Source of the DNA: an uncultured Rikenellaceae bacterium
GTDB lineage: Bacteria; Bacteroidota; Bacteroidia; Bacteroidales; VadinHA17
Length of the DNA stretch: 64,000 nt
Reading direction: 5' to 3'
Assembly: GCA_964507015.1 (NCBI GenBank)
Contig: CAZDOM010000002.1
Span: forward strand, 4,038-68,037
Below the pieces are notes generated by a model. It did not search any database and had not been told where the DNA came from. It worked only from the letters and a program-made list of their open reading frames with translations. Made by a program: the position numbers and the translations under genes. Shown here piece by piece: positions 1 to 64,000 of the stretch (the stretch's first letter is position 1; every line of letters starts with the position of its first letter).

Positions 1-1307
1 GTTGCTATAACAAATATGCTGTTATCACCCTCCTTCAGAATCACAGAACTCTGCCAGTTATAGTTACAGTCACCTGCAGCTGCAGCCTGGAACACTCTGT
101 CTTCCGCCTGCATTACTCCGTTAACAAACAACTTTACCGTTTCTAGTTGGGTGGGAGATTTTATGCAAGCACCTATATTAAATGCTTCGGTATTTACCAC
201 CGTATTTGGAGTGGCAGGATTTGACCATTCAAAACCGGGGACAACAGCAGAAGGATTTGAGAAATACCGTAATTCCGATTTTGTCGCTCCTTCATTGTTT
301 GTTGCAACAAGATAGACATTGTTTTCACCAGGACCGAAGGTCACATTCTTTTCTACTGTAAATGTTTCACTGCCATCAGTTGATTGTATTATTTCCGCTT
401 CACCTTTTGAAACACCATTCAGATAGAGGAGTACTGATTTAAGTCCGGAAGAGGATTTTACCGAGGCCCTGATACTTGCATTAAAAGATTCAAGAGTTGT
501 ATTTGGTCTCGAGGGGCTCACCCATGTTATAAGGGGACTGGTGGAATTCCCGGTAACTTTTGTTTCAGTTTTGGCCTGCGTTGGCTCATTGTTAACAGTC
601 TGTACAGCCGGCGGCGGCTGAACATTGCTTCTTTCAGCCATCAGTGGTGCAGTCTGGCTCTTAAGATAGGATACATTCAGATAATCAATAGATATTTCTG
701 AATTGGTTCCCACATTAAACCCTATCTGGTTTCCTTCCGGTTGAATACCTGTAAACTGTCCTACCAGGATCTCATTGGCAAAAATATAAAAAACTCCTCC
801 TATAGATCTTATGGTCAGCTTATTAAATGAATCATGGCTGATCCTGTAATTACCCGAGCCTTTATATAACGTTTCTACCTTTTTCCTTTTTGAGGGAGTA
901 TCTTTAAGTACATCGATAGTGTTGTTATCCGTTATCTCAATCCTGTAATGATCATACTTGTCATTCATCCCGAATACAAGGGCACCGGTACCTTTTATGA
1001 CTTTTATTGCCGTCTCGATCTCATAATCCTGTCCGGGATTTATTACAATAACCTTGTATGACAGACCCGTTGACATCTGGTAATTCTTACAGGTGACATC
1101 ATAATGCCCGCTTGTTATCTTCCCGCTGATCCAGAGATTATCGGTTATCCACTGCTTTGAATTATCGTCAAAATTATCAAAGAAGGAAACCGTTTTATCT
1201 GAAGGACTATATGAGAGATAATTTTGCTGGGACCATACCGGGTAAACCTGCAACAGAAGCAGTCCAGCCAGTATTAAAAGAGTCTTATGAAGATGATACC
1301 TTTTCAT
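1..1307 (-). CDS. Secreted protein, N-terminal part only because the gene runs off the left edge. It has a signal peptide, a ~200-aa beta-rich module, then at least two tandem ~95-aa Ig-like repeats.
   Basis: This gene is not in the supplied ORF track. The reverse complement of 1305-1307 is ATG. Hand translation gives MKRYHLHKTLLILAGLLLLQVYPVWSQQNYLSYSPSDK... and stays open to position 1 (435 codons, no in-frame stop). Two internal repeats are visible: ITWVSPSRPNTTLESFNASIRASVKSSSGLKSVLLYLNGV... and FEWSNPATPNTVVNTEAFNIGACIKSPTQLETVKLFVNGV... Confidence 0.6.
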   Translation of the reverse strand, partial: MKRYHLHKTLLILAGLLLLQVYPVWSQQNYLSYSPSDKTVSFFDNFDDNSKQWITDNLWISGKITSGHYDVTCKNYQMSTGLSYKVIVINPGQDYEIETAIKVIKGTGALVFGMNDKYDHYRIEITDNNTIDVLKDTPSKRKKVETLYKGSGNYRISHDSFNKLTIRSIGGVFYIFANEILVGQFTGIQPEGNQIGFNVGTNSEISIDYLNVSYLKSQTAPLMAERSNVQPPPAVQTVNNEPTQAKTETKVTGNSTSPLITWVSPSRPNTTLESFNASIRASVKSSSGLKSVLLYLNGVSKGEAEIIQSTDGSETFTVEKNVTFGPGENNVYLVATNNEGATKSELRYFSNPSAVVPGFEWSNPATPNTVVNTEAFNIGACIKSPTQLETVKLFVNGVMQAEDRVFQAAAAGDCNYNWQSSVILKEGDNSIFVIA

Positions 1308-1580
1308 TGTTTTACCTTTTTAAATCCCTTATTTAAAATATCGTAGTATTATTAATTTCTTTTTCATGTTACTACAACCCTGAAAGTTATGAATTTTTTT
1401 GAATTTTGAAGCATAATTATTTAATATTTTGACCAATAGTTCATTTCGTGGTTTGAACAGTCAGAGTTTTGGGGATTAAGGGCGGAGGGCTGAGAACAGA
1501 GGGTGTAGGGTCCAGGATTTGATATATATGATGAGTGTTGTATTTTGGATGAAAAAGTGTAAAATATACACTTAATATAT

Positions 1581-1588
1581 TATTTTTG
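1581..1588 (+). promoter_or_regulatory. Bacteroidota-type -7 box (TAnnTTTG) upstream of the methyltransferase-family gene
   Basis: TATTTTTG lies 41 nt upstream of the ATG at 1630. This is a motif match only. Confidence 0.3.
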
Positions 1589-1629
1589 AAACAGATATAA
1601 AATTGTCAGGTAATATTTATTTTAGTTTA

Positions 1630-2340
1630 ATGGATACCGTTACAAATGATAATAAAAGGAGCATACCGGTAAGAGCTGTTGTGCTGATGTTGTTTTTCAT
1701 TGTTGTTATTCCACTTTTGCCATTACTGATATCCCGGCGGTGGAACTGGTGGGAAGCATGGGTTTATGCAGGTATCTGCATTGTGGGTTTTGCGATAAGC
1801 AGGATGCTGGCCTCACGGCGTCATCCCGACATTCTGGCTGAACGGGCGAGGTACTTGCAGCATGAGGATGCTAAACCGTTTGACAAAATATTGTCTCCGC
1901 TCGTTGCACTTGGCAGTGGAATAATTCCAATTATTGCCGGACTGGACGGACTGTTCCATTGGTCACCCGGATTCAGCCTCACGGTAAAAATAATATCGCT
2001 GATTATCATCCTGGCAGGATATACCCTGGCATCCTATGCCCTTATTGAAAACAGATTCTTCTCGGGAATGGTCCGTATCCAGACCGACCGCAACCATAAG
2101 GTAGTATCCGGAGGGCCTTACCGTTGGATCCGTCATCCCGGTTATGCCGGATCGTTAATAACTTATCCTGTTATACCTCTGCTTCTTGATTCAGAATGGA
2201 CATTTATACCTGCAATTCTTCTCATAATAATTCTGGTCATCCGTACTTATATGGAAGACAATACCTTACAGCAAGAATTGCCGGGATATGCCGATTATAC
2301 AAAAAAAGTAAGGTATCGCCTGATTCCCGGAGTGTGGTGA
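1630..2340 (+). CDS. Isoprenylcysteine carboxyl methyltransferase / phospholipid methyltransferase-family membrane protein
   Basis: The ORF track gives 1603..2340 with a TTG start. The first ATG is at 1630 (MDTVTNDNK...). The protein is multi-pass hydrophobic and carries the family motif GPYRWIRHPGYAGSLI near the C-terminus. Confidence 0.7.
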   Translation: MDTVTNDNKRSIPVRAVVLMLFFIVVIPLLPLLISRRWNWWEAWVYAGICIVGFAISRMLASRRHPDILAERARYLQHEDAKPFDKILSPLVALGSGIIPIIAGLDGLFHWSPGFSLTVKIISLIIILAGYTLASYALIENRFFSGMVRIQTDRNHKVVSGGPYRWIRHPGYAGSLITYPVIPLLLDSEWTFIPAILLIIILVIRTYMEDNTLQQELPGYADYTKKVRYRLIPGVW

Positions 2341-2427
2341 GCGGGGATTACTCCCGACTCGTTTCACTCGTCTTGTATTTTTGTTTTTCATCTCTCCTCA
2401 CCCAGGCGAGCCTGGTTCGGACATCTG

Positions 2428-2458
2428 AAAAATAAAAATCCCGCAGCAAGCTGCGGGA
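2428..2458 (-). terminator. Rho-independent terminator downstream of tRNA-Ser. The hairpin is also positioned after the + strand gene ending at 2340.
   Basis: The stem is TCCCGCAGC / GCTGCGGGA (2439-2447 / 2450-2458). On the minus strand it is followed by TTTTTATTTTT (A-run 2428-2438 on plus). Confidence 0.55.
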
Positions 2459-2471
2459 ATAATTTGTCTTT

Positions 2472-2559
<88 letters not shown>

Positions 2560-2642
2560 CTTTGTCCTCCGTAGCTTCAGTGGAGGAGGATTCCTCCGTA
2601 TCCCGCGAAGCGGGAGAAGGAGGGATTCTTTTATAAGCGCGA

Positions 2643-2650
2643 CAAAATTA
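2643..2650 (-). promoter_or_regulatory. Candidate -7 box (TAATTTTG) about 84 nt upstream of the tRNA-Ser 5' end
   Basis: The plus strand reads CAAAATTA, which is TAATTTTG on the minus strand. It lies 36 nt downstream of the ATPase stop codon. Confidence 0.3.
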
Positions 2651-2685
2651 GAAAATCGCACATTATGTACAAAATAATTACCAAC

Positions 2686-4971
2686 TTATTTCAATCCCTC
2701 GAAAACTTCTACCACCTGCCTGAAATTCTCCAGTGTCTCCTCATCAAAATCAGATATCTTTACTTCACCTGATTTAACATCTGTGAGAAATTTCGAGAAC
2801 AGGAAATTCCGTGGCATCTCCTTTTCCTTAATATAATCTGAGTTAGCAACTGTTATACCTTCCCGGGTTTTTAAAATATGGTTCTTGAAATCGAGTGTCG
2901 ATAACAGATCCTCAGCATTGTAAAATAACCCTGGTAAACTGATAATCATTTTACGTCCGCTGTTATCGGTTTTAAAAACTGTCTCCTTAAGATGATCATG
3001 CATATCGTTCTCCTCCTCGTTCTCAAAAAGAAGGACGGCAAAATCGAGACCCCAGCCCATCAGGATATTACACAGCAAAGGTATAGAAGAGACATTGGTC
3101 GAAGGAATAACACTTATCTTCCCTTTGAATCCGGTAAGTGTAAATATTGCATTTAAAATATAAAACGACCCGGTATCATTCACTATCAGGTTTATCTTTT
3201 TCTCTGAAAATCCCGAACTGGCTGCAGGATTGCCAATTATACTCTGCAGCGGAGAGAGAGTATCGGGCGATGCTGCAGACAGTTTTAAAGGATCAAGTAT
3301 ACGTGTTGCACTCCTCAGGTTGTCAATATCATCTCTCTGAACGGCAAGGACACGGTGAAGCTTGTTAATCTCCACAAGATGAGGAGAATGCGTGGTATAT
3401 ATTATCTGTATCTTGTCCTTAATATCTTCAAACACCTTGAGTACATCTTCCTGTGCTCTGGCATGCAGGCTCACTCCCGGTTCATCAACAAGCAGGATCA
3501 TCTTTTTATTTATGTTTGCGGCTGCCTTCAGTTCCATGTAAAAGGATAAGAACCACCTTACTCCCCTGCTTCTCTGCTTTGGATAAAGCCTCTCTCCCTC
3601 ATCCTTGATCCAGAATTCGAGATATGGTTTTCCGGCCTTTTCGCCGTATGATGCACTATAGTGATCGAGTTCAAACTGGATATTTATCTTGTTATTTCTC
3701 CCGATAGATTGCTGCCAGAAATCCTGGAAATTACATGTCAGGGCATAATTCAGATTCTCGATCTTTTGCTTGAGGATACGGCTTGAAGGCTGCTGGAAGA
3801 ATGAATAATCGAGCTGTGCAATTGACAGGAAATTCCTGGCTGCCTTGTAACCTTCAACCTGATCATTCCCTGTTACAATATCATCCATATCAATGCGGTT
3901 TGGCAAAAGGCTTCCAAAATCCTCAAAAAGCTCAAAAACAGGACTGTATTCAAAATATTTCCTTCCCAGTATCTCGCTGTTATATTGCGATTTATAAGAC
4001 AGAATAATTTCACTTACCCTCTTTTCAGCTTCCTCTTCAGATTTCCCCTCTATTATGTACCCCGACATTGCAATGTGCCTGTCGAGGTCAGATTTCATCT
4101 GGTTTCTTTCGTTCCTGGTTTTTCTGAAATCATTTAGAACAGTTCTCCACTCAATATCATCCTCATCATCAGCAGGACGCATCAGTAGTGTCATTTTCTG
4201 GTGCCTCTCCTCCAGCTTAACTGACAATTCCTCCATGTGGTTGTCGAGGGTAATAAATTTATCCATCAGTTTCTGCCATTTTTCACCAGCTTTTTTAATC
4301 TGTTGTTTGGCTGCCACTTCAGCAGAAAGTGCTTCCAGTTTTTGTTTAAGCTCTTTAAGCTGGTTCGTCAGATCTGTAATCTGTTTCCCCTCAGCCGAAT
4401 CATTTAAATCAGGTTTCTTCGTGAACAATCTGAACCTTTTCAGTTTTGTTTCAATAGATTGAAGTATTGACCTGGTCTCAGATTCCTCTTTGCCCATCTG
4501 TTCCAGTTCCTCTTCCATTCCGGTAATAATACTCATCTCCTGTTCCAGCTTAACTGTCACATCACCCAGATATAAGCGCCATGCATCTTCAAGAGAATCA
4601 AGATACTGACTTATCTCACCGCTTACAACAATGACCGATGAAAGATCAGCTATCCAAACTCTCATAAGTTCAATATGATCGAGTCCTGACAGAAGTTCTT
4701 TTAATTCGGTTCCCGGATTATCAGTTATATTCAGAAGCCATCCTTTGGGAATTGAGAACCTGCAACTCACCTCGGGTAAAGAAAGATCACTGCGAAGAAC
4801 ATCTTCCGAAATTATCCCGGAATAAAACACCTTCATGGCCTCCAGAATAGAGGTTTTCCCCGATTCATTCTGGCCAATAAGACAGGTTATATTATCCGGC
4901 GAGAGTGTTTGCCACCCGGTGTCAACAATTGAACGGAAGTTTTTGATCCTGAAAGCTGTAAGCTTCATCAT
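2686..4971 (-). CDS. ABC-type (OLD / AriA / GajA-like) ATPase with a ~200-aa coiled-coil insertion and a ~170-aa C-terminal domain of uncertain, possibly Toprim-like, nature
   Basis: N-terminus: FRIKNFRSI...CLIGQNESGKTSILEA (Walker A, K39). Residues ~140-330 are heptad-like and E/K/L/Q-rich. The second lobe has QRSRGVRWFLSF (signature-like), MILLVDEPGVSLH (Walker B/D-loop) and IIYTTHSPHL (H-loop). The C-terminal part reads KINLIVNDTGSFYILNAI...ISVIPSTN...LDFAVLLFENEEEND. Confidence 0.75.
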   Translation of the reverse strand: MMKLTAFRIKNFRSIVDTGWQTLSPDNITCLIGQNESGKTSILEAMKVFYSGIISEDVLRSDLSLPEVSCRFSIPKGWLLNITDNPGTELKELLSGLDHIELMRVWIADLSSVIVVSGEISQYLDSLEDAWRLYLGDVTVKLEQEMSIITGMEEELEQMGKEESETRSILQSIETKLKRFRLFTKKPDLNDSAEGKQITDLTNQLKELKQKLEALSAEVAAKQQIKKAGEKWQKLMDKFITLDNHMEELSVKLEERHQKMTLLMRPADDEDDIEWRTVLNDFRKTRNERNQMKSDLDRHIAMSGYIIEGKSEEEAEKRVSEIILSYKSQYNSEILGRKYFEYSPVFELFEDFGSLLPNRIDMDDIVTGNDQVEGYKAARNFLSIAQLDYSFFQQPSSRILKQKIENLNYALTCNFQDFWQQSIGRNNKINIQFELDHYSASYGEKAGKPYLEFWIKDEGERLYPKQRSRGVRWFLSFYMELKAAANINKKMILLVDEPGVSLHARAQEDVLKVFEDIKDKIQIIYTTHSPHLVEINKLHRVLAVQRDDIDNLRSATRILDPLKLSAASPDTLSPLQSIIGNPAASSGFSEKKINLIVNDTGSFYILNAIFTLTGFKGKISVIPSTNVSSIPLLCNILMGWGLDFAVLLFENEEENDMHDHLKETVFKTDNSGRKMIISLPGLFYNAEDLLSTLDFKNHILKTREGITVANSDYIKEKEMPRNFLFSKFLTDVKSGEVKISDFDEETLENFRQVVEVFEGLK

Positions 4972-4982
4972 GATTGGGAAAA

Positions 4983-5861
4983 TTATAATTGAAAACCCAG
5001 AACAAGAACATCATCAATCTGTTGCGTACTTCCCTTCCATTCATCAAAGGTATTCTCAAGTACCTTTTTCTGTTTTGTCATAGGAAGCTCGTTCATTGAT
5101 GATATTACTCTTTTCAGGTGTTTATGTTTGAATTTTTTATCTGTCATTTCACCAAACTGATCTGCAAATCCATCAGAAAACATGTAAAAGCTGTCCCCCG
5201 GTTTAAAATCAATTACCTGGTTTGTAAACGGATGCTCAACCAGTGGTGCAAGTCCGATTGTCATTTTATCAGCTTTAAACTCTGTCAGTTCGCCCTTTCT
5301 CATCATCAACAGGGGTCTGTTGGCGCCTGCAAACTGAAGCTGCCTGGTATTGATGTTTATAATACATAATCCAAGATCGATACTGTCTTTGGCTACTGAA
5401 CCTTTATCACTTTGATGAAGGGCTTTCATCACCTTCTCCCTCATGAGGTTAAGCACCCTGTTTGCTTTAGGCTCACACTTCGATTGCATTATCTCGTTAA
5501 GAAAACTGATACCCAGGATGCTGAGAAGTGCTCCCGGCACACCATGTCCGGTGCAATCACCTGCAGCAATACAAATGCATTGCCTGTTGCTGAATGCATA
5601 GTAGAAATCTCCGCTGACTATATCCCTGGGGAGAAAAAGAACAAAATAATTCTTTACCAGACCCTTCAGGTATGCAGGATCAGGCATGAGAGCTTTCTGG
5701 ATTATCCCTGCATATCTCAGACTCGCCATATGATCATCAATACCCTGGCTTTGTAACAGAGAAACTATATCAGGATTATGTTCTTCTTTGGCCGCCATCT
5801 CACACGACAAAATTCCTGCAAAAGCTAAAGATACATTAATTTGTATTGCATTACAACACAT
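4983..5861 (-). CDS. PP2C / SpoIIE-family serine/threonine protein phosphatase; stand-alone catalytic domain
   Basis: Motifs present: PRDIVSGDFYY, AAGDCTGHGVPGALLS, FYMFSDGFADQ and QIDDVLVLGF. The more likely start is the ATG at 5798 (MAAKEEHNPD...). The long ORF start at 5861 abuts the rlmD stop. Confidence 0.8.
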   Translation of the reverse strand: MCCNAIQINVSLAFAGILSCEMAAKEEHNPDIVSLLQSQGIDDHMASLRYAGIIQKALMPDPAYLKGLVKNYFVLFLPRDIVSGDFYYAFSNRQCICIAAGDCTGHGVPGALLSILGISFLNEIMQSKCEPKANRVLNLMREKVMKALHQSDKGSVAKDSIDLGLCIININTRQLQFAGANRPLLMMRKGELTEFKADKMTIGLAPLVEHPFTNQVIDFKPGDSFYMFSDGFADQFGEMTDKKFKHKHLKRVISSMNELPMTKQKKVLENTFDEWKGSTQQIDDVLVLGFQL

Positions 5862-7274
5862 TTACCGTTCCATCCTTTCCAGGAGAACTACATTTTCCAC
5901 ATGATGTGTCTGCGGAAACATATCTACAGGCTGCACCCTTGTGACCCTGTAACCTGTTGACAGCAAAACGATATCCCGGGCCTGGGTTGCAGGATTACAA
6001 CTTATATATACAATCCTTTCAGGGGAAGCTTCAATTATTTTTTTCACTACATCTTCATGCATACCCGCCCGCGGAGGATCAGTAATAATAACATCGGGGT
6101 ATCCTGTTCTTTTGAAAAGATCGTCAGACAGGATCTTCCTGATATCACCGGAAATAAACTCAGTATTCCCTATATTGTTTATAGAGGCATTCAGTACTGC
6201 GTCTTCAATAGCCTCTTCAATATATTCAATACCAACCACTTTTGAAGCTTTTGATGCTATAAAATTAGCTATTGTTCCTGTGCCCGTATACAGGTCGTAA
6301 ACAATCTCCTTTCCTGTAAGTGATGCCATTTCACAGGCAATTTGATATAATTTCAATGCCTGCCTGGAATTTGTCTGGAAAAAAGATTTTGGGCCTATTC
6401 TGAATCTTAATCCTTTCATTTCCTCAATAAGATGGTCATGACCACTGTAGAGTACCGCCGTTTGATCTGAAAGAGAATCATTTGGTTTTGAGTTTATAAC
6501 ATAAAACAGGGATTTAATACTGCTGAATTCTGAAGCCAGGTGATCAAGTAGCTTATTTCGTCTTTCAGGCTCATCATGAAAGAAAACGACAATAACCATA
6601 AAGTCCCCATTTGTAGCATTACGTATTATAAGGTTTCTGAGGAATCCTGTTTGTTGCCTGGGATCAAAAAACCTTAAAGAGTTTTTATGAGCATACCTCC
6701 TTACTGAATCCCTGATGGCATTTGAAGGTTCGGATTGAAGATGACACTCCCTGATATCCAGGACTTTATCATAGATACCTGGAATATGAAATCCCAGTGC
6801 ATCTTCTTTTTCAAAATCGTGATCGGAATTTATCTCTTCCGCAGTAAGCCATTTCCTGTCTGAGAAAGAGAATTCAAGCTTATTCCTGTACCTGAAAACA
6901 TCCTCTGAACCTTCTATCGGTGTAATATCAGGCAAAATAACTTTACCGATCCGTGTCAGGTTATCAATAACCTGCTTTTGCTTATACCTGAGTTGAAGAT
7001 CATAAGGCAGGTGCTGCCACTTGCAACCTCCGCACACACCAAAATGGCTGCAAATCGGGGTAATCCTGTCTGGGGAATATTCATAAAACCTTACAGCCCT
7101 CCCCTCCATATAATTCTTCTTCTTCCTTGTAACCTTTATGTCAACAACATCACCAGGAATAAGCATTGGCACGAAGACAACCATATTATTTACCCTGGCC
7201 AGGGCATTTCCTTCAGCACCTATATCGGTTATTGTCACCTTTTCAAGGAGGGGCAGCTCTTTTTTCCTTCGCAT
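5862..7274 (-). CDS. rlmD: 23S rRNA (uracil-5-)-methyltransferase RlmD (RumA family), with TRAM domain and Fe-S cysteines
   Basis: There is an N-terminal TRAM-like region (VTITDIGAEGNALAR...), a Cys cluster CSHFGVCGGCKWQH, a SAM-binding DLYTGTGT motif, and a C-terminal YISCNPATQARD motif. Confidence 0.85.
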   Translation of the reverse strand: MRRKKELPLLEKVTITDIGAEGNALARVNNMVVFVPMLIPGDVVDIKVTRKKKNYMEGRAVRFYEYSPDRITPICSHFGVCGGCKWQHLPYDLQLRYKQKQVIDNLTRIGKVILPDITPIEGSEDVFRYRNKLEFSFSDRKWLTAEEINSDHDFEKEDALGFHIPGIYDKVLDIRECHLQSEPSNAIRDSVRRYAHKNSLRFFDPRQQTGFLRNLIIRNATNGDFMVIVVFFHDEPERRNKLLDHLASEFSSIKSLFYVINSKPNDSLSDQTAVLYSGHDHLIEEMKGLRFRIGPKSFFQTNSRQALKLYQIACEMASLTGKEIVYDLYTGTGTIANFIASKASKVVGIEYIEEAIEDAVLNASINNIGNTEFISGDIRKILSDDLFKRTGYPDVIITDPPRAGMHEDVVKKIIEASPERIVYISCNPATQARDIVLLSTGYRVTRVQPVDMFPQTHHVENVVLLERMER

Positions 7275-7284
7275 CTTATTGCCG

Positions 7285-8514
7285 TTAGTCTTTTAGGTTA
7301 AGGATGAATAAAAGACCCTCAATCATACATGGTAAAACTGCTTCATCATGATCCAGATCCGGGAAAATGATCTTTGAACATATTCCAGGGGATGTCCCTG
7401 CTTCAATCATCCCGTCATACATTGTTTCAGTTGAAGAAACATTCACTTGTGTATCACCTGAACCATGTACAAGAAGAAGTGGTTTTTGGGTGATCCAGGC
7501 TGACACACTATTGTTTGTAAGGGCATCCCGGACAGAAGAATAGTCGGATGATAAATAAAAACCTGCAAGGAATTCGCTGCTGAAGAGGTCAGCTATTGTA
7601 GTTGTCAGCTGACTGTTGATTTCATTTATTGAAAGGGTACCGTTATACAAAGAGCTAAGGTTTTCACAATAGGGGGTTTTCATAATACTGCATGCAGTAT
7701 TGGTAAACTGTTCATAATATGAATATGCATAGACAATATAACCAAGATATGCAGGTACAGGATAATCTTCCAGGTTATCCATTCCAAGGAAAAGGTTCAG
7801 GATATTATAAGGTCCTGCACCACAAACACTTCCTGCAAGATTAAAATCATCGGAATACTCAAGCTCGAGTGCCTTGTGAAGGTTAAGAGTTGCCCATCCT
7901 CCCTGTGAATATCCAAGAAGATAATATTCATTCTTTAATTCAATTCCCGGAAATTCATATTTACAGGATTCCTTAAGAGCATAAAGCATATCAACTATCG
8001 ATCTCACAGTAGGCTCAGCAACAAGATACGGGTGTGGAACCTGGCTCGATTCACCAAATCCTGGATAATCGGGTATCACCACCACGAAACCCATTGAGGC
8101 TAAATATTCAATAAGCTGGTATGAAGGATTTATGACATATTCTGAAGGAGCATACGCATTCACAGTATTTGTACCGTTCTGGAAACAGAGAACGGGATAC
8201 TCGCCGGGAGCAGCAGGAATACAAACCAGGCCGGAAGCCTCGATCGCCTCTCCCAAAACTTTTGTCCTGTATACAATTTTATACACATTTACATCATCCC
8301 CGATAAAAGGGATTATTTCACTCAGCTCCGAATATACTTCCAGACCTGCATCCAGCATATTGTTAATAGATGTTGTTGAATAAGTTACAACAAGTTCATC
8401 AGAAACAAAGTAATCATATACTGGTCCGCGATCATCTTTTCTACATGAGGTAACAGATACTATTACTGTAGAAATAAGTAATAGTAACCTTAAAATTTGT
8501 CTTTTAATATTCAT
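7285..8514 (-). CDS. Lipoprotein alpha/beta hydrolase (secretory lipase/esterase-like)
   Basis: The lipobox is VSVTSC. The nucleophile elbow is LLGYSQGGW. A C-terminal HGSGD...DH is consistent with a catalytic triad. Confidence 0.6.
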   Translation of the reverse strand: MNIKRQILRLLLLISTVIVSVTSCRKDDRGPVYDYFVSDELVVTYSTTSINNMLDAGLEVYSELSEIIPFIGDDVNVYKIVYRTKVLGEAIEASGLVCIPAAPGEYPVLCFQNGTNTVNAYAPSEYVINPSYQLIEYLASMGFVVVIPDYPGFGESSQVPHPYLVAEPTVRSIVDMLYALKESCKYEFPGIELKNEYYLLGYSQGGWATLNLHKALELEYSDDFNLAGSVCGAGPYNILNLFLGMDNLEDYPVPAYLGYIVYAYSYYEQFTNTACSIMKTPYCENLSSLYNGTLSINEINSQLTTTIADLFSSEFLAGFYLSSDYSSVRDALTNNSVSAWITQKPLLLVHGSGDTQVNVSSTETMYDGMIEAGTSPGICSKIIFPDLDHDEAVLPCMIEGLLFILNLKD

Positions 8515-8670
8515 TTTTTAATGTTATTATCACAATCGATTATCTATAGGTCAATTTTGTGTACATAAGAATATTACTCATGAACACAAAGGCAGCAAAT
8601 CAAAATTTTGAGGGATAAAGATAATTGTTATTGAGACATAATGTGCTTTCGAAGGCTGGTTTACTTTTTC

Positions 8671-8678
8671 TATATTTG
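8671..8678 (+). promoter_or_regulatory. Candidate -7 box TATATTTG for the ABC-F gene
   Basis: This is a perfect TAnnTTTG match 17 nt upstream of the ATG at 8696. Confidence 0.35.
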
Positions 8679-8695
8679 CGACAGTTTCTTTCAGC

Positions 8696-10639
8696 ATGGT
8701 ATCAGTACAGAATCTTTCAGTATCATTTGGCAGTTTTGACCTGCTGACAGGTATTTCATTTCTCATCAATGAACAGGATCGTATTGGGCTGGCAGGCAAA
8801 AATGGTTCAGGGAAATCGACACTCCTCAATGTAATCGCCGGTCTGAAGAGTCCAACATCAGGGTTTATTGATAAATCGGATGATATTACAATAGGATATC
8901 TTCCTCAACAGATGAAGATCAATGATTCAACAACAGTAATGAGCGAGGCAATAACCGCATTTAAGGAAATTACAGATATTTCAGAAGAAATAGAACAATG
9001 TGGTAAGGAGATTGCAACAAGGGATGATTATAATTCTGCAGAATACATGAAACTATGTGATCATCTGACAGTTATTGAGGAGAGGTTCAGAATACTGGGT
9101 GGTAACATGTATATAGCTGAAGCTGAAAAAACCCTTACAGGGCTCGGATTTGATAGAAATGATTTTGACCGGCCTACGGGGCATTTTAGTGGTGGCTGGC
9201 GCATGCGTATCGAACTGGCGAAGGTGCTTCTTAAAAAGCCATCCCTGTTTCTCCTTGATGAGCCAACAAATCATCTTGATATTGAATCTATTCAATGGCT
9301 GGAGAGTTTACTTGCAAATTATCCCGGGGCAGTGGTCCTTGTATCTCACGACAGGGTCTTTCTTGATACTGTGACAACCCGTACTATTGAGATTTCACTT
9401 GGTAAAATCTATGATTATAAAGTTCCGTGGTCGAAATTTGTTGAATTGAGAAAAGAGAGAAGAGAGCAGCAACTGGCTGCTTTCAGGAACCAGCAGAAGA
9501 TGATTGAGGATACCGAAAAATTCATAGAAAGGTTCCGCTATAAAGCCACTAAAGCTGTCCAGGTACAATCGAAAATCAAGCAACTGAACAAGGTTGAAAG
9601 GATTGAAGCAGACGAGGAGGATAACAGTACTATTAACCTCAGATTTCCCCCTGCACCACGGTCAGGGACAATAGTCATTGAAACCGACGGAGTCTCAAAA
9701 AGTTTTGGACAAAATCATGTCCTCGAAAGAATAGATTTCAAAATACACAGGGGTGAAAAGGTTGCATTTGTGGGGAGAAACGGGGAAGGTAAAACTACTT
9801 TTTCAAAGATCATAACTGGAGAGCTCGATTATACTGGATCAATGAAAAAAGGGCATAATGTAAAGATCGGATATTATGCACAAAACCAGGATGAGCTGCT
9901 CGATGAATCAAAAACCGTTTTCCAGACAATCGATGATGTGGCAAAAGGTGATATAAGAACAAAGATACGCGATATGCTTGGAGCATTCCTGTTCAGCGGG
10001 GATAATACAGATAAAAAAGTGAAAGTACTCTCGGGAGGTGAACGTTCAAGACTTGCCCTCATAAGACTTCTGCTTGAACCACATAATCTGCTGGTACTGG
10101 ATGAACCGACCAATCATCTCGATATGCGTTCAAAAGATATACTGAAACAGGCACTGATAAAATATGATGGCACATTAATTGTTGTATCCCACGACAGAGA
10201 TTTCCTGAACGGTATAACAGATAAAGTATATGAATTCAGGTATAAAAAGATCAGGGAAAACATAGGTGGTATTTACGATTTCCTGAGGAAGAAAAAAATA
10301 GAAAATCTATGGGAGATAGAAAAGAGAGAGCCACTGAGAAATGAGCAGTTGCCGGATGAGACTTCGTCAAATAAACAAAAATATCTTGAAAAAAAGGAAT
10401 ATGAGCGTAACCTGAGAAAACTCAGGAAAAGGCTTGAAGAGACAGAGGTCAAGATCGAAACCCTGGAGTCAGAATTAGCCTTACTGGATGAAATACTCAG
10501 CAGACCAGGGAAACCAGCTGAAGAGATGGAAAAGCTCTACATGAAATACCAGCAACTAAATGAACATCTAAACCATGAAATGACAAGTTGGGAACAATAT
10601 ACTCATGATGTGGAAGTTTTCTTAAAAAATAACAACTGA
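8696..10639 (+). CDS. ABC-F family ATPase: two ABC cassettes, no transmembrane domain, C-terminal coiled coil
   Basis: Two Walker A sites (GKNGSGKST, GRNGEGKTT), two signature motifs (FSGGWRMR, LSGGERSR) and two Walker B motifs (LLDEPTNHLD twice). No transmembrane segments are visible. Confidence 0.85.
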   Translation: MVSVQNLSVSFGSFDLLTGISFLINEQDRIGLAGKNGSGKSTLLNVIAGLKSPTSGFIDKSDDITIGYLPQQMKINDSTTVMSEAITAFKEITDISEEIEQCGKEIATRDDYNSAEYMKLCDHLTVIEERFRILGGNMYIAEAEKTLTGLGFDRNDFDRPTGHFSGGWRMRIELAKVLLKKPSLFLLDEPTNHLDIESIQWLESLLANYPGAVVLVSHDRVFLDTVTTRTIEISLGKIYDYKVPWSKFVELRKERREQQLAAFRNQQKMIEDTEKFIERFRYKATKAVQVQSKIKQLNKVERIEADEEDNSTINLRFPPAPRSGTIVIETDGVSKSFGQNHVLERIDFKIHRGEKVAFVGRNGEGKTTFSKIITGELDYTGSMKKGHNVKIGYYAQNQDELLDESKTVFQTIDDVAKGDIRTKIRDMLGAFLFSGDNTDKKVKVLSGGERSRLALIRLLLEPHNLLVLDEPTNHLDMRSKDILKQALIKYDGTLIVVSHDRDFLNGITDKVYEFRYKKIRENIGGIYDFLRKKKIENLWEIEKREPLRNEQLPDETSSNKQKYLEKKEYERNLRKLRKRLEETEVKIETLESELALLDEILSRPGKPAEEMEKLYMKYQQLNEHLNHEMTSWEQYTHDVEVFLKNNN

Positions 10640-10641
10640 AA

Positions 10642-11418
10642 ATGGAATCCCAGAAAATGTTAAAAAAATACCGGGTACATGTATATGAGACCAGCCCGGA
10701 GGGTAGGCTGAATCTATGGTCCCTTTTCAATTACATGCAGGATATTGCTTCTGAACATGCAGTAAAACTGGGTTTCGGAAGGGATGACCTCATGAAGAGA
10801 AACCAATTCTGGGTTCTCTCCAGAATGTATGCAGTAATTCATGACCTGCCTTACTGGAATAAAGAAATTGTTGTGACAACATGGCCGCATGGTACAGAAA
10901 AGCTTTTTGCATTAAGGAATTATGAAATTAAGTACCCTGATGGCAAGGAGATTGCATCAGCTTCCTCATCATGGCTTATCATCGATCGCACCACAAAAAA
11001 AATACAGAGGCCGGGCGTACTTCTCTCTCAATATAACTCTGTCAATCAATCAATAAAATCAGCTGCCAGGGAAGCTGAAAAAATTCCGGAAGCCTCCCCT
11101 GACGGACAAAATTCACTAAGATCAAAAATAAAAGTAAGCGACCTCGATATTAACCTGCATACGAACAATGTCAATTATATTAAATGGGTATGCGATACCT
11201 ATGATCTTGATTTTATACTGACCCATTCCCCATGTTCTGCAGAAATAAATTATCTTGCAGAATCGATGTACGATGAAGAGGTATTCATAAGAACATCAGT
11301 GGAAAAGGAGAAGACTATTTTTTTCAATCATTCAGTTATTCGTACAAATGATGATAGGGAGCTATGCAGGATAAGAATAGAATGGAAAAAAGAAAGGATA
11401 AAGAAATTCTATCATTAA
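10642..11418 (+). CDS. Acyl-ACP thioesterase
   Basis: The layout is a double hot-dog fold. The N-terminus RVHVYETSPEGRLNLWSLFNYMQDIASEHA...FWVLSRM is typical of the Acyl-ACP_TE family. Confidence 0.7.
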   Translation: MESQKMLKKYRVHVYETSPEGRLNLWSLFNYMQDIASEHAVKLGFGRDDLMKRNQFWVLSRMYAVIHDLPYWNKEIVVTTWPHGTEKLFALRNYEIKYPDGKEIASASSSWLIIDRTTKKIQRPGVLLSQYNSVNQSIKSAAREAEKIPEASPDGQNSLRSKIKVSDLDINLHTNNVNYIKWVCDTYDLDFILTHSPCSAEINYLAESMYDEEVFIRTSVEKEKTIFFNHSVIRTNDDRELCRIRIEWKKERIKKFYH

Positions 11419-12761
11419 TGAACAATAAAAGACTATATATCAAGGATATAATACGTCTGATAACAGTCCTTGTAATAATACCTGTACTGATATCCTCCTG
11501 CAGGACAACACGTGTCGCTGTTGACTCAAAGGATCTTTCATACCTGTATAATCCAACCAGGAACTCGCTGAATCCCCTTTATAATATAAGAAATGAATCT
11601 GACCATGAATCAATCCTGTCGATAAAGTTCTTTACAAGTGAATTATATTTCTCAGAAGCCAATTCACAGGGAGTGCCTCTTGCCTCTATTCTTGTCACAG
11701 CCAAGCTTTTCAATACTGAACAGGGAAGGGTTCTTGCAGATACTTCAGCATATAACCTTGCTATATACAAGGAAAACAGCCCTCCTGAACATATTTATCA
11801 GATTCCGCTTAAGGTAGATCCCGGAAGAGAATACCTGGTGGAAGTAAAGATACTCGACAAAGTCAGAATACAGGTAGTTCATGCTTTCCTGACATTCAAC
11901 ACATTGTCGGATTACAACAGATATAATTTCAGGGCACAGGGACACTTCAACAAAAATGAAATATTCAAACCTATCCTGAAGGCTGATGAATATGTTAATC
12001 TGATCTACCTGCGGGGTAATATCGATTCATTATATATCTCCTATTTTAAGCCTTACAGCGAAATTCCTTATCCGCCGTCATTGCTGCTTCCTGAAAAAAC
12101 CCTTGACTATCCGCCTGATACCATTATTTCACTCCCATATTCTGACACTATACCACTTATGCTTCCAAGGAAAGGTATTTATTTTTTTTCTACAGAAAGA
12201 GAGGTAAAGGAGGGATTTACATTTTTAAATCTGGGAGAGGAATTTCCAACATTAACAACTCTGGCTGTGATGATCGAGCCCCTGGCATATCTTGCCAGCG
12301 AATCTGAAATGAAAACCATGCGTGATGCTGTCAGATCTAAACTGGCTCTTGATGAATTCTGGATAGGCTGCGGTGGTAATATTGAAAGAGCCCGTGAACT
12401 GATACGTATATATTATACACGTGTTTATTACGCCAATCACTACTTCACATCCTTTACTGAAGGATGGCGAACTGACAGAGGAATGATATACATTATTTAC
12501 GGACCGCCTGATAAAGTATACAAATCCTCAGATGGTGAGAGCTGGGGTTATCTTAAACCTGTAATTAAATCATCGTGGGGACCAAGGTACAGGGTAAAAG
12601 ATGAATACCTGTTTTTTACATTCAGGAAAAGGAATAATGTCTTTTCTGATAACGATTTTTATCTAAGCCGGAGTGAAACACTGGTAACTCTGTGGGAACA
12701 AGCAATCGCCAGCTGGAAAAAAGGCATAGTTTTCAGGCTTGATAACCCGGAGGAATATTAA
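11418..12761 (+). CDS. GWxTD domain-containing lipoprotein
   Basis: The GWxTD motif is present (TEGWRTDRGMIYIIYGPPD). The lipobox is LISSC. The ATG at 11418 overlaps the upstream stop codon (TAATG). The track ORF start at 11364 is an upstream in-frame extension. Confidence 0.75.
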   Translation: MNNKRLYIKDIIRLITVLVIIPVLISSCRTTRVAVDSKDLSYLYNPTRNSLNPLYNIRNESDHESILSIKFFTSELYFSEANSQGVPLASILVTAKLFNTEQGRVLADTSAYNLAIYKENSPPEHIYQIPLKVDPGREYLVEVKILDKVRIQVVHAFLTFNTLSDYNRYNFRAQGHFNKNEIFKPILKADEYVNLIYLRGNIDSLYISYFKPYSEIPYPPSLLLPEKTLDYPPDTIISLPYSDTIPLMLPRKGIYFFSTEREVKEGFTFLNLGEEFPTLTTLAVMIEPLAYLASESEMKTMRDAVRSKLALDEFWIGCGGNIERARELIRIYYTRVYYANHYFTSFTEGWRTDRGMIYIIYGPPDKVYKSSDGESWGYLKPVIKSSWGPRYRVKDEYLFFTFRKRNNVFSDNDFYLSRSETLVTLWEQAIASWKKGIVFRLDNPEEY

Positions 12762-12768
12762 TATCCTG

Positions 12769-13518
12769 ATGAAAGAATCTGATTATATCTTTGGTTTAAG
12801 ACCTGTTATTGAAGCAATCAAAGCAGGTAAGCAGATTGATCGCCTGCTTATAAAACAGGGACTTCTGGGGGCTCTTTACCATGAGCTTATGGAGGAGGTA
12901 AAGAAAAACAACATTGCCTTTCAGATAGTACCACTTGAAAGAATTGAAATTGTAACAAGAAAAAATCACCAGGGTGTCCTTGCATGGTTATCAATCATTG
13001 AATACCAGCATATTGAGAACCTCCTTCCATCAATCTATGAAAAAGGTGAAGATCCGCTGATTGTCATCCTTGACTCTGTTTCTGATGTAAGGAATTTTGG
13101 GGCTATAGTACGAACAGCCCACTGCCTGGGAGCACACGCTGTTATGATTCCGGAAAAGGGTTCGGCCAGAATTACTGCTGATGCTGTTAAGGCCTCTGCC
13201 GGTGCATTGCACATTTTCCCCGTATGCAGGGAAAGATCGATAGTTAAATCAACCAGGTATCTGAAGGACTCCGGGCTGAGGATAATATGTGCAGAAGAAA
13301 AATCATCTGTAAGTATTGCTGACACAGATTTGAAGGGTCCGGTTGCACTTATATTGGGTTCTGAAGATAAAGGTATCAGCCGGGAACTTAGTGCCCTGGC
13401 TGACCACAGGGTAAAAATCCCTGTGAGCGGGACCATTGGATCGCTGAATGTTTCAATAGCTGCCGGAATCCTGCTTTATGAGGTTATAAGGCAGAGAAGC
13501 AGCGGTATCAGGAAATAA
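12769..13518 (+). CDS. rlmB: 23S rRNA (guanosine-2'-O-)-methyltransferase RlmB (SpoU/TrmH family)
   Basis: There is an N-terminal SpoU substrate-binding region (IFGLRPVIEAIKAG). SpoU motifs are DSVSDVRNFGAIVRTA, LILGSEDKGIS and IPVSGTIGSLNVSIAAGILLYE. The ATG at 12769 is preferred over the TTG at 12739. Confidence 0.8.
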   Translation: MKESDYIFGLRPVIEAIKAGKQIDRLLIKQGLLGALYHELMEEVKKNNIAFQIVPLERIEIVTRKNHQGVLAWLSIIEYQHIENLLPSIYEKGEDPLIVILDSVSDVRNFGAIVRTAHCLGAHAVMIPEKGSARITADAVKASAGALHIFPVCRERSIVKSTRYLKDSGLRIICAEEKSSVSIADTDLKGPVALILGSEDKGISRELSALADHRVKIPVSGTIGSLNVSIAAGILLYEVIRQRSSGIRK

Positions 13519-14725
13519 TACCTAAAATTCTCTCATCAAGCGCTTTCTGATCAGCTGTAAAAGATGCAAGTCCTGCCAGATTGAGCAATGTATCGGGAGC
13601 AATTTTCCCTTCCCTGATCTTATTCTCCCATCTCGAATAGACAGGTATCTTACCATCGGAAGCCAAAATTTCTTTTTCTGTTTTGGTCATATACGGAAAC
13701 ATATCTTCACAGCCTTCCTGTCGCGCAATCTCAACCAGTTCTGCACCTGTTGCCGGGACCTTCTCAGTAAGTCTCTCAGCAAGATTTAAGACATTGTCAT
13801 CAACGGTCCAGAATGTTTCAAGATGGGCATCCTTTGCTTCAGCAGAAATCCCAATTTTGTAGTTTTCGTACATACGTGAGGTGAAGCTACCCTTGAGTGA
13901 ATTATGACCTGCTGAGGCCACCTTCGGAGGAATAGTAAAAACATCTACACCAGCCAGTAATTCAAGCTGTTTGGGATCCCTTAAACTGGCTGCGATAAGC
14001 TTTGTTTGCCAATCGTTTCTTGCTGAGAGTCCTGTTACCCAGTTCTGAGCAGCAATAACAGCCATCTCACCTGATCCTGAACCATCACCAAGATTATTGT
14101 CGGAAATAAAGGCTCCTATTCTTCCAAGAAATACATTCAGGTAATCCGGACGTGTAAGTCTGGTAACAAGAACGTTCTGCCTGGCACTGAATCCCAGGGT
14201 AAAGTTTATCCGCACACCTGCATCCTTCAGCTTCCTTGCCCCTAATAATCCTTCTGGCGTATATGGGACCTTGATTATAAATTGTTCCGGACAGATCTCA
14301 TGGAATCTTTTACCATAATATTCAATCGCTTTTATATCGTGTGCAGTGTCTGTATGAAGCTCAACACTTACCATACCACTGAATTTTGAAGCGAGTCGCA
14401 GACCATGGTATGCATTCAGTATAAACGCAATCTCCTTCACCTTTTGTTCCATCGGAAGTTCCCGCACCAGGCTCTTGGCCTCTGAGATAAAGACATCATA
14501 TATGCCTTTTTGTATCTCATTGTTCAGCAAGGTATTATTGGTTGTAAGGGCACTCATCTCAGCTGACCAGTTAGCCTCAGCCTCCTCCATATCTCCAGTA
14601 TCAAGCCATAATTCTGATCCCGTATCCCGTAAAGAAGACCAAAAAATATCCGGTTTGGCTTTGATCTGTTTTTCACCCGGATACTTCCACAGGAAATCAC
14701 TAATTCTCGTATTAAGGTCTGCCAT
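13508..14725 (-). CDS. Transaldolase-family protein (long form)
   Basis: The motifs are TTNNTLL (TTNPS-like) and IKVPYTPEGLLGARKLKDAGVRINFTLGFSARQ (Schiff-base lysine context). The 3' end overlaps the rlmB 3' end by 11 nt in convergent orientation. Confidence 0.6.
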   Translation of the reverse strand: MADLNTRISDFLWKYPGEKQIKAKPDIFWSSLRDTGSELWLDTGDMEEAEANWSAEMSALTTNNTLLNNEIQKGIYDVFISEAKSLVRELPMEQKVKEIAFILNAYHGLRLASKFSGMVSVELHTDTAHDIKAIEYYGKRFHEICPEQFIIKVPYTPEGLLGARKLKDAGVRINFTLGFSARQNVLVTRLTRPDYLNVFLGRIGAFISDNNLGDGSGSGEMAVIAAQNWVTGLSARNDWQTKLIAASLRDPKQLELLAGVDVFTIPPKVASAGHNSLKGSFTSRMYENYKIGISAEAKDAHLETFWTVDDNVLNLAERLTEKVPATGAELVEIARQEGCEDMFPYMTKTEKEILASDGKIPVYSRWENKIREGKIAPDTLLNLAGLASFTADQKALDERILGIIS

Positions 14726-14749
14726 TTTCTTAATGTTTATAATTTATTA

Positions 14750-15166
14750 TTATTGCGTTTTGTGAATGGTCTTACCAAGATAATCATATTCTGAAGGGAG
14801 CTGGAAAACCCTCAGTGCATACTCATTCATAACCGACATAAGATGCTCCAGGATTTCCGACTGTACATTTCTTTCTTTGTAATCATGGTTCCCTCCTTTT
14901 CAATATTGAAATATTTCATTATCAGCGGTGATTCCTTCATTTTTCTTTTCTGACCTTAATCTGCAAATTTAACAGTGGTTACATCAACAAGAAAAGATCT
15001 TTTTATTCGTCTCACACCTGACTCCTGCATTCCCACCCAGTTTATGTTCCGGGATGGATATCCAGTCTCCTGCTTTCAGCATCTTATTGGATGACAACTG
15101 AATACTGGCAACCAGACCTAACAGGAAATCCTTCAACCATATTGATGGATCTTTTATAAGCGACAT
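14750..15166 (-). pseudogene. Decayed remnant of a YbdG/MscS-family mechanosensitive channel gene, 5'-truncated and frame-disrupted
   Basis: ORF 14984..15166 encodes ...LKDFLLGLVASIQLSSNKMLKAGDWISIPEHK..., matching the conserved (F)KD..LG.VAS(I/V)QLS.N.M..(I/V)GDWI..P core of this family, then loses similarity. A second frame at 14750-14857 gives a plausible C-terminus (EILEHLMSVMNEYALRVFQLPSEYDYLGK...*) preceded by an in-frame TGA. The N-terminal transmembrane region is absent. Confidence 0.6.
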
Positions 15167-15265
15167 GTATTCGCGGATTATTTTGCCACAAAAGTATATA
15201 TTTTATTGATCTGCTTGATTATTAATTATTAGCTTTACAGTAATATTAATAATAACTTTCTTTTA

Positions 15266-16540
15266 ATGAGAACAATAGCTATTCTGTTCCTGCTATTTTT
15301 ATCATCTCCTGTAATTGCTCAGATCAATTTCGATGATTATTTTACTGATAAGGTATTACGGTTTGATTTCATGTTTGCAGGAAATAGTGAAAATACCGTT
15401 ATTTATCCTGTTGCCATGAAAGAAGAACCCTTCTATGGCGGTTCAAAAACTCAGCTGACTGATCTATTTAACTATGGAAACTTCAAATATGAGATCTTTG
15501 ATGATACTGACGGCAGGCTTATTTATTCACGTGGGTTCTGTACCCTGTACCAGGAATGGCAAACCACTGCTGAGGCAAAGAAAATTGAAAGAAGTTTTTA
15601 TGAAGTTGCAACGATGCCCTTCCCAAAGAAAAAGGTCAAATTTGTTTTAAGTATCCGGCAGCGAAATGGTAAGTTCACCAAACTTTATGAGACCAGTATT
15701 GATCCTTCAAACTATTTCATAAGAAGAGAAAATCCTATATCTGCTTCTTCTACAAAGATATACGGGAATGGAGAACCTGAGAACTCAGTCGATCTGGCCT
15801 TTATAGCAGAAGGATATAAAGCTGAAGAAATGAGTAAATTCCTCGCTGATGTAAAAAAAATGGCAGACTATATGTTTTGTGAAAAACCCTACAATGAGTA
15901 TAAGGATAAGATCAATATATGGGCGGTAGAGGCTGTGTCTGAAGAATCCGGTACAGATATCCCGGGAGAGAACATTTATGTTAATACAGTCTTGAATTCA
16001 AGTTTCTATACGTTTGATATTGACCGCTATCTTACAACACAGGATATTAAATCAGTAAATGATTATGCTGCTGTGGTACCACATGATAATATAATTGTAC
16101 TCATCAACAGTAATAAATACGGAGGCGGGGGTGTATATAATTACTATAGCGGGACAACAACAGATCATTCTTTATCCTTAAAGGTATTTGCACATGAATT
16201 CGGGCATGGTTTTGCCGGCCTGGCGGATGAGTATTATTCCTCAGAAGTAGCATACGAGGAATTTTATCCATTGGATGTTGAACCATGGGAACCAAATATT
16301 ACCACCATGGTTGATTTTGATTCCAAATGGAAAAAGATGATTGACAATAACACACCTGTCCCCACACCGGCTGAAGACAAATATAAAAACGTTACCGGCC
16401 TGTTTGAGGGAGGAGGCTATTCAGCAAAAGGTATTTTCAGACCTGAGATGGATTGCAGGATGAAAAGCAACTCATCAAAAGGATATTGCTCTGTTTGCAG
16501 TAATGCTATCAAGGAAATGATTGAGTTCTATATAAAATAG
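15266..16540 (+). CDS. M64-family (IgA peptidase-like) zinc metallopeptidase, secreted
   Basis: There is a signal peptide and the motif HEFGHGFAGLADEY. Confidence 0.8.
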   Translation: MRTIAILFLLFLSSPVIAQINFDDYFTDKVLRFDFMFAGNSENTVIYPVAMKEEPFYGGSKTQLTDLFNYGNFKYEIFDDTDGRLIYSRGFCTLYQEWQTTAEAKKIERSFYEVATMPFPKKKVKFVLSIRQRNGKFTKLYETSIDPSNYFIRRENPISASSTKIYGNGEPENSVDLAFIAEGYKAEEMSKFLADVKKMADYMFCEKPYNEYKDKINIWAVEAVSEESGTDIPGENIYVNTVLNSSFYTFDIDRYLTTQDIKSVNDYAAVVPHDNIIVLINSNKYGGGGVYNYYSGTTTDHSLSLKVFAHEFGHGFAGLADEYYSSEVAYEEFYPLDVEPWEPNITTMVDFDSKWKKMIDNNTPVPTPAEDKYKNVTGLFEGGGYSAKGIFRPEMDCRMKSNSSKGYCSVCSNAIKEMIEFYIK

Positions 16541-16555
16541 ACTCTCCGGGGAATA

Positions 16556-18358
16556 TTATTCCAGCATTTCGAATAACTCCCTGGCTGTTTCAACAGGTAT
16601 TTCTCTTTTACCAAGCCAGGCTCCGATTTTTGCTTCAGTATATCCATTCCTTTTAAGGAGATCGGTATATTCTTCAGCACTCTCCCAGGTTATGAAGGCA
16701 CCTATAAGATATACAATATCACCATCCGGAAGAGTAATTATCTCAAAGCTCCTGGCACCGGACAGTCTTCTGAAATCATCAACTTCCTTATCCTTAAGGG
16801 GCTCTTGTGATCGTGCAATCTCGACTCTTAATGTTAGTGCAGGCGGAACTGTATCCGCTGGTTCTTTCTCCTCTTTCTGTACTGCTGAAAGCGGAATCCT
16901 GCCCCACTCTTTTTCAAGAGCTGCAGCTCTTTCCCGGGAAACAGCTTTGCCATCAAAGAATGCTGAGACAAACGCATCACTAAAACCTTTTTTTCTCACC
17001 ACACCAAGAGCTTTATTGGCATCTGACAATCTCCTGAACATACCGGTATAGTAGATAGTCAGATCCCTCCCCTGCATCTTAAATCCGAACACCGGCGTAA
17101 GTCCCCTAAAATATGAAGGAGCAACAGGATTACGGAAAACCGCTACCTGGATACGATACAGCAATCCTTCAGGTAATTCGGGATCAATAGGAATTGTCTT
17201 ACCACCTGCTCCCTGTTTTATCTCAAAAAGAGAAAATACTTCAACCTTTTTTGCAGGCTCAGGAGCATCATCTGCTTTCTTTGTATCTTCACTTATTGTA
17301 TCAGCAATAACCTTTTTGTCATCTTTTAATAAGACTGGTTCTATTGAGATTGTATCTGCTATGACAGTAATAGTATCAATAGTCTCGCTGGTGTCAGGTG
17401 TAATTATCACTGAATCGCGGAGTTCAACTGTCTTAAAGGAGGTATCTGGTACGCGAGGAACTGCCTGTTCATCAATAAGTTTTCCTGTAAATGGCTTACT
17501 GTTCATTGCTGCCAGAGCCTCATCATATTTTTTATCAGCAAGATCCTGAAATGAGCTGGCGAGATTTTCAATATCAGTTATTTCGCTTTTCAACTTTGTC
17601 CTCTCGATATATGTTCCGGTTTCGAGGCTTTTTTTCTGTTCTTCTGCTATCCCGAACAGAGAATCAGCTTTATGCTGATATACAAGGGCTTCAGATAACA
17701 TCTTATCATAATCATCAGACAGAGTCTCTTCCGGATAGGGAACTATAATATCTTTTTGTACTATTTCTCCTGGAATTTCGATTATATCCTTACCCTCTAT
17801 TTCTGTTTTTGTTACTTTTTCTGCTTCTTCTTCCTCAGCAATAAATATATCTGGTCCCGGAAGACCCTCTCCCTTTTCACATTGCTGGATAAAATCCGGT
17901 ATTCCCAGTTCTCTTGATTCTTTCCTTCCGTTTATGTCAATGAAAGAATTGTAGGAGTCGATTGCATCTTTAAATTTTCCTGACATCTGCTGTGCCCTGC
18001 CAAGCCAGAAAATTGCATCCGGAGGTATATTCCGTACAATTGCCGAGCCTTGCTGAGCCTGTGTCAGAAGGGAAACTGCCCTCTCCGGATTCTTTTTCAG
18101 TTTAACCAGGCAGACCCCGGAATAATACTTATATATTGGATCCTTGGGGTATGTGACAAGAAGCTCACTGAATTCCCTGTAAGCCTGTTCATAATTGCCA
18201 CCTGAAAAAGCCTCCAGTGAAGATTGCCTAGTGGCTCTGGATTGTACATCCTGTGCAGTGAGATAATTTACTGACCAAAGTGTAACTAATACCAACAGTA
18301 AATATACCTGATAGTGTCTCTTAATATACTTATATGTTATAACCACTCTCACAAACAA
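16556..18358 (-). CDS. TPR-repeat / SPOR-domain protein (peptidoglycan-binding, cell-division associated)
   Basis: The N-terminus has TPR-like repeats, the middle is acidic and low-complexity, and the C-terminus has SPOR-like repeats (YRIQVAVFRNPVAPSYF...KKGFSDAFVSAF and a second copy near the C-terminus). Confidence 0.6.
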   Translation of the reverse strand: MFVRVVITYKYIKRHYQVYLLLVLVTLWSVNYLTAQDVQSRATRQSSLEAFSGGNYEQAYREFSELLVTYPKDPIYKYYSGVCLVKLKKNPERAVSLLTQAQQGSAIVRNIPPDAIFWLGRAQQMSGKFKDAIDSYNSFIDINGRKESRELGIPDFIQQCEKGEGLPGPDIFIAEEEEAEKVTKTEIEGKDIIEIPGEIVQKDIIVPYPEETLSDDYDKMLSEALVYQHKADSLFGIAEEQKKSLETGTYIERTKLKSEITDIENLASSFQDLADKKYDEALAAMNSKPFTGKLIDEQAVPRVPDTSFKTVELRDSVIITPDTSETIDTITVIADTISIEPVLLKDDKKVIADTISEDTKKADDAPEPAKKVEVFSLFEIKQGAGGKTIPIDPELPEGLLYRIQVAVFRNPVAPSYFRGLTPVFGFKMQGRDLTIYYTGMFRRLSDANKALGVVRKKGFSDAFVSAFFDGKAVSRERAAALEKEWGRIPLSAVQKEEKEPADTVPPALTLRVEIARSQEPLKDKEVDDFRRLSGARSFEIITLPDGDIVYLIGAFITWESAEEYTDLLKRNGYTEAKIGAWLGKREIPVETARELFEMLE

Positions 18359-18491
18359 CTAATGTTCAGTATGTTACAAAATACTGTTATTTTAATCCTA
18401 AAAGTCAGTTGTTAATAATTAAAAATCTGTTTTGTTCAGAAAACAATTCAAACTTCGTAAATTTACCCATAATAACAAAATTAATAAACCC

Positions 18492-18584
18492 ATGGCACAA
18501 TTAAAAGAGGGTATGCCGGCACCTCCGTTTGAAGGAAGTAATCAGGATGGGAAAATTATAAAGATGAGTGATTTTAAAGGTTGA
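18492..18584 (+). pseudogene. 5' remnant (30 codons) of a peroxiredoxin Bcp/TSA-type gene upstream of recA
   Basis: The translation is MAQLKEGMPAPPFEGSNQDGKIIKMSDFKG*. This matches the N-terminus of Bcp-type peroxiredoxins up to the point just before the catalytic FYPxDxTxxCT motif, which is absent. Confidence 0.55.
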
Positions 18585-18639
18585 TACAAAAACACATTCT
18601 GAACAGATATTTGCATTATATGAATAAAAACCAATAAAT

Positions 18640-19653
18640 ATGAGCAACGAAGAAAGAAAAGAGATCAACAAGGAAAAGCTAAAAGCGCTTGAGGTGACCC
18701 TGGGTAAAATCGAAAAAGATTTCGGGAAGGGTACGATAATGAAACTTGGAGACCATGCTATAGAGAATATACAAACAATCTCCACCGGATCCATCGGACT
18801 TGATGCAGCCCTTGGTATAGGAGGCCTTCCCCGTGGTCGTGTTATTGAGATTTACGGTCCTGAAGCCTCAGGGAAAACAACCCTGGCAATTCATGCAATT
18901 GCTGAAGCACAGAAAAACGGAGGAATTGCTGCAATAATAGATGCTGAACATACATTCGATAGGTTATATGCTGGAAAACTGGGTGTTGATGTTGAAAATC
19001 TTCTGATCTCACAACCCGATAATGGGGAACAGGCACTCGAGATAACTGATAACCTGATCCGTTCAGGAGCACTAGATATAGTTGTAATTGATTCAGTCGC
19101 AGCCCTGACTCCAAAAGCTGAAATAGAAGGTGAGATGGGTGATTCAAGGATGGGATTACAAGCCAGACTGATGTCGCAGGCACTTAGAAAACTGACAGCT
19201 AATATTAGCAAAACAAATACTTCATGCATTTTCATTAACCAGCTGAGAGAGAAGATTGGTGTTATGTTTGGGAACCCTGAAACAACAACCGGAGGAAATG
19301 CACTTAAATTCTATGCCTCTGTAAGACTGGATATCCGAAGGACAAGCCAGTTGAAAGATGGGGACGAAGTGACAGGAAACAGGACCAGGGTGAAAATAGT
19401 AAAAAACAAACTTGCCCCACCATTCAAAAAAGCCGATTTTGATATCCTCTATGGTGAAGGGATATCTCAAGTTGGGGAAATAATTGACCTTGGTACTGAT
19501 TTCAACATTATCAAAAAAAGCGGCTCATGGTTCAGTTACGGGGAAACCCGCATTGGTCAGGGACGCGATGCCGTTAAACAGATACTTAAGGATAATCCTG
19601 AATTATACGAGGAGCTTAAAACCAAAGTAACAGAAGCTCTTAAGAAACAATAA
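18640..19653 (+). CDS. recA: Recombinase RecA
   Basis: The whole sequence is diagnostic: [19 protein letters not shown], Walker [60 protein letters not shown]. Confidence 0.97.
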
Positions 19654-19673
19654 TAATCCAAATACTATTACTG

Positions 19674-21737
19674 ATGAAAAGATATCACCTTTCGATAATT
19701 CTTCTGATTTTCCTATTATCTCCGGGTTGCAAACAGGAGAAATCAGCTTCACAGGAAGAAGAACCCCGGTTCAATAATGAACTTACTGCTGAAGAAAAAG
19801 CAGGAGGAGTGATGACTCCTGAAATAATGTTGAAATTCGGACGGCTTGGCTCATTTGCCCTCTCTCCCGATGGTTCAACTGTTCTCTATACCGTCACTGA
19901 TATAGACCTTCAAACCGAAGCAAGAAGAACAAATATCTTTAAAGTATCCTCTGCAGGCGGAGATCCTGTACAACTCACTACAGAAGGAGGCAATTCACCA
20001 CAGTGGTTCAATAAAGGTAAATCCATTGCCTATGTTAATAATAATGGTGAACTGAATACTATGGATCCCGATGGTGCTGACAAACAAACAGTTAAAGGAT
20101 TTAAAGATTTTGAAATTTACAGTATTTCACCTGATGGAAACAAAATCTACTTTACCAGAAGAATAAAACTTGATCAGACTGCAAATGAAAAACATAATCT
20201 TCCAAAAGCAAATGTCAGGATAATTGATGACCTTATGTACAGGCACTGGAATTATTGGAGTGATTATTCCTACAGTCACATTAATGTTGCTTCATTTGAC
20301 GGGAAAAGTATCTCTGATGAAAAAGATATCATGGAAGGCCAGAGGTTTGAATCTCCGCTTGCCCCCTATTTTGATGAGGGAGAAATCTCCTGGAGTCCCG
20401 ATAGTAAGTATGTTGCCTATACAACAAAGAGGCTTAGGGGAAAAGAGGATGCAAAAAGTACAAACTCTGATATAATGCTTTATAATCTTTCCACGGGAGA
20501 GGAAGTGAATATTTCTGAAGGGAACAGGGGGTACGACAGGTCACCCGTCTTTTCACCTGATGGTACAAAAATAGCCTTTCAAAGCATGGAAAGAGACGGA
20601 TACGAAGCAGATCTTGACAGACTTTTTGTCTATGATATAACTAAAGGTACCCGCAAATGGATAACAAAAGGATGGGATTTTGACGTGGAAAGTATCAACT
20701 GGGCAGATAATGAAACAATATACTTTGCATGTGCTCATCTGGGAACAACACAGGTATTTAAAACCAAAATATCAGCACGTGGTGTCGACCAGGTTACTGA
20801 GGGTGTCCATGAGTTAAGTCCCATAAGTCTCAAATCGGGCATAATGGTAGCTATTATTAAGTCATTATCAATGGCTCACGAACTGGCATCTGTTGATCCT
20901 TCCACTGGTGATGTTAAACAGATCACATTCATAAATAAAAAGATATATGAATCAATAAAAATGGGACGGACGGAAGAAAAATATATCAAAACGAGGGACA
21001 ACAAAGATCTGCAGATGTGGATTATCTACCCTCCTGATTTTAAGCCGGCTAAGAAATATCCGGCGCTTCTGTTCTGTAATGGAGGACCGCAAGGTACTCT
21101 GGGACAATTCTGGTCATACCGATGGAATATGCAGATGATGGCGGCCAAAGGCTACATAGTGATATGTCCTAACAGGCGGGGCAATGCCGGTTTTGGTCAG
21201 GCATGGAAAGAGCAAATCTCGGGTGACTACGGAGGTGCCAATATAAATGATTATCTCGATGCTACTGATGCCATGGCAAAAGAACCGTTTGTTGATTCTG
21301 AGCAGCTTGGGGCAGTTGGAGCAAGTTATGGTGGATTCTCTGTATTTTACCTTGCGGGTGTACATGGAGGAAGATTTAAGGTTTTCATAGCACACTGCGG
21401 TATGTTTGACTTTACCAGCTGGTACGGATCAACAGAGGAATTATGGTTCCCTGACAAAGATATAGAAGGTCCATACTGGAATATGGGGAAAAGTTACCGG
21501 TTCTCACCTCACCTGATGGTAACTAACTGGGATACTCCTATACTGATTATCACCGGAGCTAATGATTTCAGGATACCCTATACACAGAGTATGGAAGCAT
21601 TCCAGGCCGCCCAGTTGAACAATGTACCAAGCAAACTTTTGTTCTTCGAAGATGAATCACATTTTGTGCAGAAACCACAGAATGCTGTTATATGGCAGAG
21701 AGAATTCTTTGAGTGGCTGGAGACATATCTGAAATAG
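19674..21737 (+). CDS. S9-family serine peptidase (prolyl oligopeptidase/acylaminoacyl peptidase type) with N-terminal TolB-like beta-propeller; lipoprotein
   Basis: The lipobox is LSPGC. SPDG propeller repeats are present. The nucleophile elbow is GASYGGF, and a C-terminal D...H is present (GANDFRIP, DESHFV). Confidence 0.8.
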   Translation: MKRYHLSIILLIFLLSPGCKQEKSASQEEEPRFNNELTAEEKAGGVMTPEIMLKFGRLGSFALSPDGSTVLYTVTDIDLQTEARRTNIFKVSSAGGDPVQLTTEGGNSPQWFNKGKSIAYVNNNGELNTMDPDGADKQTVKGFKDFEIYSISPDGNKIYFTRRIKLDQTANEKHNLPKANVRIIDDLMYRHWNYWSDYSYSHINVASFDGKSISDEKDIMEGQRFESPLAPYFDEGEISWSPDSKYVAYTTKRLRGKEDAKSTNSDIMLYNLSTGEEVNISEGNRGYDRSPVFSPDGTKIAFQSMERDGYEADLDRLFVYDITKGTRKWITKGWDFDVESINWADNETIYFACAHLGTTQVFKTKISARGVDQVTEGVHELSPISLKSGIMVAIIKSLSMAHELASVDPSTGDVKQITFINKKIYESIKMGRTEEKYIKTRDNKDLQMWIIYPPDFKPAKKYPALLFCNGGPQGTLGQFWSYRWNMQMMAAKGYIVICPNRRGNAGFGQAWKEQISGDYGGANINDYLDATDAMAKEPFVDSEQLGAVGASYGGFSVFYLAGVHGGRFKVFIAHCGMFDFTSWYGSTEELWFPDKDIEGPYWNMGKSYRFSPHLMVTNWDTPILIITGANDFRIPYTQSMEAFQAAQLNNVPSKLLFFEDESHFVQKPQNAVIWQREFFEWLETYLK

Positions 21738-21755
21738 AATACCTCTCCCCAAACC

Positions 21756-21827
21756 TCCCGAATAAGTTCGGGACAAGCTTCCGCTATCGCGGAATCTCCG
21801 CTTTGCTCCAATCTCTCCCAAGAGAGA
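21756..21827. other. Three consecutive short GC-rich tetraloop hairpins between convergent genes
   Basis: H1 is TCCCGAA-taag-TTCGGGA (21756-21773). H2 is TTCCGC-tatc-GCGGAA (21779-21794). H3 is TCTCTC-ccaa-GAGAGA (21812-21827). Confidence 0.45.
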
Positions 21828-21853
21828 GGGGTTTAAAATAAGTTCAGGTGATG

Positions 21854-22777
21854 CTAGTCATTAAGTAATCCCAGCACTTTTTCAATCTTGTCTTCCAGGG
21901 TTGTTTTTCCATCAAGCCAGTGTATTTTTATCCCTTTCCTTTCCATTCCCCGGAACCATGTCATCTGGCGCTTTGCAAACTGATGTATTGCTATTTCGAG
22001 ATTATTTACCATTTCCTGGTACCCGTATTTCCCATCCAGGTATAATGTAATGTACTTATATTCAAGACCATAGTAAACAAGAGTCTCTTTCCTGACACCT
22101 TCTCCCAGCAGTCTCCTGACCTCTTCCACCATTCCTTCGTCGAGACGTTTTTTAAGTCTCTCCGTAATCCTTTGGCGCCTTTCTTCCCTGTCGAACATAA
22201 TACCTGTAATAAAAGCTTTCAGACGAGGAAACTGGCTATGTTTCTTACTGCCTGCCCTGCTGAATTGTTCAATCTCTATAGCCCTGATGATTCTTTTCTT
22301 TGTGTCAATATCTGTAGTATTATGCAGATTTTTATAGGTAGAAAGTATATCTATAAGCTCCTGCATACTTTTCTTCTCAAGTTTTGCTCTCAACCCGGAG
22401 TCAGGAGGTACTTCCTGCATTTTGTAGCCGGTAATGATACTGTCGATATACATACCTGACCCTCCGCAGACAACGGGAAATACTTTTCTTCCCTTCATGT
22501 CTTCATAGACTCTCTTGAATTCACTCTGATATTCAAAGACATTATACTTATACCCGGGATCTACAATATCGAGGATGTGGTATGGGACAGCCTTGCCGTC
22601 AACATAATAATCAGAATAATCCTTGCCGGTACCAAGGTTCATGCCTCTGTATACCTGTCGTGAATCGGCACTTATTACCTCTCCTCCGATATGAAATGCA
22701 AGGTTGGCGGCTAATGTTGTTTTACCAGATGCAGTAGGACCTGTAATTACCAGAATATCATATCCATTCTTCAGCAT
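21854..22777 (-). CDS. miaA: tRNA dimethylallyltransferase MiaA
   Basis: The P-loop is GPTASGKTT, followed by SADSRQVYRGMNLGTGK and ...TRQFAKRQMTWFR-like (HQFAKRQMTWFRG). Confidence 0.9.
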   Translation of the reverse strand: MLKNGYDILVITGPTASGKTTLAANLAFHIGGEVISADSRQVYRGMNLGTGKDYSDYYVDGKAVPYHILDIVDPGYKYNVFEYQSEFKRVYEDMKGRKVFPVVCGGSGMYIDSIITGYKMQEVPPDSGLRAKLEKKSMQELIDILSTYKNLHNTTDIDTKKRIIRAIEIEQFSRAGSKKHSQFPRLKAFITGIMFDREERRQRITERLKKRLDEGMVEEVRRLLGEGVRKETLVYYGLEYKYITLYLDGKYGYQEMVNNLEIAIHQFAKRQMTWFRGMERKGIKIHWLDGKTTLEDKIEKVLGLLND

Positions 22778-22832
22778 TTATTATATCTTCACGGGTGGTT
22801 AACCATGAAAAGCAAGTTACCATAAAAATACT

Positions 22833-22840
22833 TAATTTTG
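22833..22840 (+). promoter_or_regulatory. Candidate -7 box TAATTTTG for smpB
   Basis: This is a perfect TAnnTTTG match 32 nt upstream of the ATG at 22873. Confidence 0.35.
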
Positions 22841-22872
22841 CCACTTGCCGATCTGTTTTATAGCACTGATTA

Positions 22873-23331
22873 ATGAGAAGAGGATCAAGTGATATTGTAA
22901 TAAAGAACAAGAAAGCTTCGCATGATTATGAGTTTCTCGAGAAATTCATAGCAGGAATTCAGCTCTCAGGGACAGAAATAAAGTCGATAAGGCTTGGAAA
23001 AGCTACTCTGGCAGATTCTTATTGCTTTTTCAGTGCAGGAGAATTATTTATAAAGGGTATGCATATCGCTGAATATTATTGGGGCAACCTGAATAATCAT
23101 GATCCAATGCGTGAAAGGAAAATGCTGCTCACAAAAAGAGAACTGAAAAGAATAGAAAGAAAAGTAAAAGAGAGCGGGTTGACTATTATCGTCACCAAAG
23201 TGTTTATTAATGACCGGGGTCTTGCGAAAGCTGAAATAGCCATATCCAAAGGGAAGAGGGAATATGACAAACGTCAGACAATAAAGCGTAAGGATACAGA
23301 ACGAGAACTGGATCGCATCAGAAAAAGATAA
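22873..23331 (+). CDS. smpB: SsrA-binding protein SmpB
   Basis: The sequence reads NKKASHDYEFLEKFIAGIQLSGTEIKSIR...RERKMLLTKRELKRI...KGKREYDKR. Confidence 0.92.
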   Translation: MRRGSSDIVIKNKKASHDYEFLEKFIAGIQLSGTEIKSIRLGKATLADSYCFFSAGELFIKGMHIAEYYWGNLNNHDPMRERKMLLTKRELKRIERKVKESGLTIIVTKVFINDRGLAKAEIAISKGKREYDKRQTIKRKDTERELDRIRKR

Positions 23332-23347
23332 TAATACACAAACTTTA

Positions 23348-24067
23348 TCAGAAATTGGGGCTGAGCAGATATCTTGAATAAAACTTGACTATAGAGGCTA
23401 CGGCATCCTTGGAGGTATCCACCAGAGTAAACAGGTCAAGATCCTCAGGAAAGATATTATGTTCCTCCCCCAGCATTTCTTCTTTGATCCAGTCAATGAG
23501 ACCTTTCCAGTATTTCTTTCCCACCAGTATTATAGGGAACTTACCAATCTTTCTTGTCTGGATAAGTGTGATGGCTTCAAAGAGCTCATCAAAAGTTCCG
23601 AATCCACCGGGTAATACTATGAATCCCTGTGCATACTTCATAAACATAACCTTCCGTACAAAGAAATGGTCGAAAGTAATGAGTTTATCTGGATCAATAA
23701 AAGAATTGGGGCGCTGCTCAAATGGCAGATCGATATTTATACCGACAGATTTTCCACCTCCACGCTTAGCTCCCCTATTTGCTGCTTCCATAATTCCCGG
23801 TCCGCCACCTGTAATAACTCCATAACCCTTTTGTACCAGCCTGAAGGCAATATCTTCAGCAAGACGGTAATATTTATCATTATAATGTGTTCTCGCCGAT
23901 CCGAAAATTGAAACACACGGACCTATCCTGGCAAGTTTTTCAAAACCTTCAACAAGTTCAGATATTATCTTAAATACTCTCCATGAATCAGTTATATGTA
24001 TTTCATTCCATGTCTTTTCATCGAAAGCATCTTTAATCGGATCGGAAGGTTTGTCCAATTTACCCAT
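23348..24067 (-). CDS. LOG-family (TIGR00730) nucleotide 5'-monophosphate nucleosidase
   Basis: The motifs are GGGPGIMEAANRGA and PGGFGTFDELFE. The ATG at 24067 (MGKLDKPSD) is preferred over 24091. Confidence 0.8.
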   Translation of the reverse strand: MGKLDKPSDPIKDAFDEKTWNEIHITDSWRVFKIISELVEGFEKLARIGPCVSIFGSARTHYNDKYYRLAEDIAFRLVQKGYGVITGGGPGIMEAANRGAKRGGGKSVGINIDLPFEQRPNSFIDPDKLITFDHFFVRKVMFMKYAQGFIVLPGGFGTFDELFEAITLIQTRKIGKFPIILVGKKYWKGLIDWIKEEMLGEEHNIFPEDLDLFTLVDTSKDAVASIVKFYSRYLLSPNF

Positions 24068-24105
24068 TACAGATAGTATTAAGAATGTCAAATATAATTA
24101 TTTTT

Positions 24106-26925
24106 TTAAGCCTTCAACTCCTCTTTAAGAAATAATCCGGTGTAACTGTCGGAACATTTTGCCAGTTCTTCAGGAGAACCTTCAAAAACAATATTACCTC
24201 CTTTGCTGCCACCCTCTTTACCCAGGTCAATAATATGATCTGCCATTTTTATAACATCCATATTATGTTCAATGACAATTACCGTATTTCCTCTTTCTAC
24301 CAAACGGTTAAGTACATCCAGCAGGACTCTTACATCTTCAAAATGGAGCCCTGTAGTTGGTTCATCTAGTATATAGAGAGTCTTCCCGGTATCACGACGT
24401 GCCAGTTCTGTTGCAAGTTTGACACGTTGAGCTTCACCACCCGAAAGTGTTGTTGATTGCTGGCCTAACCTGATATAACCGAGCCCGACATCCTTCAGTG
24501 TTTTCAGTTTGTGATATATGGAAGGGATATTGGAAAAAAAATCGACAGCCATGTTTACAGTCATATCAAGTACATCACTTATATTCTGTCCTTTATACTT
24601 AACCTCAAGGGTTTCCCTGTTATAACGTTTCCCGTTGCAATCAGTACAATGAACATAAACATCAGGAAGGAAATTCATTTCAATTGTTTTTACTCCGGCA
24701 CCCTGGCACCCTTCACATCTTCCACCCTTAACATTAAATGAGAATCGTCCTGCATTGAATCCCCGTATCTTTGCCTCAGCAGTTTGTTCAAACAGTTTAC
24801 GAATATCGGTAAAGACACCGGTATAAGTTGCAGGATTTGATCTTGGTGTTTTGCCTATCGGTGACTGGCTAACTTCAATGACCTTATCAAGATGTTCCAG
24901 ACCTGATATATCTTTATACGGCAAAGGCGTTCGACCTGAGTTATGAAAGCGTCTTGCAAGTGCCGGATGGAGGGTCTGGTTAATGAGTGATGATTTACCA
25001 CTACCTGAAACACCTGTTATACAAATAAATGTACCAAGAGGAAGGATAACATCCACATTGTTGAGATTATGTCCTGAAGCGCTTGTCATCATAAGGGATT
25101 TGCCATTTCCGGTTCTTCGTTTCAGGGGAATAATGAATCTACTCTTGTTGTTGAGAAACTCTGAAGTCAGGGTATTATTATTCATTATTTCATCAGGTTT
25201 TCCTTCTGCAACCACCAGTCCACCGTGTAAACCGGCACCGGGTCCCATGTCAATAATGTGATCTGCCGACAGTATCATTTCCCTATCGTGTTCTACGACG
25301 ATAACTGAATTCCCGGAATCCCTGAGTTTCTTTAGAGCATAAATCAGGCGCCTGTTATCTCTCTGGTGAAGGCCGATGCTTGGTTCATCAAGTATATAAA
25401 GCACATTCACAAGTTGTGAGCCAATCTGTGTGGCAAGTCTTATTCTCTGGCTTTCACCTCCTGAAAGCGTAGCTGCACCCCTGTTAAGAGAAAGATACTC
25501 AAGACCAACCTCAAGAATAAATCCAAGTCTTGCTCTTATCTCTTTAAGTATTTCTGCAGTAATCTTTCTTTGTTTTTCAGATAGTTTTTCCTCTATATTG
25601 TTTAGAAAGCCTGACAACTCCCTGATATCCATTGCTGATAATTCACCGATATTCTTATCAGCAAATCTGAAAAAGAGGGCTTCCTTCTTCAACCGAGAAC
25701 CATTACATTCAGGACAAATGTTATACTGAATATACTGGTCTTTCATTCTTGACCCGTTTTTTTTCCCATTGACAACCTCTATATTTCCAACAAAATTTAC
25801 TACTCCCTCAAAAGTGAGAAAATAATTGGATGTCATTCCCAATGGAGTATTGGACAATTTAAGCACCTCATCTGAACCATAAAGCACTTTATTGAGAGCA
25901 TCCTCAGGGATATCCCTGACAGGTGTATCAAGTGTAAAACCATTCTTTTGAGCTATAGCTTCAATCTGCCAGAATATCCATATGTTCCTGTATTTTCCAA
26001 GTGGAACAATACCACCGTTTCTGATACTGAGGTTCCTGTCCGGAATTAGTTTCTTCTCATCTATACTTGATACTTCTCCAAGGCCATTACAATGAGGGCA
26101 TGCACCCTGTGGCGAATTGAAAGAAAAACTATGGGGAGCAGGTTCATTGTAAGATATACCTGTTACCGGGCACATCAGGTGTCGACTGAAGTAACGTGGT
26201 TCATCATTATCACTATCGAGGACCATCATTACTCCGTCACCCTGGTCAAGCGATATCTGAACAGATTCTCTTAACCTTTTATCAGCAATATCACCAACCC
26301 TGAATCTGTCAATTACCAGTTCAATGAAATGAGTCTTATAACGGTCGAGTTTCATCCCCGGCTGTAGCTCTCTGATCTCATTGTTTACCCTGACACGAAG
26401 GAAACCTTTTCTTCTCAGCTGCTCAAAAAGTTCCTTATAATGACCTTTACGGCCCTTAATAACAGGAGCAAGAAAATAGACTTTTTTATTAACAAATCTT
26501 TCTCTGATAAGATCCACGATCTGGTCATCAGTGTATTTAACCATTTTCTCTCCTGAAGCCCAGGAATATGCCTCAGCTGCCCTGGCATAAAGCAATCTCA
26601 GGAAATCATAAATCTCTGTTATGGTACCAACTGTAGATCGAGGGTTTTTGTTGGTTGATTTCTGTTCGATGGAAATAACCGGGCTTAATCCAGTAATCTT
26701 GTCAACATCAGGGCGTTCCATGCCTCCCAGGAACTGTCTTGCATAGGTGGAAAGGGTCTCCATATACCGGCGCTGGCCTTCTGAATAAATGGTGTCGAAG
26801 GCAAGAGATGATTTACCGCTTCCGCTAAGTCCTGTTATTACAACAAATTTATTACGCGGAATAGTAACATCAATATCCTTGAGGTTATGTACCCTGGCAC
26901 CCAGAACTTTAATTTCTTCACTCAT
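24106..26925 (-). CDS. uvrA: Excinuclease ABC subunit A (UvrA)
   Basis: The N-terminus is IKVLGARVHNLKDIDVTIPRNKFVVITGLSGSGKSSLAFDTIY. Zinc-finger cysteines and a second ABC cassette (GVSGSGKSSL, LSGGEAQRVKLA, LYILDEPTTGLH) are present. The start at 26925 (MSEEIK) is preferred over the track start at 26973. Confidence 0.95.
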   Translation of the reverse strand: MSEEIKVLGARVHNLKDIDVTIPRNKFVVITGLSGSGKSSLAFDTIYSEGQRRYMETLSTYARQFLGGMERPDVDKITGLSPVISIEQKSTNKNPRSTVGTITEIYDFLRLLYARAAEAYSWASGEKMVKYTDDQIVDLIRERFVNKKVYFLAPVIKGRKGHYKELFEQLRRKGFLRVRVNNEIRELQPGMKLDRYKTHFIELVIDRFRVGDIADKRLRESVQISLDQGDGVMMVLDSDNDEPRYFSRHLMCPVTGISYNEPAPHSFSFNSPQGACPHCNGLGEVSSIDEKKLIPDRNLSIRNGGIVPLGKYRNIWIFWQIEAIAQKNGFTLDTPVRDIPEDALNKVLYGSDEVLKLSNTPLGMTSNYFLTFEGVVNFVGNIEVVNGKKNGSRMKDQYIQYNICPECNGSRLKKEALFFRFADKNIGELSAMDIRELSGFLNNIEEKLSEKQRKITAEILKEIRARLGFILEVGLEYLSLNRGAATLSGGESQRIRLATQIGSQLVNVLYILDEPSIGLHQRDNRRLIYALKKLRDSGNSVIVVEHDREMILSADHIIDMGPGAGLHGGLVVAEGKPDEIMNNNTLTSEFLNNKSRFIIPLKRRTGNGKSLMMTSASGHNLNNVDVILPLGTFICITGVSGSGKSSLINQTLHPALARRFHNSGRTPLPYKDISGLEHLDKVIEVSQSPIGKTPRSNPATYTGVFTDIRKLFEQTAEAKIRGFNAGRFSFNVKGGRCEGCQGAGVKTIEMNFLPDVYVHCTDCNGKRYNRETLEVKYKGQNISDVLDMTVNMAVDFFSNIPSIYHKLKTLKDVGLGYIRLGQQSTTLSGGEAQRVKLATELARRDTGKTLYILDEPTTGLHFEDVRVLLDVLNRLVERGNTVIVIEHNMDVIKMADHIIDLGKEGGSKGGNIVFEGSPEELAKCSDSYTGLFLKEELKA

Positions 26926-26947
26926 TCTTACCCTCCACTGTATAAGA

Positions 26948-27910
26948 TCAGCTTTCAGGTTCCGGAAACTCATATGTTCTCATACCTTCAACCGGTATTT
27001 TGATCACATATTCCTTGCCTGGTTTGGGTTTAAGATAAGGTTTTCTGAGCCATGGATTCAGGAATTTCAGCAATTTGTAATTTGTACCAAAATGCTCTGC
27101 AAATGTAGAAAAACTGGTTACAGCAGTATCAACAGTTACCTCTTTATATTTCAGAACAGGGTACAGTTCTCCTTCGCTAATTGTGAAACCGTAATTTGCA
27201 GGATCAGAAATAACAAGTTTGTAAGCAACAACCCGGAAGATATACCTTGCTGTCTCTTCTGCAAGCAAAAGATCATAATAATTATCCTGCTGTTGTATCA
27301 TAATTTGTTCGTTAAGGGCAGCTCTTCCGCTATTGTAAGATGCAGCTGTAAGTGTCCAGTCACCATATTTTTCATATGACTTTTTGAAATAGTCACAGGC
27401 AAATTGTGTCGATTTCTCTATATCATAACGCTCATCAATAACAGAATTTATCTCCATACCCTGTTCAATACCGGTTGCTTTCATTATCTGCCAGAAACCT
27501 GTTGCTCCTGCAGGTGAAATCATATTACTGTATTCACTTTCTGCCGCAACCAGGTATTTAAAATCGTCAGGTATGCCATTTTTCCCGAGTATCTTTTCTA
27601 TTACAGGAAGATACCTGTTCGCTCTTTTAATTATCAGTATAGTTGAAGAATGACGATAGGCACTTGTCAATATCTCTCGGTCAAGGCTTTCTCTGGTATC
27701 AAAATTCTCAAGCGGCATTCTTTCGCCTGCAAATGTGACATTATAAGGTAGCTTATAAGGTTTATTTGTATATGTCGAGTCATTTGGTGCTAAATTTTCT
27801 CCTGTTGTACTATCAGAGCCTTTAAAACTCTCTGCAACAGCTATTATTAATATCAGCACACCAGCCAGGATAAGCACCGCAAAAATATGTTTCCTGTATA
27901 GTTTTATCAT
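26948..27910 (-). CDS. Lytic murein transglycosylase (SLT domain), membrane-anchored
   Basis: There is an N-terminal transmembrane/signal anchor. The SLT catalytic context is VAAESEYSNMISPAGATGFWQIM...AASYNSG. Confidence 0.75.
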   Translation of the reverse strand: MIKLYRKHIFAVLILAGVLILIIAVAESFKGSDSTTGENLAPNDSTYTNKPYKLPYNVTFAGERMPLENFDTRESLDREILTSAYRHSSTILIIKRANRYLPVIEKILGKNGIPDDFKYLVAAESEYSNMISPAGATGFWQIMKATGIEQGMEINSVIDERYDIEKSTQFACDYFKKSYEKYGDWTLTAASYNSGRAALNEQIMIQQQDNYYDLLLAEETARYIFRVVAYKLVISDPANYGFTISEGELYPVLKYKEVTVDTAVTSFSTFAEHFGTNYKLLKFLNPWLRKPYLKPKPGKEYVIKIPVEGMRTYEFPEPES

Positions 27911-28017
27911 GATAAACAGGGTTTTGGGAAATAAAATGCAAAGGTAATATTTTTATACCTCATAAGTAAATATGTGGTACTCTAAATAACAAAAAAAGGA
28001 TGCTTTGAATGAAAAAA

Positions 28018-29337
28018 TCAGAACTTATAGGAGATCCCCGAGAATACACCGAAGGAGTAAGGATGAACTCCGGGATAAGAGATATTACTAAATGGATTGA
28101 TGAAATATCTGAATGTAGGTTCGAGGTTAATTGAGAAATTACTTGAGATATTATATTCCATACCCATACCCAGCGAGCTGCTGAACGTGAGGATATTCAA
28201 ACCTTCAGTTTTTCCAACCTGCAGCTTACCTCCTTCTGAAGATGCATAAACAGAATTGTTAACCAGCAGATTAGAGGAAATACCTCCTATTATATTAAAA
28301 TCAAGTGTTTTATCAATCACTTTATAACGAACAGTAACAGGCAGTTCCAGGAAACTAAAATTCTGATGGAGTGAATTATCAATATAAGTAAGAGCAGCCT
28401 TTTCAGGATCGAAAACATTATTATTGAAATCTGATCTGACCCTGTCGGCGCCCATATTATCTGACAGAAAAATATCATTATTTGCAGTGTAAACCGAACC
28501 ATTGGTGGTAAGCACTTCAAAATTGGGGTTCCCCTTAGTGTAGAAGTGGTCGCCGAATCCACTGTATGCAGATATACCTGAGAGTTGTTTCCCAATTGAA
28601 GAATAATAAACACCTGATTGTATACTAAGTCGCTTGTTGATCTTGTATGATAGTGCCAGTCCCCCGGAATATGAAATCATTGCTTCTTCCTGGTCCATCA
28701 GCGTTGAAAAAGCTTCGTTATCACTATCGCCAAATCTTGACTGGTATGTAGGTGAAATAAGGGCTGAGATTGACCATCGACCAGGTTCTTTCCTGTTTGT
28801 GTTATCAGGTGTATTAAGGTTAGTGGATTCATCAATATTCATATAATCGGCCGGATCATAGTTTATTGCCATCAAATCATATTTCCCGAGGTTAATGTCT
28901 TCATTATTATCCAATTTTTCCTTGGTCGATAAAGCTGAAAAATCCTGAACAGTAGTTTTTAAATTATCAGTTGCAACAGTATTAACCGGATGAATGATCT
29001 GGCGTGATATATCATTTACCGGGACTCTGTCCTGAACAGAAACCTGTGCGGGAATATTTGCTGATGTAAGGTCTGTTGCGGGGACAACTGATTCAGTATT
29101 TTGTGTAACAAGATGATTATCTATATTGGAAGAGATCTCATTACTCAGCCTGTATGCAAGAATGCCCAGGGAAAGTACAACTGCTGTAATAGCTGCAACC
29201 CTGAACAGGATCAAAGGTTTTTGCTTCTTCCTGATTACCGGGTGAATATCATTCCATACATCCTGTGGTGGAAGCACCTCATAATCTTTCAGTCCGTTTC
29301 TGAAAACCAGGTCAATATTTGCTCTTCTGTCATCCAT
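28018..29337 (-). CDS. Membrane-anchored protein with C-terminal outer-membrane beta-barrel-like domain. Putative anti-sigma partner of the adjacent ECF sigma.
   Basis: It overlaps the sigma gene by 8 nt. A ~45-aa N-terminal soluble segment is followed by one transmembrane helix (LILFRVAAITAVVLSLGILAY). The C-terminal ~250 aa has alternating beta-strand patterns and ends in ...GISYKF, the aromatic terminus typical of outer-membrane proteins. Confidence 0.55.
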   Translation of the reverse strand: MDDRRANIDLVFRNGLKDYEVLPPQDVWNDIHPVIRKKQKPLILFRVAAITAVVLSLGILAYRLSNEISSNIDNHLVTQNTESVVPATDLTSANIPAQVSVQDRVPVNDISRQIIHPVNTVATDNLKTTVQDFSALSTKEKLDNNEDINLGKYDLMAINYDPADYMNIDESTNLNTPDNTNRKEPGRWSISALISPTYQSRFGDSDNEAFSTLMDQEEAMISYSGGLALSYKINKRLSIQSGVYYSSIGKQLSGISAYSGFGDHFYTKGNPNFEVLTTNGSVYTANNDIFLSDNMGADRVRSDFNNNVFDPEKAALTYIDNSLHQNFSFLELPVTVRYKVIDKTLDFNIIGGISSNLLVNNSVYASSEGGKLQVGKTEGLNILTFSSSLGMGMEYNISSNFSINLEPTFRYFINPFSNISYPGVHPYSFGVFSGISYKF

Positions 29338-29890
29338 TCAAAATCTTCTTCCTTAATCCTGTATATGACCCAACTCTTCTCTGAAGTATAACCCTTGCCC
29401 GTGAGAGGTTTGATTTTGAAGTTCCTTCCGAAATATTAATCATTTTGCTGATCTCTTTGTGCGAATAACCTTCAATAGCAAAGAGATTGAATACCATTCT
29501 GTATTTGGGTGGCAGCTCCCTGATAATTCCCAGAAGGTCACCTGCTTCAAGCCCTGAATAATCTTCATTATCAGGATCAGCATCGGGTTCCGGGATATCG
29601 TCAATATCATCAACCCTGTAAAGGTTATGTCTGGAACGGTATTTCTCCAGCGCTGTATTAACAATTATCCGGCGGATCCAGCCCTCAAACGAACCCTCAT
29701 GTTTGTAATGAACAAGGTTTTCAAAGATCTTGATGAAACCCTCCTGTAAAACATCTCTCGCCTCTTCATCATTACCTGAATACTGAAGACACACGGTATA
29801 TAGTTTAGCCGCATATCTCCTGTACAGAAGTTCCTGATCCCTTCTGTGGCCCTTGAGACAACCGTTTATTATATTTTTAATCTCCGACAA
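29330..29890 (-). CDS. ECF-subfamily RNA polymerase sigma-70 factor (TTG start)
   Basis: Region 2 reads LLYRRYAAKLYTVCLQY...DVLQEGFIKIF. The region 4 helix-turn-helix reads GYSHKEISKMINISEGTSKSNLSRAR. There is no in-frame ATG upstream (a TGA lies 15 codons upstream), so TTG at 29888-29890 is the first canonical start. Confidence 0.85.
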   Translation of the reverse strand: MSEIKNIINGCLKGHRRDQELLYRRYAAKLYTVCLQYSGNDEEARDVLQEGFIKIFENLVHYKHEGSFEGWIRRIIVNTALEKYRSRHNLYRVDDIDDIPEPDADPDNEDYSGLEAGDLLGIIRELPPKYRMVFNLFAIEGYSHKEISKMINISEGTSKSNLSRARVILQRRVGSYTGLRKKILNG

Positions 29891-29996
29891 GGCTTTCGTT
29901 ACCTGTAAGAGTATAAAAATACAAATAAATCATCTCAAAACCTGCAAATCAGGTATAAGATTGATGAAGAAACCATAAAAAAGGTTGCTTTATGTT

Positions 29997-30090
29997 AAAA
30001 AAGGCGGCAGGCGGCAGGCGGCAGGTGGCAGGTGTTGGGCCAGATTAACTGCCTGAAGCCTGAAGCCTGATGCCTTGCGCCTGAAGCCTG
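29997..30090 (-). terminator. Long imperfect hairpin built from 7-nt tandem repeats plus a T-run; terminator of lpd
   Basis: The left arm at 30003-30034 is (GCGGCAG)x3-GTGGCAG-GTG. The right arm at 30051-30090 is GCCTGAA GCCTGAA GCCTGAT GCCTTGC GCCTGAA GCCTG. On the minus strand the hairpin is followed by TTTTTT (29997-30002). The element starts directly after the lpd stop codon at 30091. Confidence 0.55.
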
Positions 30091-31482
30091 TTATAAATGT
30101 ATCACTTCACCATAAGCTGCAGCTGCTGCTTCCATAATAGCTTCTGACATAGTAGGATGCGGGTGTACCGCTTTAATTATCTCCTGTGCAGTAGTTTCCA
30201 GCTTTCTTGCCAGCACAATTTCAGAAATCATTTCCGTAACATTCTCTCCTATCATGTGGGCTCCCAGCAGCTCGCCATAAGCATCATCAAAAATAAGTTT
30301 GATAAAACCATCCTTTGAACCTGAAGCACTTGCTTTCCCGGAAGCTGTAAAAGGAAATTTACCTACTCTTACCTCATAACCGGCCTCCCTTGCTGCTGCT
30401 TCCGTAAGACCACACGATGCGATCTCGGGACTTGTATAGGTACAGGCAGGGATATTCTTGTAATCGAGTGGTTCAACATTCCTGCCGGCAATTTTTTCAA
30501 CACATATTATCCCTTCCGATGATGCCACATGTGCAAGGGCAGGTCCAGGGACAATGTCTCCAATAGCATAAATACCGTCAACCGATGTACGGTAAAACTC
30601 ATCAACAACCACTTTACCGTTTTCTTTTTTCACTCCGGCTTTTTCAAGGCCTATTCCTTCAATATTTGTTGTTACACCAACAGCTGACATAACGATTTCT
30701 GTTTCGAGTGTCTCAATACCTTTCGGAGTCTTAATCTCAACCAGGCATTCTTTCCCTGAAATGTCAACCGACACGACCTCAGAGTCTGCCAGTATCTTCA
30801 TTTTAAGTTTCTTAAAAGATCTCTCAAGTTGTTTTGAGATCTCCTCGTCCTCATTTGGAACCAACCGTGGCAGGAATTCTACAAGTGTTACATCTGTTCC
30901 TATTGCCTGATAGAAATTAGCAAATTCACTGCCAATAGCCCCGGAACCGACAATAACCATAGAGGAGGGTTGTTCGGAAAGCGTCATTGCTTCTCTGTAT
31001 CCGATTATTTTCTTTCCATCCGGCTTAAGGCTGGGCAGTTCTTTTGACCGTGCCCCCGTTGCAAGAATGATATGACTGGCTTTAATATTTGTAATCTCTC
31101 CTTTTTTACTTTCAACCTCAACACTATTGGGTCCTGATAACATGCCAAATCCGCTGATGTGGGTTATATTGTTTTTTTTAAACAGAAACTGGATTCCTTT
31201 ACTCATTCCTTCAGCAATACTGCGACTCCTAGCAATCATTGCACCAAAATCGGCTTTTACTTCCCCTTCAATTCTGATACCATAATCAGAAGCATGTTTC
31301 ATATATCCAAAAACCTGTGCGCTTTTAAGCAAAGATTTCGTTGGAATACATCCCCAGTTGAGACATATCCCACCCAGTTCTTCTCTCTCAACAACAGCAA
31401 CTTTCATATTCAGCTGTGATGCCCTGATGGCAGCGACATATCCCCCGGGGCCACTGCCAATTATAATAAGATCATAATCCAT
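30091..31482 (-). CDS. lpdA: Dihydrolipoyl dehydrogenase
   Basis: The FAD motif is IIGSGPGGY, the redox-active disulfide is GGICLNWGCIPTK, the NAD motif is VGSGAIGSE, and the C-terminal interface motif is HPHPTMSE. Confidence 0.92.
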   Translation of the reverse strand: MDYDLIIIGSGPGGYVAAIRASQLNMKVAVVEREELGGICLNWGCIPTKSLLKSAQVFGYMKHASDYGIRIEGEVKADFGAMIARSRSIAEGMSKGIQFLFKKNNITHISGFGMLSGPNSVEVESKKGEITNIKASHIILATGARSKELPSLKPDGKKIIGYREAMTLSEQPSSMVIVGSGAIGSEFANFYQAIGTDVTLVEFLPRLVPNEDEEISKQLERSFKKLKMKILADSEVVSVDISGKECLVEIKTPKGIETLETEIVMSAVGVTTNIEGIGLEKAGVKKENGKVVVDEFYRTSVDGIYAIGDIVPGPALAHVASSEGIICVEKIAGRNVEPLDYKNIPACTYTSPEIASCGLTEAAAREAGYEVRVGKFPFTASGKASASGSKDGFIKLIFDDAYGELLGAHMIGENVTEMISEIVLARKLETTAQEIIKAVHPHPTMSEAIMEAAAAAYGEVIHL

Positions 31483-31526
31483 ATATTTGATTTTCTAAAT
31501 GTTAAATAAGTAATTAAATTTTACAA

Positions 31527-32357
31527 TTAATCATTTAATATTAAACCCTTTTTATACAATATTTGTTTAAAAAGTTTTGCAATACCCCATATAACTACCA
31601 GGGTGAAGATTATTGTAGCCCCTGCCGGTATTCCTGCAAAATATGAAATTGCATAACCGGTAGCTGTCCCGGCAAATCCTGCTGCCATTGAATAGATGAT
31701 TATCCTTGAATAAACCCTGGTGAAAATCATAGCTATATTTGGTGGTATGGTAAGGAGTGAAAGTACAAGAATGACACCGGCCATCCTGATATTCAGCACA
31801 ATAGTAAGAGCTACCAGGGATGTTGTAATGTATTTAAAGATATTCACATAGGGTGAATAAGTCCTGGCAAATGTCTCATCGTATGATATATATAAGATCG
31901 TACGATAGAATATTGTAAAATAGGAAATAAGAATGATCGACATTATTCCGAGTGCAATAATATCTGCGTATGTTACGGTGAGTATACTCCCGAAGAGGTA
32001 ACTCATAAGGTCAGGAGAATAGCCCGGAGTAAGGTAAATAAATATTATTCCTATTGCCATCCCGAATGCCCACAGAATTCCTATCGCGGAATCCTCCCTT
32101 ATCTTATGCCTCACCGACAGATATTCGACTCCGAGCGCTGATAATACACCAAAGATTGCAGCTCCCACAACAGGATTAAATCCGGCAAAATATCCAATAC
32201 CTATTCCACCGAATGAGGCATGTGTTATTCCTCCGCTCAGAAATACCATTCTGCGTGTAACTATATAAGTTCCTGCAAGTCCTGCGGTTATACTTGCAAA
32301 AAGGGCTCCCAGGAGTCCCTTCAGAATAAATTCATATTGAAAAATATTTATATCCAA
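31527..32357 (-). CDS. znuB: Metal (Zn/Mn-type) ABC transporter permease
   Basis: The protein has 8-9 predicted hydrophobic helices and is ABC-3 family-like. It lies in an operon with an ATPase and a His-rich binding protein. Confidence 0.65.
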   Translation of the reverse strand: MDINIFQYEFILKGLLGALFASITAGLAGTYIVTRRMVFLSGGITHASFGGIGIGYFAGFNPVVGAAIFGVLSALGVEYLSVRHKIREDSAIGILWAFGMAIGIIFIYLTPGYSPDLMSYLFGSILTVTYADIIALGIMSIILISYFTIFYRTILYISYDETFARTYSPYVNIFKYITTSLVALTIVLNIRMAGVILVLSLLTIPPNIAMIFTRVYSRIIIYSMAAGFAGTATGYAISYFAGIPAGATIIFTLVVIWGIAKLFKQILYKKGLILND

Positions 32358-33104
32358 TCAGCTATGTGTTTTCAGTACAGTATGAGGGACATCCCCATGA
32401 GTAATAAGTTTTATGGGGCAGCCATAGGCGGCCAACTGTTCATTTGTTATTTCTGATGACGGGTGATAGTGAAGCCCCTTGTTCACACATGCAAACGATC
32501 TTACATGTGCTGATATCATTCCTATATCATGAGATACCATGAGTATGGCCATCCGTTTGTTCAAATCCTTAAGTTTATCATAAAACTCTATTTCAAAATT
32601 CGAATCTACAAAGTTTCCCGGTTCATCAAGTAAGAGTAATGAAGGATTTCCAATTATGGCTCTTCCGAGAAAAACTTTCTGTAACTGCCCACCCGATAAC
32701 TCATTCAAAGATGCTTTTGCTATCTCCCTCAGTCCAAGTTCATCAATAACCTCTTCGGCTCTCTTTCTGTCAGACAATGACATTTTTGAGATAATCTTCT
32801 TGCTTATCATCATACCTGAAAGGATTACATCGGTCACAGATACCGGATAGGTTATATCACCTGTAGAAAGTTGTGGGAGGTATCCTATTCCACTTCCGTT
32901 TTTCAGACTCTTGTTAAAGATAATTTTACCGCTAACAGGTTTTATTAATCCCAGTATAATTTTAAGAAGTGTCGTTTTCCCGCCACCGTTGGGCCCAATA
33001 ACACCTATATAATCGTTCTCACTGACCTTAAAGTATACATCCTTTAGGGCAAAAATGTTATCATAGGCCATCGATATGCCGTTCATTTCAAAGAGATAAT
33101 TCAT
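32358..33104 (-). CDS. znuC: Metal ABC transporter ATP-binding protein
   Basis: Walker A is GPNGGGKTT, the signature is LSGGQLQK, and Walker B is LLLLDEP. It abuts the permease start with no gap. Confidence 0.7.
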   Translation of the reverse strand: MNYLFEMNGISMAYDNIFALKDVYFKVSENDYIGVIGPNGGGKTTLLKIILGLIKPVSGKIIFNKSLKNGSGIGYLPQLSTGDITYPVSVTDVILSGMMISKKIISKMSLSDRKRAEEVIDELGLREIAKASLNELSGGQLQKVFLGRAIIGNPSLLLLDEPGNFVDSNFEIEFYDKLKDLNKRMAILMVSHDIGMISAHVRSFACVNKGLHYHPSSEITNEQLAAYGCPIKLITHGDVPHTVLKTHS

Positions 33105-33106
33105 CT

Positions 33107-33985
33107 TCAGTCTGTTTGGATATTTCCTGTAAAACTCCTATGTAATTCAGTTATAATAAATTTTATTGCTTCATACCAATCTTCCGAAAGCGGATCAATC
33201 ACTATAATATCAGCATCAATTTCATCAGCAATTGATCTGGCATGTCTTTTATCATACTCCTTCTGGATAAATATTGTCCTGATATTCTCTGCCCTGGCAA
33301 TATCAATAAGTTCCCTGAATCTTGATGGCGGAGGTTCCTTACCCTCAAATTCAACCGCTATCTCATTAAAACCATAATCCCGGGCAATATATGCAAGGTT
33401 AGGATGGTATATCATAAAAGAGCGTCCGTTTGCATTTGAAAACAATGAATCTGCAAGTCTGTCCAATTCTGATATCTTTTTATGCAGAATTTCATAATCC
33501 GATTCATAATTGCTTTTTCTGTTCGGATCTAATGTACAAAGAAGATCCAGCACAGATTCAGCCATTGAATAAGCGCTTTTCGGGGAGACCCAGTAATGGG
33601 GATCAATGTCTTCATTATGATCACCATTATGATTGTGGATGGAGGTTATCGGATCTATTTTTTCGCCAAGTGATACCTTTACTATATCTTTATTTATCTC
33701 CTGAAACCGGCTGAGCCATGCTTTTTCAAATCCCATGTAACCGTTACTTATGAAGGCTTTCGATTTGCTCAGATCAATTACTTGCTCAGGAAAGGGTTCA
33801 TAATTATGCGGATTTGAACCAGATGGCACAATGACATTAATATTAAAGTCGGCACCTCCTATTTCTCTTACAAAGTATTTAAAAGGGGCTATGCTGACTG
33901 ATATAATGTCTTTATCTGTTCCTGAAGACCCAGTATTGCAAGATGGAAGAATAACCAGAAGAGAAAAAATAAGTATCCGTCTCAT
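33107..33985 (-). CDS. znuA: Metal ABC transporter substrate-binding lipoprotein (ZnuA-like, His-rich loop)
   Basis: The lipobox is ILPSC. The TroA-like fold is supported by the metal-site-style NPHNYEP motif. The His/Asp-rich loop HNHNGDHNEDIDPH is typical of zinc-specific members. Confidence 0.7.
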   Translation of the reverse strand: MRRILIFSLLVILPSCNTGSSGTDKDIISVSIAPFKYFVREIGGADFNINVIVPSGSNPHNYEPFPEQVIDLSKSKAFISNGYMGFEKAWLSRFQEINKDIVKVSLGEKIDPITSIHNHNGDHNEDIDPHYWVSPKSAYSMAESVLDLLCTLDPNRKSNYESDYEILHKKISELDRLADSLFSNANGRSFMIYHPNLAYIARDYGFNEIAVEFEGKEPPPSRFRELIDIARAENIRTIFIQKEYDKRHARSIADEIDADIIVIDPLSEDWYEAIKFIITELHRSFTGNIQTD

Positions 33986-34010
33986 AAAATCATATTACCG
34001 GTGCAGGGTA

Positions 34011-34018
34011 CAAATTTA
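34011..34018 (-). promoter_or_regulatory. Candidate -7 box TAAATTTG for the znuACB operon
   Basis: The plus strand reads CAAATTTA. It lies 25 nt upstream of the start codon at 33985. Confidence 0.35.
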
Positions 34019-34109
34019 ACATATAACAGAACAAAAGGTTTAGGTGTTGTAAATAAAATAATATACGCTATTTTTGAGTCTGATTATTGGAAATAGCCCT
34101 CATGGCCGG

Positions 34110-34604
34110 ATGAAAAATAAAGGAGAGATACTTGCAGCGATACTGCAGGAATTTAAAAATTGCTATTTTTTCCTCCATAACACCAAAGAATTTGCTGTTG
34201 TAGAAAAGATAATGGAAGATGGATTTATCTTTGAAAGCCAGCTCCCACATTCGACTGACCGGGTCAATCCTAATGATCCAATCGAAGTCACATATTTCCT
34301 TTTCCAGAGAAAAGATTATGGATTTTATTCAATTGTTATTGCCATTCCAAAAAAAATATACGAATTATACTCAGATATATCAAATCAGTATGACACAGGC
34401 ATAGAGGAAGTTATGACCATTTCTGATCCTTATTACGGCGATAATGATGAATTGATCTTTACTTTATCACCTAAACATATTCTTGGCTACTTTGATATTA
34501 AAACAAGTGAATTTTATAAGAACAATAACTGGGATCCCTCCTTTAACAATAATGAATTCAGACCACCGGCACAAAGACCTGCTAAACCTGAAAAAAGTAA
34601 TTAA
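34110..34604 (+). CDS. Hypothetical cytoplasmic protein (~164 aa); no recognisable motifs
   Basis: This is an ORF with an ATG at 34110 (MKNKGEILAAILQEF...). There is no signal peptide. The tail is Pro/Asn-rich. Codon usage and spacing are consistent with co-transcription with the downstream M14-like genes. Confidence 0.5.
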   Translation: MKNKGEILAAILQEFKNCYFFLHNTKEFAVVEKIMEDGFIFESQLPHSTDRVNPNDPIEVTYFLFQRKDYGFYSIVIAIPKKIYELYSDISNQYDTGIEEVMTISDPYYGDNDELIFTLSPKHILGYFDIKTSEFYKNNNWDPSFNNNEFRPPAQRPAKPEKSN

Positions 34605-34620
34605 CATAATATATTCCGAT

Positions 34621-36318
34621 ATGAAAAAACCTTTACTCTATTTTATACTGACAATCATCGGATCCTTCTTTTTAATGTCATCCGGTCTGTTTGCTCAGTA
34701 CAACAACCACATGGTAATGATGCAAAAAGCAGAAGCTCTGGCAAAGAATTATCCTTCGCTGTGCTCAGTCCGTTCTCTAATAAAAAGTGATGGTGGCCGG
34801 GATATAATAGTAATTACTATCGGCACAGGTGACCACGAAAACAAACAGGGGATAGCCATATTGGGAGGTATAGAGGGGAATCACATTCTGGGTAAAGAGC
34901 TTGCGCTTGGTTTTGCTTCTTCACTGCTTAAAGAATCGGGATTGGATGAGATAAAGTCATTACTGGAAAAGATAACTTTCTATGTTTTCCCTGATGTGAG
35001 TCCTGATGCAACTGAACAATACTTTTCACAAATAAAATATGAAAGAACCACAAACACCAGGCCAACTGATGAAGACAGGGATTTCAAAACAGACGAAGAT
35101 CCTTTTGAAGATCTTGATAATAATGGAATGATAACACTTATACGGGTTCTTGATCCAGCCGGATCATTTATGGAATGTATTGATAATAAGATGGTTATGG
35201 AGCTTGCCGACCTGTCAAAAGGACAAACAGGTTCATATTTTGTTTACTCCGAAGGTATTGATAATGATAAGGATGGTTTATTCAATGAGGATGGACCGGG
35301 AGGAGTTAATTTTAACCGGAACCTTACTTATAATTATGAGGAATTCGGGGTAAATGCAGGGTTACACCCTGTTTCAGAACCTGAAACAAAAGCTGTACTT
35401 GATTTCCTATTCGATCATTTTAATATTTTTGCCACTTTTGCATTCGGGCCACAGGATAACCTGGCACAGCAGGGCCCTCCAGAGCGCCAACAAGGTTCAC
35501 GTGAACAGGTATCAGAGGAGGGACAGACTCTCACCGCGGGTCAGACCTCTTCCCGAAACCAGGGAAGAAGGATGAGACAAAACAGAAAGATCACAAGTGT
35601 CCTTAAATCTGATGAAGCCATAATACAACTTGTATCAGAAAGATACTGTAAAATAACAGGTGTTAATGGATCCCCGACAAAGGTTTCTGCACCCGGAAAT
35701 TTCATGGACTGGTCATACTATCATTACGGACGTTACAGTTTCAGCACACCTGCATGGTGGTTCCCTGTGGAAAAAAACAAGAACAGGGAGGCCTCATTTC
35801 TGAAATTTGCTGCAGATAATAACATGGACGATCTGTTTGTTCCATGGACTGAAATAGATCACCCTGATTTCCCGGGGAAGAAAACAGAAGCAGGCGGGAT
35901 AAAACCTTTTGTAATGACAAATCCTCCTGCTGATAAACTCGAAGAATTGATAACAAATAATTACAAATTCATTGTTAATATCGCCGGGATGCACTCTGAG
36001 CTGGAATTTCTTGATACAAATGTTGAAGATCTGGGAGATAATCTCTTCAGGGTCTCTGTGAAAGTACATAACCGTGGAATTTTCGCTACATGTACAGAAG
36101 CAGGTGAAAATAATATGTGGACAAGGATAATGAGGATAAGTGTTGAAACAGCTAATAACCAGAAGTTTATGAGTGGCCTTAAGGTGCAAAATATTCCGCG
36201 ACTCGAAGGTGACTGCTCAAGTGAATTCACCTGGCTTATTCTTGGTAAAGGAGCTGTTAAAATTACTGCAGGTGCAATAAATACAGGATTTATAAACACA
36301 ACTATTGACCTGAAATAA
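34621..36318 (+). CDS. M14 carboxypeptidase-like protein, probably catalytically inactive, secreted
   Basis: A signal peptide starts at the ATG at 34621. The protein is a paralogue of the next gene, sharing DxDxDG-type inserts (GIDNDKDGLFNEDGPGG). The HxxE zinc motif position reads E85-G-N-H88, and the third ligand position reads ATFAFGP instead of TFHNSGG. Confidence 0.7.
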   Translation: MKKPLLYFILTIIGSFFLMSSGLFAQYNNHMVMMQKAEALAKNYPSLCSVRSLIKSDGGRDIIVITIGTGDHENKQGIAILGGIEGNHILGKELALGFASSLLKESGLDEIKSLLEKITFYVFPDVSPDATEQYFSQIKYERTTNTRPTDEDRDFKTDEDPFEDLDNNGMITLIRVLDPAGSFMECIDNKMVMELADLSKGQTGSYFVYSEGIDNDKDGLFNEDGPGGVNFNRNLTYNYEEFGVNAGLHPVSEPETKAVLDFLFDHFNIFATFAFGPQDNLAQQGPPERQQGSREQVSEEGQTLTAGQTSSRNQGRRMRQNRKITSVLKSDEAIIQLVSERYCKITGVNGSPTKVSAPGNFMDWSYYHYGRYSFSTPAWWFPVEKNKNREASFLKFAADNNMDDLFVPWTEIDHPDFPGKKTEAGGIKPFVMTNPPADKLEELITNNYKFIVNIAGMHSELEFLDTNVEDLGDNLFRVSVKVHNRGIFATCTEAGENNMWTRIMRISVETANNQKFMSGLKVQNIPRLEGDCSSEFTWLILGKGAVKITAGAINTGFINTTIDLK

Positions 36319-36376
36319 GTAATATTCTCAAAACAATTTTACAAGTCACTGTTTCATAATAGAAAACAAATTACAC

Positions 36377-38098
36377 ATGAAAAAGATATTTTTAACTCCC
36401 CTAATTACATCAGCACTGTTACTAATCACAATTCCTGCAATTTCCCAGGGTGAGGAGCTATTTTTTAAAGCTGCCGGAACCCCTGCAAATCCCAGGGTCC
36501 AGGCATCATGGAATAAATATTATACGGTTGCCGGAATCGAAGATTTCTGTAAAAAGATGGCTGCAGCATATCCGAATCTTGTAACTCACAGTTCTATCGG
36601 AAAGTCTTACCAGGGCCGTGATATAAATATTCTGATCATTTCTGACAAAAAAACCGGTGACCCGGGGCAAAAACCAGGCTTCTGGATCGACGGCAATATT
36701 CATTCTATAGAACTTCAGGGTGCTGAAATGGCCATGTACACTGCATGGTACCTTTGCGAGATGTATGATGAGAATAAATTTATAAAGGAACTCCTTACTG
36801 ACAAAACATTTTATATAACACCAACCATTAATCCTGATGCACGGGAATACTTTACATCCGTAGGAGTGCCTCCCAGGTCAGGGCTGATGCCATGGGACAG
36901 TGACCGTGACGGCCTCTATGATGAAGATGGAGCAGATGACCTTAACGGTGATAAGAATATCAGCCAGATGAGAAGATTAAAACCTGATGGTGGATTTATT
37001 ACTGATCTGAAAGATCCCCGCAGGATGATACGTGTAAAACCGGGAGAAAAGAGTGATTATGAATTACTCGGAACCGAGGGGATAGATAATGACGGTGATG
37101 GATTGATTAACGAGGATGGCATAGGCGGGTATGACGGTAACCGGGACTGGGGGTTCAACTGGGAACCAAATTATGTACAGTATGGAGCTAACAAATATCC
37201 ATTTTCAGAACCGGAAAATAAGGCAATGCTTGATTTTATTGTAAATCACAGGAATATAGCCGCTGCACAGACATTCCATAATTCTGGGGGGATGATACTG
37301 AGGGGCCCTTCAACGGAAGGAGGAGGTGCTGAAATATACAGCCGGGAAGATGACGAAGTCATTAATGCAATAGGCAAGACAGGTGAAAAAATGATACCTG
37401 GCTATCAGCTTCTTACAATCTGGAAAGACCTATATACTGTTTATGGCGGAGAATTAGACTGGTGGCACGGCGCCATGGGTTGTTTTGTCTATTCCAATGA
37501 GTTGTGGAACAGCTACCTCATGTTTTATGACACCAGCAACTACGATCAGTATGAATTTGAACGGCTCCTCCTCTTCGAGGATTCATTCATACCATGGCAA
37601 AAGGTAAACCATCCTGTTTACGGAGAGATTGAAATAGGTGGCTTCAGCAAGAATTTCGGCAGACTTCACCCCGGATTTATGCTGGAAACAGATGCCCACC
37701 GCAATGCTGCTTTCTGTATTTACAATGCTTATCAAACACCGAAACTGGAAATCTCAGATGTAAAAGTAAAAAAACTGGATGGGAGCCTCAAGGAGGTAAC
37801 TGCCAAAATATCCAACAAACGAATGTTACCAACACACTCTGCAAGCAACCTGAAATATAAAATTGATCCGCCCGATTATGTTTATCTCGACGGGGCAACA
37901 GTAATTGCAGGAATGATCGTTGAAGATGCTGACCTTAATATTGTAACTGAACAGAAGAAAGATCCTCAGCGCCTGGAGATTATGAATATCCCCGGATACC
38001 AGAACGTTGATGTCAGGTGGATCATTAAAGGAGGGAATGATTATACAATAAGGGCAGAAAGTGTAAAAGGAGGAAATGCTTCCTTCAGGATAGAATAA
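36377..38098 (+). CDS. M14-family zinc carboxypeptidase, secreted
   Basis: There is a signal peptide. The HxxE motif is present (GNIHSIELQG, cat at 36701, gaa at 36710). The third ligand context is QTFHNSGGMIL. Ca-binding-like inserts are DSDRDGLYDEDG and GIDNDGDGLINEDG. Confidence 0.8.
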   Translation: MKKIFLTPLITSALLLITIPAISQGEELFFKAAGTPANPRVQASWNKYYTVAGIEDFCKKMAAAYPNLVTHSSIGKSYQGRDINILIISDKKTGDPGQKPGFWIDGNIHSIELQGAEMAMYTAWYLCEMYDENKFIKELLTDKTFYITPTINPDAREYFTSVGVPPRSGLMPWDSDRDGLYDEDGADDLNGDKNISQMRRLKPDGGFITDLKDPRRMIRVKPGEKSDYELLGTEGIDNDGDGLINEDGIGGYDGNRDWGFNWEPNYVQYGANKYPFSEPENKAMLDFIVNHRNIAAAQTFHNSGGMILRGPSTEGGGAEIYSREDDEVINAIGKTGEKMIPGYQLLTIWKDLYTVYGGELDWWHGAMGCFVYSNELWNSYLMFYDTSNYDQYEFERLLLFEDSFIPWQKVNHPVYGEIEIGGFSKNFGRLHPGFMLETDAHRNAAFCIYNAYQTPKLEISDVKVKKLDGSLKEVTAKISNKRMLPTHSASNLKYKIDPPDYVYLDGATVIAGMIVEDADLNIVTEQKKDPQRLEIMNIPGYQNVDVRWIIKGGNDYTIRAESVKGGNASFRIE

Positions 38099-38103
38099 AA
38101 AAT

Positions 38104-38134
38104 GGGGCCACCCACATTATCAGGCCCCAATTTT
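38104..38134 (+). terminator. Rho-independent terminator after the M14 gene
   Basis: The stem GGGGCC (38104-38109) / GGCCCC (38123-38128) is followed by AATTTT. Confidence 0.45.
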
Positions 38135-38170
38135 AAGGAATGAAATAAAACTCTGAAGAGGGATTGATAT

Positions 38171-38875
38171 CTAATATGTCTGAATTGAGATCCTGAAGTT
38201 ACCGGTTGCCTTATTGGATTTAATCTCGAATTTCCATGAGCCGGTTTTGTCCTGATTCTCCTCCTTTGAAATTTTGAATGATTTTCTCCAGTTCAGGCTG
38301 CCAAATTCATCAATTAAAATATCAGAATATATCTTACCATTGGGCATGGTTATTTTTATTCTGATGTCACCCGCATGGCAATCGCCATTTACTGACATTA
38401 TTACCGTTTCTGCATTGGGATCAACATCAAAAGTGTAATTCTGTGAAAAGGTTTTCTCCTTTACAGACTTTGAGAAATCCCATGTAGTCCTCTCAGAATC
38501 ACCTGATAAGAATGGGGTCCATGCATTTACCTCCGGTGTTATTATTAAACGATCCGGTGAGGAATAACTGTACCAGTTCCTGCCTGCATCTCCATATATC
38601 CTCATAGCTCTTCCAAAATCATTTGTGTCAATCCTTATCCTGTAATCCTTCATGATTTTGTCGAGATCATAATTTTGTTCCTGAAGAGCCTTCATCATCT
38701 CCTCCTGTGCTTTCTTCTGCTCAGCCATTGCCCGTTTCTGAGCATCAATGACCTCCTGCATCTGATGTTCCTTCTCTTCCTTGGATCTATCCCGTTCCTG
38801 TGCACTAACCCTCTGCAACGGGACTACAAGTGCGAGCAGGAATATTACTGCTGATATTAAACCGATCCTTTTCAT
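38171..38875 (-). CDS. Hypothetical secreted protein with N-terminal coiled-coil segment
   Basis: There is a signal peptide (VPLQRVSAQE), an E/K/Q-rich helix, and a beta-rich C-terminal part. No family motif is recognised. Confidence 0.5.
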   Translation of the reverse strand: MKRIGLISAVIFLLALVVPLQRVSAQERDRSKEEKEHQMQEVIDAQKRAMAEQKKAQEEMMKALQEQNYDLDKIMKDYRIRIDTNDFGRAMRIYGDAGRNWYSYSSPDRLIITPEVNAWTPFLSGDSERTTWDFSKSVKEKTFSQNYTFDVDPNAETVIMSVNGDCHAGDIRIKITMPNGKIYSDILIDEFGSLNWRKSFKISKEENQDKTGSWKFEIKSNKATGNFRISIQTY

Positions 38876-39022
38876 GACTGCCGTTTTTATTATATTTCAG
38901 ATCAAATATAAGGCCGTTATTGACAGAATTTTGTTAATACAGAGTTAATACCGGGTTAATGATTCAAGTATTATAATAACCTATTGCCAAAAAATAGATA
39001 TTTTTGAATATAAATATTATTT

Positions 39023-40414
39023 ATGCGCAAGAGGAATACAGTTTTGATCCTGGGTATTACAGCTTTTGTCATCATGGTAATTGCACAGGTTATAATTATC
39101 TGGGGAGGATGGAAAAAGGTAGATGAGATGCTCTACCTCCGATACAGGTCTTTAGCCCAGGAAGCAAATGCATCACTCAGAGGTTCAAGATCGATGGTGT
39201 TTGATACAGTCAGTTACCTGCTTGATTATTATACTGAATCGTTAGTAAGCGAACTCCCGCAGTTAAAGGATGAGAAACAATTGCAGACCAAAAAAGATGA
39301 GATTTTTGAATATTTCTCAACCGTCCTTAACAGGGAACAGGACCTCTCAACATATCTTTCAGACTTTTTTGCAAACCAGGGTTCTGAAAGCGAGTTCAAC
39401 CACAGAATAATAATTAACAATCTTGAAATACTTACACCGGATACAATAGTGATTTACAGGGATCCTTCATTCAGGGAAAGAAGAATGTCACGCGACATTG
39501 AAGGATTGGCACATTCAATTAAAGGATCAACTTCAACTATTCTTGTTACCCGGCCATGGTTCGACAGGAATAATTACATCCTGAATTTTAGTTATTACAT
39601 AGATTTTACCTTCAAGAGAACTATGATCCTGAAAGAGCTTTCAGCATCCCTGGCAATGAGCATTTTCAGCATCCTGACAGTGATAATGATCTTTCTTTAT
39701 ACATACCGTAACCTCATGGAAGAAAAGAGATTATCAAATCTCAAGACAGATTTTATTAATAATATGACCCATGAGCTTAAAACACCGCTTGCAACAATTA
39801 CTGTAGCAGGCAAGACACTTGAAATGGAAAAGATTCGCACAGATGAATCCAAAATACTCGAAACAGCAAAACTGATAGGAAAACAAAGTATTCATCTTAA
39901 CCAGCTTATTAATATGATACTGGAAATAAGTATGTGGGAAAGAACAGAGTTCCAGTTAGATAAGAAGAAGGTGGATATTGAAGAGATCATGAATGATATT
40001 GTATCGAGTTTCCGGACAGGGTGCGGTGATTGTACTTCACTAAAAGAGAAATATACTTTTAACGGCTTAAAAGCTGATATCGATCTTGTCTATTTCACAA
40101 CTCTTATCAATAACCTCCTTTCAAATGCTGTCAAATACTCCGAAAAGGAACCTGTTATCAATATCGAAGGTAAAACTGATAGTAATAGTATATCTATCAG
40201 TATTTCCGATAATGGAATCGGGATAAGCAAAAGTGACCAGAAACATGTTTTTGATAAATTTTATCGTGCCTCTTCAGGTAATATCCACAAGTATAAAGGT
40301 CTTGGGCTGGGACTTTATTATGTGAAGAAAATTGCAACAGCTCATGGAGGAGATGTCACTGTAAGCAGTAAACCGGGAAAAGGTAGTATATTTACAGTAA
40401 CGTTACCTTATTAG
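39023..40414 (+). CDS. Sensor histidine kinase (two transmembrane segments, periplasmic sensor, HisKA + HATPase_c)
   Basis: The H-box is MTHELKTPLATI, the N-box is NLLSNAVKYS, G1 is DNGIGI, and G2 is GLGLGLYYV. Confidence 0.88.
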   Translation: MRKRNTVLILGITAFVIMVIAQVIIIWGGWKKVDEMLYLRYRSLAQEANASLRGSRSMVFDTVSYLLDYYTESLVSELPQLKDEKQLQTKKDEIFEYFSTVLNREQDLSTYLSDFFANQGSESEFNHRIIINNLEILTPDTIVIYRDPSFRERRMSRDIEGLAHSIKGSTSTILVTRPWFDRNNYILNFSYYIDFTFKRTMILKELSASLAMSIFSILTVIMIFLYTYRNLMEEKRLSNLKTDFINNMTHELKTPLATITVAGKTLEMEKIRTDESKILETAKLIGKQSIHLNQLINMILEISMWERTEFQLDKKKVDIEEIMNDIVSSFRTGCGDCTSLKEKYTFNGLKADIDLVYFTTLINNLLSNAVKYSEKEPVINIEGKTDSNSISISISDNGIGISKSDQKHVFDKFYRASSGNIHKYKGLGLGLYYVKKIATAHGGDVTVSSKPGKGSIFTVTLPY

Positions 40415-40429
40415 GATATTTATTGGATT

Positions 40430-41110
40430 ATGAAAATTTTATTAGCAGAAGACGACAGGGATTTCGGTAATATACTATCGCAGTATGTTACAATTAACGG
40501 CTTTGATGTAATTCTGGCCAGGGATGGCAGCGAAGCATGGCAACTGTTTTTACATGAAAAACCTGATATATGTGTACTTGATGTGATGATGCCCGAGATG
40601 GATGGGTTTACCCTGGGTGAAAAGATAAAAAAAGAATCACCGGAAATGCCTGTAATTTTCCTGACAGCAAAAAGTCTCAAGGAAGATATTGTAAGGGGAT
40701 TAAAGATCGGAGCGGATGACTATATCACCAAACCTTTTGATCCTGAAGTCCTTATACTCAAAATCAATAATATTCTAAAGAGGGTCTATTCATCTTCAAA
40801 TGATGAATATAAGATCTCAAACACAATTCTTAAGTACAACACACTTGAACTTATATGCGGAAAAACAAAAGAAAAACTTACCCTGAAAGAGGCTCAGCTT
40901 CTCAAATATTTTATTATCAATAAGAATAAGATCCTCGCCAGAGAAGATATCCTGACAGAAATCTGGGGAGAAGATGATTACTTCCTTGGAAGAAGTATGG
41001 ATGTTTTTATAAGTCGTTTGCGTAAATACATTTCAGAAGACGGAAATATTGATATCCGTACCGTAAGGGGAACAGGGTTTATTCTTGAGGAAATCGACAA
41101 GGAGAAATAA
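40430..41110 (+). CDS. OmpR-family response regulator (receiver + winged-helix DNA binding)
   Basis: The receiver has ILLAEDD...DVMMPEMDG...LTAK. The C-terminal trans_reg_C-like region reads LTLKEAQLLKYF...VFISRLRKYI...IRTVRGTGF. Confidence 0.88.
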   Translation: MKILLAEDDRDFGNILSQYVTINGFDVILARDGSEAWQLFLHEKPDICVLDVMMPEMDGFTLGEKIKKESPEMPVIFLTAKSLKEDIVRGLKIGADDYITKPFDPEVLILKINNILKRVYSSSNDEYKISNTILKYNTLELICGKTKEKLTLKEAQLLKYFIINKNKILAREDILTEIWGEDDYFLGRSMDVFISRLRKYISEDGNIDIRTVRGTGFILEEIDKEK

Positions 41111-41113
41111 AAA

Positions 41114-41180
41114 GTTGCAGGTTACAAGTTGCAGGTTACAAGTTGAAACAACCTAAAACGTGTAACTTGCAACATGTAAC
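41114..41180. terminator. Imperfect hairpin built from 7-nt periodic repeats between convergent genes; the T-run lies on the minus strand
   Basis: The left arm is GTTGCAG GTTACAA GTTGCAG GTTACAA GTTG (41114-41145). The right arm is TGTAACT TGCAACA TGTAAC (41161-41180). Positions 41121-41140 pair with 41161-41180 with one A.A mismatch and one G.U pair. The minus-strand transcript continues CTGCAAC-TTTTTATTT. Confidence 0.45.
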
Positions 41181-41199
41181 ATATAATATATTATAAATT

Positions 41200-42309
41200 T
41201 TATTTTGTAGACCCCAGAATTTCACTTACTTTATTATAGAGGCCTTCTCCTCTCAGGTTCCTGGCTATTATAATTCCATTCTCATCAATGATGAAGTTTG
41301 CCGGTATTGCGTTAACTGCATATAGTTTCGCGGCTGAGTTATTCCAATACTGAAGATCAGATACATGTGTCCAGGTAAGATGGTCATCAGCAATAGCTTT
41401 TACCCAGTCTTCCTTGCTTCTGTCGAGTGACACACCGAAAACATCAAATCCCTTCTTATGGAATTCCTTGTATACTTTAACAACATTCGGATTTTCCTGG
41501 CGGCATGGATTACACCAGGCTGCCCAAAAGTCGATAAGCAGTACTTTTGCGCCAATCTTTGACGAGAGCGCTACCGGGTTGCCATCAACATCATTCATTG
41601 TAAAATCAGGAGCTTTCTGTCCTACAGCAACGGCTTTCATAACCTGAGCTCTGGCCATAAGATCCTGTGCTACAGGAGATTGAGCGACATCCGCATTCAG
41701 AGCATTGAGAGCTTCCTCAATTTCAGTGGCATCCATTTCATAACTTAGACTCCTCAATATACTAGGAGTAACAAATGATGAGGGATTGTTCTTCACAAAA
41801 TCCTTCTCAAGCTGGGTCATATCAGCCTGTATTTTTTCTGCTTCCTTTTCAATCCTTGCTATCTCTTCTGTATTATTTGTCTGGCGTGCAGACTGGTATT
41901 CGGCATACAGACTAGAATATTTCTCACTTAATGGTTTGTTTGAATCAATAAAAGACTGATATTCATCCTCTGTTTTTGAGCCTGTAATAACTGCATTAAA
42001 AAGTGAATCAAGCTTCCCGTTTATACTAATATCGGAATTTTCGATATAAAAAGAGACTCTTTGCATTGTATTCACTGCAACAAGCTGTACCATATCCGGA
42101 TAAACAACAGTTCCCTTCATCTTAAAGGATCCTTTCTTTGAAATTGCCGAATCAATATTTACAATAGCACCTGCTTCTCTTTTCTGTAAAACAAATGTCA
42201 CACTGTCGGAACCCTCAATATTCCCTTTAATAGTATAATGAGGTTCAGAGCTGCAGCTAGCAATAATTACTGCAATAAATAACAAATAAAATGTTTTCTT
42301 CATATTCAA
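41200..42309 (-). CDS. TlpA-family thiol:disulfide oxidoreductase lipoprotein (DUF4369-like N-terminus + thioredoxin domain)
   Basis: The lipobox is IIASC. The thioredoxin active site is FWAAWCNPC. Confidence 0.8.
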   Translation of the reverse strand: MNMKKTFYLLFIAVIIASCSSEPHYTIKGNIEGSDSVTFVLQKREAGAIVNIDSAISKKGSFKMKGTVVYPDMVQLVAVNTMQRVSFYIENSDISINGKLDSLFNAVITGSKTEDEYQSFIDSNKPLSEKYSSLYAEYQSARQTNNTEEIARIEKEAEKIQADMTQLEKDFVKNNPSSFVTPSILRSLSYEMDATEIEEALNALNADVAQSPVAQDLMARAQVMKAVAVGQKAPDFTMNDVDGNPVALSSKIGAKVLLIDFWAAWCNPCRQENPNVVKVYKEFHKKGFDVFGVSLDRSKEDWVKAIADDHLTWTHVSDLQYWNNSAAKLYAVNAIPANFIIDENGIIIARNLRGEGLYNKVSEILGSTK

Positions 42310-42367
42310 TAGTTTTTAATTATTTCTCAGATTAACAATCACATCCGCGGCGCAAATATATCAATAA

Positions 42368-43450
42368 TTATGACCTTTTAAAATATTTATCAATTAAATA
42401 GACAGCTGCCCTGTAGGAGGTAATTTTACCTTTCTTAAGCATGTTTTCCAGATGTGGTTTTGCCTTTTTCACATTTTCGTCATCATGGAATGATTTGTTC
42501 AGGTATTCCATAATTGCATCATTCATTCTCAACACAGCCTGTTCTTTTCTGTTTTCATCAAAGTATCCGTTAGTTTTAATAAAAACAATATACTCGTTAA
42601 TTTGTTTCCACAATTCCCCGATTCCTTTGTTTTCATAAGCAGAACATACCATTACACGGGGCTTCCAGCCCGACTGATGTGAAGGGTAAAATGTAATTGC
42701 ATTCTGGAAGAGGATTCTTGTCTTCTCAGCTGCAACCCTGTTCGATCCATCAGCTTTGGTAATGGCTATAATGTCTGCCATTTCCATAATCCCCCGTTTT
42801 ATTCCCTGCAACTCATCTCCTCCTCCTGTCAACATTAGCAGAAGGAAAAAATCAACCATTGAATGAACAGTAAATTCGGACTGCCCTACTCCAACGGTTT
42901 CAACAAGGACAGTATCAAAACCAGCCGCCTCACATAGTATTATTGTTTCCCTTGTTTTCCTTGCAACACCACCCAGTATACCTGAGGCAGGCGATGGTCT
43001 TACATAGGCATTCTGATTTACACTTAGTTTCTCCATCCTGGTTTTATCACCAAGGATACTTCCCTTTGTTTTCTTACTGCTGGGATCTATTGCCAGTACA
43101 GCAACTTTCCTGCCCTGTCCTGTCAAATATAATCCGAATGTCTCTATAAATGTGCTTTTCCCTACTCCGGGCACACCGGTAATACCCATCCTGACAGAAT
43201 CTCCACTATGGGGAAGACACTTCTCTATAACTGTCTGGATAGTATCCTGATGTTCAGGTAATGAGCTTTCCGTCAGTGTTATAGCTCTGCTTAGTATTGT
43301 TCTGTTTCCGGACAGGATCCCGGAAATATACTCCTCCACAGAGTACTGTTTTCGTTTCCTGGGTGTTCTTTTCTCAAAAACTTCAGGATTAATATTAGGG
43401 GGCTGTTCAATCCCTTTCTGAATCTTAAGTGACTTGTGATATTTCTCCAT
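42368..43450 (-). CDS. meaB: Methylmalonyl-CoA mutase-associated G3E GTPase MeaB/ArgK
   Basis: The P-loop is GVPGVGKSTF. Further motifs are VLAIDPSS, ...ETVGVGQSE and ...ITKAD (NKxD-like). Confidence 0.8.
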   Translation of the reverse strand: MEKYHKSLKIQKGIEQPPNINPEVFEKRTPRKRKQYSVEEYISGILSGNRTILSRAITLTESSLPEHQDTIQTVIEKCLPHSGDSVRMGITGVPGVGKSTFIETFGLYLTGQGRKVAVLAIDPSSKKTKGSILGDKTRMEKLSVNQNAYVRPSPASGILGGVARKTRETIILCEAAGFDTVLVETVGVGQSEFTVHSMVDFFLLLMLTGGGDELQGIKRGIMEMADIIAITKADGSNRVAAEKTRILFQNAITFYPSHQSGWKPRVMVCSAYENKGIGELWKQINEYIVFIKTNGYFDENRKEQAVLRMNDAIMEYLNKSFHDDENVKKAKPHLENMLKKGKITSYRAAVYLIDKYFKRS

Positions 43451-43470
43451 TGAGGAAATTTAACAGTGTA

Positions 43471-43510
43471 AAAATAAGAAAAGGGTGTCAAACTGTTATC
43501 TGCCACCCTT
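43471..43510 (-). terminator. Rho-independent terminator after the DUF1573 gene
   Basis: The stem AAGGGTG (43481-43487) / CACCCTT (43504-43510) is followed on the minus strand by TTTCTTATTTT. Confidence 0.45.
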
Positions 43511-43539
43511 TTATATTCAGACTAATTTCAGAATCTTAA

Positions 43540-44631
43540 TTACTGGCCTGAAGCTTCCTGTTCAACATTTGCTGTCAGCATCAGAACAGCTTCTGATTTT
43601 TTAGGATCGTTGGTATAAACATAGATTGCCTTGGTTACTTTTCCTTTGTAACTTCCTGAGTTGAAGACAGCTTTTATTGAACTTGATTCACCCGGTTTTA
43701 TTCCAACACCGAGGTTCCCCTGCTGAACTGCCGTACAACCGCATGTAGAACGTATATGTCTGATAATCAGGTCAGATTTTCCATCGTTTGTAAATGCAAA
43801 CTCAACCTCATTTTGTGTTTTGCCAGGAATTTTCCCGAGATCAACTGTTGTGGCAGCAATGTTGAAAACCGGGGCATTTTCCATATCTTCCTTTGTCATG
43901 GATGAAAAATCTTCAACCAGGTTTGCCGATACATAATAGTAGACATTTTCCTGAGTCACATCATCAATTTTAATCTTAACCATGTCACTTACATTTCCCC
44001 AGCTATCGTTTTTCGTTGCATCATAGGTTCCTTCGATAATACCTTTCTGTCCTGGCTTCAATGTTTCGGGATTGGCTTTTAGCTGCAGGTGAGCAGGCAA
44101 CCTGTCAAATCCAATTTTCACAGGCTTATCGGAAGTATTAACGACCTGCATCACCCTTATTTTCTTTTCTGTCTTTTTAATTTTTGTAAAAGCAAGATGA
44201 TTACTCTCGAATCTTACAGAACCGACCGGGAAGGTAAATAACTCTTCGATAGTCTTCTCCCGAGGGATAACTTCACCCTTTATTGTCAGTACAACCACTT
44301 TCGGGTTTGAATTGGAATAAACTGAAAGTGTTTTGTTAAACTGCCCGGGACGATTACTGGGATCATAGTTTGCCATGATTTTACCTTTTCCTCCTGCCGG
44401 TATCGGTTCCCTTGTCCAGTCAGGTTGTGTGCAACCACAGGAGGCAACGATATTCTGAATGACCAGGGGAGAATTCCCTGTATTGGTAACAACAAATTCA
44501 TAGCTTTGCTTGCCGTCTTCCTCCTTGAAGGTGCCAAAATTATGTTCCTTATCAGATAGTTGCAATACAGCCTGTGAGAACCCTGAAGCACTCAGTAACA
44601 GGATTGGCAATAAAATAAGTATTCTTTTCAT
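43540..44631 (-). CDS. DUF1573 domain-containing secreted protein (two DUF1573 repeats)
   Basis: There is a signal peptide and two copies of the family motif (VASCGCTQPDWT, RSTCGCTAV). Confidence 0.75.
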   Translation of the reverse strand: MKRILILLPILLLSASGFSQAVLQLSDKEHNFGTFKEEDGKQSYEFVVTNTGNSPLVIQNIVASCGCTQPDWTREPIPAGGKGKIMANYDPSNRPGQFNKTLSVYSNSNPKVVVLTIKGEVIPREKTIEELFTFPVGSVRFESNHLAFTKIKKTEKKIRVMQVVNTSDKPVKIGFDRLPAHLQLKANPETLKPGQKGIIEGTYDATKNDSWGNVSDMVKIKIDDVTQENVYYYVSANLVEDFSSMTKEDMENAPVFNIAATTVDLGKIPGKTQNEVEFAFTNDGKSDLIIRHIRSTCGCTAVQQGNLGVGIKPGESSSIKAVFNSGSYKGKVTKAIYVYTNDPKKSEAVLMLTANVEQEASGQ

Positions 44632-44899
44632 TTTATAATTTATTGTGTTTAGACATAATAATTCCGGTAATAAACTGGTTTTTCATATTAACTATTCTGC
44701 AAGGCAATTGGTTGCATACTAGTATACAAAAATCGGACCGGGATATCAAAGAACCATTTTCACTGACAAAAATAAGAAACTTTAACTTTTTAAACATAAT
44801 ATCATTAGTTTTGTTGACTGATATTGATCATCTGCTGTTAATTGGAACAGAATTTGCGGCCGGAAATACTAATTGCACGATAAGCCTGTAAAAATATCT

Positions 44900-47800
44900 A
44901 TGAAAAAGAGCTGGGGACTGATAATCATAACATTGACCTTCGTTTTCTCATTTGATGCCTATGGTCAGTTCTATAATGGGCACCAGATGAACTTTGGGAA
45001 GAACAGGGTTCAATACTATGATTATTACTGGCAGTTTTACAGGTTTGATAATTTTGACTGCTATTTCAACGAATTCGGTCGTGAGCTGGCTCAATACACC
45101 GCAGACATAGCAACTAAAAAGCTTGAGGAAATTGAGGACTTCTTTGACTATTCCATTGAAAAGAGGCTGATATTCATCATCTATAACAAAAATGCAGAAT
45201 ACAAACAGACTAACATGGGACTAGTTACTGCCGATGAAGATAGCTATAACACAGGTGGATTCAGCAGGATAATTGAAAACAAGGTAATGCTCTATTATGA
45301 AGGTGATCATGAAAGTTATCAGAAACAGATAGCTGAATCAATTACTGAGGTTATCATAAATGAAATGTTGTATAATGCTGATGTGAAAGACAGAATTTCA
45401 AGTTCTTCTGTTATCAATATGCCTGATTGGTATATTAAAGGACTTATTCATTATGTGGCATACGGCTGGGATTTAAAAGCTGAAAACAGGGTAAAGGATG
45501 GTTTTAGCACAAAGAAATATAAGAATATCAGCAATCTTGAAAATGAAGATGCAGTAATTGCCGGTCTCTCTTTCTGGAGGTTTCTTGGCATAAAATACGG
45601 AGATGCACTGATACCAAATATCATTTATCTGACAAAAGTCTATAAAAATACAGATGACGGATTTTTATATGTTATAGGAAAGGATCTTAAAGATCTCCTT
45701 AATGAGTGGAAAGAATTTTACAGGAATGAATATTCCAATGACCGCAATCTTCCGGGTAATGATCAGAATACTGTCAGGAGGTCAAAAAAAGAACAGACAT
45801 ACCAGACAGAAAGGATAAGTCCCGATGGAAGATATATTGCTTATGTGACAAATGACTGGGGCAGAAAAAGAGTTTGGTTATATGACAAAACTACTGAAAA
45901 ACCCAGGATAATTTTCAGGGCTGAACCCAGATTTGAACAGATCATCGATGAATCTTACCCTGTAATAGGCTGGCATCCCAGCGGCAAGATACTGACAATT
46001 ATAAACGAACAAAAGGCCGCCATAGCAATGTATTTCTACAGGGTTGATGAAAAATCAACTGAAAAGCGTAACCTCCTCTATTTTGACAAGATCCTTGATT
46101 TCTCCTATTCCCCGGAAGGATCCAGACTTATTTTTTCTGCTGTGAAAGACGGCATTACAGATATTTACATACATACTATTGCTTCAGGTACAAATGAGCA
46201 GATAACAAGAGATCTGGCTGATGATCATAATCCGTCATTCCTGAATGGAAATCCTGATGAAATTATCTTTTCATCAAACAGGTTGTCTGATACTCTTTCA
46301 AATAGAGCTGACCCATTTGAAAAGACAGGATTAACATTTGACCTGTTTACATACAATATTGCTGAAAATAATAAGGTTCTTACACGCTTATCAGAAGGTA
46401 AGTATACAAGCCGTTACTTACCTACCGGAACATCGGGAATAGGATTCGCATATATAGGAGATCAAAATGGGATTCTCAACAGGTATACAGCTACATTTGA
46501 CAGTGCAATAAGTTATATCGATACTGTTATTCACTACAGGTATTTTATTAATTCTCTGCCTGTTACAAATTATGACAGAAATATTGAAGACCATTCGGTA
46601 GCAGGCAATATTGATGATTACGGAGAAGTCATATTCAGTAAAGGAAGATATCTGGTAAAAGAGGGAAAAATGAGCAGTACTAATCCTGTTCCCGAAGATG
46701 AAATGCAGGTTACGGCCTTCAGGAAAGAGAGGACCAGAATTCTCCAGGAGGCTGATAGTATTAACCAGATAAGAGAGTGGCTCATTGCAGAAGACAGGAG
46801 AAGAAGGGATACTCTTACCAAACCATTATATGAATACTATATTAAGGATGAACCTATTGATATAACACATTACATTTTTGAAAAAGAAAAACAGAACTAC
46901 TACGAGCAGATATGGCGTAAGGATTATATGGACATAGATCTCGATACCGGCAGACTGAATCTTCCTTTGATAAGGATATATGAAACCTCCTTCTATAACA
47001 ATTATATTGCAAACCAGATAGATTTTTCATTCCTGAACAATTCTTATCAGGTTTACAACGGTGGAGCACCATATTTTAATCCCGGAATCAATATGCTGAC
47101 ACGTATCGGTGCAATTGATCTTTTTGAAAACTACCGGATCACAGGTGGATTCAGGTTCTCAGGTAATTTTAACAGTAATGAATATCTTGTAAGTGTAGAA
47201 AATCTTAAGGGTAAGTTTGATAAACAACTTATATTTCACAGGCAGGCATTTTTCAGTTCGGATGGATCGAATAATTATTTCAAGACACACACCCATAACA
47301 TTTATCTTTCATATTCCAAGCCCCTTTCTCCGGTACTTGCACTCAAAGGAACGGTAGCTTACAGATATGACCGTCATGTTTACCTGGCCACAGACGTGGC
47401 ATCACTGAGTAGCGAAAACCTTGCCCGACACTGGGTTAGTCTTAAAGGTGAACTCATCTATGACAATACAAGGAAAAGAAGTGTAAACATATATTATGGG
47501 ACCAGATATAAGATTTTCGGTGAGTATTATAAAGAGATAACCTACGAAAAATCTGATATGATTGTTATAGGAATCGATTTCAGAAAATATATCAAAATCC
47601 ACAGGGAACTTATTTGGGCAAACAGGTTTGCTGCAAGCACCTCATACGGCCCTACCAAACTTGTCTATTACCTTGGTGGTGTTGATAACTGGATGGGATA
47701 CCTGTTCAACAAATATCCCATGTTTGACAACACTATCCAGGTAAGTCAAAAGATGAATTATGGGTTTCAGGCAATAGCGACAAACCTCCGCGGCTTCAGT

Positions 47801-48178
47801 CAGAATATCAGAAACGGGAACAATTTTGCCCTTATAAACAGTGAAATAAGATGGCCGGTAATCAGGTATTTTGCAGGCCATCCGCTACGGTCAAACTTCC
47901 TTAACAGTATTCAGGTAGTTGCTTTTGGTGATATTGGCACAGCATGGACAGGTAAATCACCATGGTCGGGAGAAAATGCCTGGGACACTGAAACATTTAA
48001 AAACGGACCGGTAACAGTCGTTCTCGATTCAAACCGTGAGCCAATTGTTTCAGGATTTGGAGCAGGTGTAAGAGCTCAATTGCTGGGATATTTTGTAAGA
48101 GCCGACTGGGCATGGGGTATCGAGAATAAATATATTTTACCAAGGATATTCTACCTCTCTTTCAGTCTCGATTTTTAA
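44900..48178 (+). CDS. Large outer-membrane protein with TolB/PD40-like beta-propeller repeats and an Omp85-like C-terminal beta-barrel
   Basis: The signal peptide starts at the ATG at 44900 (MKKSWGLIIITLTFVFSFDAYGQ). SPDG/SPEG repeats are present. The C-terminus reads ...RADWAWGIENKYILPRIFYLSFSLDF, ending in an aromatic residue. The product name is inferred. Confidence 0.6.
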   Translation: MKKSWGLIIITLTFVFSFDAYGQFYNGHQMNFGKNRVQYYDYYWQFYRFDNFDCYFNEFGRELAQYTADIATKKLEEIEDFFDYSIEKRLIFIIYNKNAEYKQTNMGLVTADEDSYNTGGFSRIIENKVMLYYEGDHESYQKQIAESITEVIINEMLYNADVKDRISSSSVINMPDWYIKGLIHYVAYGWDLKAENRVKDGFSTKKYKNISNLENEDAVIAGLSFWRFLGIKYGDALIPNIIYLTKVYKNTDDGFLYVIGKDLKDLLNEWKEFYRNEYSNDRNLPGNDQNTVRRSKKEQTYQTERISPDGRYIAYVTNDWGRKRVWLYDKTTEKPRIIFRAEPRFEQIIDESYPVIGWHPSGKILTIINEQKAAIAMYFYRVDEKSTEKRNLLYFDKILDFSYSPEGSRLIFSAVKDGITDIYIHTIASGTNEQITRDLADDHNPSFLNGNPDEIIFSSNRLSDTLSNRADPFEKTGLTFDLFTYNIAENNKVLTRLSEGKYTSRYLPTGTSGIGFAYIGDQNGILNRYTATFDSAISYIDTVIHYRYFINSLPVTNYDRNIEDHSVAGNIDDYGEVIFSKGRYLVKEGKMSSTNPVPEDEMQVTAFRKERTRILQEADSINQIREWLIAEDRRRRDTLTKPLYEYYIKDEPIDITHYIFEKEKQNYYEQIWRKDYMDIDLDTGRLNLPLIRIYETSFYNNYIANQIDFSFLNNSYQVYNGGAPYFNPGINMLTRIGAIDLFENYRITGGFRFSGNFNSNEYLVSVENLKGKFDKQLIFHRQAFFSSDGSNNYFKTHTHNIYLSYSKPLSPVLALKGTVAYRYDRHVYLATDVASLSSENLARHWVSLKGELIYDNTRKRSVNIYYGTRYKIFGEYYKEITYEKSDMIVIGIDFRKYIKIHRELIWANRFAASTSYGPTKLVYYLGGVDNWMGYLFNKYPMFDNTIQVSQKMNYGFQAIATNLRGFSQNIRNGNNFALINSEIRWPVIRYFAGHPLRSNFLNSIQVVAFGDIGTAWTGKSPWSGENAWDTETFKNGPVTVVLDSNREPIVSGFGAGVRAQLLGYFVRADWAWGIENKYILPRIFYLSFSLDF

Positions 48179-48256
48179 TTGCCTGGTACCTTCTCAAAAA
48201 ACTGGTATCGTACCTGAATATTCTTTTGATATTTTTTTTAATTTAGAAAATTTGGG

Positions 48257-48264
48257 TAGTTTTG
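48257..48264 (+). promoter_or_regulatory. Candidate -7 box TAGTTTTG for the ferredoxin gene
   Basis: This is a perfect TAnnTTTG match 40 nt upstream of the ATG at 48305. Confidence 0.35.
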
Positions 48265-48304
48265 TACACTTATCTCTATAATACATACAATAAAAATAAA
48301 AAAT

Positions 48305-48475
48305 ATGGCTTACGAAATCAACGAAGATTGCACTGCATGTGGAACATGTATTGATGAGTGTCCAGTTGAAGCTATCTCTGAAGGCGACATCTATAAGATA
48401 GATCCTGATATTTGTACCGATTGCGGTGCTTGTTCAGATGTCTGCCCGGTCGAGGCAATTCATCCTGCAGAGTAA
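48305..48475 (+). CDS. 2x[4Fe-4S] ferredoxin, 56 aa (below the ORF-track length cut-off)
   Basis: Hand translation gives MAYEINEDCTACGTCIDECPVEAISEGDIYKIDPDICTDCGACSDVCPVEAIHPAE*. It has two CxxCxxCxxxCP clusters, its own -7 box, and a strong terminator. Confidence 0.85.
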   Translation: MAYEINEDCTACGTCIDECPVEAISEGDIYKIDPDICTDCGACSDVCPVEAIHPAE

Positions 48476-48492
48476 TGTAATCAGAAGAATGT

Positions 48493-48524
48493 TAAAGGCC
48501 GTTTAATAATGGCCTTTTTTATTT
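48493..48524. terminator. Bidirectional rho-independent terminator shared by the ferredoxin gene and the convergent gldB-like gene
   Basis: The stem AAAGGCC (48493-48499) / GGCCTTT (48510-48516) is followed by TTTTATTTT. Confidence 0.6.
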
Positions 48525-49580
48525 TGGATCATATCTTGCACCCCCAAGAATACCCTGAATGTCTGCATCTTCCATCATCTCACCAATAAGAACCCTGTTC
48601 CTTATCATATAAGATTCTATTATTTTGAATCCCAGCCAGATTGCTGCTCTTCCGGGTGATTCATTTGTAAAAAAAGTAGTAAAGGGAGCCTCGCCTGTCA
48701 GCTTTCTGATAATAAACTGATCGGTACTGAAAAGAAGATCATGTTCAATAAGATAGTGCCACATCTGCATTTCATTGTTCCTGCAGAATTTCATCTGTTC
48801 TGCTGTAAACCCGAATAGTATAGTATCATTTACTGAAGGCATCATGCATTTCTGAAAATACTTCAGCTTTCCTTCATGCATAATACTGGCCAAAACATTG
48901 TCAGCAGGATAACCAATATAATCATATTCCCATTCCGAGGAAGCCCATCCATAAATACAATCAGGAACTATATTCCATGAATTCATTCTGGCAGCTATAT
49001 ACCTGTAAATCTGAAGCCGGAAATAATACTCGCAATCACTCCCCAGATATCTGTCTAGCCCGATACCAATAACAGTATCTCCAATGATCAGACTATTGTT
49101 AAAACCTGTGATACAGGTAAAAACTGATGGTACCTTTTTCCCGGGGAAATAATATTTATAATACCGAAATGAATTTCCCAGTTCATCCTCTAATGCTGAG
49201 ACATCAGGATACTTCTCAATAACAGACTGGTAAACTTCATAATTAAGTTTATCGGTACAAAAAGCAGTCAGGTGTTCTGCAAAAAGTGAATCATCTACGT
49301 CACCGGAATTAGTTACATAACAGAAAAGCTGAAGAGATTCTCCATATTTTTCCTTTAATTCCGGAATTGTGGAAGCAATCTCAGCAGGATCGATCGAAAA
49401 AAGGTCCTTTTCAAGTCTCTTTATCCCGATGTCAACTGAAACAGAAGAGATATCTACCCGGTATGGATTCCGTTTGCAGGATGTTAATCCGGCTATAAGA
49501 ACAAGTGCAAAAATGACTCCTGCATAACCAGCTTTCATAACAGATATCTTAATAAGTTCCCGAAAGTAAATACTTTTCAT
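48519..49580 (-). CDS. Lipoprotein, GldB-like (gliding-motility lipoprotein family / DUF2268-like)
   Basis: The lipobox is GLTSC. The likely start is the ATG at 49538 (MKAGYAG...). After the Cys, ...VDISSVSVDIGIKRLEKDLF... resembles the GldB N-terminal pattern. The family call is made from memory of that pattern only. Confidence 0.45.
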   Translation of the reverse strand: MKSIYFRELIKISVMKAGYAGVIFALVLIAGLTSCKRNPYRVDISSVSVDIGIKRLEKDLFSIDPAEIASTIPELKEKYGESLQLFCYVTNSGDVDDSLFAEHLTAFCTDKLNYEVYQSVIEKYPDVSALEDELGNSFRYYKYYFPGKKVPSVFTCITGFNNSLIIGDTVIGIGLDRYLGSDCEYYFRLQIYRYIAARMNSWNIVPDCIYGWASSEWEYDYIGYPADNVLASIMHEGKLKYFQKCMMPSVNDTILFGFTAEQMKFCRNNEMQMWHYLIEHDLLFSTDQFIIRKLTGEAPFTTFFTNESPGRAAIWLGFKIIESYMIRNRVLIGEMMEDADIQGILGGARYDPK

Positions 49581-49676
49581 GGTTATGACAACTATTATCC
49601 ATTACTAATAACTTCAATTATTATTTCTTATTTTTACTGCTCTGATAATTTATTAAATATAATAACTCCTGAAATT

Positions 49677-50384
49677 ATGGAATTTGAAAAACGAAAATAC
49701 CGGGGAAGGAGAATCCTGCTGGTTCTGCTGTTTTTTTATTTTATAACACTAACTTCAAGAGCTCAGCAAAATATAAGCATCGGATTACATTTTGATCCTC
49801 TTATCAGCTGGTTCGGAACTGATATTAATGAGGTTAAGAATAACGGGGCACGACCTGGAATAAATTTCGGGCTTTCATTTTACAAATCTTTTAATCCAAA
49901 TTATGCCTTTTCCACTGGAATAAACCTTGTCAGTGCTGCCGGCCGGCTCACCTGCAGCGATACTACCAGACTTGAGCCATATAATCTTGACGATCAGCAA
50001 ATAACAGTAAACCCAAATGATGCCGTCCTTTATAAAATACAATATGTGGAAATTCCTTTGGGACTAAAGCTCAGAACCAATGAGATTGGTTATCTTACCT
50101 TTTTCTCAGATGTAGGTATTGATCCTAAAATAATGGTAGGCGGGAAGATGGATATCCCGGCACTCGATATAGAAGGAGAAAAAGCAATGGCAGAACTAAA
50201 AATATTCAACCTGTCATACCATATCATCGCCGGTATTGAGTACGGTCTTGGAGGTAATACGGCTGCCATTTTCGGACTGGGTTTCCATAATAATTTCCTT
50301 GACGTAACCAAAGATAACGGCGAGCAGCCTGAAGACAAAGTAACACATAGAATGATTTCAATAAGACTGGGTATCAATTTCTAG
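49677..50384 (+). CDS. Small outer-membrane beta-barrel (porin-family/PorT-like) protein
   Basis: There is a signal peptide (TSRAQQ). The ~210-aa mature part has alternating beta-strand patterns and ends ...ISIRLGINF. Confidence 0.55.
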   Translation: MEFEKRKYRGRRILLVLLFFYFITLTSRAQQNISIGLHFDPLISWFGTDINEVKNNGARPGINFGLSFYKSFNPNYAFSTGINLVSAAGRLTCSDTTRLEPYNLDDQQITVNPNDAVLYKIQYVEIPLGLKLRTNEIGYLTFFSDVGIDPKIMVGGKMDIPALDIEGEKAMAELKIFNLSYHIIAGIEYGLGGNTAAIFGLGFHNNFLDVTKDNGEQPEDKVTHRMISIRLGINF

Positions 50385-50394
50385 GCCATCCCTC

Positions 50395-52047
50395 ATGAAG
50401 ATAACCGTTGCACAGCTGAATTATCATATTGGAAATTTTACCTCCAACAAGGATCAGATTTGCCAGGCTATTGGTAAAGCTAAAGATGAAGGTTCGGAAC
50501 TTGTTGTATTTTCAGAGCTTTGCATACCGGGATACCCTCCTCTTGACCTGCTCGACAGATTTGATTTCATTGAGAAGTGTAATAAAACCGTTGAGGAGAT
50601 ATCTAAAGAGTGCAGGGGGATTACTGCAATCGTAGGATCACCGGTGATAAATAATAATCCGCACGGTAAAAAACTATATAATTCGGCACTTGTTCTTTCG
50701 GAGGGAAAGATCATTTTTTCTGCAAACAAGGCTCTTCTTCCTACCTATGATATTTTTGATGAATACAGATATTTTGAACCCGGTAAAGATTTTAAAGTAT
50801 TCTCCTTCAAGGGAATAAAGATAGCCTTAACCATATGTGAAGATCTGTGGGATGAACAATCGTTTGATAACGAGTTTGAGAAAAAACGTCTTTACACCAT
50901 ATCACCAATGAATGAACTTTCAAAACAGGAACCTGATATCATTATAAACATTTCGGCATCTCCGTTTTCATATACAAAAACCCAAATCAAAGAGGATATT
51001 TTTAAAAGCAAGGCAGCCCGGAATAAAATACCTCTGATAACTGTAAACCAGACAGGAGCAAATACAGAATTGATATTTGATGGTGCATCGATGATAATAA
51101 ACAGTGAGGGAGAGATCTGCAAGAGGTTCCCATTCTTTGAGGAGGCTGTGGAGACTTTTACCACTGATTCTATTTTGGAGGGTACATTATTACCTGGTGC
51201 AGAAAAACCATCATCAATTGAACTTGTCTATAAAGCTCTTGTGACAGGTATTCGTGACTATTTTACCAAAACAAACCTCAGCACCTGTATAGTAGGTCTA
51301 TCAGGAGGTATAGACTCTGCATTATGTCTCTGCCTGGCTGTTAAGGCTCTTGGGAATGAAAATGTAAGAGCCTTACTAATGCCCTCCCGATACTCATCAG
51401 AACACTCAGTGAGTGACGCTGTTGATCTGGCCAAAAGACTCAATGTACAATATGATATTATAAATATAGAAAAACCCTTCAATGCATTTGAGGAAGATCT
51501 TGCACCCCTGTTTGTTGGCAAAGAACCAGATGTTACAGAAGAAAACCTCCAGGCCAGGATCAGGGCTGTTTTTCTTATGGCTGTTTCAAACAAGTATGGA
51601 TGTATCTTGTTGAATACTTCAAACAAAAGCGAGGCAGCTGTAGGCTATGGAACCCTTTATGGTGATATGGCAGGTGGATTATCAGTACTTGGTGATATCT
51701 ATAAGACTGATATATATAAGCTCGCCCGCTTTATTAACAGAGATACTGAAATAATACCATCAAATATAATTAACAAACTACCTTCTGCTGAACTCAGAAC
51801 AAATCAGCTTGATACAGACTCACTGCCTGATTATAAAATACTTGACTCAATTTTGTATCAATATATAGAACTTCAAAAACCTATGGAACGCATTTCAGGT
51901 GAGGGTTTTGATTTTGAAACAGTAAAGAAGGTCATTACATTGATCAACTGTAATGAGTACAAGAGATTCCAGTCACCCCCGGTACTGAGGATATCCTCCA
52001 AATCGTTCGGAACGGGAAGAAGGATGCCGATTGTGGCTAAATACTAA
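50395..52047 (+). CDS. nadE: Glutamine-dependent NAD+ synthetase NadE (nitrilase-like + NAD synthetase domains)
   Basis: The N-terminal CN-hydrolase domain has VFSELCIPGY and the catalytic Cys context LTICEDLW. The C-terminal domain has the P-loop GLSGGIDSA and ...NKSEAAVGYGTLYGDM. Confidence 0.9.
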   Translation: MKITVAQLNYHIGNFTSNKDQICQAIGKAKDEGSELVVFSELCIPGYPPLDLLDRFDFIEKCNKTVEEISKECRGITAIVGSPVINNNPHGKKLYNSALVLSEGKIIFSANKALLPTYDIFDEYRYFEPGKDFKVFSFKGIKIALTICEDLWDEQSFDNEFEKKRLYTISPMNELSKQEPDIIINISASPFSYTKTQIKEDIFKSKAARNKIPLITVNQTGANTELIFDGASMIINSEGEICKRFPFFEEAVETFTTDSILEGTLLPGAEKPSSIELVYKALVTGIRDYFTKTNLSTCIVGLSGGIDSALCLCLAVKALGNENVRALLMPSRYSSEHSVSDAVDLAKRLNVQYDIINIEKPFNAFEEDLAPLFVGKEPDVTEENLQARIRAVFLMAVSNKYGCILLNTSNKSEAAVGYGTLYGDMAGGLSVLGDIYKTDIYKLARFINRDTEIIPSNIINKLPSAELRTNQLDTDSLPDYKILDSILYQYIELQKPMERISGEGFDFETVKKVITLINCNEYKRFQSPPVLRISSKSFGTGRRMPIVAKY

Positions 52048-52080
52048 ATCTAATAATTGATTATACTATTATTATTCAGG

Positions 52081-54543
52081 TTATTCCCTGAAAAAAACTC
52101 TTTTTACCCTTGCAGGTATTGACGTTAGTATCTCATATGGAATAGTATCGCATTTTTCAGCAAGTTCATCAATTTTGATATTCTCACCGAATATCTCTAC
52201 TTCATCACCCTCATATGTATCGATTCCTGTAATATCTGCCATACACATATCCATGCAGACATTGCCGGTTACAGAGACTCTGTGCCCCTTAATAAAAAAT
52301 GATCCAATTCCGTTTCCCAGTTTCCTGTTAAGTCCATCAGCATACCCTACCGGGAGTATTGCTATAACCCTCTCATTATCTGAGACATCAGCACATCCAT
52401 AACCAACAGGCTCCCCGGCTGGAACAATCTTTATCTGAGATATCCTGGTTTTAAAACGCCCTGCCGGTTTAAGTGTTAATCCGCTTATTATACCCACACC
52501 ATACAACCCTATGCCGGGTCTTACCATTTCAAACTGATATTCCGGAAAGCGAACTATTGCAGCTGAGTTACAAATATGTCGAATCACAGGGTATCCAATT
52601 TTATCGCTGATCTTACGGGCAGCATTAATAAATGTTTCAGCCTGATGATGAGAAAAAGTGTCATAACCAGGATCCTCACTAGCAGCAAAATGCGATAATA
52701 CAGATATTATCCTGATTGATTCTGCTGGTTTTATAATTGATATAAGTTTATCTGTATCTCCGGGCATAAAACCAAGCCGGTGCATTCCTGAATCGATTTT
52801 AATATGTACAGGGTAATCTATTAGTCCATACCTGGATGCTATATCAGTAAATCGTTCAAGAGAAAAAAAGCTAAATATTTCTGGTTCAAGGTCATATTTT
52901 ATTAACTGTTCCAGAGATGACGGATCAGGATTCATCACCATTACAGGTAGTGTGACACCCGCGTTTCTCAGCTCTATTCCTTCATCAGTATAAGCTACAG
53001 CAAGATAGCTTACACGGTGAAACTCCAGAAGACTGGCTATTTCAGACGAACCTGAACCATAGGCAAATGCTTTCACCATTGCCATAATATGTGTACCCGG
53101 ATCGAGAGACCTCCGGAATTCATTGAGATTATGTGCAATAGCATCGAGGTTTACTTCAAGGAGAGTCTGATGTACTTTTTGCTCAAGTAGTTTCCCAATC
53201 CTTTCAAATTCAAAAATACGTGCCCCCTTAAGCAGTATAATTTCATCGGTGAACATCGAGGGTCTGAAACGCTGTATAAATTCATCAGTGGAATAATAAA
53301 AACTGGCTTCATTGCTGAATAATGAAGCATTACGTGATAATCCGGGACCAATCCCAATAAATCTTTTTATCCTGTTTTTCCTGACCTGGTCAGCTACACT
53401 TCCGTACAGATCTTTTTCGTCACGTCCGCTCTGAACAAAATCTGAAAGTATAAGAGTCCTCTGCATCCTCCCCTCACCCTTCAGGTATTCTATGGCAATA
53501 CTAAGAGAGCCCGGATCAGAATTATAATAATCCTCTATAAGCTGGCAGTTATTAATTCCTGCTTTCATCTCCATACGCATTGCTACCGGTACAAGAGCGT
53601 TTAAACCCTTCCTTATAATATCGGGATCGGTCCCCATTGTAAGACATACCGCAGTGACAGTCATTGCATTCTCGACTGAAGCACGGTCATTGAAGGGAAT
53701 CCTGAAATCATAAGAGTTCCCGTGGAATTTCACTTCGAGACCTGTGGTTCCATCAGGAAAAGATTTTTTTTCGAAAAATATACTTGCATTTTTGTTATTA
53801 CCAGACCAGTCGATTAATCTTTTTTCCCTGAATAATTTCTCCTTAGTTAAAAGTTCATGAATAGTGTTATAATCGCTACAATATATTATTGCAGAGACAT
53901 TTACAAATAACTTCAGTTTTTCCCTGGCCTTGGAAAGTAAATCCGAAAAGTTCTCACTATGCGCATCACCTATATTAGTAATTACACCAATATCAGGTTC
54001 AATGATATGCCTGAGTTTTTCCATTTCATCCGGCCGGGATATTCCTGCCTCAAATATTGCCAGTTTAAACTTTTCATCCAGTCTCAATACCGAAAGTGGA
54101 ACTCCTACCTGGGAATTATAGCTCCTTGGGCTTCTTATCACAGGTGTACTAAGTCCAAGAATATCTGCAAGCCATTCTTTAACAATTGTTTTACCTGTGC
54201 TTCCAGTTACAGAAATTACAGTCGACTTAAAATTCTTCCGGTGATGAGCTGCCAGATCCTGCAGTGCAGTAATCGTGTTTTTTACCTGTATCAAGGCTGT
54301 CTCTTCGTATTGCCCTATATTTTCAGGTAATCTTTCAACAATAAATGTTTTTACTCCTTTAGTGTATAAAGAATTTATAAAAGAATGACCATCATGATTC
54401 TTCCCTGATATTGCAAAGAATGCAAGTCCCTCATTAAAGCTGTACTTCCGGCTGTCTGTAATTATATCCTGAACCGGCAGATCATGTCTTCCTGTCAGAG
54501 TTCCACATACAATTTGTGCAATATCACTGGACGTCAGTCTCAT
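52081..54543 (-). CDS. Bifunctional UDP-N-acetylmuramoyl-tripeptide--D-alanyl-D-alanine ligase (MurF) / alanine racemase (Alr) fusion
   Basis: The N-terminal half is MurF-like with the P-loop VTGSTGKT. The C-terminal half has the alanine racemase PLP-lysine motif MVKAFAYGSG and ...VCMDMCM. Confidence 0.88.
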   Translation of the reverse strand: MRLTSSDIAQIVCGTLTGRHDLPVQDIITDSRKYSFNEGLAFFAISGKNHDGHSFINSLYTKGVKTFIVERLPENIGQYEETALIQVKNTITALQDLAAHHRKNFKSTVISVTGSTGKTIVKEWLADILGLSTPVIRSPRSYNSQVGVPLSVLRLDEKFKLAIFEAGISRPDEMEKLRHIIEPDIGVITNIGDAHSENFSDLLSKAREKLKLFVNVSAIIYCSDYNTIHELLTKEKLFREKRLIDWSGNNKNASIFFEKKSFPDGTTGLEVKFHGNSYDFRIPFNDRASVENAMTVTAVCLTMGTDPDIIRKGLNALVPVAMRMEMKAGINNCQLIEDYYNSDPGSLSIAIEYLKGEGRMQRTLILSDFVQSGRDEKDLYGSVADQVRKNRIKRFIGIGPGLSRNASLFSNEASFYYSTDEFIQRFRPSMFTDEIILLKGARIFEFERIGKLLEQKVHQTLLEVNLDAIAHNLNEFRRSLDPGTHIMAMVKAFAYGSGSSEIASLLEFHRVSYLAVAYTDEGIELRNAGVTLPVMVMNPDPSSLEQLIKYDLEPEIFSFFSLERFTDIASRYGLIDYPVHIKIDSGMHRLGFMPGDTDKLISIIKPAESIRIISVLSHFAASEDPGYDTFSHHQAETFINAARKISDKIGYPVIRHICNSAAIVRFPEYQFEMVRPGIGLYGVGIISGLTLKPAGRFKTRISQIKIVPAGEPVGYGCADVSDNERVIAILPVGYADGLNRKLGNGIGSFFIKGHRVSVTGNVCMDMCMADITGIDTYEGDEVEIFGENIKIDELAEKCDTIPYEILTSIPARVKRVFFRE

Positions 54544-55128
54544 CTATTTCTTGCCTGTTGCTTTATTGAAACATATTCTGCACAATGGTTCATATTTATC
54601 TTTTTCACCCAGGACAACAACCTGTTTCTCTTCTGATTTTCTGTATGAATATTGGGCAAGGTTACCGCATCTCATACATATTGCATGCACCTTGGTTATA
54701 TATTCGGCTATTGCCAGAAGATCCGGCATCGGGCCGAAAGGATCTCCCTGAAAATCCATATCCAGACCTGCAACCACTACCCTTATTCCACTATCAGCAA
54801 GTTTATTACATACATCAACAATTGTATCATCAAAAAACTGTGCTTCATCAATACCAACTACCTGAACATCACCTGTCAATAATATAATGGATGAGGCATT
54901 TTCAACAGGTGTTGAAATAATAGATTTTTCATCATGTGATACAATTCTTGATTCAGAATACCTTTTATCTGTGGATGGTTTGAATATCTCCACCTTTAAT
55001 CCGGCATATTGGGCCCTTCTCAGCCTTCTAATCAGTTCTTCTGTCTTCCCTGAAAACATAGAACCTGTAATTACCTCTATTGAGCCTCGCTTGCCGGCCT
55101 GTATTACTGAATTCTCTAGAAAATCCAT
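54544..55128 (-). CDS. tdk: Thymidine kinase
   Basis: The P-loop is [12 protein letters not shown], followed by VGIDEAQFF and zinc-ribbon cysteines CMRCG...CRIC. Confidence 0.92.
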
Positions 55129-55196
55129 CTGAAATTATCCTCTGCGCTTGTATACCATTTTACAATAATGTCCCGTTCTGACTTGAGAATATTAGT

Positions 55197-55204
55197 TACT
55201 TTTG
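55197..55204 (+). promoter_or_regulatory. Candidate -7 box TACTTTTG
   Basis: This is a perfect TAnnTTTG match 38 nt upstream of the ATG at 55243. Confidence 0.3.
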
Positions 55205-55242
55205 CAAAATAAGGAAATTGGTTTGTTTTATTAACAAGAAAA

Positions 55243-55851
55243 GTGATGGATTTCAACAAGACTGTTGATTTAATTATTAAAGATCTTGAGGAGGCACGGG
55301 AAATCATTGATGATCTTAAAAACTATCCGGGGGTGCCCATTTTGCAGATTGAAATGGCAAAATCGAAATGCAAGAGTGCCGGAGAAATAATTGCACTGCT
55401 TAAAAGCATTCATAACCAGGTGCCTGTTGATGACAGGACAAAGACACCAGATGTTGATGAGGCTGTTAAAAAAACCGAAATCCCTGATGATAAAATTGGT
55501 GATGATAAAAAGGAATCTGGCACAATTGGTGATTCATATGGACTGATAGACAGATTGAATGAGCAGATGGGAATCACCAGAGGAAGTGATAATGTTACAG
55601 AGATAATTAAAGCTAAACCACTTGCAAATCTTGATGATGCTATAGGTGTAAATGATAAATTTCTTTTCATCAGGGAGATTTTTAATGGAAGTCCCGAGTC
55701 ATATGATCAGGCTATTGAATGGCTTAACAGTGTAAAAACCTTTACCGAGGCCAGAGATGTCCTTATCAGTTATACCGGAGACATTAAAGAGACAAAGGCT
55801 GTCAGGCAGTTTCTTGATATTGTAAAACGTAAATTCCCATCCAATGAGTAG
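55243..55851 (+). CDS. Hypothetical protein (helical ends, acidic low-complexity middle)
   Basis: This is an ORF with no recognisable catalytic motif. It overlaps the rsmI start by 8 nt, which suggests co-translation. Confidence 0.5.
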   Translation: MMDFNKTVDLIIKDLEEAREIIDDLKNYPGVPILQIEMAKSKCKSAGEIIALLKSIHNQVPVDDRTKTPDVDEAVKKTEIPDDKIGDDKKESGTIGDSYGLIDRLNEQMGITRGSDNVTEIIKAKPLANLDDAIGVNDKFLFIREIFNGSPESYDQAIEWLNSVKTFTEARDVLISYTGDIKETKAVRQFLDIVKRKFPSNE

Positions 55852-56518
55852 ACTATACCTTGTCCCTACTCCTATTGGCAATCTAAAGGACATAACATTG
55901 AGAGCTATTGAAATACTTTCCTCTGTTGATCTTATCCTTGCAGAGGACACAAGGCATGCTTCAATACTTCTAAAACATTACAAAATAAGTTCACCCCTCC
56001 AGTCACACCATAAATTCAACGAACATAAAAGTGTAATATCAATCTGTGACAGAATACTTTCAGGGACATCCACCGCCCTTATTTCTGATGCAGGCACTCC
56101 GGGAATATCTGACCCTGGTTTTCTGCTTGTCAGAACATGCCTTGAAAAAGGTATTCCTGTTGAGACTCTGCCGGGACCTACTGCATTGATACCCGCTCTG
56201 GTAAATTCGGGACTGCCCAGTGAACGTTTTTGCTTTGAGGGGTTCCTTCCTCATAAGAAGGGAAGATTGAAAAGACTTACCGAACTGGAAAAAGAGACAC
56301 GTACAATGATATTCTACGAATCTCCTTACAGACTTGTGAAAAGTCTCGGAGATATGGCAATACATTTTGGCAACGACAGAGAAGCATGTGTGTCAAGAGA
56401 ACTGAGCAAGGTTTTTGAAGAAAACAACAGGGGTTCATTATCGTATCTTACAGAATATTATCAAAAAACAATTCCAAAAGGAGAAATCGTAATAGTTGTG
56501 GCCGGAAAGAAAGAATAG
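55844..56518 (+). CDS. rsmI: 16S rRNA (cytidine1402-2'-O)-methyltransferase RsmI
   Basis: The sequence reads LYLVPTPIGNLKDITLRAIEIL...ILAEDTR...SDAGTPGISDPG...FEGFLP. Confidence 0.9.
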   Translation: MSRLYLVPTPIGNLKDITLRAIEILSSVDLILAEDTRHASILLKHYKISSPLQSHHKFNEHKSVISICDRILSGTSTALISDAGTPGISDPGFLLVRTCLEKGIPVETLPGPTALIPALVNSGLPSERFCFEGFLPHKKGRLKRLTELEKETRTMIFYESPYRLVKSLGDMAIHFGNDREACVSRELSKVFEENNRGSLSYLTEYYQKTIPKGEIVIVVAGKKE

Positions 56519-56524
56519 TCTGAT

Positions 56525-59218
56525 ATGAAACGTATTATTATTCTTATTAAACTGATTATACTTTTCCCCAGCATTATTTGCGCCCAAACACTTAAGGGCA
56601 GGATAACTAATGAAGCAGGTGAACCAATTCAGTATGCCACAGTATATATCCAGGAACTCAGACAGGGGACAACAGCCAACGTCAAGGGGGATTATGAAAT
56701 AAAGCTGCCGGCCGGAAAATACATGGTAACTTATCAGAGCCTGGGTTACTCTCCCATCTTCTATGATATTACAATTTCTGACCAGACAATCACAAGGAAT
56801 ATTACTCTTCCAATGCAGTATTATGAGATACCCGAGGTAAGGATCACCGCCTCCGGTGAAGATCCGGCATATAGTATTATGAGAAAGGCCATTGGTATGG
56901 CTCCATATTACCTTAATAACATAAGTTACTATAAAGCAGACGTTTATCTAAAGGGAAATCTTGTTTTCAATAAGATCCCCAGGCTGATGAAAAAAGCCAT
57001 GAAGATTGAAGCATCAAATGAAAATGGAACAAGCGTCAGCACCACAACAATAAAGGAGGGTGACGTCTATTTGATGGAATCATATAATGAAATTGAATTT
57101 ACAGCACCCGATAAATATATTCAAAAGGTTATATCCATTAACAGTACATTCCCTGATGAGGGTGATAATAATTCACCAATGGATATTATAAATGCCAGCT
57201 TCTATCAACCGGTAATTGCCGATATTGCCATTTCACCGCTTTCACCACAAGCATTCTCACACTATAATTTTATATACCTGGGAGCAACACCACAGGGCAA
57301 TATAATAATCAATAAAATTAAGGTTACTCCGAAGAGAAAAAGCCAACAGCTCTTTGAAGGTGTTATCTATATTATTGAAGATCTGTGGTGTCTTTACAGT
57401 GTTGACCTCACAAACGATAATATTGCCGGACAGATTAATGTTCAACAGTTATATATACCCATTCAGGATGATATATGGTTGCCCGTAAGTCATAAGTTCA
57501 AAGTTAATCTTGAAATAGTGGGTATAAGGGCTGAAGCAAGTTACGGCAGTTCAGTAAAATATACCGAAGTAATACCAAATACTGCTCTCAGGAAACCTGA
57601 ATCTGTTGATGTAAATTACTTCGGTAAACAATCAGATGCACAGGTACAACAGGATCAGCCGGTAACCAAAAACCAGGAAAAAATAGAGGAGATCCTTGAA
57701 AAGGATGAGTTGTCAAACCGTGATATGATGAAACTTGCCCGGCTTATGGAGAAGGAGACAGAAGAGATCAAGCCTGACAGTATAAGAAACAATCTTGAAA
57801 TAGAAGATAAAACAATCACAACTGTAGAAGAGGATGCAAATAAGAAAGACAGCACATACTGGGCCCGGGTAAGACCCATACCACTTTCCGAACTTGAGTT
57901 GAAAAGCATAAAGATCCGTGACAGCATAAAGATGGAATCATCAGTCAGGAAGATGAATAATGATACTATCCCAAATAGCCAGAAAAAGAAAAAGAAAAAA
58001 TTCGTAAAGACCCTGAATGATATTTGTTTCGGTCATACATGGGCTGATACATCAGGATTCAGTTTACGGTTTGACGGACTTATTGATCTTGAAAACTTCA
58101 GTTTCAATACAGTTAACGGATTTGTACACGGAATAAACTTTGGCATTTCCAAGAGATGGGATAATACATCTCTGTCATTCAACCCTGATATCTTTTATGC
58201 TTTCAGTCGTGAGAAGGTGATGTGGAGGATCAATGCCAATTATTATTATGACAGGCTCAGGAACAGACAGTTTTATTTCAGGACCGGGATTATGAGCAGA
58301 GACATTGGAACAGGAGGAAGTATTAATCCTTTCCTTAATTCCATTACCTCCCTGTTCTTCGAGAAGAACTATCTTAAGTTATACGAAAACAAATATTTCG
58401 CCTTTGGCCACAGGAGTCGTATTTCTACCGGGCTTAACCTTGACCTGACTGCTGAATATGATGAAAGAAGGGTCCTTGATAACAATACAACATTTACATT
58501 TATCAATACATCATCTGAATATTCGGATAACATACCAGATAACTTTTATTTGTCAGATGATGCAGATAGTATGTATGCTCTGAGAGACCAGAAACATTTT
58601 GAATTTGTAACAAATGTTACATTTACCCCGCGTCAGAAATACAGGATAATAAATGATGTTAAAGTACCCTGGGGATCAGACTGGCCAACATTCAGTCTGA
58701 CATGGAAACATGGGATTAATGAGTTCGCTGAGCTTACTGACAGATACCGGCACTTTGATATGATCAGGTTGGAAGCATCAAAGGAGCACAATATGGGTGC
58801 CTTCAGTGAATTCAGGTGGAGAGTAAGAACAGGTGGTATTATAAACAAGAAAAGTCTTACGTGGTATGATTTTTTACATTTTAATTCACAGCCTCTCCCT
58901 GTTCTGATCAATAATTACCAGGATGCCTTCAGGCTTACTGACTATTATTCTTTGAGTACTCCTGAATTATTTGGTGAAGTACATATCAAGTATACCACAC
59001 CCTACTTATTGCTCAAGTTCCTGCCGGGTCTAAGTAAAACTCTGATACGTGAAAACCTGAGTATTTCCTGGCTTGGATCCGAATTTCACAAAAGCTATAC
59101 TGAAATTGGATACAGCATCACAGAGTTATTACTTGTTGGAGAGCTGGGAATATATGCCGGATTCAAAAACGTGACATACGAAAGCATTGGTGTACGTCTG
59201 GTTTTAAAGTTGAACTAA
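56525..59218 (+). CDS. CarboxypepD_reg-like + DUF5686-type large outer-membrane-associated protein
   Basis: A signal peptide is followed by the carboxypeptidase-regulatory-like fold signature LKGRITNEAGEPIQYATVYI...GDYEIKLPAGKYMVTYQSLGY. The C-terminal region is long and beta-rich. Confidence 0.65.
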   Translation: MKRIIILIKLIILFPSIICAQTLKGRITNEAGEPIQYATVYIQELRQGTTANVKGDYEIKLPAGKYMVTYQSLGYSPIFYDITISDQTITRNITLPMQYYEIPEVRITASGEDPAYSIMRKAIGMAPYYLNNISYYKADVYLKGNLVFNKIPRLMKKAMKIEASNENGTSVSTTTIKEGDVYLMESYNEIEFTAPDKYIQKVISINSTFPDEGDNNSPMDIINASFYQPVIADIAISPLSPQAFSHYNFIYLGATPQGNIIINKIKVTPKRKSQQLFEGVIYIIEDLWCLYSVDLTNDNIAGQINVQQLYIPIQDDIWLPVSHKFKVNLEIVGIRAEASYGSSVKYTEVIPNTALRKPESVDVNYFGKQSDAQVQQDQPVTKNQEKIEEILEKDELSNRDMMKLARLMEKETEEIKPDSIRNNLEIEDKTITTVEEDANKKDSTYWARVRPIPLSELELKSIKIRDSIKMESSVRKMNNDTIPNSQKKKKKKFVKTLNDICFGHTWADTSGFSLRFDGLIDLENFSFNTVNGFVHGINFGISKRWDNTSLSFNPDIFYAFSREKVMWRINANYYYDRLRNRQFYFRTGIMSRDIGTGGSINPFLNSITSLFFEKNYLKLYENKYFAFGHRSRISTGLNLDLTAEYDERRVLDNNTTFTFINTSSEYSDNIPDNFYLSDDADSMYALRDQKHFEFVTNVTFTPRQKYRIINDVKVPWGSDWPTFSLTWKHGINEFAELTDRYRHFDMIRLEASKEHNMGAFSEFRWRVRTGGIINKKSLTWYDFLHFNSQPLPVLINNYQDAFRLTDYYSLSTPELFGEVHIKYTTPYLLLKFLPGLSKTLIRENLSISWLGSEFHKSYTEIGYSITELLLVGELGIYAGFKNVTYESIGVRLVLKLN

Positions 59219-59221
59219 CGA

Positions 59222-60742
59222 TTAAGCAAACGGAGGCTCATCATGATTATCAAAATCATTATCAGAGCTTCCCTCTGAGCCTTTGAAGTGGTCATGATTC
59301 ATCTTCGATCCCAGGGTTATACTCTGAGTGCTTCCGGTATCCGGATCGCCTTCAATATCAAAATCATCAATATCGATAAACTGTGCTTTCTCCTCCCTGA
59401 ATCTTAGTTTTACATCATCAACAGGACCGTTACGGTTTTTTGCAAGAATTATTTCAGCTATTCCTTTGGTTGATGAACCATCATCAAATGCCGGTATTCC
59501 GAATTTTTCCTGGCGATGAATAAACACTACCATATCGGCATCCTGTTCAATAGCTCCAGATTCTCTAAGATCAGAAAGGAGCGGACGTTTTGTACCTCCG
59601 CGCATTTCAACTGATCGGTTAAGCTGGGAAAGGGCTATAATAGGTACATTCAACTCCTTGGCAATACTTTTCAGGGATCGTGAGATGTTACTTACTTCCT
59701 GTTCACGGCTGCCTGCATCTTCAGGACCTGACATAAGCTGAAGATAGTCAACAATAACTATATCGAGTTTATGCTGTGCCATCAGTCGACGGCATTTTGC
59801 TCTTAGTTCAAATATCGAAATGGCAGGTGTATCATCAATGAATATAGGAGCCTGAACAAGTTTCTTGATTCTTTTATCCAGTTGTTTCCACTCCTCCTCT
59901 GAAAGACGGCCATTCCTTATCTTATCGCCCGGGATGTCGGTTTCTGCAATTATCAGCCTGTTCACAAGTTGTATTGATGACATCTCGCACGAAAAGATCG
60001 CCACCTTTTTATCATGATCGATTGCCATATTTCTCGCCATCGAAAGTGCCAGTGCAGTTTTCCCCATAGAAGGACGTGCAGCAATAATTATAAGTTCTGA
60101 TTTCTGCCACCCTGAGGTCAGCCTGTCAAGCCTTGTGAACCCCGAAGGAATACCCACCAATGCATCCTCCCGTTTGCCCGCCTCCTCAATTTCTTTTATA
60201 GCCTCCTTGATAACCATATTTATTGGAGCCACTTCCCTCTTGATATTGCCTTCAGCAACCTGGAAAAGAGCATTTTCAGAATAATCAAGAAGATCGATAA
60301 CATCTATCGAATCATCAAATGACCGTGACTGGATCTCTGTTGAGACCCTTATAAGTTCACGCTGAATATATTTCTGGGCTACTATACGTGCATGATAGTC
60401 AACATTAGCTGCCGATACTACTTTAGATGTCAGCTGGGTAAGATAGACAGGACCTCCTACACTCTCAAGCTCATTACGATTACGCAGTTCTTCAGTGACA
60501 GTATAAAGATCAACAGGAAACTCCCGCATTGAAAGATCAGAGATAGCCTTAAAAATCTTTTTATGAGCATCTTTATAAAAACTTTCAGGCTTTAGTATAT
60601 CAAGTATGGCAATTACAGCCTCCTTCTCAAGCATTATAGCTCCAAGAACTGCCTCCTCCATATCCATTGCCTGAGGAGGAACCTTTCCCATATCAGGTAA
60701 TGAAACAATATTCCTTTTATTACCTGTTGTCTGTTTTACCAT
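59222..60742 (-). CDS. dnaB: Replicative DNA helicase DnaB
   Basis: The N-terminus is PPQAMDMEEAVLGAIML. Walker A is AARPSMGKTA, followed by IVIVDYLQLM and ...ALSQLNR. Confidence 0.93.
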   Translation of the reverse strand: MVKQTTGNKRNIVSLPDMGKVPPQAMDMEEAVLGAIMLEKEAVIAILDILKPESFYKDAHKKIFKAISDLSMREFPVDLYTVTEELRNRNELESVGGPVYLTQLTSKVVSAANVDYHARIVAQKYIQRELIRVSTEIQSRSFDDSIDVIDLLDYSENALFQVAEGNIKREVAPINMVIKEAIKEIEEAGKREDALVGIPSGFTRLDRLTSGWQKSELIIIAARPSMGKTALALSMARNMAIDHDKKVAIFSCEMSSIQLVNRLIIAETDIPGDKIRNGRLSEEEWKQLDKRIKKLVQAPIFIDDTPAISIFELRAKCRRLMAQHKLDIVIVDYLQLMSGPEDAGSREQEVSNISRSLKSIAKELNVPIIALSQLNRSVEMRGGTKRPLLSDLRESGAIEQDADMVVFIHRQEKFGIPAFDDGSSTKGIAEIILAKNRNGPVDDVKLRFREEKAQFIDIDDFDIEGDPDTGSTQSITLGSKMNHDHFKGSEGSSDNDFDNHDEPPFA

Positions 60743-60927
60743 TAGTTATATTGCTGATTTATTGATATTTAAACTGGAATTACATAGTCTTACCGGCAGT
60801 TTCAAAGGTATGAATTAGCAAGTTTTAAAAACACACGATACAAGGTTTATTACAAACAAACAAGTGTTAAAAACTTGTTGAAAAACTAAAAAAGAATATC
60901 ATTAACATCAAAATCAAAAGCTAATGA

Positions 60928-60935
60928 TAATTTTG
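60928..60935 (+). promoter_or_regulatory. TAATTTTG -7-type motif directly abutting the ispE start codon
   Basis: This is a perfect TAnnTTTG match ending 1 nt before the ATG at 60937. Confidence 0.25.
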
Positions 60936-60936
60936 C

Positions 60937-61758
60937 ATGATGATTTCTTTTCCGAAAGCAAAAATCAATATTGGATTAAAGGTTGTTGCACAACGTCCAG
61001 ACGATTTCCATGACATAGAGACTATTTTCTATCCCATCCCTTTTGCAGACGCTTTGGAGTTTGTTGAATTAAAAGGGGAAAAAGCAGAAGATGAGCTTGT
61101 TGTTACAGGCATAGATATAAGAACACCACATGAGAAAAATCTCATTATCAGGGCAATTAAAAAATTAAGGGAAGGATATCGTGTTCCAAGACTCAGGATT
61201 CATCTTCATAAAGTAATCCCTCCAGGAGCCGGTTTGGGTGGAGGTTCCTCCGATGCTGCCTGCATGCTTAAAAGTCTCATTAAGCTATTTAAATATCCTG
61301 TAGGCGATAAAGAACTCATAGCCATTGCACTGGAAACAGGGAGTGATTGCCCATTCTTTCTTAATCCCGAACCTTCTTTAGCCACAGGGAGAGGTGAAAT
61401 ATTAAAACCGGTCAAACCGGTTCTTGATGGATATTATCTTATCCTTTTAAATCCGGGTTTCCAGATAAGTACACGAGAGGCCTACCTCAACTGCCATCCC
61501 GCAAAACCTGAATTCAGCCTTGAGGATCTTTACTATGGCAAGATATCTGACTGGAAAAGACTAATTGTAAATGACTTTGAAGATTTTGTCTTTAAGGTAT
61601 ACCCAAAAGTTAATGAACTGAAAAAGGCACTTTATAAAACAGGAGCTCTTTATTGTTCAATGACAGGAAGCGGTTCTTCTGTATATGGAATTTTTACGGA
61701 TAAACCCAAATTACCTGAGAAGTTTAAGGAATTTATAATCTTTGCGGGGATTATATAG
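60937..61758 (+). CDS. ispE: 4-(cytidine 5'-diphospho)-2-C-methyl-D-erythritol kinase IspE
   Basis: The N-terminus is FPKAKINIGLKV. The GHMP kinase motif is IPPGAGLGGGSSDAA. Confidence 0.88.
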   Translation: MMISFPKAKINIGLKVVAQRPDDFHDIETIFYPIPFADALEFVELKGEKAEDELVVTGIDIRTPHEKNLIIRAIKKLREGYRVPRLRIHLHKVIPPGAGLGGGSSDAACMLKSLIKLFKYPVGDKELIAIALETGSDCPFFLNPEPSLATGRGEILKPVKPVLDGYYLILLNPGFQISTREAYLNCHPAKPEFSLEDLYYGKISDWKRLIVNDFEDFVFKVYPKVNELKKALYKTGALYCSMTGSGSSVYGIFTDKPKLPEKFKEFIIFAGII

Positions 61759-61760
61759 CC

Positions 61761-62114
61761 TCACTCCATTTCTACAAGTACAATTCCCTTTGACACCTTG
61801 TCGCCTTTTTTTACCAGGACACTTTTAACAATCCCTTCCATCTTGCATTTTATATGGTTCTTCATTTTCATGGCATCAAGTATCATCAGAATATCGCCTT
61901 TTCTTACAATCTGACCAGGTTCCACCATAACATCAAGTATTGTACCCGGGATAAAACTAATTACCTGCCTGGGATCGGCAGATTTGTAAGGCTGCCGGTT
62001 TAAATACTTCTTTGCCAGTCTTGTTTTATAAATGCTGGCGTTTATATTCAATTTATCGAGATCTTCAAATTTTTTCATATAGCTTTTTACCCTTTCTAAA
62101 ACCATAAAAATCAA
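61761..62114 (-). CDS. Biotin carboxyl carrier (biotin/lipoyl attachment) protein of an acyl-CoA carboxylase/decarboxylase
   Basis: The biotinyl-lysine motif is ILDAMKMKN. The start is ambiguous: 62114 overlaps the upstream stop codon, with alternatives at 62105 and 62078 (MKKFEDL). Confidence 0.8.
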   Translation of the reverse strand: MIFMVLERVKSYMKKFEDLDKLNINASIYKTRLAKKYLNRQPYKSADPRQVISFIPGTILDVMVEPGQIVRKGDILMILDAMKMKNHIKCKMEGIVKSVLVKKGDKVSKGIVLVEME

Positions 62115-63655
62115 AATGGTGGGATACCATGTTTTTTCTGTGGTAATTGTATGGATTTGTTTTCTGATACAGTAATTGAATGAACAAGAAATTTCCTCGT
62201 TTCTCCGGGTTCGATGACTGCGTCTATATAACCGCGTGAGGCTGCCACATAGGGATTTGCAAATTTCTCCTTGTATTCCTCAACTTTTTTCTTTCTCATT
62301 TCATCAGGATTATTAGATGACAATATCTCCTTTCTGAAAATAATATTTGCAGCACCTTCCGGTCCCATAACTGCAATCTCTGCTGTTGGCCATGCAAATA
62401 CAAAGTCTGCTCTCAAATGACGTGATCCCATGGCAATATATCCTCCGCCATAGGCTTTTCTGAGTATTACCGTTATTTTAGGTGTTGTAGCTTCGCTATA
62501 TGCATATAATACTTTTGCTCCATGGCGGATAACTCCAGCATGTTCCTGGTCCACTCCCGGCATATATCCGGGTAGATCCACGAAAGTAATTATCGGAATA
62601 TTGAATGCATCACAATATCTTATGAATCGTGCGGCTTTGTCTGATGAATCAACATCCAGTACACCAGCCATTTCAAGAGGCTGATTGGCTACAAACCCCG
62701 TAGTTTTCCCGTTTATCCTGCCGAAACCTATAACTATATTTTTAGCATAAAGTTCCATGATCTCGAAGAAATCAGAATTATCAACAACTGCACGGATAAC
62801 ATCCCTGACATCATATGGCAGAGTAGGATCATCAGGGACAATTTTTTCGATATCAAATTCCGTTTTTGGCTCTTCAGGCCCAAAAGGTTTTGCTTTTTGA
62901 GTATTGCTCCAGGGAATAAAGGTTATCAGCTTTTTGATCTGCTCAAAGCATTCCTCTTCACTCTCGGCGAAGAAATGAGCATTTCCGCTTATCTCGCTGT
63001 GAATTCTCGCCCCACCCAGTTCTTCCATAGAGATCTCCTCACCAAGAACTGTTTTTATTACTTCCGGTCCTGTGATGAACATTTTGGAAATGTTGTCAAC
63101 AACAAAAACGAAGTCAGTAAGGGCAGGTGAATAAACTGCACCACCTGCGCATGGTCCGAGTATTACAGATATCTGTGGTATCACTCCGCTTGAGAGAGTA
63201 TTCCTGAAGAAGATCTCTCCATAACCGGCAAGAGAGTTTACTCCCTCCTGTATCCTTGCACCACCCGAATCGTTGATACCAATGAGGGGCATCCTCATTT
63301 TCAGAGCATGGTCCATGATCTTTGTGATTTTCCTGGAATGCATCAAACCAAGTGAACCACCTGCAACTGTGAAATCCTGAGCAAATATTGCCACGGTCGC
63401 TCCATAAATAGTCCCAGTCCCGATAACCACTCCATCACTTGCAAGTGTCTTTTTATCCATGTCAAAATCACGGGCATCATGTTCAACAAAAAGATCATAT
63501 TCATCAAATGAATCCTTATCAAGGAGAGACATGATACGCTCACGGGCTGTTCGTTTGCCAAGTGCCTTTTGCTTTTCTATGGCCTGCACACCACCTCCCA
63601 TTAAAAGCTTCTGCCGCTTCTTATGCAATTCTTCTATTTTCTTATTAAGTGCCAT
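62111..63655 (-). CDS. Acyl-CoA carboxyltransferase subunit (propionyl-CoA carboxylase beta / methylmalonyl-CoA decarboxylase alpha type)
   Basis: The carboxyl-transferase N and C domains are present: DSGGARIQEG, GPCAGGAVYSPALTDF, ...RKAYGGGYIAM. Confidence 0.88.
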   Translation of the reverse strand: MALNKKIEELHKKRQKLLMGGGVQAIEKQKALGKRTARERIMSLLDKDSFDEYDLFVEHDARDFDMDKKTLASDGVVIGTGTIYGATVAIFAQDFTVAGGSLGLMHSRKITKIMDHALKMRMPLIGINDSGGARIQEGVNSLAGYGEIFFRNTLSSGVIPQISVILGPCAGGAVYSPALTDFVFVVDNISKMFITGPEVIKTVLGEEISMEELGGARIHSEISGNAHFFAESEEECFEQIKKLITFIPWSNTQKAKPFGPEEPKTEFDIEKIVPDDPTLPYDVRDVIRAVVDNSDFFEIMELYAKNIVIGFGRINGKTTGFVANQPLEMAGVLDVDSSDKAARFIRYCDAFNIPIITFVDLPGYMPGVDQEHAGVIRHGAKVLYAYSEATTPKITVILRKAYGGGYIAMGSRHLRADFVFAWPTAEIAVMGPEGAANIIFRKEILSSNNPDEMRKKKVEEYKEKFANPYVAASRGYIDAVIEPGETRKFLVHSITVSENKSIQLPQKKHGIPPF

Positions 63656-63736
63656 AAAATGATAATATTAGAAAAAGTTCCATGACCTCTCGAAGTCAGG
63701 GGTACAATTTTAAACAAAATGAATGACTTAAGAATA

Positions 63737-64000
63737 CTATTTCGGAGCCAATTTGTAAAGAATCATGCCTATAATGATATAAATCATATTTGGTAACCAC
63801 ATGGCAACCATTGGACTCAGGTTACCCTTTACGGAAAATTGTGCGGCAAACTGAAGGAAAAGTATATAAGAAAAACTCAGAGCAAGCCCTATTCCTATGT
63901 TCATCCCTATCCCTCCTCTCAGTTTTTGAGAAGAAAGAGCAACACCTATCAATGTAAGAATGAACACTGCAAAGGGACTTGCAAAACGCCGGTGCTTCTC
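63737..64000 (-). CDS. LptF/LptG-family permease, C-terminal part only because the gene continues beyond the right edge
   Basis: The C-terminus ...GNLSPMVAMWLPNMIYIIIGMILYKLAPK* is typical of the family. The frame stays open from 63968 to 64000 (EKHRRFASPFA). The track start at 63967 is an internal GTG. Confidence 0.65.
   Translation of the reverse strand, partial: EKHRRFASPFAVFILTLIGVALSSQKLRGGIGMNIGIGLALSFSYILFLQFAAQFSVKGNLSPMVAMWLPNMIYIIIGMILYKLAPK

Follow-up and report, generated by a model that had tools for sequence, protein, structure and literature searches.

The window, meaning the whole 64-kb stretch of DNA that was analysed, carries an ORF of 761 aa that begins MMKLTAFRIKNFRSI and encodes an OLD-family ABC ATPase; its neighbours include a SpoIIE phosphatase gene, rlmD and a lipase gene (Table 1). 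Downstream lies the tRNA gene already recorded in the first-pass annotation, a tRNA-Ser(GCT), and after it an ICMT-family ORF of opposite orientation. An Rfam search of the 64 kb at the gathering threshold returned tRNA only, and no retron or other ncRNA. A downstream tRNA was present in 55 of the 59 window-clade loci with enough downstream sequence, and none was seen, without ARAGORN scanning, in those sister-subclade neighbourhoods that were inspected closely. A functional tie to tRNA-Ser, by analogy with the tRNA-cleaving AriB and PtuAB, was considered and rejected: the adjacency is conserved in the window clade, and none was seen in the inspected sister-subclade neighbourhoods.

Table 1. 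Features of the ATPase locus, with coordinates in the window
Feature	Position	Strand	Basis or remark
Terminator-like hairpin after tRNA-Ser(GCT)	2458-2439	-	
tRNA-Ser(GCT), downstream; local context of the window clade, outside the two-gene module	2472..2559	-	tRNA scan, Rfam
OLD-family ABC ATPase gene, long form, with a decayed Toprim site	2686..4971	-	ORF, Pfam AAA_15, profile, AF2
OLD-type Toprim region and helical tail, residues 561-761	2689..3291	-	Ts OLD alignment, fold search with the C-terminal domain only
Replaced metal-A ligands	N598, 3178-3180; F649/E650/N651, 3019-3027	-	Alignment to Ts OLD E377, D431/E432/D433
ATPase head, C-lobe, residues 331-560	3292..3981	-	Signature-like QRSRG, Walker B DE, H-loop
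Coiled-coil-like helical insert, residues 118-330	3982..4620	-	AF2 helices; placed where OLD has its dimerisation domain and Rad50/SMC their coiled coil
ATPase head, N-lobe, residues 1-117	4621..4971	-	Walker A GQNESGKT, residues 33-40, nt 4852-4875
Stand-alone SpoIIE/PP2C Ser/Thr phosphatase gene, 271 aa	4983..5798	-	Start as in relatives; longest ORF reaches 5861

The ORF, its ATPase motifs and an OLD/AriA/GajA-type head had all been proposed from the sequence, and our analyses bear them out. In addition to Walker A, the signature-like motif (QRSRGVRW, residues 466-473), Walker B (LLVDEPG, 493-499) and the H-loop (YTTHSP, 525-530) were located where they had been reported. Among 100 members of the ATPase family, S468, D496, E497, H503 and H528 are invariant and Walker A residues G33-K39 are conserved at 90% or more; the ATP-hydrolysis motifs are all kept. 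Mean pairwise identity across 48 species loci is 0.83 for the N-lobe and 0.87 for the C-lobe. The protein matched Pfam AAA_15 (3e-25, residues 2-533), and its best PADLOC match was the AriA model (3.7e-28), which covered the head only (residues 2-533); taken together, the best PADLOC and PDB matches were the defence ATPases AriA, Old, PtuA and GajA. The family profile matched the OLD protein of Thermus scotoductus (Ts OLD, 6P74) at E=1e-19. A Foldseek search with the AF2 model (mean pLDDT 90.4) also placed Ts OLD first, followed by GajA and PtuA, and it grouped the head with those of SMC, Rad50 and RecN as well as OLD. These results support homology with OLD/AriA/GajA-type ABC heads, and the N-terminal ABC ATPase with a helical insert that marks the OLD family is present.

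The insert is also real, being resolved in the AF2 model as helices at residues 118-181, 193-263, 273-307 and 312-326. It therefore starts at about residue 118 and not at 140, as first given. It comprises 213 residues, of which 55% are E, K, L, Q, R or D and none is Cys, so the Rad50-type CxxC hook is absent; no hinge domain was found in it either. With helices of ~64 and ~71 residues, it is not the long antiparallel coiled coil with zinc hook or hinge that defines Rad50/SMC. The same region measures 220 to 237 residues in long forms of the family versus 20 to 97 in short-form relatives, which are without the insert. We conclude that the helical arm of ~210 residues is an expanded OLD dimerisation insert.

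The C-terminal domain (CTD) spans ~200 residues (561-761) instead of the ~170 originally estimated. Neither Pfam nor PADLOC matched the last 224 residues by themselves even at E<=10, a CTD-only sequence profile found nothing meaningful in the PDB even at E<=10, and PF20469 matches in relatives were sub-threshold. Since the CTD-only profile finds nothing, Toprim was called from the profile alignment of the full-length protein and a domain-level fold search. In the latter, the CTD-only AF2 model (pLDDT 80.5) returned full-length 6P74 first (2.4e-5), followed by 6NK8, 6NJX, 6NJW and 6NJV (TM 0.40-0.51), structures of the C-terminal regions alone from two OLD proteins of class 2; the top six PDB matches were all OLD Toprim-containing structures and the seventh was GajA. 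The C-terminal Toprim fold of the OLD family was found in this way, so the "effector-like" domain of the first-pass annotation stands as an OLD-type Toprim region, with all three of its metal-A ligands lost.

The metal ligands of Ts OLD have assigned roles (PMC7049728), and in the alignment its metal-A residues E377, D431 and D433 correspond to N598, F649 and N651, a replacement of all three. Metal-B residue D381 aligns to S602 and is the only one of its group mapped, as the equivalents of S478 and E480, and also of R487, could not be placed by alignment. The two-metal nuclease site of OLD (metal A E377, D431, D433; metal B D381, S478, E480) was accordingly not recovered. The E377 column holds E in 81 of 81 distant relatives and N in all seven window-clade members, and the column of the first DxD aspartate holds D in 81 of 81 and F in the window clade. 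Among long forms of related lineages there are ~30 distinct degenerate metal-A states; the replacements vary by subclade (F, G, C, T, M, L, S, N, E), a pattern of relaxed selection. The nuclease site has been lost along many independent routes. The decayed domain is still at 67% identity across the 48 species loci, and E687/D688 are kept and are fixed along with the ATPase motifs. By alignment and fold search, the Toprim fold is retained, with all three metal-A ligands lost. An acidic cluster conserved in the window clade (E/D652, E654, D599, E687 and D688, with an acidic run at E650-E654) could be a remodelled metal site.

It had been noted that no nuclease, methylase or integrase gene adjoins the ATPase gene. 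This is literally true, but the PP2C gene upstream, which had been taken for an unrelated operon neighbour, is a conserved partner. It stops 11 nt before the ATPase start, matches Pfam SpoIIE at 5e-20, and has SiaA-PP2C (6K4E, 1.5e-30) as its best solved relative. The GDFY, DCTGHG, SDG..DQ and DDV motifs, which include the metal-binding Asp residues, are invariant among 144 SpoIIE-model matches wherever the sequence covers them, and the metal-binding aspartates are intact in the window protein. The phosphatase is thus predicted to be catalytically intact and SiaA-like, and it carries no sensor domain of its own; it had no PADLOC match.

A SpoIIE gene lies directly upstream of the ATPase gene in all 82 window-clade loci and in all 121 loci that encode a long form with a decayed site (median distance 11 nt), in two of four long-form Toprim-intact loci (the long Toprim-intact P0134, P0137 and P0138 are on short contigs with upstream genes only partly visible), and in none of 22 short Toprim-intact relatives. 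The pairing is kept in three loci where all other neighbours differ (L084, L085 and L093) and in two without rlmD (L078 and L079). Loci L096 and L102 are otherwise identical, with the phosphatase present in one and absent in the other. Once phylogeny was removed, PP2C divergence showed a partial r of 0.61 with the ATPase CTD versus 0.23 to 0.25 with the head lobes, a mirror-tree signal that is weak evidence because the slowly evolving head domains carry little variance. Together the ATPase gene and its conserved partner, the PP2C gene that lies 11-12 nt ahead of it, make up a two-gene module. Downstream of the module, a SiaC-family phosphoprotein gene was found in all five informative loci of one sister subclade, an adjacency seen in that subclade only, which could be no more than synteny. 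Genes for Reg_prop/Y_Y_Y-SpoIIE or TPR-SpoIIE sensor phosphatases adjoin the module in two sister subclades. The 64-kb window itself yielded no SiaC, STAS or further SpoIIE gene, and the window-clade flanks no SiaC-family gene.

The distribution of the gene was examined against that of its neighbours. Over the 48 species loci the mean distance of the ATPase equals that of rlmD (0.289 for both), and ATPase and rlmD distances correlate with r=0.85, compared with r=0.89 between rlmD and ABCF. At least 80 species loci, all full length and at 63 to 87% identity, share the same synteny. In essentially all of the 82 related loci the ATPase gene comes after rlmD-SpoIIE, and its divergence parallels that of the housekeeping neighbours. 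The surrounding genes are housekeeping genes and not defence islands. A fixed syntenic position in all relatives had been named beforehand as counter-evidence to a defence-type assignment; such a position was found within the clade, while a lack of relationship to OLD/AriA/GajA, the other sign named, was not. The family is confined to some Bacteroidota lineages and is not universal. A phage search gave one weak partial match and a plasmid search short-form genes only (<=29% identity); with no full-length relatives in phages or plasmids, a mobile-element reading was rejected. Transmission of the gene in this lineage is vertical, and its rate of change is that of housekeeping genes. Together with the loss of the metal site and the SpoIIE gene upstream in 121 of 121 loci, this overturns the initial description of an accessory, defence-like gene without a partner.

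We propose that an exapted OLD-family ATPase regulates or scaffolds the Ser/Thr phosphatase, the pair acting as a signalling module and not as a DNA-cutting anti-phage enzyme, and we judge this to have about an even chance of being correct. A signalling role is likelier than a mobile defence gene because of the housekeeping-like inheritance, the lost metal site and the constant phosphatase pairing, and there is a precedent for a vertically inherited non-defence OLD clade in Cran1 (PMC12796447). In such a module, the ATPase dimer would sense a ligand, possibly nucleic acid or protein, by ATP-driven head engagement, and the inactivated Toprim/C-terminal domain would dock and control the bare PP2C. 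The PP2C could then dephosphorylate a partner-switch-type phosphoprotein (SiaC/STAS-like) to give the regulatory output. More tentatively, and with rather less than even confidence, we suggest that the family may be an undescribed OLD class, spread widely among uncultured Bacteroidales and Bacteroidota, in which Toprim became a non-catalytic docking domain and the coiled-coil ABC ATPase became the input of SiaA-like PP2C partner-switching.

Other explanations were weighed against the same data. The module may be a fixed or domesticated abortive-infection system whose ATPase, like AriA, PtuA and OLD, responds to a phage cue and whose effector or switch is the PP2C instead of Toprim. The closest matches in PADLOC and the PDB are without exception defence ATPases, and defence ABC ATPases are known to pair with many different effectors (bioRxiv 10.1101/2024.01.29.577857); nuclease loss after a new partner was gained fits this effector-swap logic. 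The phosphatase also comes and goes between the otherwise identical L096 and L102. We nevertheless regard it as unlikely, given vertical inheritance at a housekeeping-like rate in at least 80 species, housekeeping neighbours in place of defence islands, the lack of phage and plasmid copies and the absence of a PADLOC match for the PP2C. A role in chromosome or DNA maintenance, with a Cran1/RecN/Rad50-like ATPase that is itself phospho-controlled and on which the PP2C acts, is an improbable alternative as well. The grouping of the head with SMC, Rad50 and RecN as well as OLD, the coiled-coil arm at the Rad50/SMC position and conservation at a housekeeping rate are consistent with it, but the arm is short and without hook or hinge, the family is limited to some Bacteroidota lineages, and the SiaC and sensor-phosphatase neighbours suggest signalling.

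We also considered whether the protein could be a normal class 1 OLD nuclease, still active, with its catalytic residues misaligned or replaced by acidic residues close by, and we hold this to be very improbable. The retained E687/D688 and D599 and the acidic run E650-E654 could serve such an enzyme, a metal-A triple mutant of Ts OLD still nicks plasmid DNA (PMC7049728), and the column mapping depends on a full-length alignment, as the CTD-only profile misses Toprim. However, E377 and DxD align within a single ungapped motif context whose columns are conserved in 81 of 81 Toprim-intact relatives, the Phe in place of the first DxD aspartate is incapable of binding metal, the replacements differ among subclades, and class 1 is defined by a stand-alone gene with conserved catalytic residues.

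If the family is such an undescribed OLD class, archaeal Cran1 would have its first bacterial counterpart, an immune-type ABC ATPase would for the first time be seen exapted into Ser/Thr phospho-signalling, and the series from short active to long active, PP2C-linked active and PP2C-linked decayed forms would preserve the evolutionary intermediates. The locus makes it testable by what route an immune ATPase comes to serve cellular regulation, and the ATPase is a candidate answer to how a sensor-less, bare PP2C receives its input. Labels of the PADLOC, DefenseFinder or Pfam type (OLD, AriA, "predicted ATP-dependent endonuclease") are probably wrong in hundreds of Bacteroidota genomes.

Comparison with described systems supports the earlier statement that the window protein matches no named system. 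Class 1 OLD proteins (phage P2 Old; Ts OLD, the best profile and fold match) likewise combine an ABC head, a helical insert and a C-terminal Toprim in one polypeptide. They differ in having a compact dimerisation domain in place of the ~210-residue insert, a degenerate signature where QRSxG is conserved here, and sporadic instead of vertical inheritance. By definition, class 1 genes stand alone and keep their catalytic residues (PMC7049728, PMC12796447), and their neighbourhoods vary; the window gene departs from this in its obligate PP2C partner, encoded upstream in 121 of 121 comparable loci, and in a synteny that is fixed in at least 80 species. Class 2 OLD/Gabija requires a UvrD-like helicase gene downstream, where the window has a tRNA gene, and no helicase neighbour was found in the annotated related loci; Gabija GajA and PARIS AriA do share the AAA_15-type head, and GajA is among the top fold matches. 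The adjacent reverse transcriptase and msr/msd RNA of class 3 OLD/retrons were not found at the window locus, and the NCBIfam retron Eco8 effector model scored 39.9 bits against a cutoff of 250. In class 4 OLD (PARIS AriA-AriB) one gene encodes the ATPase and an adjacent one the Toprim (DUF4435); the window ORF joins both domains, and its Toprim site is decayed. As in Rad50, SMC and RecN, a helical arm leaves the ABC head between its two lobes; the arm here is far shorter and without zinc hook or hinge, there is no Mre11/SbcD-like partner, and the Toprim-derived C-terminal domain of the window protein sets it apart from them.

No description of such a module came up in the literature when AAA_15 was paired with SpoIIE, or PP2C with OLD/Toprim or with ABC ATPases and partner-switching, with a mention in the 2020 ABC ATPase classification (Krishnan et al.) being possible, and the OLD review does not mention phosphatase, inactive, coiled or Bacteroid. 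On the phosphatase side, the SiaABC partner-switch of Pseudomonas aeruginosa provides the closest PP2C domain, that of SiaA. In SiaA that domain comes with membrane and HAMP input domains, while the partner PP2C here consists of the catalytic domain alone. The published account of SiaABCD includes no ABC ATPase (PMC7647112); no SiaB kinase or SiaD cyclase was noted in the window, where the search targets were SiaC-like and SpoIIE genes. On the ATPase side, Cran1 (Sulfolobales OLD clade U11) is likewise an OLD-family ATPase, kept by vertical descent in a single order; it seems to have no part in defence, and its ATPase outweighs its nuclease for function (PMC12796447). Cran1 differs in being archaeal and in keeping a potent nickase, with no reported phosphatase partner or long coiled coil, and the Walker A string of the window family was not found in the dataset of the Cran1 paper (PMC12796447). 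Phage defence is the role of all bacterial OLD-family proteins that have been characterised by experiment (PMC12796447; OLD review). Archaeal Cran1 (2025) is the sole known exception to anti-phage OLD proteins, and the window lineage would be the bacterial case.

The minus-strand ORF at 2686..4971 codes for 761 aa, and the Walker A, signature-like, Walker B and H-loop motifs all lie where the first-pass annotation had placed them (see the table). S468, D496, E497, H503 and H528 never vary among 100 family members, and conservation of the Walker A residues is at least 90%; the ATPase head is intact. The AlphaFold2 model built from the alignment of these members was confident (mean pLDDT 90.4, pTM 0.75), with long helices predicted at 118-181, 193-263, 273-307 and 312-326; residues 593-678 form a beta-alpha-beta-alpha-beta-alpha unit in it. 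Unlike Rad50, the protein has no zinc hook, since its helical insert contains no cysteine.

The OLD/AriA/GajA-type head proposed by that annotation was borne out by Pfam AAA_15 (3e-25), by the PADLOC AriA and Old models, which cover it, and by Foldseek with the full model, where Thermus scotoductus (Ts) OLD (6P74) ranked best, followed by GajA, PtuA and SMC/Rad50 heads. An exhaustive search returned 4,849 relatives, 418 of them with E<=1e-30, in two groups, long forms (about 760-785 aa) and short forms without the insert (about 570-640 aa), both alignable up to about residue 755. The 100-member family profile matched full-length 6P74 (E=1e-19) in an alignment extending across the Toprim motifs. 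The C-terminal 224 residues alone had no Pfam or PADLOC match, and because a profile of the C-terminal domain (CTD) only found no match in the PDB, residues 536-761 were modelled separately (pLDDT 80.5). The best six PDB matches to this model were OLD Toprim-containing structures (6P74, 2.4e-5; 6NK8, 6NJX, 6NJW and 6NJV, TM 0.40-0.51), with GajA seventh. The protein is an OLD-family member, CTD included.

Ts OLD coordinates metal A through E377, D431 and D433, and metal B through D381, S478 and E480 (PMC7049728). Profile alignment equates E377 with N598 of the window protein, D381 with S602, and D431/E432/D433 with F649/E650/N651. All 81 distant relatives have E at the Toprim Glu column and D at the first Asp column; the window clade has N (7/7 members) and F there, respectively. 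Long forms carry about 30 residue combinations at the metal-A columns in a survey of 174 loci (FEN, FDN, FGN, GNH, CNT, TDN, MDN, LGE, MGI and SDN among them), a variety that reads as relaxed selection and not as one alternative active site, while E687/D688, D599 and every ATPase motif remain fixed. Judged from these alignments, the nuclease site is decayed at metal A.

The earlier picture of a gene with no partner did not survive comparison across loci. The gene directly upstream encodes a bare PP2C domain (Pfam SpoIIE, 5e-20) with no PADLOC match; its metal-binding Asp motifs do not vary among those of the 144 SpoIIE-model matches that have sequence there, and its closest solved relative is the PP2C domain of SiaA (6K4E, E=1.5e-30). 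Counting every locus whose upstream sequence extends to 900 bp or more, SpoIIE lies directly upstream of 121/121 long forms that have lost metal-A ligands, of two of the four that keep them (L096 and L133, not L094 or L102) and of 0/22 short forms (ligands intact in 19, lost by a strict criterion in 3). Some of these loci lie on one and the same contig or on near-identical ones, and so are not all independent. SpoIIE and ATPase are separated by a median of 11 nt. The neighbours of members at about 40% identity are unrelated (Zn-peptidase and RlmN in L084, PKD and AraC in L085, G6PD in L093), and all three keep a SpoIIE gene of 270-280 aa directly upstream, the two genes overlapping by 4 nt at one extreme and lying 41 nt apart at the other. 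An intact SiaA-like PP2C is the obligate partner of the ATPase.

The longest SpoIIE ORF of the window (292 aa) starts at 5861, abutting the rlmD stop codon; relatives start at the equivalent of Met22 (nt 5798, 271 aa), leaving a spacer of about 63 nt. The metagenomic loci L096 and L102 share flanking genes and a Toprim-intact long form (EDT/DDD at the site columns), and differ solely in that SpoIIE is present in L096 and replaced by a 180-nt gap in L102. The pair looks like a snapshot of partner gain or loss. Given this difference and the counts by form and ligand state, insert gain appears to have been followed by phosphatase acquisition (with E599D and A602T/S) and then by repeated loss of metal-A ligands.

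Positions of motifs, genes and matches (window, unless a locus or accession is named)
Feature	Location	Remark
Walker A GQNESGKT	residues 33-40	ATPase
Signature-like QRSRGVRW	residues 466-473	ATPase
Walker B LLVDEPG	residues 493-499	ATPase
H-loop YTTHSP	residues 525-530	ATPase
tRNA-Ser(GCT)	2472-2559	3' of ATPase, then terminator-like hairpin
ATPase-tRNA spacer	2560-2685	minus strand
Longest SpoIIE ORF	4983-5861	
Lipase gene	7285-8514	heads operon
Large sensor-linked SpoIIE, Reg_prop/Y_Y_Y type	L107 2-3190; L098 1-3189	
Large sensor-linked SpoIIE, TPR type	L100 6699-9071; L113 4810-7158	opposite strand, nearby
HEPN-MNT pair, CHAT-domain fragments	L001 11343-12007	just past tRNA-Ser
Tyrosine recombinase gene	L084 8324-9220	Phage_integrase, 298 aa
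Phage contig match	MT835758.1 755-1219	

The gene had also been taken for accessory, a view that its distribution contradicts. Each of the best 120 protein matches is full length (about 760 aa, 73-88% identity), and a one-genome-per-species scan gave at least 80 loci (63-87% identity), all those listed being from uncultured Bacteroidales MAGs. SpoIIE is directly upstream in 82/82 loci, rlmD upstream wherever sequence reaches except in L078 and L079, and tRNA-Ser(GCT) downstream in 55/59. Across 48 loci with all four genes complete, mean pairwise distance was 0.289 for the ATPase, 0.289 for rlmD and 0.245 for ABCF, and distances correlated at r=0.85 between ATPase and rlmD and 0.89 between rlmD and ABCF. 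The head lobes had mean identities of 0.83 and 0.87, and the coiled coil 0.51; the decayed Toprim, at 0.67, is thus still constrained. Phages held no full-length relative, and the plasmid matches were confined to short-form OLD-like genes, none above 29% identity. The ATPase is vertically inherited.

The sole phage match, on an unannotated human-gut 'Bacteriophage sp.' contig, covers only the head C-lobe (residues 411-580, 31% identity). Across loci L002-L082 and the window, the LIP-family lipase/alpha-beta hydrolase gene is patchy in the window clade (missing, for example, from L002, L003, L011, L016 and L017), unlike rlmD-SpoIIE-ATPase, which is constant. The tRNA side is the variable, insertion-prone side: L001, on the same contig as L018, carries a HEPN and nucleotidyltransferase (MNT) toxin-antitoxin-like pair there, and its ATPase-tRNA distance is about 700 nt against the usual 130 or so. 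In L084 the recombinase gene is convergent with, and overlaps, the ATPase 3' end. The window's own spacer folds more stably than its shuffles (-41.4 kcal/mol, z=-3.0, 0/200 equal), with repeated GGAGGA/CCUCC tracts flanking a CCCGC-UUCG-GCGGG hairpin, and might serve in processing or attenuation between mRNA and tRNA.

Neighbours in sister subclades suggest phospho-signalling. In the KD[TGS]/FGN subclade, all five loci whose sequence extends far enough have a SiaC-family regulatory phosphoprotein gene (PF09345, E=6e-31) downstream. Three of the five, L098, L103 and L107, also have a sensor phosphatase gene, itself a SpoIIE-model match, that shares 4 nt with the small SpoIIE gene (Reg_prop/Y_Y_Y-SpoIIE by Pfam in L107), and a SpoIIE-model match of about 790 aa adjoins in the EDS/GNH subclade (TPR-SpoIIE by Pfam in L100). 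The 64-kb window holds a single SpoIIE gene and no SiaC-like gene. With rlmD and ABCF distances regressed out, phosphatase divergence had a partial r of 0.61 with the ATPase CTD, 0.45 with the coil and 0.23-0.25 with the head lobes, which is suggestive of closest tracking by the CTD.

We propose that the ATPase is an ATP-driven sensor or scaffold that would control the sensor-less phosphatase via its inactivated Toprim region, the pair feeding a partner-switch-type output. Alternatively, the ATPase might be a still-active nuclease. Residual or remodelled catalysis by the CTD seems unlikely with metal A lost; the chance that remains is due to the metal-A triple mutant of Ts OLD, which still nicks plasmids (PMC7049728), to metal-B equivalents that are not mappable in the ATPase alignment beyond D381, and to a conserved acidic cluster in the window clade. 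A fixed defence system with the PP2C as effector would fit the AriA and Old matches of the head and has to be set against the vertical inheritance of the gene and the PP2C's lack of a PADLOC match. A Cran1- or Rad50-like DNA-associated ATPase, itself phospho-regulated, would suit the SMC/Rad50 resemblance of the head.

In the current OLD classification, Classes 1-4 stand beside an archaeal Cran1 clade and the clades U1-U11, which are uncharacterised. The family's Walker A string does not occur in the Cran1 dataset. No form that is phosphatase-linked, inactive or coiled-coil is mentioned in the OLD review, and targeted literature searches, with the 2020 ABC-ATPase classification outside their scope, found no description of the pair. 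On sequence and structure prediction, the ATPase-phosphatase module would be an OLD-family variant new to the literature searched.
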